64,000 bases of DNA from Podarcis bocagei (GCA_964188305.1 OZ076890.1); one strand, 5' to 3'; positions 1 through 64,000 are shown, numbered from the stretch's first letter. Notes: a model not told the origin generated them from the letters alone. Translations and numbers: made by a program.

Positions 1-65
1 ACCTAATTTACAGTGATAAATAACCAAGTAGCATATTCTCATTCATTCTTTTTTTCTGTTCATAG

Positions 66-146
66 GCACCTACAAAGGCTGCTCCAAAGCAAAAAATCAT
101 GAAGCCGGTAAAAGTTTCTGCTCCTCGTGTTGGTGGAAAACGCTAA
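66..146 (+). CDS. RPL24: 60S ribosomal protein L24, last coding exon (gene begins upstream of window)
   Basis: Acceptor ttttctgttcatag, then [29 protein letters not shown], the RPL24 C-terminus. AATAAA at 173-178. Synteny with ZBTB11. Confidence 0.96.
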   Translation, partial: [26 protein letters not shown]

Positions 147-172
147 CTTTTTTGACTGCTTTGGTTACATGA

Positions 173-178
173 AATAAA
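173..178 (+). terminator. RPL24 polyadenylation signal
   Basis: AATAAA 27 nt after the stop, followed by GU-rich tgtctgtttcttggt. Confidence 0.8.
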
Positions 179-894
179 CATTTGACATGTAAACTGTCTG
201 TTTCTTGGTCACTTCTGGGGATTTTGTGTAATTTTCTTACCTTAAATATTAAAAGTTATTTATATGTCATTAATGACTAGAAAGGTGGGCATAATGGCTA
301 GAATGATAGGCAAGGATTTTTGTGGGGAAAAACTAAAAATGCCTTTTGTAAGACAGTTAAGAAATGCTAGTGTTTATTTCGTTACAATGCAAAAAGATGT
401 TGGGGAACATTTATTTAAGAAAAATAAAATAAAAACATTTCAATTATCAATTTAATAACTGGTATTTAAAAACATTTAAAAGATGAGTAAAATCCAATGG
501 TAGCTAAAAAGAAAACAAGTAACATTCCATTTGTATTCAAACACACCTTGATTGATTCACCTTAAATTCTACTCCACTTTACATTCTCCCTGTTATCTCT
601 GCCTTCCTTCAGTGTTTCATGTGAATCTAAAATCCACTGCAGAATTGATAAATTTAACTCAGATTTGCTGTCCATACTGCTTCATATGTTTTCTAAACAA
701 TGGTGCAAATTTGACCACAAAACAAGTATTCTAAAAACAGACAACCTCTCAAGTGGTGGGAGTACTGGTAGAGGATCCCCTTGAGCCTGGAGCGCATGGT
801 GGAGCTGACAGGCAGCCTGGACTGGAAACGGCAGGAGAGCAGGCTCCCCTGGAGAAACCCCATCTTGGAGCTCCCTGGCGCCTTGAAGACTGGG

Positions 895-1080
895 TGTGCA
901 AGGTTCACTTCTTGCAGTGAGGGAACCACCAGAAGGTGCTGAATGATGGGTTGGAGATGCTCCTTTAGGTATACAGGGCCAAGGCTGTTTAGGGCTTTCA
1001 AGGTCAGCACCAACACTTTTCAGATTTCAGTGCTTGGAAACATACTGGGAACCAATGTAGGTCTTTCAGGGCTGGTGTTA
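895..1080 (-). mobile_element. L2-clade LINE 3' fragment
   Basis: Minus strand reads LVLTLKALNSLGPVYLKEHL, typical of the L2 ORF2 C-terminus. Similar to the copy at 57620-57960. Ends approximate. Confidence 0.6.
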
Positions 1081-1859
1081 AGATTCCTATACACCGTTTT
1101 TCTCAACTATTCAGAAATCAGACTCATTGAGTTGAAAGGGACTTAAACCCAGGCAAGTATGTTTAGGATTGCAGTCCATTACTGCAAGCCTATATTCCAG
1201 ACACACTGCACCCTACCCACTACCTTGACTGATTCCATTAGGTGATCCTGCCTGATAAAACCATATAGCCTGATACTAGATGGGTTTCTAAGAGACAATT
1301 CTATGCATACACAAAGTTGCATCAAAATTTGAGAGCTGAATAAAAAATGTATAGGATTTTGCTGTTCTGTTTATCTGCATATGAGCAGAACCTTAATAGT
1401 ACTACTCAGATTTCACAAAAATCTGAGATGGGCACTTGACTGGCATGTTACTAGATATTATACTGTATATCAATGACATACAGTACAGAAAGGTAATTTC
1501 ATTTTCCATATTCTCCATTGTTTGGCCTTATTTTAAGGAGTGGAGAGAAAGTTCTGAAGAGCAGCGGTAAAGCACATGCCGGGCATTCAAATTTTTTAAC
1601 ATGGGACTGGAGTCGTTTGTAAGTAGACGAAACTGAGGTAGACACTCCAAAGTTGTCCCTATGTAATGACTTCAGACTTGTATCATCGAATAGAACAAGA
1701 AATCTAAAACCAAAGATTCAGCAATCTTCAAACGAGGCAATTTAATAAATTAGCTATTGTCCTTTCAATAAATTATTTTACATTGAGTTCACAATTTATT
1801 ATGCAGCCATACGAGTAAAAAGAACAGTTAAGTACACTGGAACGTTTGGATGGGATATT

Positions 1860-3150
1860 TTGCCTGCTTTAAAGATGGCGGCGGCAGCCGAAACACCGGG
1901 CTCTAGTATCGTCTGCGCTTAAGCAGCCACTAACCCGAGCCAAAGCAGGCATCACTTGCCCGCTCCAAACATGGCGGCATTTCCCCCGCCCCCAAACGCC
2001 TTCCCTCATCTCCGTTGAGGGCTAGGCGACATCTATCCCTGACCTCACTTCCGCTTGTGCAGCAGCCATTTTGTCTTTCCGTTGATCCTGCTGCCCGAGC
2101 TTCTTCCTCCCACCCGTCGCCGCGGACCGCGAAACTCCAGTTCCACCCCCTGGGGCCTGACTCTAGTCTAGACCCGACGGCTTGCTTTTTACCCCGCCAG
2201 GCAACTTGCTTTCCCCCCGACCACTCTCGCCGCCACCCCCCTGCTCCCCGTTCTTGCTTTTCCCACCCATTCACCCCGGTCCCGTCTCCTTCGTGGCAAC
2301 CTGTGACAGGAGACGCTTCCCCCACCCCATCCTCCCCTTCCTCCTTCGGCTCCGAGGGACCCCAAGTGCGCACCCCGCCTCCCTCAGACGGCTCGGCTGT
2401 CCCGATCCTCCCTCCGCCGCCGTGGGGGCTAGAGGAAGAAGCGAGCCTCGGGGAAGCGAGTGAGGAGGAGGAGGGCAAGGTCCGGGCGGGCGGGCGTCCC
2501 TCCCTCGCGCGCCCGGCCATGTCGAGCGAGGAGAGCTACCTGGCCATCCTGCGCTACCTGACCAACGAGCGCGAGCCTTACGCGCCGGGCACAGAGGGCA
2601 ACGCCAAGCGCAAGATCCGCAAGGCGGCCGCCTGCTACGTGGTGCGCGGCGGGACCCTCTACTACCAGCGCCGGCAGCGGGACCAGCAGCGCTTCGCCGA
2701 GCTCGAGGTGGTGCTGCAGGCCGAGCGACGCGCCCGGCTCATCCGGGCGGCGCATCTGGAGCCCGACGGCGCCCATCGGACGCGCCTGCAGACCTGGCAG
2801 CGCCTCTCCAAGCGCTACTGGTGGCGAGGTGAGCGGGGAAAGGGGGGGGGCGGGGAAAGGGGGTTCGGGGAAGCGACGGGTCTCCGGGCCCGAGCCAAGC
2901 GACACGCGCGCCACTCGCCCGCCACACCTCCTGCTCCGGGCTTGGAGCGAGGAGCGCCGCCCCTGGTCTAGGCGGACGGAGCTCGCCGCCTCCTCGGAGC
3001 TGCTGCAAGACGGGTCGGAGGAGAGCGAGGGGTTGGGTGTGTCCTAGGACGAACTCGAAGGAGGAGGGGTTCCGCTTAAAAAGACACAGACACACACACA
3101 AATAATCCCCCGCCGAATGCACCCGAGCCTCGTTCCTTAGTGAGCATGTG
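1860..3150 (+). promoter_or_regulatory. CpG-island promoter and first exon of ZBTB11
   Basis: High GC and CpG density. YY1-like AAGATGGCGGC (~1872), ACATGGCGGC (~1969), GCCATTTT (~2064). ETS-like CACTTCCG (~2046). Confidence 0.85.
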
Positions 3151-6100
3151 CTCGCCTGTCCGGCCCCAATGCAGCATCCCTTGCAGTCAGAGGGCGATGT
3201 TGACAAGAAGGGTGGTGGGCTGCTTTGTGGATTTTGGCTGTGGCACCGAGTCTTAAAGTGAAAAAGGTGAATCAGTCGCTAACCCGATTTTCAGGTGTCT
3301 TCAGCTCAGTGTCCGTCCCCCCAATACATTTTGAAACTTAGGTAGATGCCTCCTTTTTGTTTTAACGTTTATCATTTTACATAGATCACCTGTGTTCAGA
3401 GGGCTTTGCCCTGATCTGGTTCTCACAAGGAGACTCTCAACTAAGACACCCCAGCCACTTGTCCTCCCTGTTTGTTTTCCTATTTGTCATGTTGAACTAA
3501 GCCATACTTTGGCTTAGCATGTTGGCCAAACCCAAGGCTCACGGTTTGGCTCTGTCCAAGGTTTATCCTGTGACCAAGCAATATCATGATTTGACTGGGA
3601 GACCTAACCCATGATTTAGGAGCAGGACGGTGGCTGAGGTCTCCTCTCCAGGAGCCTTCATGTTTGTTCTAAGCCATGATTTGGCTTGGTGTGGCAAGCA
3701 CTATCTTACTAAGTACTGTATTATAATAGTCAAGTGGTCAGTAGTATGCCTAGATGGGAAGTCTAGTTTCAACTCTGCTCATTGGGAAACAAGTTCTGCT
3801 GATTTCAGCAGATCTTCAAGTAAGTTCCTATTTCCAGATGAAAAAAATCTATTCCAACCAACTGGATTAATTTTTGAGTAAACGGGTTGACTGCAAGTTG
3901 TTGTTTTTTAATCTTGGAAGCGCACTTCGTTTTTGGAAGGTTTTTTCTTTCTTTTTTTGCATAACTATAAAGAGCAAAAATAAGAGCAGACATTAACATG
4001 GTTAAGTGGATAGTTCAGCTGTATAGAATGTGCTAATGTGTTCATTAGATAATATAACTGTTTCAGAGAAGATCTAATACAGTGGACCTGCAGAGACATT
4101 AATGGTTTAAAAACAATTATTAAGAATATTTTAATTCAAAATATGAGGTTTTCCTGTATATCTAGCACAGTATCTTATTTGGGGTTTGTTTTTAAAAGCC
4201 TGTAATGGGAGGACCACACAGAAAGAACACTAGCAACTTCAAGCATATAAATATAGCAACTCACTGCTGTGTAGGCAGAGGACCAACTTGGTAGGGATTG
4301 TAGACTCTAAACATTGTCTACAAAGGACAAAAAAAACACCTTTAGCAGCATTATGCACAGGCTTGCTTGTGAACCAGGAACATTTCTCAGAGGGTCAAAG
4401 AATGTGACTTGGCAATCCGTCTAACAAAGACATATCTGCTGAAGAACTTCCTGTGCTGTTGGTTCCAAAGTGTGGGGATTGCAAAAGAAAAAAGCGGTGG
4501 GCAGGCCCATCTTGCATGGAAATGTGTGCAGCTTTCAGCAAGTGCATCATTACCATGATTTGGCACATGGATCAGGAGGAAGGGTCAAGTAAGCAACATG
4601 GAGATGCAGCTTGAAAGAGTGGATGTCTTGAATTAATGCATGCATCTCTGATTTGCACTAAGTCACACAAGGAGGTCTGGTAGAAGGTGGAATTGTTGAT
4701 TCTTGATTATTCTGTTTCCATACAGTCTGAGTGGAATTATTATCAAAATGAAAGACAAATGTTGTTATTTTCTAGAATTACTTGCTGAATATTACCTGAA
4801 AGGACAAAGGTGAATACATCCTTTTTTGCATCAATGAAGCAATATTTACAATGATTTTTTTTTTTTTTTGGCATGCCTTTCTTTAGGTATTCTGAAGCAG
4901 GTTAAAGATTATATTAAGGAATGTAGCAAATGCCAGGAAAAATTGGATCGTTCCAGATCTTTGTCTGATCCTTCTGAAATGCTGGAAGAACTAGGTTTAG
5001 ACACAATATCCCACGAAGATAGTAATGAAACAGATGATGAATTAAGTAACTCAGCGTCGCTTCCAGCAGCTTTGCCAAAACCTGTGAAAAAGAAGCCAAT
5101 AGCCAAACATGAGCTTGTTTTTGTAAGTAACTTTTTATACAATCTGGTACCAAGGTTTATTTTATATTTGTATTACTTAATGATGTAAATAAAAGATTTA
5201 AGCTAGGATTTACAAGTGAACAAAGTTTAAACACACTGCTTGTTACTTTTTTTTTTTTAAAAAAATCCCAGGTTGATAGTAAAGGTCTTGTGAAACAAAC
5301 TTCTCCAAAGCATTCTCTGTCAGTCTTAAACCAACTGAATCAGCAGCGGCTTTCCAGTCAGTTTTGTGATGTTACTTTGCTTATTGAAGGTGAAGTGCAC
5401 AAAGCACACAAATCTATATTGGCAGCCAACAGTGAGTACTTCAGAGAACTTTTCATCGAAAAAGGAGCTATTTCCAGTCATGAAGCTGTGGTGGATCTTT
5501 CAGGTAAACTGATCTAAGCAAAAACAACAACCCATAAATAATGGGGTGGGTGTGTTTTTTTTTGGGGGGAGGGCTATTCAGAATTTGTTTGGTCAAATAG
5601 AAAAGATGTTGAAAACCTGTAGAGTGTCTTGTCCCGTCCCCCCACCCCCAACACCATCAAAGAGGACTGAATGATTTCATTTTGTCTGTTTGCATACTCT
5701 GCTTAGATTGATAGGTAGTTGATTTAGTCAGACAAATTTCCCCAGCTGGTTTATTTATTTAATAGATCTTTACCCTGCCCTTTCAGGACAAGAAACTCCC
5801 CCAAGGCTTAGAGTAATTCTTTATTAAGTATATTAATTACAGATCAAAAATATTGAAATAACCAGATAAAAGCAGCAGAGAGCAGTGACACACATTAAAA
5901 ATTAATAAAACTCTGAACAAAACAGAAGTTTTTTAAGATATGCTGAAAGGCAGATAGCAACAAGGCCATATATACTTCCCTACAGAGAAAATTCCACAAG
6001 ATATTGGGTCACCGCTGAAAAGAGCCTGTTTGAGGCTTGCCATATTATAAACCGTCCCGTGATCTTTGGATGAAGGGTGGTATAGAAATTATACATATGA

Positions 6101-9100
6101 ATGATCGACCTCGATGGAAGGCCAGAAAGCTGTTTGTGAGCAGGATGCAGGACTATATACATGGCCTGATCCAGCAGGGCTGCCCTTCAAGACATGCATA
6201 CCATTCAGTATGATATGCTGTCTCCAGAACTAAGTCCCAGAGTTTCTTTGTTTCTGCTGGCATTTCATATGCACAAACAGGAGGAGCTAACAGGGTGTGG
6301 TAGTAGAGGACGGAGATGCCAGGGACACAGAACTACTGCTGCTGATATGTGAGTAAGGAAGTTAGGTCTCTGCTGTCCAGAGTGTATGGGAGAAGTTGCA
6401 TTAGATCCCAAATACAGGGAATAATATACTGCTGTACTGGCCATATTTAGAAATCACGCATCCAGAAACATAAGACATTAAAACAAAGTGAACTTAAAGA
6501 AACTAGAGAGTGTTACATTTTGCTGCAGAAAAGCCTCTTAAGCATGTTTCAGACAAATGGAACCTCTCTCTTTCAGCTTGTATAGTTTCTCCAGAAAATA
6601 TGTTAGGGGTTCCTATTCAATAGAGACCAGAGCAGGCAACCTTTACTTTGAGAGAGCTTCTGGGACTGTCATATGGATAGGCCACACAGTGTCTGATTTC
6701 TAAAATCCTTCAGCTGCACTTCTAAGGTAATCCTCCCAAATTTGCCTAATTTGTCCTGGCAGTATTCATTTTCTCTTCAGAACTCCAAGAATGTGGTCAT
6801 ACAAATCAAAAATTATCCCTGAGGACTTTGTTCATATGGTTTGAGGCTGTTATTATAGTTAGCTGGTAATGAACAAAAACAGCAGTTTATTTCTAAATAG
6901 TGATCATCTCTTAAAACCCTTTTGTCACCTTCTTCCTTATTTGTTGCAGGCTTTCGCAAGGCCAGCTTCCTCCCTTTGCTAGAATTTGCTTATACCTCAG
7001 AGTTGACGTTTGATTTCTGCAATATGGCAGCAGTAGCTGAGCTGGCCCAACATCTCGTCATGACAGAAGTCCTGGAAATCTGTGAAAATGTGCACAAGCA
7101 AATGGAAGATAAACAAATCACAGTGTACCAAAAAGGAGATGTTCAGATAGTCGAGGTAGCGCAAACTCTTTTAGAGCAGAACGAAAGTGAGGTAGCTCAG
7201 AATCTTTCAGAGCAAAACGAAAGCCCATTGAACCCAGCGGACAGCGTGGAGCAGCCTTTACCTACAGAAGATGCTGTAGCAACTGTGAATGGAACATGTT
7301 CGAGTACTGATGTGGAAGAAATGGCTACGCCTGAGGCTGCACCGCAAACTGCTTCAGAGCCTCTCGTGGACAATCCTCCAGAGCCTCTAGTGCAATCTAC
7401 TTGTGTAGAAATGACCGAAACTGAAGAAAAAAACCAAATTGTAGAATGTACCACAAGTCAGACTGTTTCTGTAGTGCAGTCAGAGCCTCCAGCAGCAGAA
7501 CAAGTCATTATCAGCACTCGAGCAGAAAGCGATACCGATCAGAACGATGGAAGTGAACAAAATGTGATCAGCGAAGCAAATGCAGATGCTGCCTCTGAAG
7601 ATAATCGGGAAGGACTTAAGCGAAAACGTGGCAGGCCATGTAAAATGCAGAGCACTCCTCAGTCTCAGTCAGAGACCGCAGTTTCCAGTCAAGATGACAC
7701 CTACAAAAGCAAGCTACGTCAGCGTTCTGTGAGTGAGGGAGGCTATATCAAGTTGCACAAGGGCATTGAGAAAAAACTACAAAATAGAAAGCCGGCAGCC
7801 AAATCAGCCATTCAGCAGGTATGCTCAAAATCTTACCACCCAAAAAACTTTGTGTCCACTGAGCTATTTGTTTGCTTGTTTGTTTGTTCGTAGTAATAAG
7901 GATATATCTTTGCTTCCCTTTCTTGCATTTCAATCCCAGCAAGGCTTCCAAGGTGGTTTACAATAAAAAATAATTTTAAAAGATGTAATGTATACAAAAT
8001 CGAAACATCATCAGATGTAATGATTAAAACAGTCAACAAAAGTAAATTCAACAGTACAAGAAAACAATTCCAGTTCCACTGTCCGTTTGCGATCTCGCTG
8101 CTTCCTGCTGTACCCTTAATATCAGGGGCAGACATAACAGGGCCTTGCCAGAGCATGTGAATTCACTAGAAAGATATGCAGGAGATATTCAAGGACCGCT
8201 TTTCCCCATATCAAGGTCTAGAGGGTGGCAACCTGAGTACAGGCCTTTTCTCTGGTGACTCCTTGTTTGTAGAATGCTCCCCCCCCCCAGGGAGGCTAGC
8301 CTGTTGCCATCATTATATATCTTTAGGCACCAAGCAAACAAAACCTTTCCTTTATAACCAGGACTTTGCCTTCAGCTATCTTTGGCCTTTTAGAAGTGGT
8401 TGGGATGTTTTTAATATATTTCTGTTTCCTCTTTATTGAAATATATCTGTGTGGGGTTTATTGTCTATTTGTTTGGTTGTAAGTTGCTTTGGCCTGGGCG
8501 AGATAAAGCGACAGACAAATTTAATAAATGATGATGATTTCACTGTGAATATGCCCTAACTTGTTCCTTCCTTTCAGGAGGCTTATTGCAACATTTGAGA
8601 ACCTATGAATTAATGTGTAGAAGCCTTGAGTAAGCACAGCCTATATGTAAACTACTTGTACAGTGGTACCTCGGGTTACATACGCTTCAGGTTACATACG
8701 CTTCAGTTTATAGACTCCGCTAACCCAGAAATAGTACCCCAGGTTAAGAATTTAGCTTCAGCATGAGAACAGAAATAGTGCTCTGGCGGCGCGGCGACAG
8801 TAGGAGGCCCCATTAGCTAAAGTGGTGCTTCAGGTTAAGAACAGTTTCAGGTTAAGAACGGACTTCTGGAACGAATTAAGTACTTAACCTGAGGTACCAC
8901 TGTAGAGTGGTTTGGTAATGTGCAAGCAGAAAACTGAAATCACAGCTTCACCATGACATACCTCTTAATTCAAAACTAGATTTGTGCTCCATTATTGAAC
9001 ACTTTGGTCATTGCAGCTCCTACGTTGCTCTATATAGAGGTGAGCATGCACCAAAAAGCGTCGCTCCTTGCAGGCTACATGTACAGCATGAACATCTGTA

Positions 9101-12100
9101 GCAAAGGATATGGCAGACATACAGCTGTACATGTGAAGACTTCAGTGTGACCTGGGTCCCCAATCATGTAGAATTCTAGCTGTACACACAAACGCTTTGG
9201 TGCTAACATACATTGGTGCTGTACACACAGAAAACAGGTGCTGGAATAACCTGGTACGCTTCTGCTCCTGTGGAGAGGGCTCGCATGTCTGAAGAGGGTT
9301 CACATGTTGTGGAATTCTGAGCTAATACGAGCATGTAGGTTTCATGGGGAATATCACATATATCTTCCTCATGTCCCTTTGCTAAAATTGCTGAGATATT
9401 CTAAAAGAAAACTGTTATGGGTTTCAGAACTCACAGGGTTAAGGAGTTCTGAGATGACGTCTCACATTCCTGAGGCGTGGTCACAAACACTTACGGGAGT
9501 GGCTTGGCTCTGAGTTTTTTCAGTCTGTCGCTATGCGAGAGGGAGAATGGGCGAGCTTTCGCCAGGTCTGATTTATACTGTTATTCTACATGATTAAAGG
9601 CTAAGAAGATAAGGAATGCCTTGTGTCCGTTCTGAATTATTACTCACACGCTGCAATTGCTTTCTAACCGCTGTGATCGCTCTGCTACCAGCCAAGGAGA
9701 GGCAGAGAAGGACTTTTGGATCAGCACGGACAGGCAGCAGAGCTGCGCAAGGGAAGCGTGCCAGGCTCCATGTTTAGCCTCTCTTGGCACTCTTGGCTGG
9801 CATATTGGCATAAAAACTTCCTTTGCTATTTGGGTTGTTGATTTTACAGTCCCTCCCTCCCCCTATGTAATGTTAATTGTAACCAATCCTTTTCAATTAG
9901 GTTGCCATGAAGCTAGTGCAAAGAGGCAAGAAGATGAAGCAGCCCAAGAGAGACACTTCAGAGCACAGTGAGACAGAAGCTCAGCACAAATGTGGTGAAT
10001 GTGGAATGGTTTTTCAGAGGCGTTATGCTCTTATAATGCATACGCTGAAGCATGAAAGGACAAAGAATTTTAAATGTCCAGTAAGTTTCCCCTTAAAATT
10101 ACTCTAAACTGGCACTTCTGTAGCAATGCTTGTTCATGCATTTATTACTTAACTTTATTTTTTTATTTTTTTAAATTGTACAAACTACCATTTAATACAG
10201 AATTTAAAAACAGCTCAAGTGTTATGTAAATGTTAACAATAAATTAAAAGCATCATGCGATTGAACGTTCCCTGAGATTTGTCATTCAATAATTTAAGAA
10301 ATATAGATCTTTCAATAAATCTGTTGGTTTTGTTAATCTGTGTTGTCCTAGAATATATTAATTTAAACAGTCTCTCAGTAAACCATAATTTCTCAAACCA
10401 ATATACAGTATTGTTAGAGGAGCATTGTTTCCCCTTGTTGTTTTTTGCTAAAATTGTTTGGTTGCTTCTAGCAAATTGACATATGGAACTGTGTTTTTTA
10501 GATAACCCCAGTAGTATCTTAGGATACCAAAGCTTAGGTTACCCAAGTGTTTTTGTAACTGATTATATTACAAAAGTTCTGAAAGATAGGAAATTCCCAT
10601 TATATGTGCAAAAATATCTGCCTGTGTCATCCCACAGCTCCAGCAATTGTCCTGTCCTTTTCTATAAATTAGGTTTAATGTGTATGGTGTTAAATTCCAT
10701 TGCTATTAGATTTTAAAATTTCCCTTTAAATTTGCTGAAATTAGCCTGGCTAGGGAATGAGTACATAAGCATTTCCATTCATCAGTTCTCATTTCATGTC
10801 CAACATCTTTCTATTCTTTAAATGCTAGATTAATTGAGTTGTGTACAGCCTACCACTTCCCTTTGATTTGGCATTTAACATTGCAATAATCTCCCAGCGT
10901 AGTTTCTCAAAAGATAACAATTCCAACTTAAACTTTCATCACTGCTCTTAAATATGTTTCAGCTCTCCAGTCAGATAGCTTAGATTCATAGTCTTGGAGT
11001 GTTACAAGGCAAATGTTGTCGCCATTCCTGTCTGCAATTTGTAATATGCATAAAGTGGAACAGACTTTTAGAATGAGTTGTCACAGATCTCTTAGTCAGA
11101 TCTATGCATTGCTATTTATACATTACTTTTATCTGTAAGGTATGCAAACCTGGAAGTAAGTCCCTTATCTAGTAGATGGAGAGAACTCTTCCAGCTACAA
11201 AACTGGTATGAATGTTGATCTCTGATTCTTAGTGTTAAGATTTCAAGTGACATATCAAAACAATTTTATGTTTCTCAGCTGTGCAAAAAAGAGTTTCAGT
11301 ATGGTGCCTCGCTGCGAGCCCACCTTGTTCGCCATACCCGAAAAAACGAAGTGACTGTTGCAACTGCCAGTATAGAGGAGAGTGGTGCAGCTATGAAGGG
11401 CAGAACTAAACGGGAGTTTATCTGTGATATATGTGGAAGAAGTTTGCCTAAACTCTACTCTCTGAGAATCCATATGTTGAAACATACAGGTGTAAAGCCA
11501 CATGCATGTAAGGTAAAAGTAATGCTTTATGGTCTCACATTTTTGATGTATTTCTTGCGATATTTTAGCCATGTGGCTTAAAGCTTATATGAAGTTCAAT
11601 TGCTATCTGAAAGTAACAGAATTCATAACAATGAATACTGCTGAAATGAAGGAAAAGTGGATGGGAACTTTATGTTAAGTTTTAATGTAGCCTTGAAAAA
11701 CCTCAGTATTAGGCTGTGAAACCTTTCATGAATTATAAACCATAGTTAAAATCTTGATTCTGCAATACTTCAAAAAGGCGGATGCTATGGCCACCATGTT
11801 TCATTTACTTAATCCTAAAGGCCTAGATTTCAGTTTGAACTTGCATTGGCTCCATTGATACCTAAATAATATTTAGCTAAGTCATACTCAGAGTAGACAT
11901 CTACAGAGTAGAGTTGAAATTAATTGAGGTAAGTTACTGAAGCCTATTGATTTCATTGTGTCTGCTCTGCGACTAATGTTGATATCACCCAGCCACTTTG
12001 GCTTTCATATGTATTGGGTGAAATCCAATGCTGCCATTCTACTGGCAGAACAGCTTTTGATCCAGCAGTGGTGTCTGTGCGCTTCAAGACCTCCCAACAA

Positions 12101-15100
12101 CCCACTGGAGGGTTGTGAGGGCTGCAGAGGGAATGGACATGGGAGAAAATCGCCTTTTCTTACTTTAGCTGATGCCTCCACTGGATCAAAACCTATTATG
12201 TGAGCAGAACAGTAGCGATTGATTTCATTGATTATAAAAACATCTAATTACATTTGCAGGTGTACCATAGGTGTTGGGAGTTTAGTAGGCAGACTTGCTA
12301 CGTTTATTTTCTGTTTTGCAATTTTCAAGATTGAAATTTGAATTGGTCATGCTAGGTTTCTAAGATCCTCAATTATTATCTCAGTTTGCAGTGTCATTAA
12401 AGGGTATGCATTACCTAAAAAAGATTTCTCAAGTGCTCTCTGTCTCTCTGGAATAAGTTTTTTCTTCATCACTGAAATGCTAAACTACTTCTGCATGTAC
12501 AAATTGTGGGCTGTATCCAACTAAGTAGATCTGCTAGCACAAGGATTTCTGCTTTCACATGGGAGGTTTGCCACCCTCTCTTCTCCCACATGTCCATTCC
12601 GCACTCCCCAAATCTGCTCCAGAGGATTGGGAAGCCCCCCAGAACAGATTTAAGGGGGCACAGGAAGAGGAGAGGAGAGGGAGATGAAGTCCCTTCAGCA
12701 GCCAAAGGTAGTTGCACTAGTGGATCTGTTTAGTTGGATACTAAATCCCTTTGTCTTCTTGTCTCCTAGTTTTGCCATAAAATTACTCTTACTTTACCAT
12801 CTAATGCTTCCTTTATCGTAGGTAGTTGCTGTCTGTTTGGAGGGATGGTAACATTTGCTGACAATTTGATCTCTTGCAGATTTGTGGAAAGTCGTTTACT
12901 TACAAACACGGTTTAAAGATGCACCTCGCGCTCCATGAGGCACAGAAGCAGTTTAAATGTGAATTGTGTGATAAGTCTTTTGTCACAAAAAGAAGTCTTC
13001 AGGAGCATATAAGCATTCACACAGGTAAATGAGAGAGACCCTTTCTTATTAAGGAAAAAGTAACACCTGCACTATGCTTTCATGGGTGTATAAACTGAAT
13101 GCACTCAAACCACAAATATTTAGCTAGTGGTTTCAGTTCAGTTCAGCATTCCAGCCATAAGTGATGAGGGAGCTGAGAGACTAGAGCTCTCCTGTTTCAA
13201 TTTTCAACTGGCAGCTTTGAATCGGTATATTAAATTCAGCTTTATTTTATATTAATTGCTTATTTTATGAACATTGTTGCTGATTCATGGTGTTAACAGT
13301 TGAATCAGCTAAAAAAGGGGAATGAAATTATTTTCTCCGCATCCCTTACCACAACTTATCTCCCATTTGTCTGTAGTATAGGGTGAGGCTTTTCCCTTTG
13401 TCTTCTTTGTAGTCCCGCAGTCTCTTTTCTGTAGCCACTGCCTGACTGTTCATCATCTCCTGTAAGCTTCTTCCATTTCCACAGAACCATATCGCTACAA
13501 ATTTCTCTACAATTCTGATGCCTTCTTGGCCCTGTTGTACTCATTCCTTTCTTCTGCCTTAGCTGGCTTCTTCTAAAGAATGTTTGAATTATTGGTCAGT
13601 TGCATTGTTAGTCAATTATTCAATGCCTAAATATTTTTCCTACATGTGTAAAAAGACTGGAGTGTGGTGCAACATGCCTTAACTGCCCCTGTGCCATAAT
13701 TGTCAACAACATATCTACCTACTCTCAACTTTCTTTCATCCCATTTGCTGCCTCTCCTCCCTTTCCTAGTGAATATTCTTCTTTTTCTTCTTTGTTAAAG
13801 TTGTATACCACCTTTCACCTGAAGATCACAGTGCAGTACACAGCATAAAAAACCCAAGAACAAAAAATACATAATTAAAAAACATAGCATTTTGCTGACA
13901 ATGGACTCCAAAACTCCGGTCTTGTTATAGCCTACACTCCCTGGTAGATGGAGCCTAGTTGGGCTCTCCGTCAGTCAGTCAGTCAGCAGAGACTGGAGTG
14001 GGAAAGGATTCCTTCTGAGGACCAAAGATGCAAAAAAAAGGCTGGCTTCCTGAAGAGGAGGAATTCCAGCAGCTGTGGAGGAGGGCCAGATGAACAGCTC
14101 ACTTCTTCCACTGATGGTCTCTAGCTGCTACTACCTCTGAGAGCAAAGTATCTATTTTCCTCAGCTAACCTCCTTCCTGTTATATTTGCTCGCATTGTCT
14201 TCTCTCATATTTTAGGCAAAACCATGCAAGGAAATGCATTTCAAAAGCATTTTTAATGTTAAAAATATTTTTTTTTTTGCCTTAAGTTGAATACGATAGC
14301 ATCTATTAAAGCCATTGCTGCTATTATTTTGTCAGGAGAATCAAAATACTTTTGCTCACACTGTGGAAAGTCTTTCCATAGAGCTTCAGGACTTAGCAAG
14401 CATATAAAGAAACACCAGCCAAAACCTGAAATTCGGGGATATCAGTGTACTCAGTAAGTATGAAAAGAATTGCAAGCCTTTAAATGTTTTAAGTATATTT
14501 TTGCCAATTTCAGTGGGTATCAAAATGAATTCCCATGTTACTTTTACAGAAATCTGCCAGGCTGTTTCAGGCAAGCCATGCCCGCTCCACAAAATATGAT
14601 GTCATGTGTGGGGTAGATAAGGGTGAGGCTTGGCTCCCTGCTTCCCAGACACCTGACATTGAGATTATCTCAGTTGGTAGAGCATGAGACTCTTAATCTC
14701 AGGGTTGTGGATCCTGTATTGCAGGAGGGTTTGGACTATATAATCCTTGTGGTCCCTTTCCAACTCAACGATTCTATAGCAACCAGATGGCTGTTGGGTG
14801 CATCAGAAGTGCCATACAAAGCACTTTGCACTTTGCAAGTGCTTTCTGCACATCACTTCTCAAGTGCCCATCAACCAGCTCACTGTGAGGCATTTGGGAA
14901 GCGCTGCACCGAGTGCTTTGCAAACCTTGTGCTTGGCGCTTCCCAAGCACTGAGTGCCGGGTTTCCAAAGCTTGCTCGCTGTGCGCAGGCAGCTCTTTCC
15001 AAACATCTGACAATTAGCTGGTTGTCAGGTGTTTGGGAAGGGTGGCACACAAGGCTGAACAAGCCCTTCAAACTGCTTCTCCCCCGTGGACCAACTTTTA

Positions 15101-18100
15101 CAGGTGTCAATTGCTCAAAGCCACTTTGATTTCAGACACGTGGTTGGTCCTGCCCATCTGTCCAAGGTGGGTTACAGTGGTGGTTGGGAGATGAAGACCT
15201 GGCCCACCTGGCCAAAACTGTTCTCCACCCCTGGTATAGATTATTTGTGGTTTAATGTGAAAGCAGAGTTTTGCTCTTATCACACTTCATTTCTTATGAC
15301 TTGTACAGGGCGAGTCCTTTAAAAGAGGCCCCGTGGATACAGAGTACATATGTTCCACGGGGCATCTTTTAAAAGACTCACCCAGTACAATGTTGCTTGT
15401 GATAGCATAGGGGTGAGTGAGTGGCTGTGGGTTTCTTAGGGAAGGAAAGTTGATTTGTCTTTAAAAGGCATGGGAACAATTTTTCAATAGAAAATTTGGG
15501 CTCAAAATCAGACTCTTTTTTTTTACAAAAAAATTTATGCTATATTACACTTTGTAGCTAAGACCACTATAAATCAAACAAGCTTGCTTGTCAAGAAAAA
15601 AAAGAAAGTGAATAAAAAGGGAGGGGGGAGGGAATCAAACTGTTTTCTATAAGGTTAGAGGATTAGCCCGTCATCAGACTTTTGTAGCATAGCAAGTTGG
15701 GCCATACTTTTGTGAAGTATTAGACGCCTGTTAATGGGGATTATTTTTATAGGTTTTAAATTTTTTTACTAACATTAATTTCAGTGTATCTATTCTAACC
15801 TGCCACCCTGGGCTCCTTTGGGAGGAAAAGCAGGACAGAAATCTAATAAATAAAAATAAGCAACTCTCCAGATCCAGCCCATAGTTACATTAACATGAAA
15901 TAACAGTCTAGTTGGACATGCAGCTTATAGCTGTACCTCAAATACCTTTCCCAGTAAGTTCCTTTAACCAAATGTGTACAATTGTGTACTGTTTCAGATG
16001 TGAGAAAAGTTTCTATGAACCCCGAGATCTCCGACAGCACATGAACAAGCATCTTGGGGTGAAACCATTCCAGTGCCAATCCTGTGGAAAGTGCTATAGT
16101 TGGAAAAAAGATTGGTATTCTCATGTGAAGTCCCATTCTGTTACTGAGCCTTACAGGTAAATCAAGTAAACTAGTCTAAGCTTTGAATAAATACTCAGAT
16201 GATAAAGACCTGTAGCCAAGTCAGTGTGTACTTCGTAATTCTGCTTGTGCATAATTGAATGACTTTTGGATGCATATTTTAAAATTCTGGCACATAGCCA
16301 TCAGGAATGATTAATATAAAATATTTTGATTATCGCCTCAGCTTAGACTTCCTACAGCTCCTTAAAGTTTCTTAATATGTTAAAAGGCAGCTTTGTACTC
16401 ACCAAGTAATCTGATTGGGATAAAAATGACTTCCCAGCCCAAACACTTATTACTGTAAGAGTTATAAATACTTTTAGGACTTTTCTATCCTGCTCTAATT
16501 GTCTTCTCTCATTTTTTAGGTGCAATGTGTGTGGCAAAGAATTCTATGAGAAAGCTTTGTACAGAAGGCATGTCAAGAAAGCAACTCATGGGAAAAAAGG
16601 AAGAGCAAAGCAAAATTTGGAACGTATTTGTGAGCACTGTGGGAGAAAATTCACCCAGCTTCGGGAGTACAGAAGACACATGAACAACCATGAGGGTAAA
16701 TCTGGCAAGTTTAATTTTAAGAATAATGCCATGTTTCAATAAATGAACAAAAATTGGGACTTAGAAAACATTAAATTTAAGGGGGAAATGGTTCCAGTCA
16801 GCACTGCTTTGAGATGGGCTAAAAATAATGGACTGGGTATAAATAAATGGTGCATTTATGAAATGACAAAAAATTAATGAACAAATGAGACTATCATGCA
16901 GTATCCAGACTGCCATGATTTTCTTAGCTCTGTATAATTTTTCTACATACATCTTTGTAGAGGACTTCAGTGACTTTCAAGTATGCTTTATGAATCCAGC
17001 CCATGGACCTGATTAGACCCACTAGGGCTCCCCATTGGGCCTGCAGTGCCATTTTGGACATGCCCAATGTCTTCAGGTGTGGGGCAGGAAGAAACCTGGC
17101 TCAGCTGAAAGGGCATTTGCAGACTAAACAGCTGATCAGTGTTGCATGGAAAGCCTTAAGCAAAGCACTGCCTAAGGTATCAGTCAGCTGATTGTTGGCT
17201 CTTCAGCAGCACCTTTCAAAGCATTGTGCAAGAGCACTTTGAAAGGGGCTCCTGAAGACACCTGGGGGCAAAAGGTGATTGGGTGTCATGTGCCAAAGTT
17301 TGCCCACAATACGGGAGGGTAACCATTTGATCCACTGGCCAGATCCAATCGTCCACCCATGCAGTAAATCGTTAAGGAAAGTATTGTAATGTTAATAAAA
17401 ACACTATTTCAACAAAGGTTCAAATGCAGAAAACGCTCCAAGTGGCTGGTAGCAATATATTGTAACATGGGCAGATGAAAAAAGAGTGAGTGCTCTATTG
17501 TAATTTGGGGGTCTGAACTAATTGATACAGGAGTATTTCTTAATTACCCTTTTGGTAACCAGTAGGTTTTCCTTAGCCTTTCAAACATTACCTCCTTTCT
17601 TTCTTATTTTGTTAAATAGGTGTTAAACCCTTTGAATGTCTGACCTGTGGAGTGGCTTGGGCTGATGCACGTTCTTTAAAGCGCCACGTACGGTCACACA
17701 CTGGAGAGAGGCCTTACGTTTGTCCAGTATGCAATGAAGCCTACATAGATGCCCGTACCTTAAGGAAGCACATGACCAAGTTCCACAGGGATTATGTACC
17801 TTGTAAAATTATGCTGGAAAAGGACACACTTCAGTTTCATAATCAGGGAACCCAAGTAGAACATGCTATCAGCATTCTAACATCTGATGTGCCAGAACAA
17901 GAAACAGAGGTTTGCAGTGAAGAGATTGAAACAGTAGTAGTGACTGAAGAAACACTGGAAACAGGTGCAATTGCTGAAGACTGTACAACAGTTTCCACAC
18001 TTTCTGACCAAAGTATCATGCAGGTCGTCAATTATGTGTTGGCACAACAAGGACAGAAAATGACTGAGGTCACAGAAGCCATTCAAACTGTAGAAGTGGA

Positions 18101-18128
18101 GGTAGAACATGTTTCTGATCCAGACTGA
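2519..18128 (+). CDS. ZBTB11: Zinc finger and BTB domain-containing protein 11 (11 coding exons, 1055 aa)
   Basis: Exons 2519-2828, 4887-5122, 5272-5503, 6950-7818, 9901-10080, 11279-11512, 12880-13024, 14336-14453, 15998-16156, 16520-16695, 17620-18128. All GT-AG with compatible phases, total 3168 nt. Start MSSEESYLAILRYLTNEREPYAPGTEGN, integrase-like HHCC motif, BTB (FCDVTLLIEG...HKSILAANSEYF), C2H2 finger array. Confidence 0.97.
8661..8902. mobile_element. Tc1/mariner-pogo (Tigger-like) MITE, family A
   Basis: TIRs CAGTGGTACCTC...GAGGTACCACTG with TA target duplication. Six copies of this family in the window. Confidence 0.88.
14665..14780 (+). mobile_element. tRNA-Lys-derived SINE with CR1-like tail, internally deleted
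   Basis: ctcagttggtagagcatgagactcttaatctcaggg resembles the tRNA-Lys(UUU) 5' half. Tail ggtccctttccaactcaacgattctat resembles the CR1 3' end. Confidence 0.75.
15306..15385. mobile_element. 80-bp palindromic mariner-type MITE (MADE-like)
   Basis: cagggcgagtcctttaaaagaggccccgtgga ... tccacggggcatcttttaaaagactcacccag, flanked by TA on both sides. Confidence 0.7.
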
Positions 18129-18274
18129 ATACAAAAGTTCACGAATAAGGAAGGTGACCTGGGTGAAGCGGCATGCAATTATCAAAGTATTAACCATCGT
18201 ACTGGTTGGATTTTTACAGTAATAGCTCCAGAACACTGCTCAGAGTTTCTTGAATGTGTAATACCAACCTCTGT

Positions 18275-18370
18275 AATAAAACACAAAATCAAATACTTTC
18301 CTTATAAGCCATGGACATGTACTAAGACTACTGATCAGTTGTAATCACTTAGTAAAATCTCAAAAATAAA
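18275..18370 (+). terminator. Proximal ZBTB11 polyadenylation signals
   Basis: AATAAA at 18275-18280 and 18365-18370, the latter followed by GU-rich sequence. Confidence 0.55.
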
Positions 18371-18434
18371 GTCATTGGTGTGGTAGTGTTAGGTATGTTG
18401 TAGTTTTTGTTTTCCCCTCTGCAGTTTGCTTTTA

Positions 18435-18572
18435 CAGTGGTACCATGGGTTAAGAACTTAATTCATTCTGGAGGTCCACTTTAGCTAATGGGGCTAAGTT
18501 CTTAACCCGAGGTACTATTTCTGGGTTAGCGGAGTCTGTAACCTGAAGCGTCTGTAACCAGAGGTACCACTG
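18435..18572. mobile_element. Tigger-like MITE family A, internally deleted copy
   Basis: TA-CAGTGGTACC...GAGGTACCACTG-TA, 138 bp versus about 210-240 bp for the other copies. Confidence 0.85.
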
Positions 18573-20419
18573 TATACTGCTGTTTTGGCTTTGTTGGGCA
18601 GTTTGGTATGCTACGGTGTTGTGCCAATCACTTAAAAACTCAGCTATGTTTGAAGTTCACTGAAAAGCAGGATAGGAGTTTGATCTGCAAGTTTACCTAT
18701 GAACCTGTTATCGATATAGATGAATATTCTGATCATGGGAAGGACTGAGGTGGTGAGTTGTACTCCAGTGTGTATGTTGGGGCAAATCTCTGCTGCATTG
18801 TACATTCCTGCACTTTTTCAGTTTTGTCTCTTGCATAACCTGTAAAAGTACTTTTAAGATTGCATGTCCTACAACTAGCAAACATATTTGTATACTTTAT
18901 ATATATATGCTGGTGCAATTATGCTTCATTAAGAGCACTGTAAACAAAGAAAAACTAAGGAATGTGCTGTGTATATGAAAGCCAAGAGTGGTTATTTTAT
19001 TTTGTTGTACATTTCAACATCAATGAAACCTAACTTTTGTATATGCAGTTTTGAGAGGTAAGGAATTAAAGCCTAGTTGCCAAGATTAATAATTTTAAAA
19101 AGAAAAACTTGACCCATTAAGAGTTAGATGCAAAAGAGCACCATAGGGTTCCAATTGAGTTGTTTATCAAACCATAACGGATGAAATCTATATCCATATA
19201 AGTGATATTGAGCTACTGTTGGTAAACTCTAATCAAGCCAATTACTATTTATTATAGAGGCTTGAAGTTTGTATTTGCAAAGAAATTAATTTCTGAATCA
19301 ATTAGGAGCTAAGCTGTTACTTGTTCTCTGTAAAAACAGACCAACAGAACCAATGCCTTATATGAAGTACAACATCTCCTCCCATAATGGGGATATTGAG
19401 TCTTTGTTTTCTGCAGATTGTAAGTGGTGATTGTCTCTTGTAAAGCTACCAAGTAACAATTTACTGAAGCAGAAAGCAAAATTGTTTAGTGTCTGTAAAT
19501 TATGTATACCTTGATTAGTCATATATTCAAGAAAACTATTCACAAGGACTATAGAACTCAGTATGCTTGTTAAAAAAAAAATGTAACCATGTGAAACATG
19601 AAGGCAAGGGACGTGTAATGGGAGCAGACTTGGCTACAGGTTCTAGTCCCCCCCCCCCCGCTACTTTAAAAATACAGTCAAGCCAGCAATTGAATGGGTA
19701 TAAGCACCACCATGTGGATCCAGTATGGCAACATCTGTGTCAGTGGCAACGCGGCTTCATCTCAAAAGTTGTTTAAAATATTATAGTGTCAGTAATGATG
19801 TCTGCTTCTAAACATTCTAAATTGTTTACTGTACACATAACTAGTTCAGGCTTTCACCTATCTTAAAAGAATCATGAAATTCCAGTTGAAATTCTGATAC
19901 CTGGCAACAGTAGTTAACTTACAGGGGTCCAAGTTTTCATCTGTCTCACTTTGTTTTCATTAAACAAAGGATAGCCAGTTAAAGAATACTGTTGTGTTAT
20001 GTTGCTAGTTGGTGTGAGAAAAGATGTGAAGTTGTTTGTTGTTCAGTCGTGATGTATTTGAAACATTGCTTCCTCCAGTGACGGCAAGAAGCCCTACTAT
20101 TGCAGAAATTTAAATTCTCAGGATTATATCAATCTACAGTATAGGTATTTTAGTCTTGACCTTAAATCTAAACACAAATTTTAATAGTAAAAACAAACCA
20201 GTGCTTGTTTAAAACTGGAAAAGTATTCCTGTACTGTTATATTAGTATGCATGTACATGGTACTATATAAAGAAGGTATCTACAAGCAAGAAAAAGAGAA
20301 AAGAGCTACTGGGATGTAATTTCTCTGTTCAAAGGATAGGAGAGGCTATTCTTTCACAAAGTGGTTACATTGTAGGTAATGAACTGGAAGGGGTAGGACC
20401 TCTTATGCTCTTTCTGTAG

Positions 20420-21070
20420 TAATTTCTCCACCTTTGGTCCCCACCCTGCACTCAGCTCTCACCAGTGGCTACTAGAAGCTGTCAACCTGAAACAGTGACC
20501 ATACCTTTGGAAATGGCTTCAACTGGCCAGCTAAACCAGGTGAGGGTTGGTGATGGGTCTCAAACCCTCAGTAAGGTTGGGGCTTCCCCTGCATGTGAAT
20601 ACAGGCTCTGGCAGATTTAGTGGACAAGACCAATAGTGGGTCCAATAGTCAAGGTGGTGGTTTCTGCACGTGCTGTGGACAGACGTGAGGGGCAGATGGC
20701 GCTTGTCAACCTGGGAAGGTAGCCCATCTAGGAGAAGGAAAACTGATTTTAAACCTCTGCTGCCCTGTAGGATATCTGTAGGAGAAGAAAAGGCTAAGGA
20801 GTAAACCCTCAAGAGTGGAGTCCCTAAGATGGTTGGATGGCACCTTGAATGCCTCCTTCCAGCAACTCCTGCAGCCAAGCTCTGCTTTCCTTTGAACCAC
20901 ATCAGCAAGGGGTCTTGTAATGTCTAGGCAGCTCAGAACCTCCATACGCACTGCCCAAACTTGAGCCCGAAGGAGGTCACTTCAATGCTGCTAAAGCAGC
21001 GATTTGACTTCACCCCTGGAGGTGCATTCCATTGTCTCTCGAGACAGATGCCAACAACGCAGAAGGAGAG
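20420..21070 (+). mobile_element. Probable RTE-clade LINE 5'/UTR fragment
   Basis: GC-richer block in AT-rich intergenic DNA. The motif ccatctaggagaaggaaaactgatttaaacctctgctgcc resembles RTE 5' regions from memory. No ORF. Boundaries approximate. Confidence 0.35.
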
Positions 21071-24000
21071 AGAAATGGAAGGATAAACAGGCTTGAATAT
21101 GCAACTGGCTTGGTTACAGAAAAGCAACCTTCTTGCATGCAGGTACCCTTCAGATTTTTGGACTACAGCTCCCATAATCTCTTAAGCATTGGCCATGATG
21201 ACAGCTGCAGTCCAGAACATCTGAAGGGTTGGGGAAGGTTGCAGTATAGTATTGGAGGCTAAGGTATTGTCAAAATATTAACTCCTCAGAGCAAAGAGGA
21301 ACCATCCATTACCCTGGTGCTGCAGCAGATGACATCACTATTGCTCTAATAGTCCCGAAGCTGTACTCCCTTCTTAACTATACCACTTACAATGGCGAGA
21401 TTAGCACTAGCAATTTGTGTCATGCCTGACTGATATCTTCCACTGGACAAACCCAGGTTCATCATAGGCTTTGACAGCTACTGAAGTTAATAGGGAGTTT
21501 CGACTAGAGCGGAAATCTTGCAGCCAGTAGTCTTCCTCTGCTGGGTTAAAAACCTCATCCCAGACACCCATACTAGTACCCAGTGGTAGTGGTGGCGTAT
21601 TAGAAGCTAGGATCTGTTGCCCATACTCCAAGCAGCTCTGGAAAATATCACAATGCCTTACAACCCACTCTGTAAGCAAAACTCGTCACCCTGAAATGCC
21701 CAATTACAAGACATTCTCTTGAACCAAGAAAGAAGCAGTAATGACTGATATTGTTCCTTGCACCCCTAATTTCCTAGTGCCTGTTTTACATTATCTTTTC
21801 AAAATGGTTTACGTATTGCTGCATCGTCTCACGTTTTTCTATAATTCATTAAAATAGGTTTACTGCTATTCTAACAAAAGGCCTCAAATCAGCTTAGTGG
21901 CACATAAATGTACAAATGACAACAAAATTTAAACAGCAACAGATTCCCTGATATATTTTCATTCTTCCTGAAACCACAATGTGGGTCCTCCGAAAAAGGA
22001 GCTCCACAATTGTAAAGATGCACTGGTATGTCTTAAAAGTCAGCACCTGCTCTTATTTCTTGCAGTTGATTTGATTCATTTTGACAGCTTCTGAGATGTG
22101 TATACAATATTGAACTTTTTTAAAAAAAACCTTTTTTAGGATTCAATAGTGCTGGCACAAAACAGTATGCAAGCTTTTGAGTTTCCCAGAACTCTTGCAA
22201 GCCAGATATTAAGCAAAGGTGGGGAAAGTATGATAGGGAACTTAAGCTTGCTCCCGATTTTGAAATACTACCTGTAATTTTATTAAATAGTGTAATAAAC
22301 ATGTTGCTACGCTCCAATCGTTACATCTGTGATGACGCATTTTAATTAAAATCAACAGAATTGAAGTACCTCTAACTGGCTTGCCACAGGTGCATGAACT
22401 GGAACTGCTCCAATGCCTGGAAACCAGCAGCTGGCACTTAGGAATTTTACATATCTTGAGCCACATAAAAATATTGTGCCAGGAGATGGGACTATTGTAG
22501 AACATGCTCACAATTTGCGTGTAGTGAGGAATTTGTGTTTTGTACTTCAGTTTCAGTCGAACTAAGTTAAATACTGTAAGTGATCTCATGAAACTAGAAA
22601 TGGGATGGGTAGAAGAAAACAGTGTGCTTTCTTTTTGTTGGTAGGGATGGTAGGTCCAGCTCTTAGTGATGCTCCTATCCCTTTAAAGTTCATTCAAACC
22701 AAAATTTTCATCTGCACAGCATTTCTTGTCACTGCAACTGCATGTACATGAAATGATAGCTTTAGGTGAAATCATTTTCTGAGCGGCTCTTAGAAATACA
22801 GGAGCCCTCTCAGCTTGGTAACCTCTTGCCACCCATTTAAAAGTACAATTTTAATACTCTTGCTAATGTATCCCAAGCAATAAAACAACAGCAAACACCA
22901 AGATGAAGTACTCACTACTACTTAGTTCAGCAAAAAGAGGCTGGTTAGATTTGTGTTCTTGCCTCACACTTTTGACATTTGACTTTGGGGGCAATACCAG
23001 CCTTATTGTATAATACCAACTATAGTATGATAGTGCTAGATTTATAGAGTAACAGCCTGCTCACACGCCTATTTGTAATGCTTCATATTTTATACTGAGC
23101 TCTATATATGTACACACAAATGTTCTGGCCCTCTGCTGTTTATTTCACATTTTACTTCTGTATAAGCAGACCAACATTTTGGCAATACAGCAGTTTTAAT
23201 TTAGTTCCAATTGCTGGAATTGAGCAGCAAGTTTATAGCAACTTGTTAGCTGTTAAACAAATATTCCATATTCTTCTCTCCAATTACTAATTCTGCCTAG
23301 ATACCATTTCACTATTAGGGCAGATTCAGAAACCTCCGTGAGTGCAGCTTTATTACCATAACTTGAAATTTTGCCAAATTCAGCCTGCTAAAGAGTAATA
23401 AATCAAGGTGAAGGCTGCTGAGCTGGCAGCATGTACCCCAGTTCTGATCTGGAGATAAGCAGACAAAGCAAAGGAGCAGGAATAGCACACTGAGAGTCCT
23501 GAAAAAGGCAGTTGGCAGCAAGCTGCTTTTTTAAAAAGCATCCTGAAAAACAGGGTTAATGCTCTACACACCCATTCCTGACCTCTATTTGACAAACAAG
23601 CAATGACAAATATTTTGTTTGCAGAGAGGTTAGCATGCAAACATATCAAATCCTCTAAAGTAGTGGCTTTCAGATCTTCACAAAGCCCTGTCCAAACCCA
23701 TCATGGAACCCGCAGAGCAGCAGGAGACTGGAAAAGGTTTACACCGAGTTTATGGAGGGTAGTAGCCATGCCTGTTGGGCATCATCACCAGAAATGAAAG
23801 TGCCCCCAGACTTCTCCAATGGCTGCACAGACTAAAGATCATCAACAGAAAACATGCAGTTTTTCCAAGTACATTTGTCACTACTGATCTCACTGGGAAA
23901 TCCTAGGAATCATGAGAACCCACTTTGAAAAATTCTTTTCTACACCAAAAGAAATCTGTGATAAGAAAACAAATTGAAAAAGCAACTCCTGCCTTTTGTA

Positions 24001-26519
24001 GAAGTAATGCAGTCACTTCAGTGGTCAGTATTCCAAATCAGAAAAATGAAGGGCTGATAGCTTAAGCTAAACAAACTACTTACAGGTGCTTCATTAAAGG
24101 ATGGTAAATTATTAACTGGAGCACATCTTATATCTTGCTCTCTTCAAAATAGTTTCCAAGTCTGATTCATAATTTGCTGAAATTCATGGTGGCCTTGAGA
24201 AGCTCCTTTAATCTGGAAATCTTCATCTTAAATAAATTCTCCACTTCGAGAAGTTTGGCTAGTCAGATGTAGCAGGGAGAAAAAAATTTGTACACACAAA
24301 TAAGACAGTGACGTTGGCCAAGGGTTTTTGTAAAAAAAGGTTGCGTTCATACTTGCCTTGGTAAATTTAAGCATATATAGCATTTCCTTTGTTTATAATA
24401 CATGAAATTGACATGTAATTTAGTTTTACTTGACAAGTTTTTATACTTAAAAACACTAGCCTCAGCAGCTAGAGTCCATGGCTAAAGATTATACAGCATC
24501 AGCACAAGCAAAGCTCAAAGAAGAATAAGTTACAGCTTTTGGTTCCCACCATTTCTTCCCCAACTTGGAAATAAATCATGACAAATACTCCAGACTTTTC
24601 CTTCCTCCTTTAAAGAGTTCTTGTGAAACTTCAAGAGGTTAGCATATTATAGGCCAGGGGTAAAGGATTTGTGTACTTTTTCATTGCTTTGATGGTGGGG
24701 AGGGTATTGAAAACAAGCACACATTAAGATTATTATTTAGAATTGGGCTAAAGCTGACCATGGCATTGGTCACCCAAAGGCTATAAATGAATTAATAAAT
24801 TGAAGGGCTCTGTGTGTGGGGGGGGTGAGTTTAGGTACATAAATGGTTAAAAGTGCCATCTTTCCTTTTCCCTGATTAATGGTTAGTTAAGGGCTAATTG
24901 TGCCATTGGCTTCAATAATAAGGAGCCAAGATAAATCATCTTTTTTAAAGTCTTGAACTTTCACAAGTAATTCAACAACTGCAGCTCTAGAGAAATAACT
25001 TGTTTACATCTCTTATGTTTATAACAAAGCCTTTAAAGAAAATATACGTTACAGATTTTTAACTGCAAACAAAAATTCACATACAAATACAAAACTGCTT
25101 AGATCTTACACACAGATGTCTACATGGTCAAAGCTCTTCTAAATTCTAAAAAGAAAACTTGGATGCATATTTCCCCCACCAGATAATCTTGTTGTGCTGA
25201 AGTGAGAGTGACTAACATACAGTAGGTGATCTATAATATGATCATGATATTCACACTACATATGAAAACTAGTAATTTAGACCCATATACTGCTTCTGAA
25301 GTGCTTTATCTATTTCAGCTACGCCGGTCAATTGTGACTGCTGATATTACCTAACCCCCAGACTACTTACACAACTTAAATCCTGCTGAAAAGTCCTCAA
25401 GTGTTTTAGGTATGTGTCCAGGTAGATTAGGGAAATAAGAACTGACAGGAAACTCTATTGCTAAAAGAAATTAAGTCTCAACAGTGTTCCAGCAATACTA
25501 AATGTAAAACGGCTGGGGATAAAAGTGTAAAGTTATGTTCTACAGATTGCTTTAATGACAAAACTAAAGTGGATTAAAATGCTGTCTGAAAATCCAAGAG
25601 TGTCCCTTACTTAAAAATACAAGATGAAGGTCTTCTAGCATTTAAAGTAAAGCTTTAAACCAAAATATGGATACATATTGGTCTGTGTGTGGCTTTCTTT
25701 TCCTCTTAAGGGATTATGGGAAATATTGAAAACAAAACTAAAGCAGGATAAAAGTACAATCATCATTTTGGTAATGCCTTTTTCTGCTGATATTCTTTAT
25801 CGGTCTCAAATTGACAAAGGAACATTAACAAGCACTGGTCAAGACTCATGATTAAGAAAACAATCAAAATACTGATTTACCTTTTTCCTAATATTTATAC
25901 ACATGTAAGATTGGTGTCTAAGAGTGGAATAGGCCACAGAGAAATTACACAAAGCTTCTAAACAGGACTTTAGAGCTAAACTACCACAGCCAGAAGTCTG
26001 AGTTTATGGATGTTTAAAATACTAAATGACTTTTTGCAGTAGTCTTTTCAGGTTCTATGCTGACCAGAAAGCCAGAGTCTATCAAACTCAATGTATAGCA
26101 AGTTACTCCCCTTCTATAAAAGTAGCCTTAAGGAGACAAGCAATCTATTACAAAGTAGGAGCTGGAATTCTTGAGCGCAGCAGCATTTAATTTAAATGGA
26201 TTAAAGAGACAGTAACCTTTCCTCTGTCTTCATATAAGAATAGTTGTAAAAGAAAATTCTTAAAAAGGTACCACTTCCAATGTCTTTATTTTCCATAACC
26301 TTGTGAAATTAATTGCACGAAGCTACAAAATTAGCAAATGCTTTGAAATCTGTATACAAAACATAAATTACCTCTACTTTTAAACTCAGTTTTTTGTGCA
26401 CCACTTAGAAACTTTTAAAAGTGGCACCCAAAATAGCCATACACCACTCTAAAAAAGGAAACTGTTCCTTTAATATCATACCCTCCCATTTCTCCCAACT
26501 CTCAGATCTCAATACACAG

Positions 26520-29500
26520 CTAGTCATCATGTTCACGGACATTTCCAAGGTGAGATTTCATGTTCCGTTCCCATAACTTCTGGTTGTCAGAAAACCCATG
26601 CTTTCCTTTGTTGAAAGAATTTGGTCCTGCTGAAGTTGGAGTATCCCTGTGATAACAGAAAAAAAAGCATGTAGCCAACTTTATCAGTTTCATATTAATA
26701 GTTTAGAAGTCCAGGTGCACATGCTAACCTGCTAACATGCAGTAGGTACCTTCTTAAGTTTGCTGTTCAGAAAAATTTAACACCGTCATCTCTTTCATTG
26801 TGAGGCAATGAAAGATGCCTCTCTAGAACTACTCTCACACAATGGAAAAAATATAGTGCAGAAATGTCTTCTATGCAGCTACAAAGCAGCAGTTAGTGAC
26901 AATGCCCACAATACTGAACCTGGGAATACTATGCAGTGCGCATACGCACACACACTTTGAATATGTTGAATATTAAAACCCCAATATATTAATATTGCTT
27001 GTCTGCCTAGAGCTAGATGGACCATGACCTTAGAGTCAGTTTATAATAAAAGATGTATCTGCATAATGAACAGTCACAGACTGTTCAGTGTGCTAAGATA
27101 CTTTTTCCAGATTAGCTTCTATAAACTCTCAGGTTTTGGGTCATTATGATTCAGGGATATTACATAACTTTCAAAAATATTGTACTGAAAGACATAACCT
27201 GAGCAGGGTGAAAAGTGGGTATGAGACAGAAGAGACAAGACAGGATGGGATGAGAAGATCTCGTATAGTTTTGGCCATAACAAGAAAAACTGTGAAAGGT
27301 TTTGAAATGATGTTGTTGCAGAAAGCAAAACTACAAAAGCTACTATGTAGAACATCTTTCTGTCACCCCACATTTTCCTAAAATAACAAGTAAGTGCAAC
27401 TCTACCTTCCAATGTTCTTCATGCGCATTTTAGCTTCTGGTGGCATCTCTTCAGGTTCACTCTATTTTCAAAGAAAAGATGAACATAAGAAAATAGTTAC
27501 AAATTCTAATCAGTAGGGGTAAAATTGTGGCATATGAAATAACGAGCACATTACAAGCCTCTTCTAAATTCATGTTTACACTTAATAACTTTATATTTAT
27601 ATTCAGAACAAAGCAGGCAGTTGCAGCTCTATATCTAGAGGGATCAGATCTGAGCCAGGGAGAAGTATGCACATTTTTCTGACACATGCTCCCTTCCATG
27701 AACCTTTTTTTATTCTCAAATTAAAATTCAAGGTTCTATCACCAATACTGCCAAAGACAAAAACCAAAACAGATCCAAGTTCCCCACCCAAAGAGCACAT
27801 AGCATTTACATTTCTCTCATCTGCCTACTGCCAGTTCTATTAAGAAGCAAAGATAACAGACTCAAATTCAAGTCAAAGGGACGATTGGTTTCACACACCA
27901 GGGGGCAGTAGTAATGTGTTTTAGAAACACAGGAATAAAAAAACCACTCCAAGTCTGAAAAAAGCGAAGGCTGGAAAAATACTTTAGATTTGTACCGTCT
28001 ATCAGCCTTGTGCAGAAACGGGGAAAATGTCAAACTGTCAAATTTTAAAGACAGGCAACAAAGAGTGATACCCAACTATGGTGCCTGCTGGCACAGCTGG
28101 CTTCTGCTCTCACAAATGGGCTTGCCCCTTCTCTTCTCTGCAAGGCCCCTGCTGTGTACCATAATGTGTCCCCTCCAGAGAAACAGGAGGTGGGGCAGGG
28201 CTTCAAGAAGAAGGGGAAATCACTGACACAATATTGGACCTCATGCCAAAGTGTTTAAATTATTTGAAATTCAAATTTCAAAGGGCATTTACAGATTTCA
28301 GATTTAGCAGAATCCCATGTGTTTGTTGTATTGGACTAGTAGTATATGATACTTTCTCTTTCCTGTACCCATACTTGTCCTGGTCAGAGAACACCATACT
28401 TCTCTATTCTAAGAAAATATATTTACTTACATCTTCATCTTCATTGAAGATTGCTGCTACAGAAAGCGTTTTTGGAGCTAGGGTTGGAGTAGGCTCTTTA
28501 GGTTTCTGAAAGAGAACAAAGACAGCACTTGTTTTTTGTCCTGTGTTGTGAGGGTTTTTTGTTTTGTTATACGTATTTGTGGTTCTTGTGGTATTTCCCA
28601 AATCTACCTGGAAATCCCCATTAGCCACTGAAAGGTGGAATAGTTTAGAAAACAACAATAAGCCCCTTAAGTTCTTTAGATGCTTGTCAATGGATATTTG
28701 TACCTTTAACCAAGGTTCATGCATTATATTTATTGATATAAGAATATATTAGTGTAGCTATCTTTTACCAGAGTAACTAACCAATACCACCAGTATTTTG
28801 CTATGTACTCAGTACTGCATAACACCTAAGTCAGAACAAAAATCACCAACTTCAAAAGAATTTTTTCAAGCAAACACCACACCCACCAATAGCTTCCAGA
28901 ATTTTATTCCCTTGCAGCAGTGTATTATTATAAATGTTTATGGATCAATTAATATTGAAATAAATAGCTTTATTATTTTTTATGCTTAACTAGCATCCTA
29001 CCCCAAAAAACACCTTTATACAACTTTATAATTCACAAGAAATTGTGAATAGGTGTATGTCAATCTGAACTTTTTCTACAATTTATTACTGTTGATCATG
29101 GCATGCGTAAGAAGGTTAGCATAACCTCATCTCAAATGTGTCCTGGAAAGCATTAGGAGACATACAGCGCTCCTAATTCCTCGTGTAAAGATCATCATAT
29201 GTAAATCTAATGAAAATATTATTAAGCAAATAAGCAAAATAGGAAATAGACAGGAAACTAGGATAAATTCATTAGCACATTAGAATGATTGGAATTATAG
29301 GAAATGCTTATCTCAAAGCCCACCTTCCTCCTCCATTAGAATTCACTGCCTAAAATTAATACAAAACCCCTAGATTTCCAATTGTTAGTTAGCTTTTGAA
29401 GCCCCAACCAAGAACTTACTCAGCGTTCTTAAAGAGCCAACACATGCTCCAATTGTGTATACCTGGACAGGCATAATCTACCCTGCTTCCATTTCTTGAC

Positions 29501-32500
29501 TTGCTAGTAGTGTGGGTTCTGTGGCGAAATTGCCACACTCAGTTTCTGTAGATTTTTGAGACTAGTTAGGGATTCTTTCACTCCTTAGATTAAAGTGTGT
29601 CGGTATTGTAGGATTTGCTGCCTGTATATCTATTCTGTCACCTTCATTTCATATAATAAACAAAGCTTTCTTTAATCCTTTTGTGTAAGAACTTCCTTCG
29701 GGCAGAAGATTAAGTGTAGACACATAGTCATAACAGATGTACACCATAACTCTAGCAAAAGATCCTAAAACACTTGGCAGTGTGTGTATGAATACATGTG
29801 CATGCTGGACATGCATGTGGGTTCAGATACATAGTTTGTAACAGTTACAATATTTTAAATGTTTATTGATCAATGAATAATGAAATAAAAAGCTTTAATT
29901 TGTTTTTTTACTTCTTAACTAGCATGCTACCACAAAAAAGACACTGCAACTTTATAATTCACAATAAAACATTCCAATAACTTACATTTGCTCCAAGCTT
30001 GATGGATATTGCAGGTGGTTTCTTTGCAACCTGTGTGCCAATGGCAAACCCAAACTTGGACATTTTGGCAGGAGCAGGCTTTGTGTCGGGGTCGTCAGTT
30101 TCTTCATCAGTTGCCGGCTTCTCCACNNNNNNNNNNNNNNNNNNNNNNNNNNNNNNNNNNNNNNNNNNNNNNNNNNNNNNNNNNNNNNNNNNNNNNNNNN
30201 NNNNNNNNNNNNNNNNNNNNNNNNNNNNNNNNNNNNNNNNNNNNNNNNNNNNNNNNNNNATGGGAGCAGCAACCTCATAAAGCACTGTTATGCAGAGGAG
30301 ACTTTTGCACTTACAGTGTCAGCACCTCCACAACTGTTTATACAGAGCACACTGTAAGAACATAGACATATAGTGAAGGGAGCTCCAATCACGTGACTAA
30401 TGCAGAACAAAATTCTTCAGTTACACAAAAATAAATCAAAATAAGTCTTTAAAGCCACAGGGCACCACTATTACTACTGCCAAGGGCAATTCAGATCAAG
30501 GTACAGCAAGTTATTAAAGCACACGTCTTTATTGAATAATTTTAGAGGTCTTGCTTTGAACAGCCCCCATTTATCTTAGATTATAGTTGTAACATTGATA
30601 TTTAAAGCACAAATGCTTACATCACAATAAAGTTCTTAAGGTGGAATCTAATTGGTGTATTTGCACTCATGGAACAGCTTTTGATCTAGCAGATCACAGG
30701 TGCCTCTGCTAAGGAACAACCGTGTCCATTGTTTCTCCCTACAACAGTGCCCAGAAAAACTGGACACAGAGAACTGGGAGTCCTGCTGAATAGCAAGGAA
30801 GGTGGTACAGGAAGAAATCAGCAAGAAATGCCTCCCCTCTAATTTGCAGAGGCATCTGCTGGAACAAAAGCCCTTCTGCAAGTGCAAAGGCACTAATTGA
30901 ATTCCATCCTTTGACTTTAAGAAGTTCAGTGAAAAAAGCTTGACATCTTTTAAGAATATAGCACTTGTATTTATATAGCACTTTGTGGGTTCAAAGAAGG
31001 AAATCAGGATTAAAAATATGTGACCACCATAAAAAGTCTAAAATGACACATGGCTTAAGTTTTGATGCTGAGGGCAGGGAAAAAGAAGAGGAAATGGCTG
31101 CAGTCCTTGACAAATTCACAACCAGTGTGCAACTGTACTCAAATTACAGGGATCGTTACTCAAATTAGAGTTGTTTTAACCAGCAAAAAAAAGGAAGTCT
31201 GTCCATCTCTTATTATTCTATTCAATTCATTCATTATACTTAGTTAATCCCAAAATGTTACCTAGCCTAGTCTACAGTGGGAATTGTATAATACTGCAGG
31301 TGGGTAGCACCAATATTGCATCTCTTCATGTGCACTGGCTAACTTTATACAGATTAACAGGGCACCTTCCTACATTCTTAGAAAAGGATTAGACAAATTC
31401 ATGGAAGGTTATGAATGCTACTAGCCACAACGGCTATGTTCTTCCACAACACTTGGAAGCAACATGCCTCTGAATATCAGTTACTGGGAATTGCAGGTGG
31501 TCAGAGCACTGTTGCATTCAGGTCCTGCTTACAGTCTTCTCATAAGCATCTGGATAGTCATTGAGAGACTAGGATACTGGACTAGATGGGCCTTTGGACT
31601 GATCCAGCAGGGCTCTTTTATATTCTTAAGACATTAAAAGTTATAACGATACATAGAGAAGATGGTTTTTAACACCTGCTTAACACTGTTTTGTCTCCCC
31701 AGGCATTTTTCAGAACATTGATATCAACTGTATGCAAACATGCCTCTGTTCATTGCGCAATTTTACTGGATTCATTTTTATTTTATGGTACACTCCTCTG
31801 ACTTTTTTAAAAAAATATGAAAGTCAATAAACATCCTTAAAAATACGGAAAACTGTAATGCCAAATTGAGAATATGGGCATATGGTTGAAAACGTTTAGT
31901 TAGAAACGTAACTTTTAGTCCTAAAAATTGACACGGCGAAGTTTCAGAAGAAAGGAACTACTGTAGCATTATTGCTGTAAAGGAATAGTGTGTGTTTGTA
32001 GTCAAACCCTGCCCATGTCCAGCTACACGAAAGCCCCTGAGAGTCCAGTGTGGCGTCTATAGAGGACTGCAGCCTTGGGCCAATGTTGCGCTAAATTTTG
32101 AAGGGACTGGCATTATTTACACGGGCGCCCATCCGCTTTACGAAACAGCTGCACTTCAGCAGCGCAATGTTTCAGGCCAAGCGGCTCTTTGAAATCGTTG
32201 CCCTGCCACAGGGCGTGATATACAGTACTGTATATTAGGCACTACGACGTCTTCCACGAGGGGTTCGCACTCCCGCCCAGCCACAGGGACGGGGAAGAAG
32301 CGGAATTATGAAGGATACAGAAAGCCGAGGCACCGGGAAATGCAGCATTCAGGCAGCCCGGGGGGGGGGGGGAGGGGATTTTGGTGAGTCTGCAGAACGA
32401 CCTTCACCCACGGAAGCCACGGGGCGTCAGAAGCCGCGCGAAAGACGAGGCTGCGACTTGGCTCCCGTCAGAGGCAGCGAACTCGCCTCCGGTAAGCAGC

Positions 32501-32709
32501 CAAATCTCTTCTTGAGGGAAGAAGGTGGTACCTGGAGCCGCCGCTCCCCCCTCCGAAACCAGCCCTCGACCCTCTCCCGCCCAAACCCAGCCACAAGCGG
32601 CCCCCCCACACACATTCCCGACCAGAGCCTCGCATAGCAACGCAGCGTGTTTACCTCCGTCAAGAAGCGGCCGCTTCAGCTTCACGTCGCCTCCTTTGCC
32701 GTCCGCCAT
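26520..32709 (-). CDS. PCNP: PEST proteolytic signal-containing nuclear protein (5 coding exons; 5' part of exon 2 in assembly gap)
   Basis: Exons 32709-32655 ([18 protein letters not shown]), gap/30126-29986 (..[19 protein letters not shown]), 28505-28431 ([25 protein letters not shown]), 27461-27406 ([18 protein letters not shown]), 26646-26520 ([31 protein letters not shown]). GT-AG junctions. Confidence 0.96.
28925..29040. repeat. Dispersed duplicate of 29850-29965 in PCNP intron 2
   Basis: Shared blocks taaatgtttat.gatcaat.aata.tgaaataaa.agcttta, cttaactagcat.ctacc, caactttataattcacaa. Confidence 0.8.
30127..30259. other. Assembly gap (N run) covering the acceptor and 5' part of PCNP exon 2
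   Basis: 133 N. The PCNP frame runs into the gap and no PCNP coding sequence appears on the far side. Confidence 0.95.
31340..31630 (+). mobile_element. CR1 LINE 3' fragment
   Basis: aaaaggattagacaaattcatgga ... ggactagatgggcctttggactgatccagcagggctctt, the squamate CR1 3' end pattern. Confidence 0.7.
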
Positions 32710-33030
32710 TTTGCCCCACCTCCTCCTCCCCGCGGCTGCGTCCACGGACTATGCGCAGCGGCGCCGCTCAAGCCCGCCCACGCCTCGCGCCGTCAGCGGG
32801 AGCAGAGAAGCGGCGGCTAGAGAGGCTCCTGCGTTCTCTCGGCTCGCTCCGCTTCCGGGCGGAAGTGGTCGCAACTTCCGGCTTGGAGCGGCCGCTTCTT
32901 TTCTAGCAGTCGACGCAAGGGGATTGGTGTTCCTAGAACGCCTGTTGATTGGTCGTGACGTTGTCCCTCGCGCTTCGCTCCCCCCCCCCGCACCCAGCCA
33001 CCCTCGATCGTTCAGGTCTGTCATTTTCGG
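32200..33030 (-). promoter_or_regulatory. CpG-island promoter of PCNP
   Basis: CpG-rich. YY1 AAAATGGCGG overlaps the ATG. ETS cluster cttccgggcggaagtg...acttccgg (32852-32882). Two CCAAT boxes (gattggt ~32922, ~32947). Confidence 0.85.
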
Positions 33031-33165
33031 AGAATCGTCGTAGGAAAGGGAGCACAAGGGTCGTCTACTCCAACCCCCTGCAATGCAGGAATCTTTTTTT
33101 GCCCGCTGCGGGGCTCAAGCCCTGAGGTTAAAGAGTCTCATGCTCTACCGACTGAGCTGAAATAG
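33030..33165 (-). mobile_element. tRNA-Lys-derived SINE with CR1-like tail
   Basis: Reverse complement reads tcagctcagtcggtagagcatgagactctttaacctcaggg...ttcctgcattgcagggggttggagtagacgaccc. Same family as 14665-14780. Confidence 0.75.
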
Positions 33166-33425
33166 GGCGAGGAAGTCTCCTTGACTTAAGAACTCGAGGC
33201 CATCCAATGAAATTGCCAGCGCATTCCGAAGGGATAAAAGTCCCCGCCTGCGCGCTAGTAATACGTGGGAAGGAGCTGCCAAAATATGGTTATGTCCGTC
33301 AGCTGAAGGGGACTTTAAAGGGGGCTCTCCACAGCTGAGAGGGTGGGGTGGGGTCAGAATAAAAACCCCGGGAGGGCTGCTTGCCTTTATGCTGGCATCC
33401 TATCTCAAGTTGCTGGACTAAGTGG

Positions 33426-33515
33426 CATAGCTGTCAACGTTCCCCTTTTTTTAAGGGAAATTCCCTTATTCCGAATAGGATTCCTCGCAAGAAAAGGGAA
33501 AAGTTGACAGCTATG
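33426..33515. mobile_element. 90-bp hAT-superfamily MITE
   Basis: Perfect 13-bp TIR CATAGCTGTCAAC/GTTGACAGCTATG with an exact 8-bp TSD CTAAGTGG (33418-33425 and 33516-33523). Confidence 0.9.
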
Positions 33516-33667
33516 CTAAGTGGACCTTAGGAGGCCTGGGTGTGGTGTCGGGTTATGGTCTAGAGAAATGCATGTTCTTGTTACAAAAAAGAGGTAGAAT
33601 TTCTAGACACTTGTTTTCAAAACCAGATTTTCATGGGTGGGGGGGGGGACCTGGCTACACACTAAGG

Positions 33668-34007
33668 GTAAAGGTAAAGGCCATTAGGTCCAGTCGTGAC
33701 CGACTCTGGGGTTGCAGCGCTCATCTCGCTTTATTGGCCGAGGGAGCCGGCGTACAGCTTCCGGGTCATGTGACCAGCATGATTAAGCCGCTTCTGGCGA
33801 ACCAGAGCAGCGCACGGAAACGTTCACCTTCCTGCTGGAGCGGTACCTATTTATCTATTTGCACTTTGACGTGCTTTCAAACTGCAAGGTTGGCAGGAGC
33901 AGGGACCAAACAACAGGAGCTCACCCCGTCGCAGGGATTTGACCCGCTGAACTTCTGATCGGCAAGTCCTAGGCTCTGTGATTTAACCCACAGCGCTACC
34001 TGCGCCC
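33668..34007 (-). mobile_element. Full-length Sauria SINE
   Basis: Minus-strand 5' end gggcgcaggtagcgctgtgggttaaatcacag, 3' (CCTTTA)n-type tail, exact 13-bp TSD CTACACACTAAGG (33655-33667, 34008-34020). Confidence 0.88.
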
Positions 34008-35237
34008 CTACACACTAAGGATAGAGTTGCTCAAATTCAGTGATCTTGGTTTGGCACTTGTTGCAACTCCAGTTGAAGTACCCAAGGATGTTTTGTGGAA
34101 TCAGTTTCACCTTATGCAATCATATGTGGAACAGGTGCTAGTGGCAATGCGTCCAACCATGTGCCCCTCAATCCCTGTCCTTCCTAACTTACTAAGTCTA
34201 GCAGTGGGAGAGGAGAGGAAGGGGTGGGCAAGGATCAGTAATGAGTCAAGCTGGTGAAGAAGCCAGGGCGTCTCCTACTCCTTCTGCGATCAGCTCCCCT
34301 CCCAGAACCAGAAAAGGTATGAAGAGGGCGGAGCCAAGACAGCCACAGCAAGAAGTCTCAGATTGCTTGGGAAGGACCCAGGAGAGATTTAGACAGCTGT
34401 AGAAAGGCAGGGACTTTCAGTCCCCACAGCTGTCTCATAGGGGCAAGATATAGTGGGAGGAGTTGCTGTGCTCACTAGGCCTGGCCTCCTGAGTCAACTG
34501 TTTCCTTGAATAAAGAGTTAACTTCACTTATCCTCCTACACCAAAGATTCCCAAGTAAGCTTAGCAGTCATGGGATAATGGGCCATGTGTTCTTCTGGTT
34601 CAGTAATTGTTTAAGGAGCAGCAAGTAGAAACAAATGGACAGTTTTCACAGAGGGTTATAACAAATGGGCCCCCTCAAGCATCTATGTGTGACTGATGCT
34701 TTTTAACTGGTTCATAATGATATGGAATTCAGGGTGAGAAGTGAAGTAGTCACATCTCCTGATGACATCAAATGGTTCAGGATGATAAAAGCAAAAATGG
34801 GATTTTGAGTTCCAAAAATGATCTCTCCAAACTGGGTGAATGGGTATCAAGAAAAACAATTCAATGTATGCAAGTCTAAAGAGATGCACATTAGGACAAA
34901 AAAATCATTGACATATATGCTAATAAGAGTGAATTGGTAAGAAAAGGTTTGGGGACAGCATAATGAAAATGTTGATTCATGCACAGCAGCTGTGAAAAAA
35001 GTGAATTCTGTATTAGGAGTCATTAGGAAAGAAACTGAAAAGATGTATAAATTATGCAAGTTGTAGAAAGGTTTTGTCCCTGTCAAAATACCTGGAGTAA
35101 TCTGATGAAACTGAATATGGGAAGATTCAGCAAAACAAAAGGAAGTACTTCTTCATACAGCACATAAACTGGAATTTGCTGTCAGACAATGTATTGATGG
35201 CCACCAATTTGGATGGAGTTGATGGAGAATAAGGCCA

Positions 35238-35447
35238 CAGTGATACCTCGGGTTAAGAACTTAATTCGTTCTGGAGGTCCGTTCTTAACCTGAAACTGTT
35301 CTTAACCTGAGGTACTTTAGCTAATGGGGCCTCCTGCTGCCGCCGTGCAATTTCTGTTCTCATCCTGAAGCAAAGTTCTTAACCCAAGGTACTATTTCTG
35401 GGTTGGCAGTCTGTAACCTGAAGTGTCTGTAACCTGAGGTACCACTG
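35238..35447. mobile_element. Tigger-like MITE family A
   Basis: CAGTGATACCTCGGG...GAGGTACCACTG-TA. Confidence 0.85.
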
Positions 35448-35571
35448 TATTAATGGTGGCTAGTCAGGATGGATGTATACTACCTCTGTATGCCTCTGAA
35501 CACCAGATGCTAGGGAACATGAATGGGGAGAGCTGCATTCATATTCTGCTTTTGGGCTTCATAGACATGTA

Positions 35572-35797
35572 CAGTGGTACCTTGGGTTAAGTACTTAATT
35601 TGTTCCGGAGGTCTGTTCTTAACCTGAAACTGTTCTTAACCTGAAGCACCACTTTAGCAAATGGGGCCTCCTGCTGCCACCGCGCCGACGGAGCCCGATT
35701 TCTTTTCTCATCCTGAAGCAAAGTTCTTAACCTGAAGCACTATTTCTGGGTTAGCGGAGTCTGTAACCTGAAGCGTTTGTAACGTGAGGTACCACTG
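35572..35797. mobile_element. Tigger-like MITE family A
   Basis: TA-CAGTGGTACC...GAGGTACCACTG-TA. Confidence 0.87.
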
Positions 35798-36737
35798 TAC
35801 TTGACTATTGATGGGTCATGAATCTGATCCTGCAAGATCTTCTTATGTTCTTAGAATTGTTTTTTCTATTGTATCTTTTGCTGTAATTATCAGTTGTTCA
35901 ATGCTTGGGTGGCCCTTGGGCCAAAAAGCACCACATAAGCAACAATAATGATAATGGATCCAATTTGTTAACATTAAATGTCTATCTTTTTCCTTGTAAA
36001 AAAGGCCACATAACTAATATAAATCAAGTAAATTTCCATTTATTTTTCAATGCTAGCACAGCTAAGCTCGTATTTACATACATCTACGTAATACCTGAAT
36101 ACAATAGTCATATTTGCAATTTACCAGAAAATGTAGGTTCCTTCTTGTCCAACAACTTTATAAAGCAGATAAAATTCATTGTGCTGCCCTAGCATTCGGA
36201 AATTGTTCTTAGTACAGCAACAGTGGCATGCTGCTGAACTCTCAGTTGCTTCAGGTCTGAGCTAGCCAGTGGGGGCTGAAGAAATCTATTCTGCTTTACC
36301 AAGTATGGGCTACTGACACACTGGACATAAGCATCTGTGGATCTTTTGGAGCCAAGGGTGCTTGTGAATGATATAAACTTTCATGACCTCATCTTATAGT
36401 TACGTATTGTGAGGGAAGTTCATTTGGGATCCACAGCTTGAAAGCCAATTCCCTTACTAGAATAGGGTAGTGAAGGAGTGAAGGTTACAACATGCACTGT
36501 CAAATTTTGATATTATTGGGCTCTTGAATAACTTCTGGAACTTATCACTGAATATTGAATAACAGGCAATAAATATGTCACATTCATTTTTGTAGAAAAG
36601 CATGTTCTTGTGTCACTTTGGCTGACACCCATGCAACTCAAGAGCTAGAGAAAAGTTTAAGCAGTTAAAATCTTAAGGTTAAATCTTGATTTAATTCAAA
36701 CTTACAATCAGTCAAACACTGGGTGGCTAACATGCAA

Positions 36738-38024
36738 TTAGGACACATCTTCCCACCAGTTTTTCTGTGTTTGCCGCCTGGAGAAATTTTGTGCAAACTG
36801 CTTGTGTGCCTTTCTTTGACCAGCCATTTTTTCATGCAACTTTGTTTTCTTCCATGTGTCAATTTGCTGCCTTGACCAGGAAGAAGTATCCACAAAGCCT
36901 TCGTGTTTTCTTTGTGGAACAAACTGCAGAGCTTCCTTCCAATTCCCAGTATCTTTCAGTGTTAATAAGATGCGCATCATTTGATCCAGAGTGAGATTTT
37001 TGGCACCCTCCGCCCATTGCAAGCACCTATCCAAAGGAAGGCGTGCTGTTGCCAAGTCCAGCCGTTTTGCATTAGCAAGGGAGAGTCCAGTCTTCATTGA
37101 TTTATCAACTATTGATCCAATTATATAGATCTTATCATGCTCAAATGTTTTCATCACATTGGGAGAATCAGCAGTTAAGTAGACAAGTTGATCTTTTGGA
37201 AAGACTTCAACATAAGACTTTTCTGTCACAGTCACAAACAACTTGTCCCATGCTTCTCCGTAACGTTTGACAAATTCTTTGTGATACGGACCACCTGCTT
37301 TGAGATTACAATAATGCAAATGAAATGGGTCCAAAGCTCTACGATTGGCCCCTTCACATTCCATCAGCTGTTTCACTGTATTCTCCATTTCTCTGCGTGA
37401 CATAGAATTTTCGTAGTTCATATCATACACCAGAGGCTGACCAAAGATCATAGACTGGGCTGCTCTCCAGTTGTACATGGCATCCTGTGACCTAGTCCAA
37501 AACTTAGGGAGAAATGTATTTGGTAGCTCACCACCAGCATTTTCCTGAGCGTTTAGCATTCGTTCCTTGTTTGCTTCATTTCGTTTTTCTTTCTTTTCTC
37601 TGTCAGCTTTCTTCCTGTTTTCTTTTATAGCCAAGAATTTTAAGTACTTCCTTATGGAACTCTTGGTGGGACATTCATTTAAAGTCTTGAAATCTTCTTC
37701 GCTAATATTTTCTGGAACAAGTCTGCCCGATAGTCTCCACATCTCAATAAGTTCCCTAGTAACCGCTAAAGGAGAATCTTCTTCACTCTGTGATGTTCTT
37801 TCAGTGGCTTCTTCTTGCTGCGCAGACCGCATTACATGTTTCCATCCATCCAAATCTAGTTTCTCAGTAGCACTCGGTGAGGAGTCCTTGTTTAACCAAG
37901 CCGACAAAACCAAAGTTCTACAAGTTATGACTCTGCTGGGCATTATTAAAAATAATCTCCTTTTTGTCCCATCTGATGCTGCTAATTGGAAGACAGATCT
38001 TCTAATAATATTAAATAGATGCAT
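36738..38024 (-). CDS. TRMT10C: tRNA methyltransferase 10C, mitochondrial RNase P subunit MRPP1 (428 aa, single coding exon)
   Basis: Trm10 SPOUT motifs YLTADS, YIIGSIVD, ARLPLD, KNLTLDQM, W..AL.FVPQRK. Basic N-terminal presequence. Acceptor ttttctctgtataattgcag near 38068. Synteny with PCNP. Confidence 0.96.
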   Translation of the reverse strand: MHLFNIIRRSVFQLAASDGTKRRLFLIMPSRVITCRTLVLSAWLNKDSSPSATEKLDLDGWKHVMRSAQQEEATERTSQSEEDSPLAVTRELIEMWRLSGRLVPENISEEDFKTLNECPTKSSIRKYLKFLAIKENRKKADREKKEKRNEANKERMLNAQENAGGELPNTFLPKFWTRSQDAMYNWRAAQSMIFGQPLVYDMNYENSMSRREMENTVKQLMECEGANRRALDPFHLHYCNLKAGGPYHKEFVKRYGEAWDKLFVTVTEKSYVEVFPKDQLVYLTADSPNVMKTFEHDKIYIIGSIVDKSMKTGLSLANAKRLDLATARLPLDRCLQWAEGAKNLTLDQMMRILLTLKDTGNWKEALQFVPQRKHEGFVDTSSWSRQQIDTWKKTKLHEKMAGQRKAHKQFAQNFSRRQTQKNWWEDVS

Positions 38025-40216
38025 ATTTTAGAAGTTTGTAATTGGAAATGTGATGTGCGGCTGTTATCTGCAATTATACAGAGAAAACAGAAGATAATTC
38101 AGTATTAGCAAGCTGAAGCTGCTCCTAATCTTAACTATCTTAAAATACTGCTCACTTTGTATGTCAGTAAAAACATGCATTCTAGTCTCGTAATAGAGCA
38201 AGGGAGAATTGATGAAGCTGTCTAAAGGTGCCGTTCTGTACCTCTTTACCTAGAAGTAAACTCAATGGGACTTTCTTCAGGGTAAAGATTTAAATGAGGA
38301 GTGGGGGAACCATGGCCAAAAGGCAGCCTTCTGAGTGTTTCTTCTGACCGACAGGACCCTTCCTATGCAATGCCACACCCCCTCACTAGCCCTCCTTCAT
38401 GCCCTGCTTGAGTGTACCTGGAATGTGTCGCTGAACTGTAATAATGTCATTTACTTCCTAGAAGAGGAGGAGGGGTATTGTAGAAATGGCTGGTTTTCAG
38501 GTGGCTACAATCCACTGCGCCACCCTCTTTTGCCCCTGACTCTGCCCTCCACTTGCATACAGCCCCTGGAAGTCTCCTCATAAGGGAATGCAACCCTAAA
38601 ACTAAAACAAGCTCCCGAGGCCTGATGAATAGGATTGTATTGTGAAAATTAAGAGACTTTAGGCAACTGAAAATGCCAGTTGGAGAAATGAATGTGATAG
38701 ATACTGAGAAATAAAAGGCTGGACATAAAAGGAAGAGCTGGGGTGGGACAAAGCTGTGGGATGCTTCAAAGGGAGGGATAAGTTTGTGTCATATGCAAAA
38801 CTTATTGGAAAACTCAGTGTATGGATTTAAGGAGGAGCATCAGAGTTCCTCAGTTCAATAACCCTGCCCTCTATTATAGCTCCATGCATTGATATTTTAA
38901 CAACAAATAACACTGAAGAACCAATAGAATTATCAGCCTTTTCTCCTTTCACCCTCATAGGTCCTTCGCTTACATCAGCAACAAAGTCATTATCCTATTT
39001 CAAAGCATAATGCAAAAGTCTTCCTAACTGGGGGAAATAGGTTATGCACTTTACATCAGACATTTATTAAAAACTCAATACTTTGAAATAAAATGTTTAG
39101 AAATTCATATGAGAAAATACATTCAAAATGCATTTTTAAAAACCCAAATATTAATGTGGAAACAGCATGTACAAGACTTGTAAATGAACTCATGTGAAAA
39201 TCTCACAGAAATTTTCTGTGACCAGAAAACCTTTTGATATGCCCATCTTTAATTACAGTACATGGGCGCCACTAATTTCAGTAAAGCTTTCAAATGAGCT
39301 CCATCTGCATTACCACCTTGATTCAAAATAACTTTATATATAACTAATTTTATTGCTGGTGGCCAAATTCAATAAACACAATTTGCATTCCTAAAAAGAG
39401 GACTAGGAGCAATTGGGCCTCGGACCAGAAATATCTATGAAATAAGAAGATTGGTTTTATAGAAATATTAAGTTACCTTTTCTTTTGTCAAGTATGCAGT
39501 TACTTGCTACTATGCTTTGAAGCCCACAGGTTCTGGAAGTAAACATAGGTTTGAGAATATTAAAACTGGTTTCCACATAGTTAAAGTGCTTTAAGAAATA
39601 AGAAGTTTGACAACTTTCCTCCACCAATGATCAGCTACAGCATCATATGGAATTGTTCTCTAAGCTGCACAAAAGCTACATGTCATATAGAACTCTTTTG
39701 AAGACTTCAGATAACTCTTTTAAGGGGTTTCCCCCCCCCAGATCAGTCTTCTCACTCCTGTGTTGCCCTTTATCAGGACACCTCCCTTTCGCCATCTACA
39801 CTACTGGGGAAGAGAAACCAAAGAGCCATAGTTCAGTTGTGGAGCACTGTGCAGACGGTCCCAGATTCAATCTCCAGGTAGGCTTTCCTGTTTGAAACCC
39901 TAACAGAGCTGCATAAAATTCTGAAACAGATGGACCACCGATCTAGCTTGGTATAAAGCAGCTTCCTATGATCTTTTAACTCCAGACAAGGAAATCAGTT
40001 GCCTTTTTTATAAAAGGAGAAGCAGGAAAAAGAGGGAGCTATCTGTTTCTCTATGGAATCAACATTCACTGCCTTGTGCACTTTTAACACCCATCTTCTA
40101 GCTCCACACACTTTCGTTCAAGTGACTTCCTCACAGCAGCCACAGTAATACACAGCTAAGAGCTCTTAAGCCCATTAGTTTCAACCAGATGGAGGCTACA
40201 AACCTATAGCATACAG

Positions 40217-40350
40217 CAGGCATGGCCAAACTTGGCCCTCCCCATGTTTTTGAGACTACAACTCCCATCATCCCTAGCTAACGACAGTGGTCATGGATGA
40301 TGGGAATTGTAGTCCCAAAACATCTGGAGGGCCAAGTTTCGCCATGCCTG
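40217..40350. mobile_element. hAT (MER5/Charlie-like) MITE
   Basis: TIR CAGGCATGGC.AAACTTGGCCCTCC at both ends, exact 8-bp TSD GCATACAG (40209-40216, 40351-40358), internal inverted gactacaa.tcccatcatcc. Confidence 0.9.
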
Positions 40351-40429
40351 GCATACAGGTTTACCTAGGAGTAACTCTTAGCTGGACTCGAGGGGACTTA
40401 CTTCTGAGTAGGTACACCCAGAAATCCAG

Positions 40430-41060
40430 CGTGCGCCTACGCAACTCTATATATTTGAAGGTCCGTAATGCCGTTCACATTCTGCTATCCCAGCACTACA
40501 CCCGCTCAGAAAATATTTTCGGCGCCATCCTAAACAATCACCTCAAACAACTGAAGCTCCGCGCGCTCCACTCCTCCGCACATGCCCGGTCCGGCTCCAA
40601 TCACCTTCCCGCCGGAAGTTGGTATGCCGATGCTCCCTCCTCCCCCCCTCGAATGGTTCCGCTAACGTCACTAGGCCATTCATCCACTTCGGAAGGAGCT
40701 GAGCAATCCTTGCCACTGGTTGGTCGGTTTCCGAGCCAATCACGGGGAGCTGCAAGAAGAGCTTCGCGACTGCCCTCTTTCTGCGCGAAAGTAGCTTGTG
40801 CGCATGCGCTCCGCATGGGTCGGTGGCCGCGCTGCAGCTGCTTGTCTGAGCCTTCCACCTCTCTCAGTCGCCATGAGCTTCTTGCTTCCCAAGCTCGGCA
40901 GCAAAAAGGAGGTGGATGAGGCAATCAAGAGCGTGGCCGAGAAAGTCCTGGTCCTTCGCTTTGGCAGAGATGAAGATCTCGTCTGCATGCAGCTGGACGA
41001 TATTGTGAGCAGGCGAATTTTGCTCCTTGCAATCGCATTCCCCCCCCCCTCGCTCCCAGT
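40430..41060. promoter_or_regulatory. Bidirectional CpG promoter TRMT10C(-)/TXNL4B(+)
   Basis: CpG-rich. ETS CCGGAAGT (~40612), CCAAT (~40596, ~40736), NRF1 TGCGCATGCGC (~40799). It is the only CpG island 5' of TRMT10C. Confidence 0.8.
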
Positions 41061-42610
41061 AGGAATTTGTTGTCTGGGACAACCAAGTCAGACACAGTTC
41101 CCCCCCCCCACCCACACACACACCGCTGTGAACAAAACAAAAGAGGACATTTTACTGCCAGAATTCATATGAAAGTATTCCGTGTTAATAAGAAGTAATT
41201 TAATAATAAAAGTCTTACTAATAAAGCAGCATCTGCGTACGTTGTGCTTTACAAAGAACGGGTCCCATGCAGAGGCTTAAGTATAAAAATATAGAAAGGG
41301 AACTCAGGAGGGCAGGGGAGGGAAAAGGAGACGGGGGTAAAAATATCAGCCACTCTGGAAGACTCTTAAATTTCATTTTTACTGGTTTATTTTACTTTCC
41401 CCTTTAAAACATTTACATTACATAGAACTGTATGGCAAGAGATAGTGCTTTGGTATCCTGGTCCTAACCCAGATTACCAACACTTCAACCCTACTGATAT
41501 TTTGACAGCACATAGTTGTGCTGGTGTTGGCCCCAGAAGTAAATGGACATTAGTTACTCCTTCATGTCATTCCCACCCACCCACACCCCCGCAAAAAAAA
41601 CAACAACCCACATGCACTGGTGCTTCAATTATCAATCTGTTCTCAAAATGTGTTAAATTTAATTCAATACTTTATTTCTTGCCCTCTCATATTGGACAGT
41701 ATAACTTTTTATAACCTTTTCTTTACAGCTTGCAAAAACATCTCATGACTTAAGTAAAATGGCTGCAATTTACTTGGTGGATGTAAACAAAGTGCCAGTG
41801 TACACCCAATATTTTGACATCAGCTATATTCCATCAACTGTCTTCTTTTTCAACGGGCAGCATATGAAAGTGGATTATGGGTAAGTTGGTTTGCATGTAA
41901 CCCAAGTACAAGCTATTCTTGGAATGATATTTGTTTGTGACCACCTGTGATGTTAGCAAGCATCAACAATGCACAAAAGACCTAATACTGTATTATTGTC
42001 AGATTTATCATAATATGACCAAGTCCTTATGTTCATTTTATGTTCTCATTTTTACTCCATCCTTCTACATTACTGTAGAAATTAGTGTGGGTGCCACAAG
42101 ACACTACTCCCCGCCCCCAATAATTTTAAACAACTATAGTCTTTCCCTAACCCTTAATATTATTAATACTGGCTTCCAAGGTCCTTGGTCATTAATTGAT
42201 TTTATTGATAAATATTTTACTGAATATTGTTTTGTTTTATTACTGTGAACATAATTGGTATTTTCTTTGTAAATGAAAAGTGGTACAGAAATCTATTAAC
42301 TATATAGGTATTTATTTAACACTAAGGAGAGTGGCTGCTTAATTGCAACATAGATTTTTAAATGCATGTATCAAATGCACTATGGGAATTCCGATTACTA
42401 CGAATCAGGATCTCTATAATAAAGGCCTAACATCTTTTAATTCTTAGTTTTGCTTTGACACTGGAGCACAGAGCATTCATATGTAAACAAATGTGTGTGT
42501 ATATAGCCAGATGGGATAAAAATCAAATTTGGTATCTTGTCTATAGAACCTATTTGTTAATATTGGAGGCAACAAGACATTGAGAAGTGTCTATTCTGAG
42601 AGGTAAAACC

Positions 42611-42660
<50 letters not shown>

Positions 42661-44498
42661 CTCTATTGTCAATGTACAACCTGTGTACAATGAAATTAAC
42701 AGAGCCTCCCTCCCCCCACCACAAACACTCAATCTCATTGTACTCTGTGTGCTTGTCGCACAACACACTAACCCCAAAAGTTGGTTGCACTATATTATTT
42801 TCTGTTCAGCAGCCTAACAGCCCACAGATAGAAACTTTTTTTTAGCCTGTTGGTACATCTGATTATACTTCTATATCTCCTGCCCAAGGGTAGAAGATTA
42901 AAGAGGTGCTGGCCAGAGTGTGAATCGTCCCTGAGAATTTTTCTCGTTCTCCTAAGGCATTGATCCCTTGCAATGTCATCTAGAAGGCTCAGGGGACAGC
43001 CCATGATATCATGGGCTGTGTTCACCACCCTCTGTAAAGACTTTCTGGGCACAGAAGTCATATCAAATCTAGAGTTGCAAAGAATTTACTCCTTAATTCC
43101 AAATGTAGCCAACTATATTTTACTCAGAGAAGACTCATTGAAATCAATGGACCTAAATTATTCATGTCCATTAATGTGTTTGGTGTGAATACTGTTTTAA
43201 CATTGGATACAACCCGCAAGAGCCACAGCAAAGGTAACAGCCACAGACTCAGGTTGCTTTAAAGCGGGATGAGACAAAGTTCAAGGAGAAAACAATTGCA
43301 GCTGGATAAAACATCCATGTTCAGAGGAGGCCTGACCTTGAAGCTGCTGCCTTGAATTCCTTGTGGGCTTCCTGGAACCATCTCTCTGGAAAACAGAATG
43401 CTGGACTACGTTGATCTTTGATCTGATCCAGCAAGGTTCATGTATGCATTCTGTCACTTTAAAGCAGGAGCTGGGAACTTTGTTTTGCAGGAAAGTTGCA
43501 GTTTGTCATGGACAACCTCATGGGCAGAGACAAGCAAAAGTGGAAGTGAAGGATGCAGCTCTTACGTTTGTGTAATAAGCTACATTTCAACCACACAAAA
43601 ACCAAAGGTTTCTACAGTGGTACCTCGGGTTGCATACCCTTCAGGTTACATACGCTTCAGGTTACAGACTCTGCTAACCCAGAAGTATTACTTCGGGTTA
43701 AGAACTTTGCTTCAGGATGAGAACAGAAATCGTGCTCCGACAGCGCGGCAGCAGCAGGAGGCCACATTAGCTAAAGTGGTGCTTCAGTTTAAGAACAGTT
43801 TCAGGTTAAGAACAGACCTCCAGAACGAATTAAGTTCTTAACCCGAGGTACCACTGTATACCACATTTAACTGGATATATATACCTTTTAATCACCAAAG
43901 CCTCTAAGCCAGGGGTAGGGAGCCTCTGGCCCACCAAGCCTCCTTATTTGGTCAGCCAGGCTGTTTCATGCAAAACTCTCCAGCCCACCTGTCAAAATGG
44001 GTCCATGGGAGTGGGCCCATAGGGTTCCCCAGCCTGCTTTAAGTGGTTTGCATCTCTCCATCCAGGTAAGCAAAATGCAACATCACAGTTAAGAACATGT
44101 TCCAGCCTGGCCAAAGTACTTGACGAAGAGTCTCAAAGCCTGAGGTAGAGTCTCAAAAAGCTACATTTGGCCCCTAAGCCTGAGGTTTCTCATCCCTGCT
44201 TTAAAGACTAGCAGATTTGTGGCATGAGTTTTTTAGGGTTCAGACTTGGAACTATAACTGTTTCAGAATTTAAGCTTGTATGTTGTTGTTCCAGCTTTCA
44301 TTTACTTTGTTCCCTTTTGCTTTCCTACTTAGATCTCCAGATCACACTAAATTTGTGGGAAGTTTCAAAACAAAACAAGACTTCATAGATTTGATTGAGG
44401 TGATTTACCGTGGAGCAATGCGTGGAAAACTAATCGTACGAAGCCCAATTGATCCAAAGAATATTCCCAAGTATGACCTTCTGTATCAAGGCATTTAA
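40873..44498 (+). CDS. TXNL4B: Thioredoxin-like protein 4B (Dim2), 3 coding exons, 149 aa
   Basis: Exons 40873-41004, 41729-41880, 44333-44498, total 450 nt. [33 protein letters not shown]...[45 protein letters not shown]...YDLLYQGI. Confidence 0.96.
42611..42659. repeat. (AAT)16 microsatellite
   Basis: Perfect trinucleotide run; the tail of the LINE. Confidence 0.95.
42611..43065 (-). mobile_element. 5'-truncated Rex1/Babar-type LINE with (ATT)n tail
   Basis: ORF 43061-42795 [11 protein letters not shown]...[14 protein letters not shown]...RLKKSFY..AVRLLN matches the Rex1/Babar ORF C-terminal pattern. It is followed by a short 3' UTR and the trinucleotide tail. Confidence 0.75.
43615..43856. 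mobile_element. Tigger-like MITE family A
   Basis: TA-CAGTGGTACCTCGGGTT...AACCCGAGGTACCACTG-TA. Confidence 0.88.
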
Positions 44499-45467
44499 TG
44501 CCCCACTGAGAGAGGAGTGACAGGGAGAGGAATATGAACTGCTTAAAGCTGATGATTCCACGTCTTCTCCAAACATATGCCAATTGCATTTTGAAAGCGA
44601 ATGGAAGAAAGGAGCTGAGACTGGTCTTTTTTGTACACAGGATCATATTGGTCAGCCTCAGAGACAGACTTTCATTAATTCATTTTTCAGTGGAATTGAC
44701 TGGAATTGCTTAGGCTGCGACTTATTTAATTCTAATATGTCAAAGAAGCTGCAGTAGAGTAATATGTTCTTGTTCTAAATAAATGCTTTCGGGTTATATA
44801 AGGATATAATTAACAAGAATCATTCTAGAGCTGCCATGTCCTGTAGAAGCATCCCGAAGAAAAGGTAAAAGTGGTGACTGGATTTTTATTCTGAAATGTT
44901 ATAACTGCTCCCACTATCTGTCCTAACTTCCCAGCCATCAACTGGACACTACATCTTCAGAAATATAAGGTTTTTCTAGTTTCACAACCCAAAATGGGAA
45001 ATTCTCTTTTGGAAAAGGACGGAGGGTGGGAGTTTAAAAGTTAAAATTGGTTTATTTAAAAAATAAATATTTTAAGATTTTAAGAATTAAACTCAACTGT
45101 ATTGTGTCAAAGTATGATGATGCAACAGGAAGGATGAATAAGTAAACCCATCTTTCAAGCAAAGTTTTCTCATTCTTTTTGCTATGCACTGAAGTTTCCA
45201 CTCAAAATTGCAATGTATACAGTGATTTATTCAGATTAAACCCCAGACTTTTCAAAGGAAGGAGGGAAGTTTTGCCAGAAACAAGGAACAGTTGTTACAT
45301 TTACATTCACATAAAGTTTCAGAAATGGAAATGGGACAACAGATATTAGACTGGTAATGGTGTGCTCCATATTTAGATAAAGTACTTTTACCTCAACGAT
45401 AAGCTTAAGCATCGAAGCTAGTACAAAACTTCTATTAGAAGAAAAAATGGGTATGAATAACAGATGC

Positions 45468-46505
45468 TTAACTTGTTTTCATTGATTTGCTCCTTGTAAG
45501 AATAGGTGAACGATTGAACGGTTGTTTGGTGAAGATTTTCAGTGCATTCTTAAGATAATTGAAAATGGACTGTAGACTAGAGGAAGGAGCCAGGCTATAA
45601 TTTTCAGTTCCTGTGGAGACTGTAGGGCAATCCACTTTCACCATAAAGCCTATTGACTTATCTAAAGGTTCACTGTGTGATACCCACTCTCGGCAATGTT
45701 TCCATATCCAGGCCTGCACCTGGGAAATGCCTTGTGTCTGGTGCGGTGTGTGGTGTGTGGAGTCAATAAGTGCAACAGCACCTACTTTGTTCATTACCTC
45801 CGAAGTTCTCTCCATGAGGAGGTTGATGAAAACCAAACCTCCATAGCCATGGGCAATGAAAGCCACCTTTTCCGCTGTGCTCTTTGAAATGAAATGGTCC
45901 CAAACGTAACTTGTATGCTCTTCAGGACTACTGCTCTCTCTCTTTGGGACTGTCAAGGGTAATTGTAGTGGACATGTGGAGTCTTTTTTCTCAGACAGGC
46001 TTAAGCATTCTTGTTCTGTCTTCAGTTCAATGAAGTTATCATTGGGATTTAAAACAATCACTCCCCAAGAGCACTGCAGAGCCTTTATGATGAATGGTAT
46101 TTGAGATCCATGTTGGAGGCCTTCATGAACGATGACTTTTCGTCCCCACTGACCTGCACGAAAAGGTCCCTTGTCTTGAAGGAGGACGACTAGAGTTGAG
46201 CAATTAGTTAAGGCATCCTCACTCATGAAAAAAAAACTGCAACGTTCATTGTCTGGAGCATCTGTTGGGATGTAAACCTTTTGCAGTTTGCATGTCTTTT
46301 CCAGGAGCTCGAAAACATACTGCGTAATTAAGTATCCAAGAAATTGATAATGTCGGTGATTAGCATGTGAATCTTGATAATCATAAACAAAAGGTTCATT
46401 GGTATCCATATGCCTAAGCTCCCCATTTTTATTAAAGTCATATTTGAGAGTTTCTGGACATTCTGAACTATTTATTAGTTTTCTGAAGCTCAAGTCTTCA
46501 TTCAT
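45468..46505 (-). CDS. FAM172B: FAM172/ARB2-family protein, FAM172B ortholog, intact 345-aa ORF
   Basis: Family motifs FRAGQW, GLQHGSQIP, GVIVLNPNDNF, SSSPEEH..YVWDHFI, FIAHGYGG, AVALIDS.H, CREWV.HSEPLD. Lies between TRMT10C and SENP7, as human FAM172BP does. A possible upstream exon 47124-47056 would add MNWSQ. Confidence 0.9.
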   Translation of the reverse strand: MNEDLSFRKLINSSECPETLKYDFNKNGELRHMDTNEPFVYDYQDSHANHRHYQFLGYLITQYVFELLEKTCKLQKVYIPTDAPDNERCSFFFMSEDALTNCSTLVVLLQDKGPFRAGQWGRKVIVHEGLQHGSQIPFIIKALQCSWGVIVLNPNDNFIELKTEQECLSLSEKKDSTCPLQLPLTVPKRESSSPEEHTSYVWDHFISKSTAEKVAFIAHGYGGLVFINLLMERTSEVMNKVGAVALIDSTHHTPHQTQGISQVQAWIWKHCREWVSHSEPLDKSIGFMVKVDCPTVSTGTENYSLAPSSSLQSIFNYLKNALKIFTKQPFNRSPILTRSKSMKTS

Positions 46506-48098
46506 CTGTGACCACTACAAATAAAACAGACAGATCATGACATAAACAAAAAACCATACATTTCTTAAACAACTGTATTCAAGTTCTTGTAAAAATATTG
46601 TAGAAAATCTTAAAATATCACTGTTCAGGTGGGGACAGCAGTAAAAATAACTTTAACTTAAATCAGTGCAACTTAAAAAGTGACAAATATTTCTGTTTGT
46701 TGCATTTGTATCCTGTTCCATTTTCAAAGTAGCACAGAATGATGAGAGGTTTATTAGATGTTTTAAAGTACTGGTGAGGCCCAAACCCACTAAACTTCAG
46801 TGTAAAACTTTAGTAGATACCTTCAGATCATTCTCTAAACTGGGTAATATTAGCCACCACTGTAGTAACAGATAAAAAGTAGATCAGTTTAAACCCAGGA
46901 TATATTTCTAGTATACTTCTACTTGACTTTTATCAGTATCCAGTGAAGTAGTTCTATTGGTGCCAAGACTTCTGGCTGTGAAGCAGTCTTTCCCCTCCAT
47001 CTCCTCTCCCCTTGTGCCCCCTGCACAGACACCCCTAAATACAGAACATACTTACATTCATGTTGCTTGAGGATAACAGCAAAGGCTTCTAGACAGTTCT
47101 GGATATTTTGCTTCAGAGATCTGTCTGAACAGAGTCAACTATTAAGATGTTGTAGTTCAGGACTTATTGTTTCCTAATCAAGTATAGCTATGGTGCCAAA
47201 TTTAAGGGCAAACAATTTACAAACTCAGTTGTGCACCACATGCTAAAAATAGGCATGAAAACTGATAATGTGGGGAAGTGCTTCCTAATCGTTGTATTGA
47301 GATTTCCTTGTTCTGTGCATTTCATCCAGTTCTTTAATTCTGTAAACACCATACTGAATTCTTAAATTGCTCCCAAGTTAAAACTGCCATACGTGCCCTA
47401 TATGGCCAAAACACACACAACATTACACCTATGCAATCCACACAACTTGAAATGTGCACTGTGTAGAATATTGTATGCCTACTCCTTATGAATGTGATGT
47501 ATGAAACTAACCTTGATACCTAGGGGGTTGTAAACCTACATATCCCACAATACACATTAAACATCTACTTGTGCGTCGCAATTTCTACTATTCAACAGAA
47601 GTTATTTTCAAAGAAGCATTATAGGACTGCACCCTTATTTATATTAAGAAAATTACATGCAGAAAGATATAACCAAAATCATATACACACACGCAGAAGA
47701 GGAAGCAGCAAACTCAGGTTTCCAATTTTATGGAACTCCCAGATAAATGTAGACCCTGTCCCTGCCTTTCCTCCTCCCATCTTTCCTCCTCCCTCCTTCT
47801 CAGAAGCCTCCTGGCTATTATCAAGACCTGAGAAAACCAGACATAGGGAAACTCCTTCTTATAATTCAGGCCCCTTATCTGTTACATTCCTTTGGTGAGC
47901 ACAGAAAGAAAAGGCCATTAGTGGCGAAACAAAGCAGGGACTGAATTACTTCAAGCATTTGATGGATTGCAGGATACAAAAACAGGGAGGAGCTTCAAAG
48001 GGTATCTGAAAACTTTCCACTAACTTCCTTTGACACATATGAAAAAGCAGGCAATATCTATCAGCAAGCATTTCTGTTTACAGAAGCAAATGGCATTA

Positions 48099-48337
48099 CA
48101 GTGGACGCTCGGGTTGCAAACGTGATCCGTGCGGCAGGCACGTTCGCAACCCGTAGTGCCACGTCTGCACACGCGCGGGTTGAGATTCAGCACTTTTGAG
48201 CAAAGTGAGATTTAGCGCTTCTGCGCATGCGCGACTGCCGGAACCCGGAAGTAACCCGTTCCAGTACTTCCGGGTTTTGGCGCATCCGTAACCTGAAAAA
48301 ACGCAACCTGAAGCATCTGTAACCCGAGGTATGACTG
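48099..48337. mobile_element. Tigger-like MITE family B (CpG-rich)
   Basis: TA-CAGTGGACGCTCGGGTT...AACCCGAGGTATGACTG-TA. Confidence 0.82.
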
Positions 48338-48712
48338 TAGTTATGTTACATACAGACTAGAAATACATTTCTAAGATTCTACACCCTCTCTTTTGATTTT
48401 CTGGTGAATGCTTAAGACATTTTTTTATCCCAGCAGACAGTTTAACTGTATTCTAATTTTATAGTTTTAACTGATTTTTATCTCTCTTGTATTCAGTTAC
48501 TTAGAGATTATTGTAATTAAGTAGTATATAAATTATCAATAAAAAAAGCCCACAAGATACACAAGGTGAGAAAAAAAAACTGCTCCTTTTCCCTTATGGG
48601 GTACCCAAGAGCCCATATAGTCCTTTTGTAGGTTCTCTATTGGTAGGAGAAAATAACAGACCAACCAGAGAATATTGAGAATAAAAGCAACTAGGAAGCC
48701 TGATCTTTATTA

Positions 48713-48928
48713 AAGTTTGGACGATTGGGTTGCGAACGAGGGCCGTGCTGGATGCACGTTCACAACCCGCAGCGGCGCATCTGCACACGCGCAGCTTGCA
48801 ATTCGCTGCTTCTGCACATGCGCGACCACCAAAACCTGGAAGTAACCCTTTCCGGTACTTCCAGGTTTCGGCAGGTCCGTAACCCGAAGAAATGCAACCT
48901 GAAGCATCTGTAACCCGAGGTATGACTG
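48713..48928. mobile_element. Tigger-like MITE family B
   Basis: Collinear with 48099-48337, ending acctgaagcatctgtaacccgaggtatgactg. Left TIR decayed. Confidence 0.78.
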
Positions 48929-49299
48929 TGTGTGTATATAGATAGATATAAAAAGACCTTAAAATTATATAACAGTAATCTCCTCATGCCTAGCTGTTTC
49001 TAGAGACAGAAGTGAAGATTTTAATATTGCTGGGATTGAGCACGACTGTGTCTACACCTCCAAGCAGAAAGAAAGTGTAAGCCAAGTCATATGAACAATA
49101 CTGTAGTTGAAATGGGTGAGAGTGCATCTTTAGGAAGAGAAAATGAAAGGAAAACATGATAGCAGTTAGAGCTATGCTTAATTAGCACAAAAGGGCAAGC
49201 AACAGGAAACAGGTGGCTGGAACCCAGCCCAGAAAGACATCTCCTTGCAGGGCGTCACTTCATCTCTGATACTGTATTCCGTTTTTTCCAAGGGGCAAA

Positions 49300-50320
49300 C
49301 CAGTAACCTTTTTCTCCCTTCGCTTGCGCAACACCCACTTTGCGAAAAGGCAGGCAAGCGCGCTGCAAAGCTCACTCAAGAGTGGCTTACTATTTTTCTT
49401 CCTTTAAATGAACCAACGCAACCACCCCACATGTTAACTTTTTAAAGCTTTGTTTTCCCGTTGCAGTGGGGGAGGGGCGTGAGTGCATGCGAGGGGAGGG
49501 CCTCATCAGCCAGCCCCGGAGAAGCAAAGCAGGGCGGAGAGAGGCCCGAAAACCGAGGAGGCTGATGCGCAACGCCCGGCACGTGGCCGCCTGGCTCGGC
49601 TTCCCCACCGAAGAGAAAGCGGCGGGGCGGCGCCTGTGCCGGAAGTGCGCAGGGCAGACCAAGCGGCTCCCGGCGCCACTCCGGATCAACAAAGCCGAGC
49701 GCGCTCGGAAGGGTGCCGTGGCGTTTCCGTGGCCAGGTGAGAAGAGAGAGGGGCGGGTGGTGAAGGGGCCGGACCTACCCCGGGTTTGTTTTCTTTTCCC
49801 CGGAACACACCCGGATCCGCTTCCTTTCTGAGGGATGCTGGTCCTGCGGTCGTGATTGCATTTTAAATACTCCCAGGCACCATAAATAATGTGCTGTTTG
49901 TCCCATCAGAGGCGAGCGGGTGGGATCGGGGGAGGCTCATCTGTGTTTTTAATAGTAGTTGACGGCGTAGCTCTCTTGCCAGTGTGCCTTTCTTACTCCC
50001 ATGTAAACGCGTTTAGGATTGCAGTCTCAGTCCCTGTGCATGCTTGCTCGGAAGGAAGCCGGGCTGCTTTCGGTTGGCGTCCACGTCCTAGTTAAACGTA
50101 CACAGGGGGTTGTAAATCCCCAGGTTTTTTATGTTATGCGTATCGCGAAGTGTCCGACCTAAACGACTAAACAACAACAACGAAGCCCTTGCCCACCTGT
50201 CTTACAGAAAGGAGTCCTTGTTGCTGCCGCAGCGAAAACAACCGAGAGCCTTTTATTGCCTTGGAAATTAACGGATTTTTATGCCATCAGCATTTGGGGG
50301 CTCGGGCCATTTCATCAGAT
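49300..50320. promoter_or_regulatory. Bidirectional CpG promoter FAM172B(-)/SENP7(+), including SENP7 exon 1
   Basis: CpG island. E-box CACGTG (~49580), GC box GGGGCGG (~49624), ETS CCGGAAGTG (~49639). Plus-strand donor CAG|GTGAGA after 49736. Confidence 0.78.
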
Positions 50321-50682
50321 GCATGGTGTGTTATCCCCGGTTCACCCAGTCATTAATAATAACAGGAATAGATAAAATACTGTAAACATTGAGGCAGTGC
50401 AAAAGATGCAGTCTAGATGTACAGATGTTTCCTTGCAAGGTTCAAGTTCACAAAAAGACATTGATTTAGCTATGAAGCTTTTCTTATTACTTCGTCTCCA
50501 GACCAAGAAAAGGTTTGACTGTGGCATTTTGTCATGTCAAGCATCTAGCTGTTAATTACAAAAGTCTTGCTGAAAGAAGGGTGAGACTCTTGTTGTCAGG
50601 TGATTTTTAGAGAACAACCTTTTTTACAGTAACATGAAGCTTTTGGTTTTTGTCCCCCCCCCCCCCCAATTGTTCATTGATA

Positions 50683-50936
50683 CAGTCATACCTCGGGATA
50701 AATACGCTTCAGGTTGAGCGCTTTCAGGTTGCGCTCCGCAGCGACCTGGAAGTAACGGAGTGCGTTACTTCCAGGTTTCGCCACTCGTGCATGCGCAGAC
50801 GGTCGAAATGACATCACGCGCATGTGCGGAAGTGGCGAAACGTGACATGCGCAGACGCACTGTCGCGTCTTACGTTCTATTCGGGATGCGAATGGGGCTC
50901 TGGAACGGATCCCGTTCACATCCCGAGGTACCACTG
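50683..50936. mobile_element. Tigger-like MITE family B
   Basis: TA-CAGTCATACCTCGGGAT...ATCCCGAGGTACCACTG-TA. Opposite orientation to the 48 kb copies. Confidence 0.82.
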
Positions 50937-52267
50937 TATTGTATTGTGTTCTTGTTGCTGTCATGGTGGGTTAATATCTCTACTTCACATACGTGTATGT
51001 GTTATAGGGGGAGATGTATCATTTTTACTCTCCCAATTAGAAATGCAACACTAATAGTTAACTAGCACTAACTTGGGCGGTGTGTGTATGTGTCAAAACG
51101 TGGCTCCTTCCAGGCATCACTGACTGGCCTTCAGAACACTTCCAAGGCTGCATTCCAGCTGGTTCTGCTTTGCACATTGCATATTTTTGCTTGGTTGGGA
51201 TGTGTCCTTGAACTCTGATAATGCCTCTTGCTTAACTGGATGAAGGACAGGGAGAGAGATATGTGCGTGTGCGTAGGAACTCGCTTCTTTTACAGACATA
51301 ACATTTACCCTTGTTGCTCTGTCTGGTCAGCCTATCGCTGGCCTCTCTGAAGGTTTCCCAGGAGAGAATGTGACTCTCACGCTAAAAAATAGATTCCCCA
51401 ACCCTGCTGTAGATGATGTCTCACACTACCACTTTCCCAGCATCTCTTTCCAAACCAAGCCTTATGGACCACTACATGTCAACCCACAAGGAGATATGCT
51501 AACATTACTAGTGATTCACTGAGTGTGCACCAATTATAAAGAGGAGCACGACTCAAAATCCAGACAGAACACAGTACCTATTTGATCTGGGCTATTGATG
51601 TTGTAGTCAAATCTGCCAAAAGCCACTCAGCAATTTAGACTCATTTACACATAATGTTCAGTATAGCTAGTGCAGAAAGGGGTGCGGAATAAAGGGGGAA
51701 AGGAAGGAACATGCCCGGAGGAGGAAGAAGAGGGAGGAACATGCCAGTCCATGGGGCATTTTCAGTTTCCTCTCCATTGTACCATTACATTTGTACAAGG
51801 CCTGTGTCAGAATTGTTTTAATAGTCTAAATCTGTGATGCAGAAGATGCCGTACCAATTAGACCTTTTTCTTTCAAAGTAGCGCTTAGCATAGAAAAGGC
51901 TCCTGGATTGGTGGATGTTCTGTTTCCCAATCAACTTGGAAGTTGCCAGACGAAACGGCACAGACCAGTTTTTTTATCAGTTAATGTCCTTGGCAGTAGC
52001 AGAAATGAAAACAATAGGCATGTCGTTAATGCCACCTCCTTATGATTTGACGTCCTTGGGTTCAGCAGTTGCCTTGGAGCTGTATACAGATTTTGGAGAA
52101 AGCAATCACCAGAAAACATTTTTATTCACCCGGGATGTGCTTACCTTTAACATCTGGGAAATATGCATTGCCTCCTGATGATACTTTAATTAGCTACTTT
52201 TGGAAATGCTGATTATAACATGATTCACAATACTGCTACTTTCTGTCTGCCTTTTACAGCAGCAACT

Positions 52268-55200
52268 ATGGAGGGACATGGACAAAATTCATCATCAAGT
52301 CAGCCTAAAGTAAGTTGTCCTTGATCTACATCCATTATTTTGGGAGTGTAGCTCATAATATTTGGTAGCTTTTCTAAAATGTCACCATTTGGATGGATCG
52401 GAATAACATTTGCATGTGAATAAACAAATGTATGCCACACTCTTAGAAATGAAAAATACATGAGCATAACTACAATGACAATAAGATTGACCTGTTTGGC
52501 AAATTAAAATTTTTACGTATAAGGAACATTGCTTTGATTTACGTAACATTGATACATGTTTGTACTGTTACTGCATTATACATGGGGCTGCATCTGAAGA
52601 CAGTTTGGAAACTTCAGCTAGTGCATAATTTGGTGGTCAGGTTTGTCACCTGGACAAGACGGAGTGAACATATTGCACTGATCCTGGTCCAACTGCACTG
52701 ATTACCAGTTAGTTTCCTGGCCCAATTCACAGTGCTGGTTTAGACTTAAAAAGCCTTAAATGGCTCTCATGAACCAACCCAGACCTTGTGAACATCCTCT
52801 AAGCCCCTTCTTCTTGTGTCTCCTCCATGAGGAGGGTGGCAATACAAGAGTCGCCCTTTTCTATGAGCGGTAGTCTCGTAATCTGGTGAACCGGGTTCGC
52901 ATCTCCGCTCCTCCACATGCAGCTGCTGGGTGACCTTGGGCCAGTCACACTTCTTTGAAGTCTCTCAGCCCCACTCACCTCACAGAGTGTTTGTTGTGGG
53001 GGAGGAAGGGAAAGGAGAATGTTAGCCGCTTTGAGACTCCTTCGGGTAGTGATAAAGCAGGATATCAAATCCAAACTCCTCCTCTTCTTGTGGAATGCTT
53101 GCCTGATGCCTTCTCTACCCATCTAGGCACTAGGTGAATATGTTCCTCTTTGAGTAGGCCTGATTAACATTCTATAGTCTGTTAAATGTGTTTGTGGGGG
53201 AAGGGTTATTGGTTTTTGCTGTATTATGTAGTTTGTGTTCTCATTTTATATTTTTATGTCATGAACCACCCTGTGATCTTTGGATGAAGGGCGGTATACA
53301 AATTTAATTGTTGTTGTTGTTGTTGTTAAATGCTGCTGAACATGCTGTCTTTAACAGTATTCAGAATAAAAGCAAACTAAAACCAGAACAGTCTGCAGAG
53401 TTCACAGATAAGTAGCCTTACTTGTTGCCATCTTCACTGGAAGTCTCACAAGTTCAGTGCTCAGAGTTCCAAATGCGAATATCATAATTTACTAGTTTCT
53501 GTACCTTAACTCTTTTTTCCTTGAATGTTAGTGTGGGGAGTTCAATGTTGTTTTGTTGTTTTCTTTTCCATTCTTTTGCTGCAAAAAATGCAAATGCAAT
53601 GTTTCATTCCAGTTTCGAATACCAAAGAAGAAATCCTCACAGTCAGATGATGTCCATATTCAGTCCCCACTGTCTAGACTTTCCCACCCGTGGGATCGCA
53701 CATTGCAAAAGGTAAACAGAAGTTTATTGTTTTCTGCACTGCTAAGAAGGGCTTGGGAAGGGCTATTTTAGGGCAAGCATTATTCATGTTTTGAAAATTA
53801 AATATTCTGTAATTACAGTGGTATCCCACAAGATGTTGTGTGCTACAGTGGTACCTCGGGTTAAGAACCTAATTCATTCTGGAGGTCCGTTCTTAACCTG
53901 AAACTGTTCTTCACCTGTAGCACCACCACTTTAGCTAATGGGGCCTCCCACTGCTGCCGCGCGATTTCTGTTCTCATCCTGAAGCCAAGTTCTTAACCCA
54001 AGGTACTATTTCTGGGTTAGTGGCATCAGTAACCTGAAGCGTATGTAACCCGAGGTACCACTGTATTTAAATATCTAGTTTTGCACTTTATGATAAATAA
54101 CACATTGAGCTGACACTTTATGAAAAATGAAGAAGGACGAAACTATTTAACACCTTTCATTTCTTCATTTTGACTGCAGTTTTCTATGCAATAAAAGCAA
54201 GATACGGAGGAGGGGTCTCTCATAAGAAGCACTTATGTCCTCTCTTTCCCACGTGCTTGTTGCAAGGACACTGCACCTCAGCAAGCCCATCCATTTAAAT
54301 GGGCAGGTCTGAAGCAGAGAGACAGACAGACAGACAGACATCTCATACACACCCCTTTCTCTCTCATTCAGACACAGACAAAAAGGCAGCAAGTGTCCAG
54401 AGAGAAAGAGAGCATCTCGGTGCTATGTACTGAAAGGGGGTTTCCTTTCTCAGTGTACGCCACAGAAAGGCAATAAACTGCCCTTGCGAAAGAATAGCAG
54501 GACTCAGTCATGCTTCCTCTTCCCTGCTGCTGAGCTGTTCCCTACTTGTGGTGGTGGCAAATTGTACAAGGGAAACCTCCCCACCCTGCAATCTTGTCCC
54601 CCCTCTCTGCCATGCTCAGCTGATCAGAGGGAACCAGCAGGACAAAAGAGCCTGAGAGGGGGGGTGGCATGGGGAGAGGCCTGCTGGCTGCATCCAGCCC
54701 ATGGACTGGAGGATGCCTTGGCTCATACAGCAGCCTGCTCCTCCTCACATGCATGACTTTGCTTCTGCTGGGAGCATCTGTGCGCTGAAGGCTTGACTAA
54801 GGAACCTACTGCTATAAGGAGAGGCCTCCACTTAGAGCAGAGGTGGGGAACCTGTGGTCTTCCAGAGTTACAGGGCTCCCATCAACCCTACAGAGTATGA
54901 CCAGTGGTCAGAGGTGATGGAAGTTAACAGTCCAACAATATCTGGAGGGTCATAGTTTTCCAATCCTTTATTAGGAAGGGCAGGTTTGCCAAGCTTCCAC
55001 AGTGTTTTTGGTGGTGCACTAAGCACAGAGACCTGGTGGGAGAAGGGAGGCTATCCTTAAAAGAGATCATTCTGCACCCTGCACTATGCATGCAAGGTCT
55101 GAGATCACAGCCTTTGGCTATACGTGCAGATTGCTAGTTTTCAGGGATGCAATATGCCAAATTGCGCATAATTGGAATCCATTGAAAAAAAATGCAAATG

Positions 55201-57908
55201 CCCCGCTCCACCCCTGCCCCAATTCCATCCTTTCAGAGATGTTTCAGCGACGTCTTTATTAGGATTCCATGTCACTTCCTGGTTTGGAGCAATTTGTGTT
55301 CACATGGTCGCAAACATATTGAAAGTGTGTAGGTGGGGGAGGGTCTGCCTGTATAGCATTCCATTTCCATAATTTCCATAGATTTGTGGGACATGGAGCA
55401 GATTGAATTACTTGTTATAATAGCGAGATAAGAGAGTTAGGAGTTCCATCCACTGTGAAACTGGGTTCATTTGCTGAATGCTTGTGCAGCCCTTTGGGTG
55501 AAGTCTAAGGAGTGAGAAGGACCACAGACTCAAGACTGTAATTGAAATAAATGAAATTGTTTAGGTATCTGCTTTATATTGCATCCGACCATTGGTCCAT
55601 CTAGCCCATTATTGTCAATACTTGCTGGCAGTGGCTTTCCTTCATTTTTTTCTGTCCTCTTTTCACATACCCCCCCTCCTTGTTCAAACACTCTGCCGTC
55701 TGACTCTCAACTTCAGTGGACATCAAGGTCTAAAAATAAAAATTTTAACGCAAACTGGGGAAGAAAAAGACCTTTTGAGAAACGTTACATCGATGATGAA
55801 GGACCAACATTTGGGTAAGTGGAGGATGCTTCAGAACTGAAGGCCACAGTGCTGAGTATTCTGGGTACTGCCAGCCTATGATGTAGGACAGCAGTGTTTA
55901 GCTAATTAAACAGTTAGTTAGTTAGATTGATCAATTAAGAAAAAAAATTAAAATAGTGCTCCTGATTAATCTGGTAGTAGGTTTTTAATTTTTTTGTAAA
56001 TTATCAAAGCTAGATGGCAAGTGCCTTCCTAGAAGAATTCTGTTTTCTTTCACATAGGAACAAGTATATTTTCTAAGGTGATTCCTGCTATGGTACTGTG
56101 TAATAATCTATCTCCCACGAGTTTAATCTCAGTTATGTTCCTATATAAATTAGAAGTAGAAACTAGAAACAAAGAAAAAGAAAGAGAGTTTTTATTCATA
56201 TGCAAATGTATGCAGATTTAATCTAGTAGAATGTAGTTGAATCCTGTATCTGTCTGCTCAGAGTAGGTCATTGGGACTTACGGTAACTTCCAGGGAAGTG
56301 GAATTGCAGCCTACAAGTCATAGGATTGTTCAAGCATCTTTAATCAGAAGACAGCCTGACTATGAAGCCTTAGTCTTCAAAGTTGAATTTTTAGGGGATT
56401 TAGGCTTCTAACCTCACCAACCTTGTGGTGATCAGTATTAAAAATAAGCAATGAAACCAGCAAAATATAAAATTGTCTATACCACAACAAAAATATTCAT
56501 AGAAGTTTAATCTCTACCAGTTTGGGTTTGAATGCCAGTACAAAGAAACAAATCTTGCAACACTTGTGGGAAATTATTGGCTCACTTTGATGAATCTCCA
56601 AGAGGAGAATACCATGACTGTATGTCATTGAATAATCCACTGAGAGTGCTCCTCTGTTTGCTCTCAAGGCAAGGGGTGACTTCTAATTTATATAGGAACA
56701 TACCTGAGATTAAACTCATGGGAGATAGATTATTACAATAACTAATACTGACATACATTCATAGTTAAGTTATTTGTAAGTTGTGTTTGTAACGATTCAC
56801 ACAACCTTGAATGTTATAAACTTTTAATGGCTTGTTGCACATCTAAAACCTCAATATCAAGCATATTTACATGGATATCCAAATGATTTTCAGGTGAGTT
56901 TCCACATATACATGGTCTAAGCATAAATATAATCATAAGTTCTATGTATTGCTTAGACAGACCCGTAACAATTTATATGACAGTAAAAATGATTATTCCA
57001 TATTATAATATAGAATGCAATGAAAATCTTATACCAATTATTAGACCATAATGGGTGGAAGCAGATGCCTAGTCCTGCTATTTGCTAAAGGATTATTCCA
57101 GATTTTCTGTTATTTCTCTTACATATTGTTATATGAATATTTCTTGTCTCTCTTAGTAAAATCAGGCTGATGGTTGGACACCTCAGAGAGTTCATTGTGG
57201 GTACTTCCTTGATTTCCATTAGTTCGAATGAAGTGGCGAGCCGTGAGGCTGTATGCTAGGCAAAACTACCAGTGGTCAACCACGTGGCAACAGAAGGTGG
57301 AGGGGAACTTTGCCCTTACATTTCAACACTGCATAGCAGTGGAGGGTGGTGATGCTGCCACAGTCAGAGATGTGAAAGTGTATTGTTGCTATGTTGGATA
57401 GATGTGCCAGCATTGATGCAGGTTGCTGACATCAGTAGGAGCAACAATATCCCCAGCCATCATGTCCCTGTACAATGTTGGCTTCAGCACTCTAACCTCT
57501 ACTGCTGCCTCTCAGCACAGGAAGGCAATGGAAGGAATCCCTGGTCCATCTCTATCACAACACAGCAGATACTAGCAGTTTTGCCAAGCATACCAGCTCA
57601 CCCATCACTACTGTGATACTGGAGGTCCAGCTCCAAGGCCTTCTGGTGGTTCTCTCACTGCGAGAAGCGAAGTTACAGGGAACCAGGCAGAGGGCCTTCT
57701 CGGTAGTGGCGCCCGCCCTGTGGAACACCATCCCATTAGATGTCAAGGAAATAAACAACTATCTGACTTTTAGATGACATCTGAAGGCAGCCCTGTTTAG
57801 GGAAGTTTTTAATGTTTGAAGTTTTATTGTATTTTTTATATTTTGTTGGAAGCTGCCCAGAATGGCTGGGGGAACCCAGCCAGATGAGCAGGGTATAAAC
57901 AAACAAAC

Positions 57909-57961
<53 letters not shown>

Positions 57962-60900
57962 TAATTCCCCAGTATTTTTTTTGTTCTTTGTGTGTGGGTG
58001 TACACACACAGTCATGGGAAAAAGAAAGCACAGCCTCATTTGAATTCTGTCATTCACATGACACAGTGTAATATGTCATGTGTTTCTGTTCATCTGAGGT
58101 ATTAACCTAATTTTAAGACCTGCTAAGGAACAGATGATTGTTATTATGTCCTGATATTTAAAACCACAGAATTCAAAGAGGTTTCTGGTGTGGGATGGGG
58201 GGAGCTCAAGTTCCCCACCCCAGCTCTAAAAGGTGACAAACAAACGTTCTTTGGGATTGCACTGGTTTGACTGTTGATATGCCCCATGGCAAGCAATTAT
58301 GTGCTGGAGCAGTGGGTTTTAGGACGGGACTGTTTTAGATTCCCTCCCTGCTGTGTCTCATGGACTCAGTACACGTTACAGTATATATTTGTCTCATTTT
58401 ACCCATGGAACAACTCTTAGAGGCTAAAAAAGGTTGTCTTTGGTGCTTCATCCTTATATAATGATGCTTCTTGGTTGTTATAAAAATTATTCTACCTGGC
58501 TGGTGCTATGCCTAGAATTATGAGGGGTAAGGGAAGCTGAGGAGAGGACTTGTATTGTAGCCTTTCAGGCCTTGCCTACGGGTGGGAAGAGCATTGCTCC
58601 CGGGGAAGGAAGAAGGAGCCAGTACAGACACCGAGGGGTTAATTCAGAGAAAGAGCTTTTATTCTGCCATCCGGGTAGCAGAAGGAACCTGCGTGATAAT
58701 TCACAAGCAAGTACAACTTTTACAGCCATTGCACACAGCATATATTCCCTCCAGCCCCCCCCCCCCCCCGGAGCCCTTCCTCATGAGTTTCCCTGAGCAT
58801 GAACAGAAACTCCTGCCTTGGGACTCCTGGCGCCCTTCCGAGGAAAAGGGGGTTGAGAAGCCTGCGCGTCAGCGTGTCCAAGATTTGATGCAACTGGGTA
58901 AGATAAGCTGGATGCGCGCTGGCAAGGCCACTGGAGGCCTGGGGAAAATAAAGCATTGTTTTCTCAGCCTTTTTGTTACAGCGAAGCTAATGCTAGCTAA
59001 CGCTTTTCTAGCTACTGACTCCTCAGAGAAAGTAATTTAAAAAGTCTTGAGGCCTGGTTGGGGGGGGGGTGACTACACAGGTTTTTGGGTAACCTAACCT
59101 GTCCTAACCTGTCCCCTTCAGTATGTAATTGGGGGCCCTTGAAGATTTGCTCAGGGTTCTGCTTCTTGACTTCAAGTCAGTGCAGTGGAGCCTTCAAAGC
59201 CTGTGACAAAGCAGATATTATTTTTAATGGCCAGTTATGTAGATCATAGGTATAACTACGCAAAGAATGTTTCCATAAATGTACTGATTTTATTTTGTGC
59301 AGCCCAGCTTGCACTGCTTTCATTTTACTTTCACTTTAGGCTTGAGTCAATAATCTTATAAAATAGATACCATTGTCTCTGTTGCCAGCAGTAGTAAAAG
59401 AAACAGGCCGGTTCTTAAATGTGAAGTGAATACATGTCTACATCACTGTGACTATTAGCGTTTCTCAGGCAACAGAACTAGCAGCTGTTCTGTGGGAGAT
59501 GCAATTTGTTTAAAAATGCATGTAGCTGTGACTTTAAGTAAACTAAAGTAAATGCAACTTCCTTTATTTGGTGCTTGTGTTTTATATAGGCACACATTTG
59601 TGGAAAATATCTAAGAAGTATCTTGAATACATTAGCATGTGACAGTTTTCTCTGTGCAGACTTGAATCCGGAGCAGCCATATATAATCTCTCTGAGGCCA
59701 TGTTTACATGCTGTGTTTGCGATAAAGGCATGATAGTCTCCAGGGAAGCCTCTTTATTGTTCTGTGCAGCGTTCATGTCTCTTCTTTGGTTTATGGTTGG
59801 CCAGCGTAGCAGCTGCTGGTTTGTACAGTTCTAAAGTTTCTTTTTTAAAAAAAGACATTTCAACACTGCTAAACAGTCCTGGACGCCAGCTGATTTTCTG
59901 AAGTGACCTCGGAAGGAACAAGAAGAGACTGCTCCAATTTCCTGGCATCTCTGAACCCAGTGGAAGACGTTACACAGCTGTGAGGCACTTCTAGCCAGGA
60001 TTTTGAATTGGCTGGTTCTCTTCTAGTACAGCTATTCCCTTTCTAGGTTGAAGTCCTGATTTCTCTGGCTTCCTTAGGATTATTCTGTATCAGAAAATTT
60101 CCAACCTTGGCTTTTGCAGAGTTTTACATATTCATGATCTTTCAGTGAAGTCATCTAATTTTCATTTGTCACTTCTGAAGACATAAATTAGTGCACTGCA
60201 GGTGCCTCTGAAACAAGCGTTGGTAAACTTTTAAGGCATGATTCACTAGGTTCACTTTAAAGAAGGCTTCAGTGGCCAAGCACACAATATATAGTAAGCA
60301 AAGCTTTTTCAATGAAGAATATGTAAAAAGATTAGGTGTGGAAAGAACATTTACTTCCATCTCTCTAAAATAAAATACAATATACATTCTTGGCTGAGGG
60401 CGTCTAAAATGAAAATACAATGTTGGGATTATTACATCCTCCGAAGAATCTTAGTTGAACTCGTGTATCTTATTTAGACTTTAGTTACCTTATTTATCAC
60501 CATCATTATTATTATATGTATGACAGGCAACCCAAAGTTATCTTGACGAATGTCCTGAAGACGGAAATAGGAAGAAAATACATAAAGACACAGCTTATAG
60601 CTGATATAACTCATGGTGTCCAGTTGCAGTCAGATCAACAAACCTCACCATCTGTTGACAGTGTAGAGATACGGGAAATATTAAGTCTTCTTCAGCAAAA
60701 CCTTTTTATATCTAGAAGGTATGTTTTGTTAAGTCTGGCTGTCTTAGACATAATACAGCTTTGCCTACATATTATTAAAATAAATTGCATGCGATTGTAT
60801 TCCCTGTTACGTTAGCCATTTCTCACTTTTCAATGCATCATTATGAAGCACCCTTGTGACTTCCATTTTGGGATTGTTTAGAATGAGATTAAATATGTCT

Positions 60901-62518
60901 ACATATGTCTCTTGTAAAACTTCAGCTAGTTGCTTTCTAACAGTGGGACTAATTCTAGCTAGGCTATTTGGATTATTCAATAGTGAGTTATTCTTGTAAT
61001 GCTTAACTTTTGTTTAGCATCATTAACATCTGCAGGAGACATGAATTTTCATTCTTGCCTCTTCCTCCCCCTCAGAAAAGAGTGAGTTGCAGTTTTTCCT
61101 CTATTCCCCTCCCCACCCCTGCACATGCTGAATCTTCTTTGGACTATTTTCTCAGTCCTTCTCTTTGCAATGAAAACATAATTATGTTACCAATAGCAAC
61201 TTGTCCATTCCTTTGTGAGCCCCTTGGCTTTCCCATAGGACTTTTATACTCCTCCCAACCAAACACTGTGTTTTGCATTGAAAATACCCTTTGACATGAA
61301 AAATAATTGATTGATAGATAAGGCACGTGGAGAGGTAATAGTTTAACTTTACCTATAGTTCAGTGCAGCTATACTGAACATCAAGAAAAAAGCATTCATC
61401 CCCCAATTGTAGTATTCTGGTTGACTTATGTGTCAGTGACTTGCAAGATGTAAGAACCTGGCTTGAGCCAAATATTTTAAATAAGCAAGAAACCTAGTAC
61501 TGTAGTGTCTACTTGATGATTAGCAAAGCTACACTTTTCCCTTCTCTTCATTTGCTACAGATGCATTAGAATGCAGAAAGAATTGAATTTTAAATCAGAA
61601 GCCTGCATGCAGGCCATAACATACGACGCAGTGACATAAAAAAGTAGACAAATTGGAGCCATCTCAACTATAATACAATAAAGTTTTAAAAGATCTAGCC
61701 TGGATCATCGCCATAGGAAGGCAGTGCCTGCCATATTCAGTAGCATGTTCATAGTTTGCACCATTACTCATGCATACAAAGTTGGTTGAAAAATAATTTT
61801 GCAATAGTCTTGTACTTTTGAACAGATAGCCATCTATAGGTCTATTTTTGCTGCTCCTTCTCTTCAGTGTCAGCAGATATGACTGGCACATCCAAGAATA
61901 TCAGCCAGTGGCTTCTGAAATGATGGCAAAAGACCACAATTAATCAGGGTTTTGTCATTCATTTTTGTATATGTAGTTTGTCAGCTTATAGCTATTTAAA
62001 CAGTAAGATCTGCTATAGTTGATCATTTTTTCTTCTGTTGAGAGTGGATTTACATTTTTTGCATGACATTTAATAAAACAGTGCCAAGATGCCAACAGGA
62101 GCTTAAAATTATCGGTAACACTTCTTCTGATAGATCTTATCTGAATCTGTCCTTTGGGACCCTTCACTTATTTGCCATCATCTGTTTTTCTTCACTTTTA
62201 TTGTAAACGTCTTGATAGTTATGTTTAATAAAACTCAGGATTACTTAAACAGTTTCAATACAATAATTCAACCAAACATTCATTTGATGGGTTTCAGAAT
62301 GCTAATTATTATATGTATGGCAGGCAACCCAAAGTTACCTTGACAGATGTTCTGAGGACGAAAACAGGAAGAAAATACATTCAAAGGCACCTTTTAACTG
62401 ATCCTAGTCTATCTGATGCTAACAAGTTGCAATCAGATGAACAGACCTCCTCAACCATTGCCAGCCTAGAGTCATGTCAAAAAATAAGCTCTCAAGAAAG
62501 CCGTATTTTACCTAAAAG
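52268..62518 (+). CDS. SENP7: Sentrin/SUMO-specific protease 7, N-terminal exons (gene continues beyond window)
   Basis: Phase-compatible exons 52268-52309 (MEGHGQNSSSSQPK, start inferred), 53613-53711 (..DDVHIQSPLS..), 55717-55814, 60527-60718 (QPKVILTNVLKTEIGRKY), 62324-62518 (QPKVTLTDVLRTKTGRKY...DANKLQSD...SLESCQK). These match the SENP7 N-terminus as recalled. Synteny agrees. Confidence 0.88.
52570..53330 (+). mobile_element. L2 LINE 3' fragment with nested SINE
   Basis: ggaaacttcagctagtgca, actgcactgattaccagtt, aaagccttaaatggc, and 3' gatgaagggcggtatacaaatttaat followed by (GTT)n. Confidence 0.65.
52865..53090 (+). mobile_element. tRNA-derived squamate SINE (Squam3-like), 5' truncated
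   Basis: B-box ccgggttcg, body gctgggtgaccttgggccagtcac...ctcagccccactcacctcacag, (CTT/CCT) tail. Confidence 0.7.
53846..54063. mobile_element. Tigger-like MITE family A
   Basis: TA-CAGTGGTACCTCGGGTT...AACCCGAGGTACCACTG-TA. Confidence 0.88.
54838..54970. mobile_element. Decayed hAT MER5-like MITE
   Basis: cagaggtggggaacctgtgg...ctcccatca...gatggaagtt...tctggagggtcatagttttccaatcc. Same architecture as 40217-40350. Confidence 0.5.
57620..57961 (+). mobile_element. L2 LINE 3' end with (AAT)n tail
   Basis: ggccttctggtggtt...gggccttctcggtagtggcgcccgccctgtggaac...cagatgagcagggtataaac, then about 17 AAT units (57910-57961). Confidence 0.8.
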
Positions 62519-63719
62519 GTACGTCATTCAGCAATTTATTGATTTTTATTTTTTATTTTTTATTTTTTTATTTTTTGGTCCATAATTTATCACTAAAACT
62601 ATGATTTGGTTGAAAACAATACATACAGGAATGTACGTAATCGCCATTGGTCACAATCCGGTCAAAGTTAATTACTTTTAAATGCCATTGATTTCAGCTG
62701 GAGAGCTACGCACATGCTTAATTCACTAATTGAAATCAGTAGGATTTTGAATAACTTTGACCCTTTGTTTTTGTGCAAGCTTATGTTTTGTTTTCATTCA
62801 TAGACATGATTTGCAATGATTGCCATGGAGGTAACACTACCTGTAGAATAACGCCTTTCACCTCTATTCCTCCAAAAAGACTTTTATGGAAGAAAGCATT
62901 TTTTCATAATTTTTAGTCTGCCAACATGGAAATAAATCAGAAGCCAGCATAATATCCCTACATACTACCTAAAATATAAAACTTGAAGCTTAGAGGTTCT
63001 TTTTAAAGCATGATGGAAGCTATAGTGTATTTGGAATTCAACTCTTTCCATCATAGCACTTAATATAAAACTGTAGCTATATGCTGGAGCTGTCATACTA
63101 AAGACCTGGAACTCATTTCGTCCCTTTGTGTTAAGCTAGTGCAGAAGTTGTGCATCTGGGCAGCCCACTTCCAGCAGTGGCCAACTTCTGGGCAGCCCTC
63201 AGACCTCTCTTCCCAACTGATTCCCCCCACCTCTGCTGCCCACCTGTTTAGCCATAGAGATAGTGTTCAAAATCCCCCAGGCACCTTTTGGGATTGGCGC
63301 GAGTCCAACTGTGACCAAGTGAAGATGTCTTGTTGCCAGGTTTTGCAACTGACATCTCCACCACCTGGCTGGCACGCAGCAGCGTTTTCTGCTGCTGCAT
63401 GCACCCCAGCAACAAAATACACTGCTGCCAGCCAGCCAGCCAATCCGTGATGTCTTATCGCTGTTTTATTCTGGATTGTTTTACTTGATATTTTAATGTG
63501 TTGTAAACCACTTGGCCATTTTTTTCTTTAAAATGTAAAGTGGCATAAAATGAAATGAATAATAATAACGTTAATAAGCTCCATTGTAAAAAAGAAATGG
63601 CGACTAGACCATCGGTTGTGGCAACTGTAGCCTAGGTTTCAGGTGCTTATATATCTGAGTTTCTAATAGAGAGGGGCTCCCTAGCTATTCCTTGTGCTTA
63701 TTAGCTGGGCAGCAGAAGG

Positions 63720-63950
63720 ATGTACATGATGGGGTCACTGCAATCCCATTACTTGCCTCCTCACTTTATGTGGGATGCCTTTGAAGTGGCAATGAATTTG
63801 GTACAAAATGTGACTGCTAGGATGCTGACTGGAACTGCTAAATTGGAGCACATCACCACAATCATGTTTTATCTAAGCTGGCTATCTGTTTTCAACCTTT
63901 ATTCAAGGTGCTAGCTTTGCCCTTGAAAGTTGTAAACAGTTTTCTTAAGA
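63720..63950 (+). mobile_element. Decayed L2 fragment
   Basis: Translates LVQNVTARMLTGTAKLEHIT...L.WL.V, the L2 ORF2 QNAAAR..HITP..LHWLP motif. Confidence 0.6.
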
Positions 63951-64000
63951 GTCCTCTCTCCCCTCCTCCAAAAGAAGATGGCGGCTCATATGGGCCACTT

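Follow-up and report, generated by a model that had tools for sequence, protein, structure and literature searches.

The open reading frame at 45468-46505 (minus strand, as are all FAM172B coordinates below) in a 64,000-nucleotide stretch of Podarcis bocagei DNA (the window) is the principal exon of the FAM172B (ARB2BP) ortholog in this lizard, a gene that is already annotated and transcribed. Our preferred explanation, to which we assign a probability of about three in four, is that FAM172B is a two-exon gene descended from an ancient retrocopy of FAM172A, and that its product is most likely a non-catalytic pseudo-hydrolase acting as a binding module. An intron-less retrocopy of the multi-exon FAM172A/ARB2A would have inserted beside SENP7 and stayed in that gene block since, a small upstream exon would have been recruited later in squamates and some other lineages, and the Arb2 α/β-hydrolase-like fold would have been kept with the family's structural invariants, the serine-hydrolase elements being lost.

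Structure and transcription of the lizard gene

The 345-codon frame is uninterrupted from ATG to stop and carries the motif FIAHGYGG at residues 216-223, both as read in an earlier note on this DNA, with the codon for Gly220 (GGC) at 45846-45848. In a profile search the exon-2 ORF, which as one contiguous frame was the query for every protein search, matched the Pfam Arb2 family (PF22749) with an E value of 1.3e-58 and a score of 198.8 bits (cut-off 26.8), ORF residues 15-281 (45663-46463) aligning to profile positions 3-260 of 260; an E value of this order indicates it is not a chance ORF. The FAM172B protein of Podarcis raffonei (351 aa, starting MNWSQMNEDL) is 96% identical to the window protein.

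Expression is evident in public RNA runs of a close relative (about 2.3% diverged), aligned to 44600-50500 of the window (runs X1, X3, X9 and X23). A 2544-nt contig of X1 (depth 30.5) spans the whole ORF and the sequence downstream, and then joins 46514 to 47056, skipping 541 nt bounded by CT..AC on the plus strand, i.e. GT..AG on the minus strand; this junction, 47056^46514, was seen in one contig of one study. The good splice acceptor claimed earlier just upstream of the frame is thus real and used. Exon 2 is also covered by contigs from two further studies (X3 and X9) and by raw reads of X23, and most of the intron (46570-46963 of 46515-47055) has zero coverage in all four runs, which come from four studies. 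In the stranded raw-read run X23 all first mates are minus-strand, which by the commonest library convention would denote plus-strand RNA, a convention uncalibrated for this run as SENP7 exon 1, the sole plus-strand exon in 44600-50500, had no X23 reads; a sense FAM172B transcript is favoured by the GT-AG junction and by coverage that breaks off at the exon boundary.

At the donor of the upstream exon the sequence reads ...caacATGAAT|gtaagt, and exon 2 starts TGGTCACAGATG (TGG TCA CAG ATG...), in frame, so that the upstream ATG, with A at -3, adds MNWSQ before the MNEDL of the ORF. Other annotated squamate FAM172B proteins start MNW or MSW, and each of the six further squamate loci successfully mapped, a set without the gecko, has the same acceptor and phase. 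Anolis has Leu at the internal Met position, so that translation there has to begin at the exon-1 ATG. The coding sequence probably comprises two exons, of 2 and 348 codons, with the exon-1 ATG (47059-47061) as the true start. Exon 1 (47056-47121, the outer limit being the end of the contig) consists of 5'UTR and the two codons ATG AAT, and the coding part of exon 2 (45468-46514), delimited by the contigs and the squamate comparison, provides codons 3-350 and the stop. The single exon of the earlier note therefore fails for the whole coding sequence, two codons lying in 47056-47121, and nearly holds for the 348 codons of exon 2. Contigs of X1, X3 and X9 give the 3'UTR a minimal extent of 45129-45467, and it may extend further: X9 coverage ends near 45129, a candidate AATAAA lies at 45051-45056, and the X1 contig continues past 44600 but may have absorbed the convergent DIM1 gene, which leaves the 3' end uncertain.

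In P. raffonei a SENP7-like Peptidase_C48 gene (1117 aa) lies head-to-head upstream of FAM172B and a DIM1-family gene is convergent downstream. Mapping of this annotation places the divergent SENP7 first exon at about 49565-49736 (plus strand), where an RNA contig stops at 49736|gt and carries a spliced-on loose end, inside a CpG island (49251-50250, GC 0.59-0.62, CpG o/e 0.86-0.89). The head-to-head SENP7 and the CpG island of the proposed shared promoter are thus in place, but no FAM172B 5' exon was seen nearer than 2.4 kb from the SENP7 exon, the one observed lying in CpG-poor DNA (CpG o/e 0-0.1), and a promoter common to both genes would be possible by way of an unseen 5' exon in the island. 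Between FAM172B exon 1 and the island, 48146-48342 and 48540-48933 are CpG-containing repeats where the contigs show numerous loose ends and internal joints and reach a summed depth of hundreds to thousands in all RNA-type runs; they look like a dispersed, widely transcribed SINE-like repeat. Elsewhere in the window an N run at about 30100-30260 (assembly gap or masked) appears as X in an ORF at 30009-30365.

Also in the window are DIM1 exon 1, TRMT10C (36738-38024, minus strand) and a BTB/zinc-finger gene that would fit ZBTB11. The order of genes in bowfin, SENP7-like, FAM172B, DIM1, TRMT10C and PCNP, is that of the window, and this SENP7/DIM1/TRMT10C/PCNP neighbourhood is kept in Podarcis, in six other squamates and in bowfin, with a SENP7-like gene upstream of FAM172B in catshark; the synteny check across amniotes and fish proposed in the earlier note thus came out in favour of orthology. 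The DIM1-family gene itself (TXNL4B-like, 149-172 aa) runs from 40870-41004 (plus strand) to about 44480, between TRMT10C and FAM172B and convergent with the latter. Its placement is kept from bowfin to squamates, and at its 3' end it may overlap the FAM172B 3'UTR.

Distribution, selection and origin

A database search returned 686 relatives, of which the best 120 are all named 'putative protein FAM172B/ARB2BP' and span squamates, turtles, crocodile, birds, a marsupial, many placentals (including primates) and amphibians. An exhaustive representative search and name look-ups located FAM172B orthologs with HGYGG in catshark, bowfin, milkfish, elephantfish, arowana and a catfish. FAM172B is therefore conserved across jawed vertebrates and is not specific to lizards, and intact orthologs from catshark to primates likewise rule out that it is newly intact in them. 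The LLQDxG and HGYGG signatures are both present in the window protein and in 115/120 and 119/120 orthologs, respectively. One exact 362-aa sequence (P0321), which retains LLQDHG and HGYGG, is filed both as chimpanzee/bonobo ARB2BP and as UniProt ARB2P_HUMAN, so that, judged by the name list of this exact protein sequence, the human ORF is intact. The contrast drawn earlier between an intact lizard gene and a human pseudogene does not survive these intact orthologs from shark to primates and the names of P0321: the human 'pseudogene' status of FAM172B is a matter of label and naming only.

Several deviations were seen among the orthologs and their annotations. The elbow reads HGHGG rather than HGYGG in zebra finch (P0071) and egret (P0085). 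FAM172B is 267 aa in hippo, porpoise, beluga and sperm whale (P0336, P0337, P0341 and P0343) and 219 aa in dolphins; these short proteins retain QD and HGYGG and could reflect a truncation or an alternative start in the lineage. Gene models in Hemibagrus (P0260/P0275) and Hipposideros (P0352) have FAM172B fused or confused with TRMT10C (mitochondrial RNase P protein 1), and in bowfin and teleosts FAM172B is often misnamed 'ARB2A/FAM172A homolog', misannotations which we attribute to tight synteny. In the literature, FAM172B/ARB2BP was not the subject of any paper found, and it appears in gene lists only, from GWAS/eQTL loci and expression tables to a turkey muscle heat-stress table.

When exon 2 of the window and of seven squamates was aligned by codon, dN/dS came to 0.20-0.40 in all 28 pairs (NG86). 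With the window as partner, the bootstrap intervals are 0.14-0.28 for Pantherophis, 0.19-0.40 for Elgaria and 0.24-0.51 for Rhineura; the closest pair, at 0.40, has an interval of 0.18-1.15 and too few changes to inform. Between the window and the RNA-source species about 1% of sites differ in the coding sequence and about 3.5% in the 3'UTR, the coding sequence being about threefold less diverged. Squamate FAM172B is under moderate purifying selection, as the earlier note had supposed, with no value near 1. The pseudogene suffix of the human symbol and the cetacean and hippo models of only 267 aa might favour a retro-pseudogene whose frame has stayed open by chance, but over 120 species, spanning about 450 million years, retain an intact ORF, the dN/dS intervals are far under 1, the mRNA is spliced, and coding sequence and 3'UTR diverge unequally. 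We consider neutral drift refuted by the intact ORFs throughout gnathostomes and the dN/dS values, its residual probability being negligible.

In a maximum-likelihood tree of 79 proteins all sequences with Gly at position 220 (n=20) form one clade (SH-aLRT 100, stem 0.43), within which the window protein groups with squamate FAM172B. The sister of this clade is vertebrate FAM172A (98); the two are joined with support 95, and the Ser-bearing homologs of lamprey, cnidarian, mollusc, annelid and crustacean fall outside both. The amphibian-dog path is 0.93 for FAM172B against 0.34 for FAM172A, i.e. FAM172B evolves about 2.7 times faster.

The catshark FAM172B coding sequence is one exon, residues 20-367 of bowfin FAM172B are encoded in one exon, and the sole intron of squamate FAM172B is the 5' one, the Arb2 domain being intron-free. 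Conversely, gar FAM172A occupies 175.8 kb for 566 residues, and in the homolog of the annelid Capitella the stretch corresponding to the lizard exon is interrupted by at least six introns. Given intron-rich FAM172A and outgroup genes, the intron-free FAM172B domain indicates a derived loss of introns, all at once, and retroposition is the most parsimonious explanation; the old retro-duplicate of the earlier note is thus the best reading of the intron data. Such an event would have occurred on the gnathostome stem, before the split of sharks and bony vertebrates, with later recruitment of 5' exons, and since the insertion would predate the gnathostome radiation no poly-A remnant or target-site duplications are expected. 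A duplication on the vertebrate or gnathostome stem falls at the time of the vertebrate genome duplications, and FAM172A and FAM172B could on these grounds be ohnologs, the introns of FAM172B having been lost secondarily. This origin is quite unlikely in view of the absence of every domain intron at once in shark, bowfin and squamates, set against the intron-rich FAM172A and outgroup genes, and the human FAM172A and FAM172B loci are not known to have paralogous neighbours, which also counts against it.

Fold and catalytic positions

With the ORF as a single-sequence query, a search of PDB sequences gave noise only, and a family profile was needed. The AlphaFold2 model built from an 85-sequence alignment (pLDDT 90.9, pTM 0.89) matches the Arb2 domains of Clr3 (VIA Z 20.3) and Hda1 (Z 18.4), with lipases and esterases next (Z about 16). 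In this model residue 220 separates strand 213-219 from helix 221-232, the topology of a nucleophile elbow, and the family profile H-S-x-G-G aligns to GHS(81)LGG of SABP2 (E 8e-4) and to AHS(77)MGG of Bacillus subtilis LipA (E 7e-3). Gly220 thus aligns to the FAM172A serine, to SABP2 Ser81 and to LipA Ser77, and the claim that a Gly occupies the hydrolase nucleophile position is upheld by the alignment and by the model, which places the Ser-to-Gly change at the elbow.

Position 220 is Gly in 20/20 and 119/120 FAM172B sequences, and Ser in 4/4 FAM172A and 60/61 distant relatives. At positions 110-111 (46173-46178), after the third core strand, FAM172B has Gln-Asp (20/20 and 115/120) in place of the His-Gly oxyanion-hole motif of FAM172A and relatives (Gly in 60/61). 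Position 303 (45597-45599), after the last core strand, is His in 59/61 relatives, while among the 120 FAM172B sequences retrieved it is Tyr in 84, His in 27, Cys in 4 and Arg in 4, the Tyr303 orthologs being chiefly squamates, including the window lizard, turtles, a crocodile and birds. Asp248 (61/61 relatives), Ser249 and His251 are kept in FAM172B and relatives alike, and both acid candidates, Asp248 and Asp282, are retained in the window protein. As judged from the topology, residues 111, 220, 248 and 303 would cluster in one pocket, with Gln110-Asp111 at the probable oxyanion-hole position.

The window protein has none of the nucleophile (Ser, Cys or Asp), the oxyanion His-Gly and the loop His of an active serine α/β-hydrolase. 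With Gly as nucleophile, QD for HG and Tyr for the loop His the hydrolase mechanism would not be available to lizard FAM172B, and the catalytically dead protein proposed earlier from the Gly is made more probable by the other two replacements; these aligned residues indicate that FAM172B in general probably lacks hydrolase activity. The nucleophile and oxyanion elements appear to have been lost in its common ancestor, position 303 then being free to vary. The invariant Gln-Asp replacement suggests the pocket has been remodelled, not merely decayed, and conservation of Asp248, Ser249 and His251 makes some pocket chemistry or ligand binding possible. An enzyme with an altered mechanism, in which for example the invariant Asp111 acts with Asp248 and His251, would make use of both the invariant novelties Gln110 and Asp111 and the three kept residues, and some α/β-fold enzymes do function without a Ser nucleophile. 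We regard this as very improbable, as the nucleophile and the oxyanion Gly are gone, as is His303 in sauropsids, position 303 varies freely between Tyr, His, Cys and Arg, and dN/dS values of 0.2-0.4 are rather relaxed for an enzyme.

As a probable pseudo-hydrolase, FAM172B can be compared with several better known proteins. SABP2 and B. subtilis lipase A have its fold and the aligned Sm-x-Nu-x-Sm-Sm strand-elbow-helix motif, lizard FAM172B differing from them in the nucleophile (Gly), in QD for HG and in Tyr for the loop His. Among α/β-hydrolase-fold pseudoenzymes, the NDRG proteins, neuroligins and ABHD5/CGI-58 have the nucleophile replaced and are kept for binding roles; they resemble FAM172B, a probably inactive fold under selection, and belong to subfamilies unrelated to it. 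The best structural matches, the Arb2-like domains of Hda1 (PDB 5j8j) and Clr3 (5ikk), are likewise non-catalytic α/β-hydrolase-like modules, serving dimerisation and histone binding, but they are fused to a deacetylase domain, unlike FAM172B, share only 14-20% sequence identity with it and have lost their catalytic motifs independently, the H-S-x segment of Clr3 being missing altogether. The HDAC Arb2-like domains are without the triad-plus-oxyanion signature (PMC11878206), which the Ser-bearing ARB2 members have in full.

In FAM172A-type Arb2 proteins from cnidarians to vertebrates Ser220, His303, Asp248 and HG are almost perfectly conserved. This suggests, on residue conservation, that these proteins may be genuine hydrolases, and that the description 'inactive Arb2' fits the HDAC-type domains instead. 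A search of the literature on FAM172A as an esterase or hydrolase found nothing usable; a 2018 PNAS paper on Fam172a reportedly describes an esterase-like serine motif.

Relation to FAM172A and possible function

FAM172A/ARB2A is a vertebrate cotranscriptional regulator associated with CHARGE syndrome. FAM172B is its ARB2-family paralog, as previously proposed, the two having in common the Pfam Arb2 domain (PF22749), about 40% identity, the fold, their position as sister clades, and the residues G118, W120, N153, N155, H219, G222, G223, D248, S249 and H251. They differ in the pocket, where FAM172A has AHSYGG with Ser (the motif cited in the earlier note, here verified), the HGSG motif and His303, these being replaced in FAM172B by Gly, QD and a position 303 that varies. 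A basic insert of about 35 residues (with a bipartite NLS) occurs in frog and dog FAM172A and in none of the FAM172B sequences aligned, and frog FAM172A also begins with a hydrophobic leader and ends in EEL, both features absent from FAM172B, which instead has a conserved basic C-terminal tail (SPIxTRS then K/R). The FAM172A gene is multi-exon and very long, in contrast to the intron-free FAM172B domain.

These likenesses and differences bear on the suggestion that FAM172B is a second AGO2/chromatin partner, bridging AGO2, CHD7 and the spliceosome in the way of FAM172A. Domain family and fold are common to both, the FAM172A ARB2 domain binds AGO2 and mediates homodimerisation (PMC10205598), and the ARB2 domain of Hda1 binds histones (PMC5036196). 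However, the FAM172A domain is split by the bipartite NLS and an adjacent CK2 site that mediate AGO2 nuclear import (PMC10205598), and FAM172B, which is without this insert, cannot import AGO2 in FAM172A's manner. It also evolves about 2.7 times faster than FAM172A, and the literature on FAM172B/ARB2BP is without any reported interaction, so that we think this role unlikely.

A soluble pseudo-hydrolase would instead bind protein or ligand in the remodelled Gln-Asp pocket, act through the Arb2 dimer interface, or both. A bolder possibility, in our view a distant prospect, is that throughout the jawed vertebrates, and in humans too, FAM172B serves the FAM172A pathway as a functional pseudo-hydrolase partner. 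It might then form a heterodimer with FAM172A via the Arb2 dimer interface, or alternatively hold a basic peptide or small ligand in the Gln-Asp/Gly pocket, in either case tuning AGO2 or chromatin-linked splicing. Were this so, the human 'pseudogene' ARB2BP would be a misclassified protein-coding gene.

FAM172B itself is already known, as an ordinary, annotated pan-gnathostome gene. A gene selectively maintained for about 450 million years, with an intact human ORF, makes the pseudogene label worth re-examining. The gene presents a clade-wide, concerted replacement of two catalytic elements and relaxation of a third, which FAM172A and the invertebrate homologs have complete. FAM172A and FAM172B would thus constitute a natural active/inactive pair, raising the question of whether FAM172A-type proteins are real hydrolases, and in models of FAM172A in CHARGE syndrome outside rodents the paralog FAM172B could interfere or compensate.
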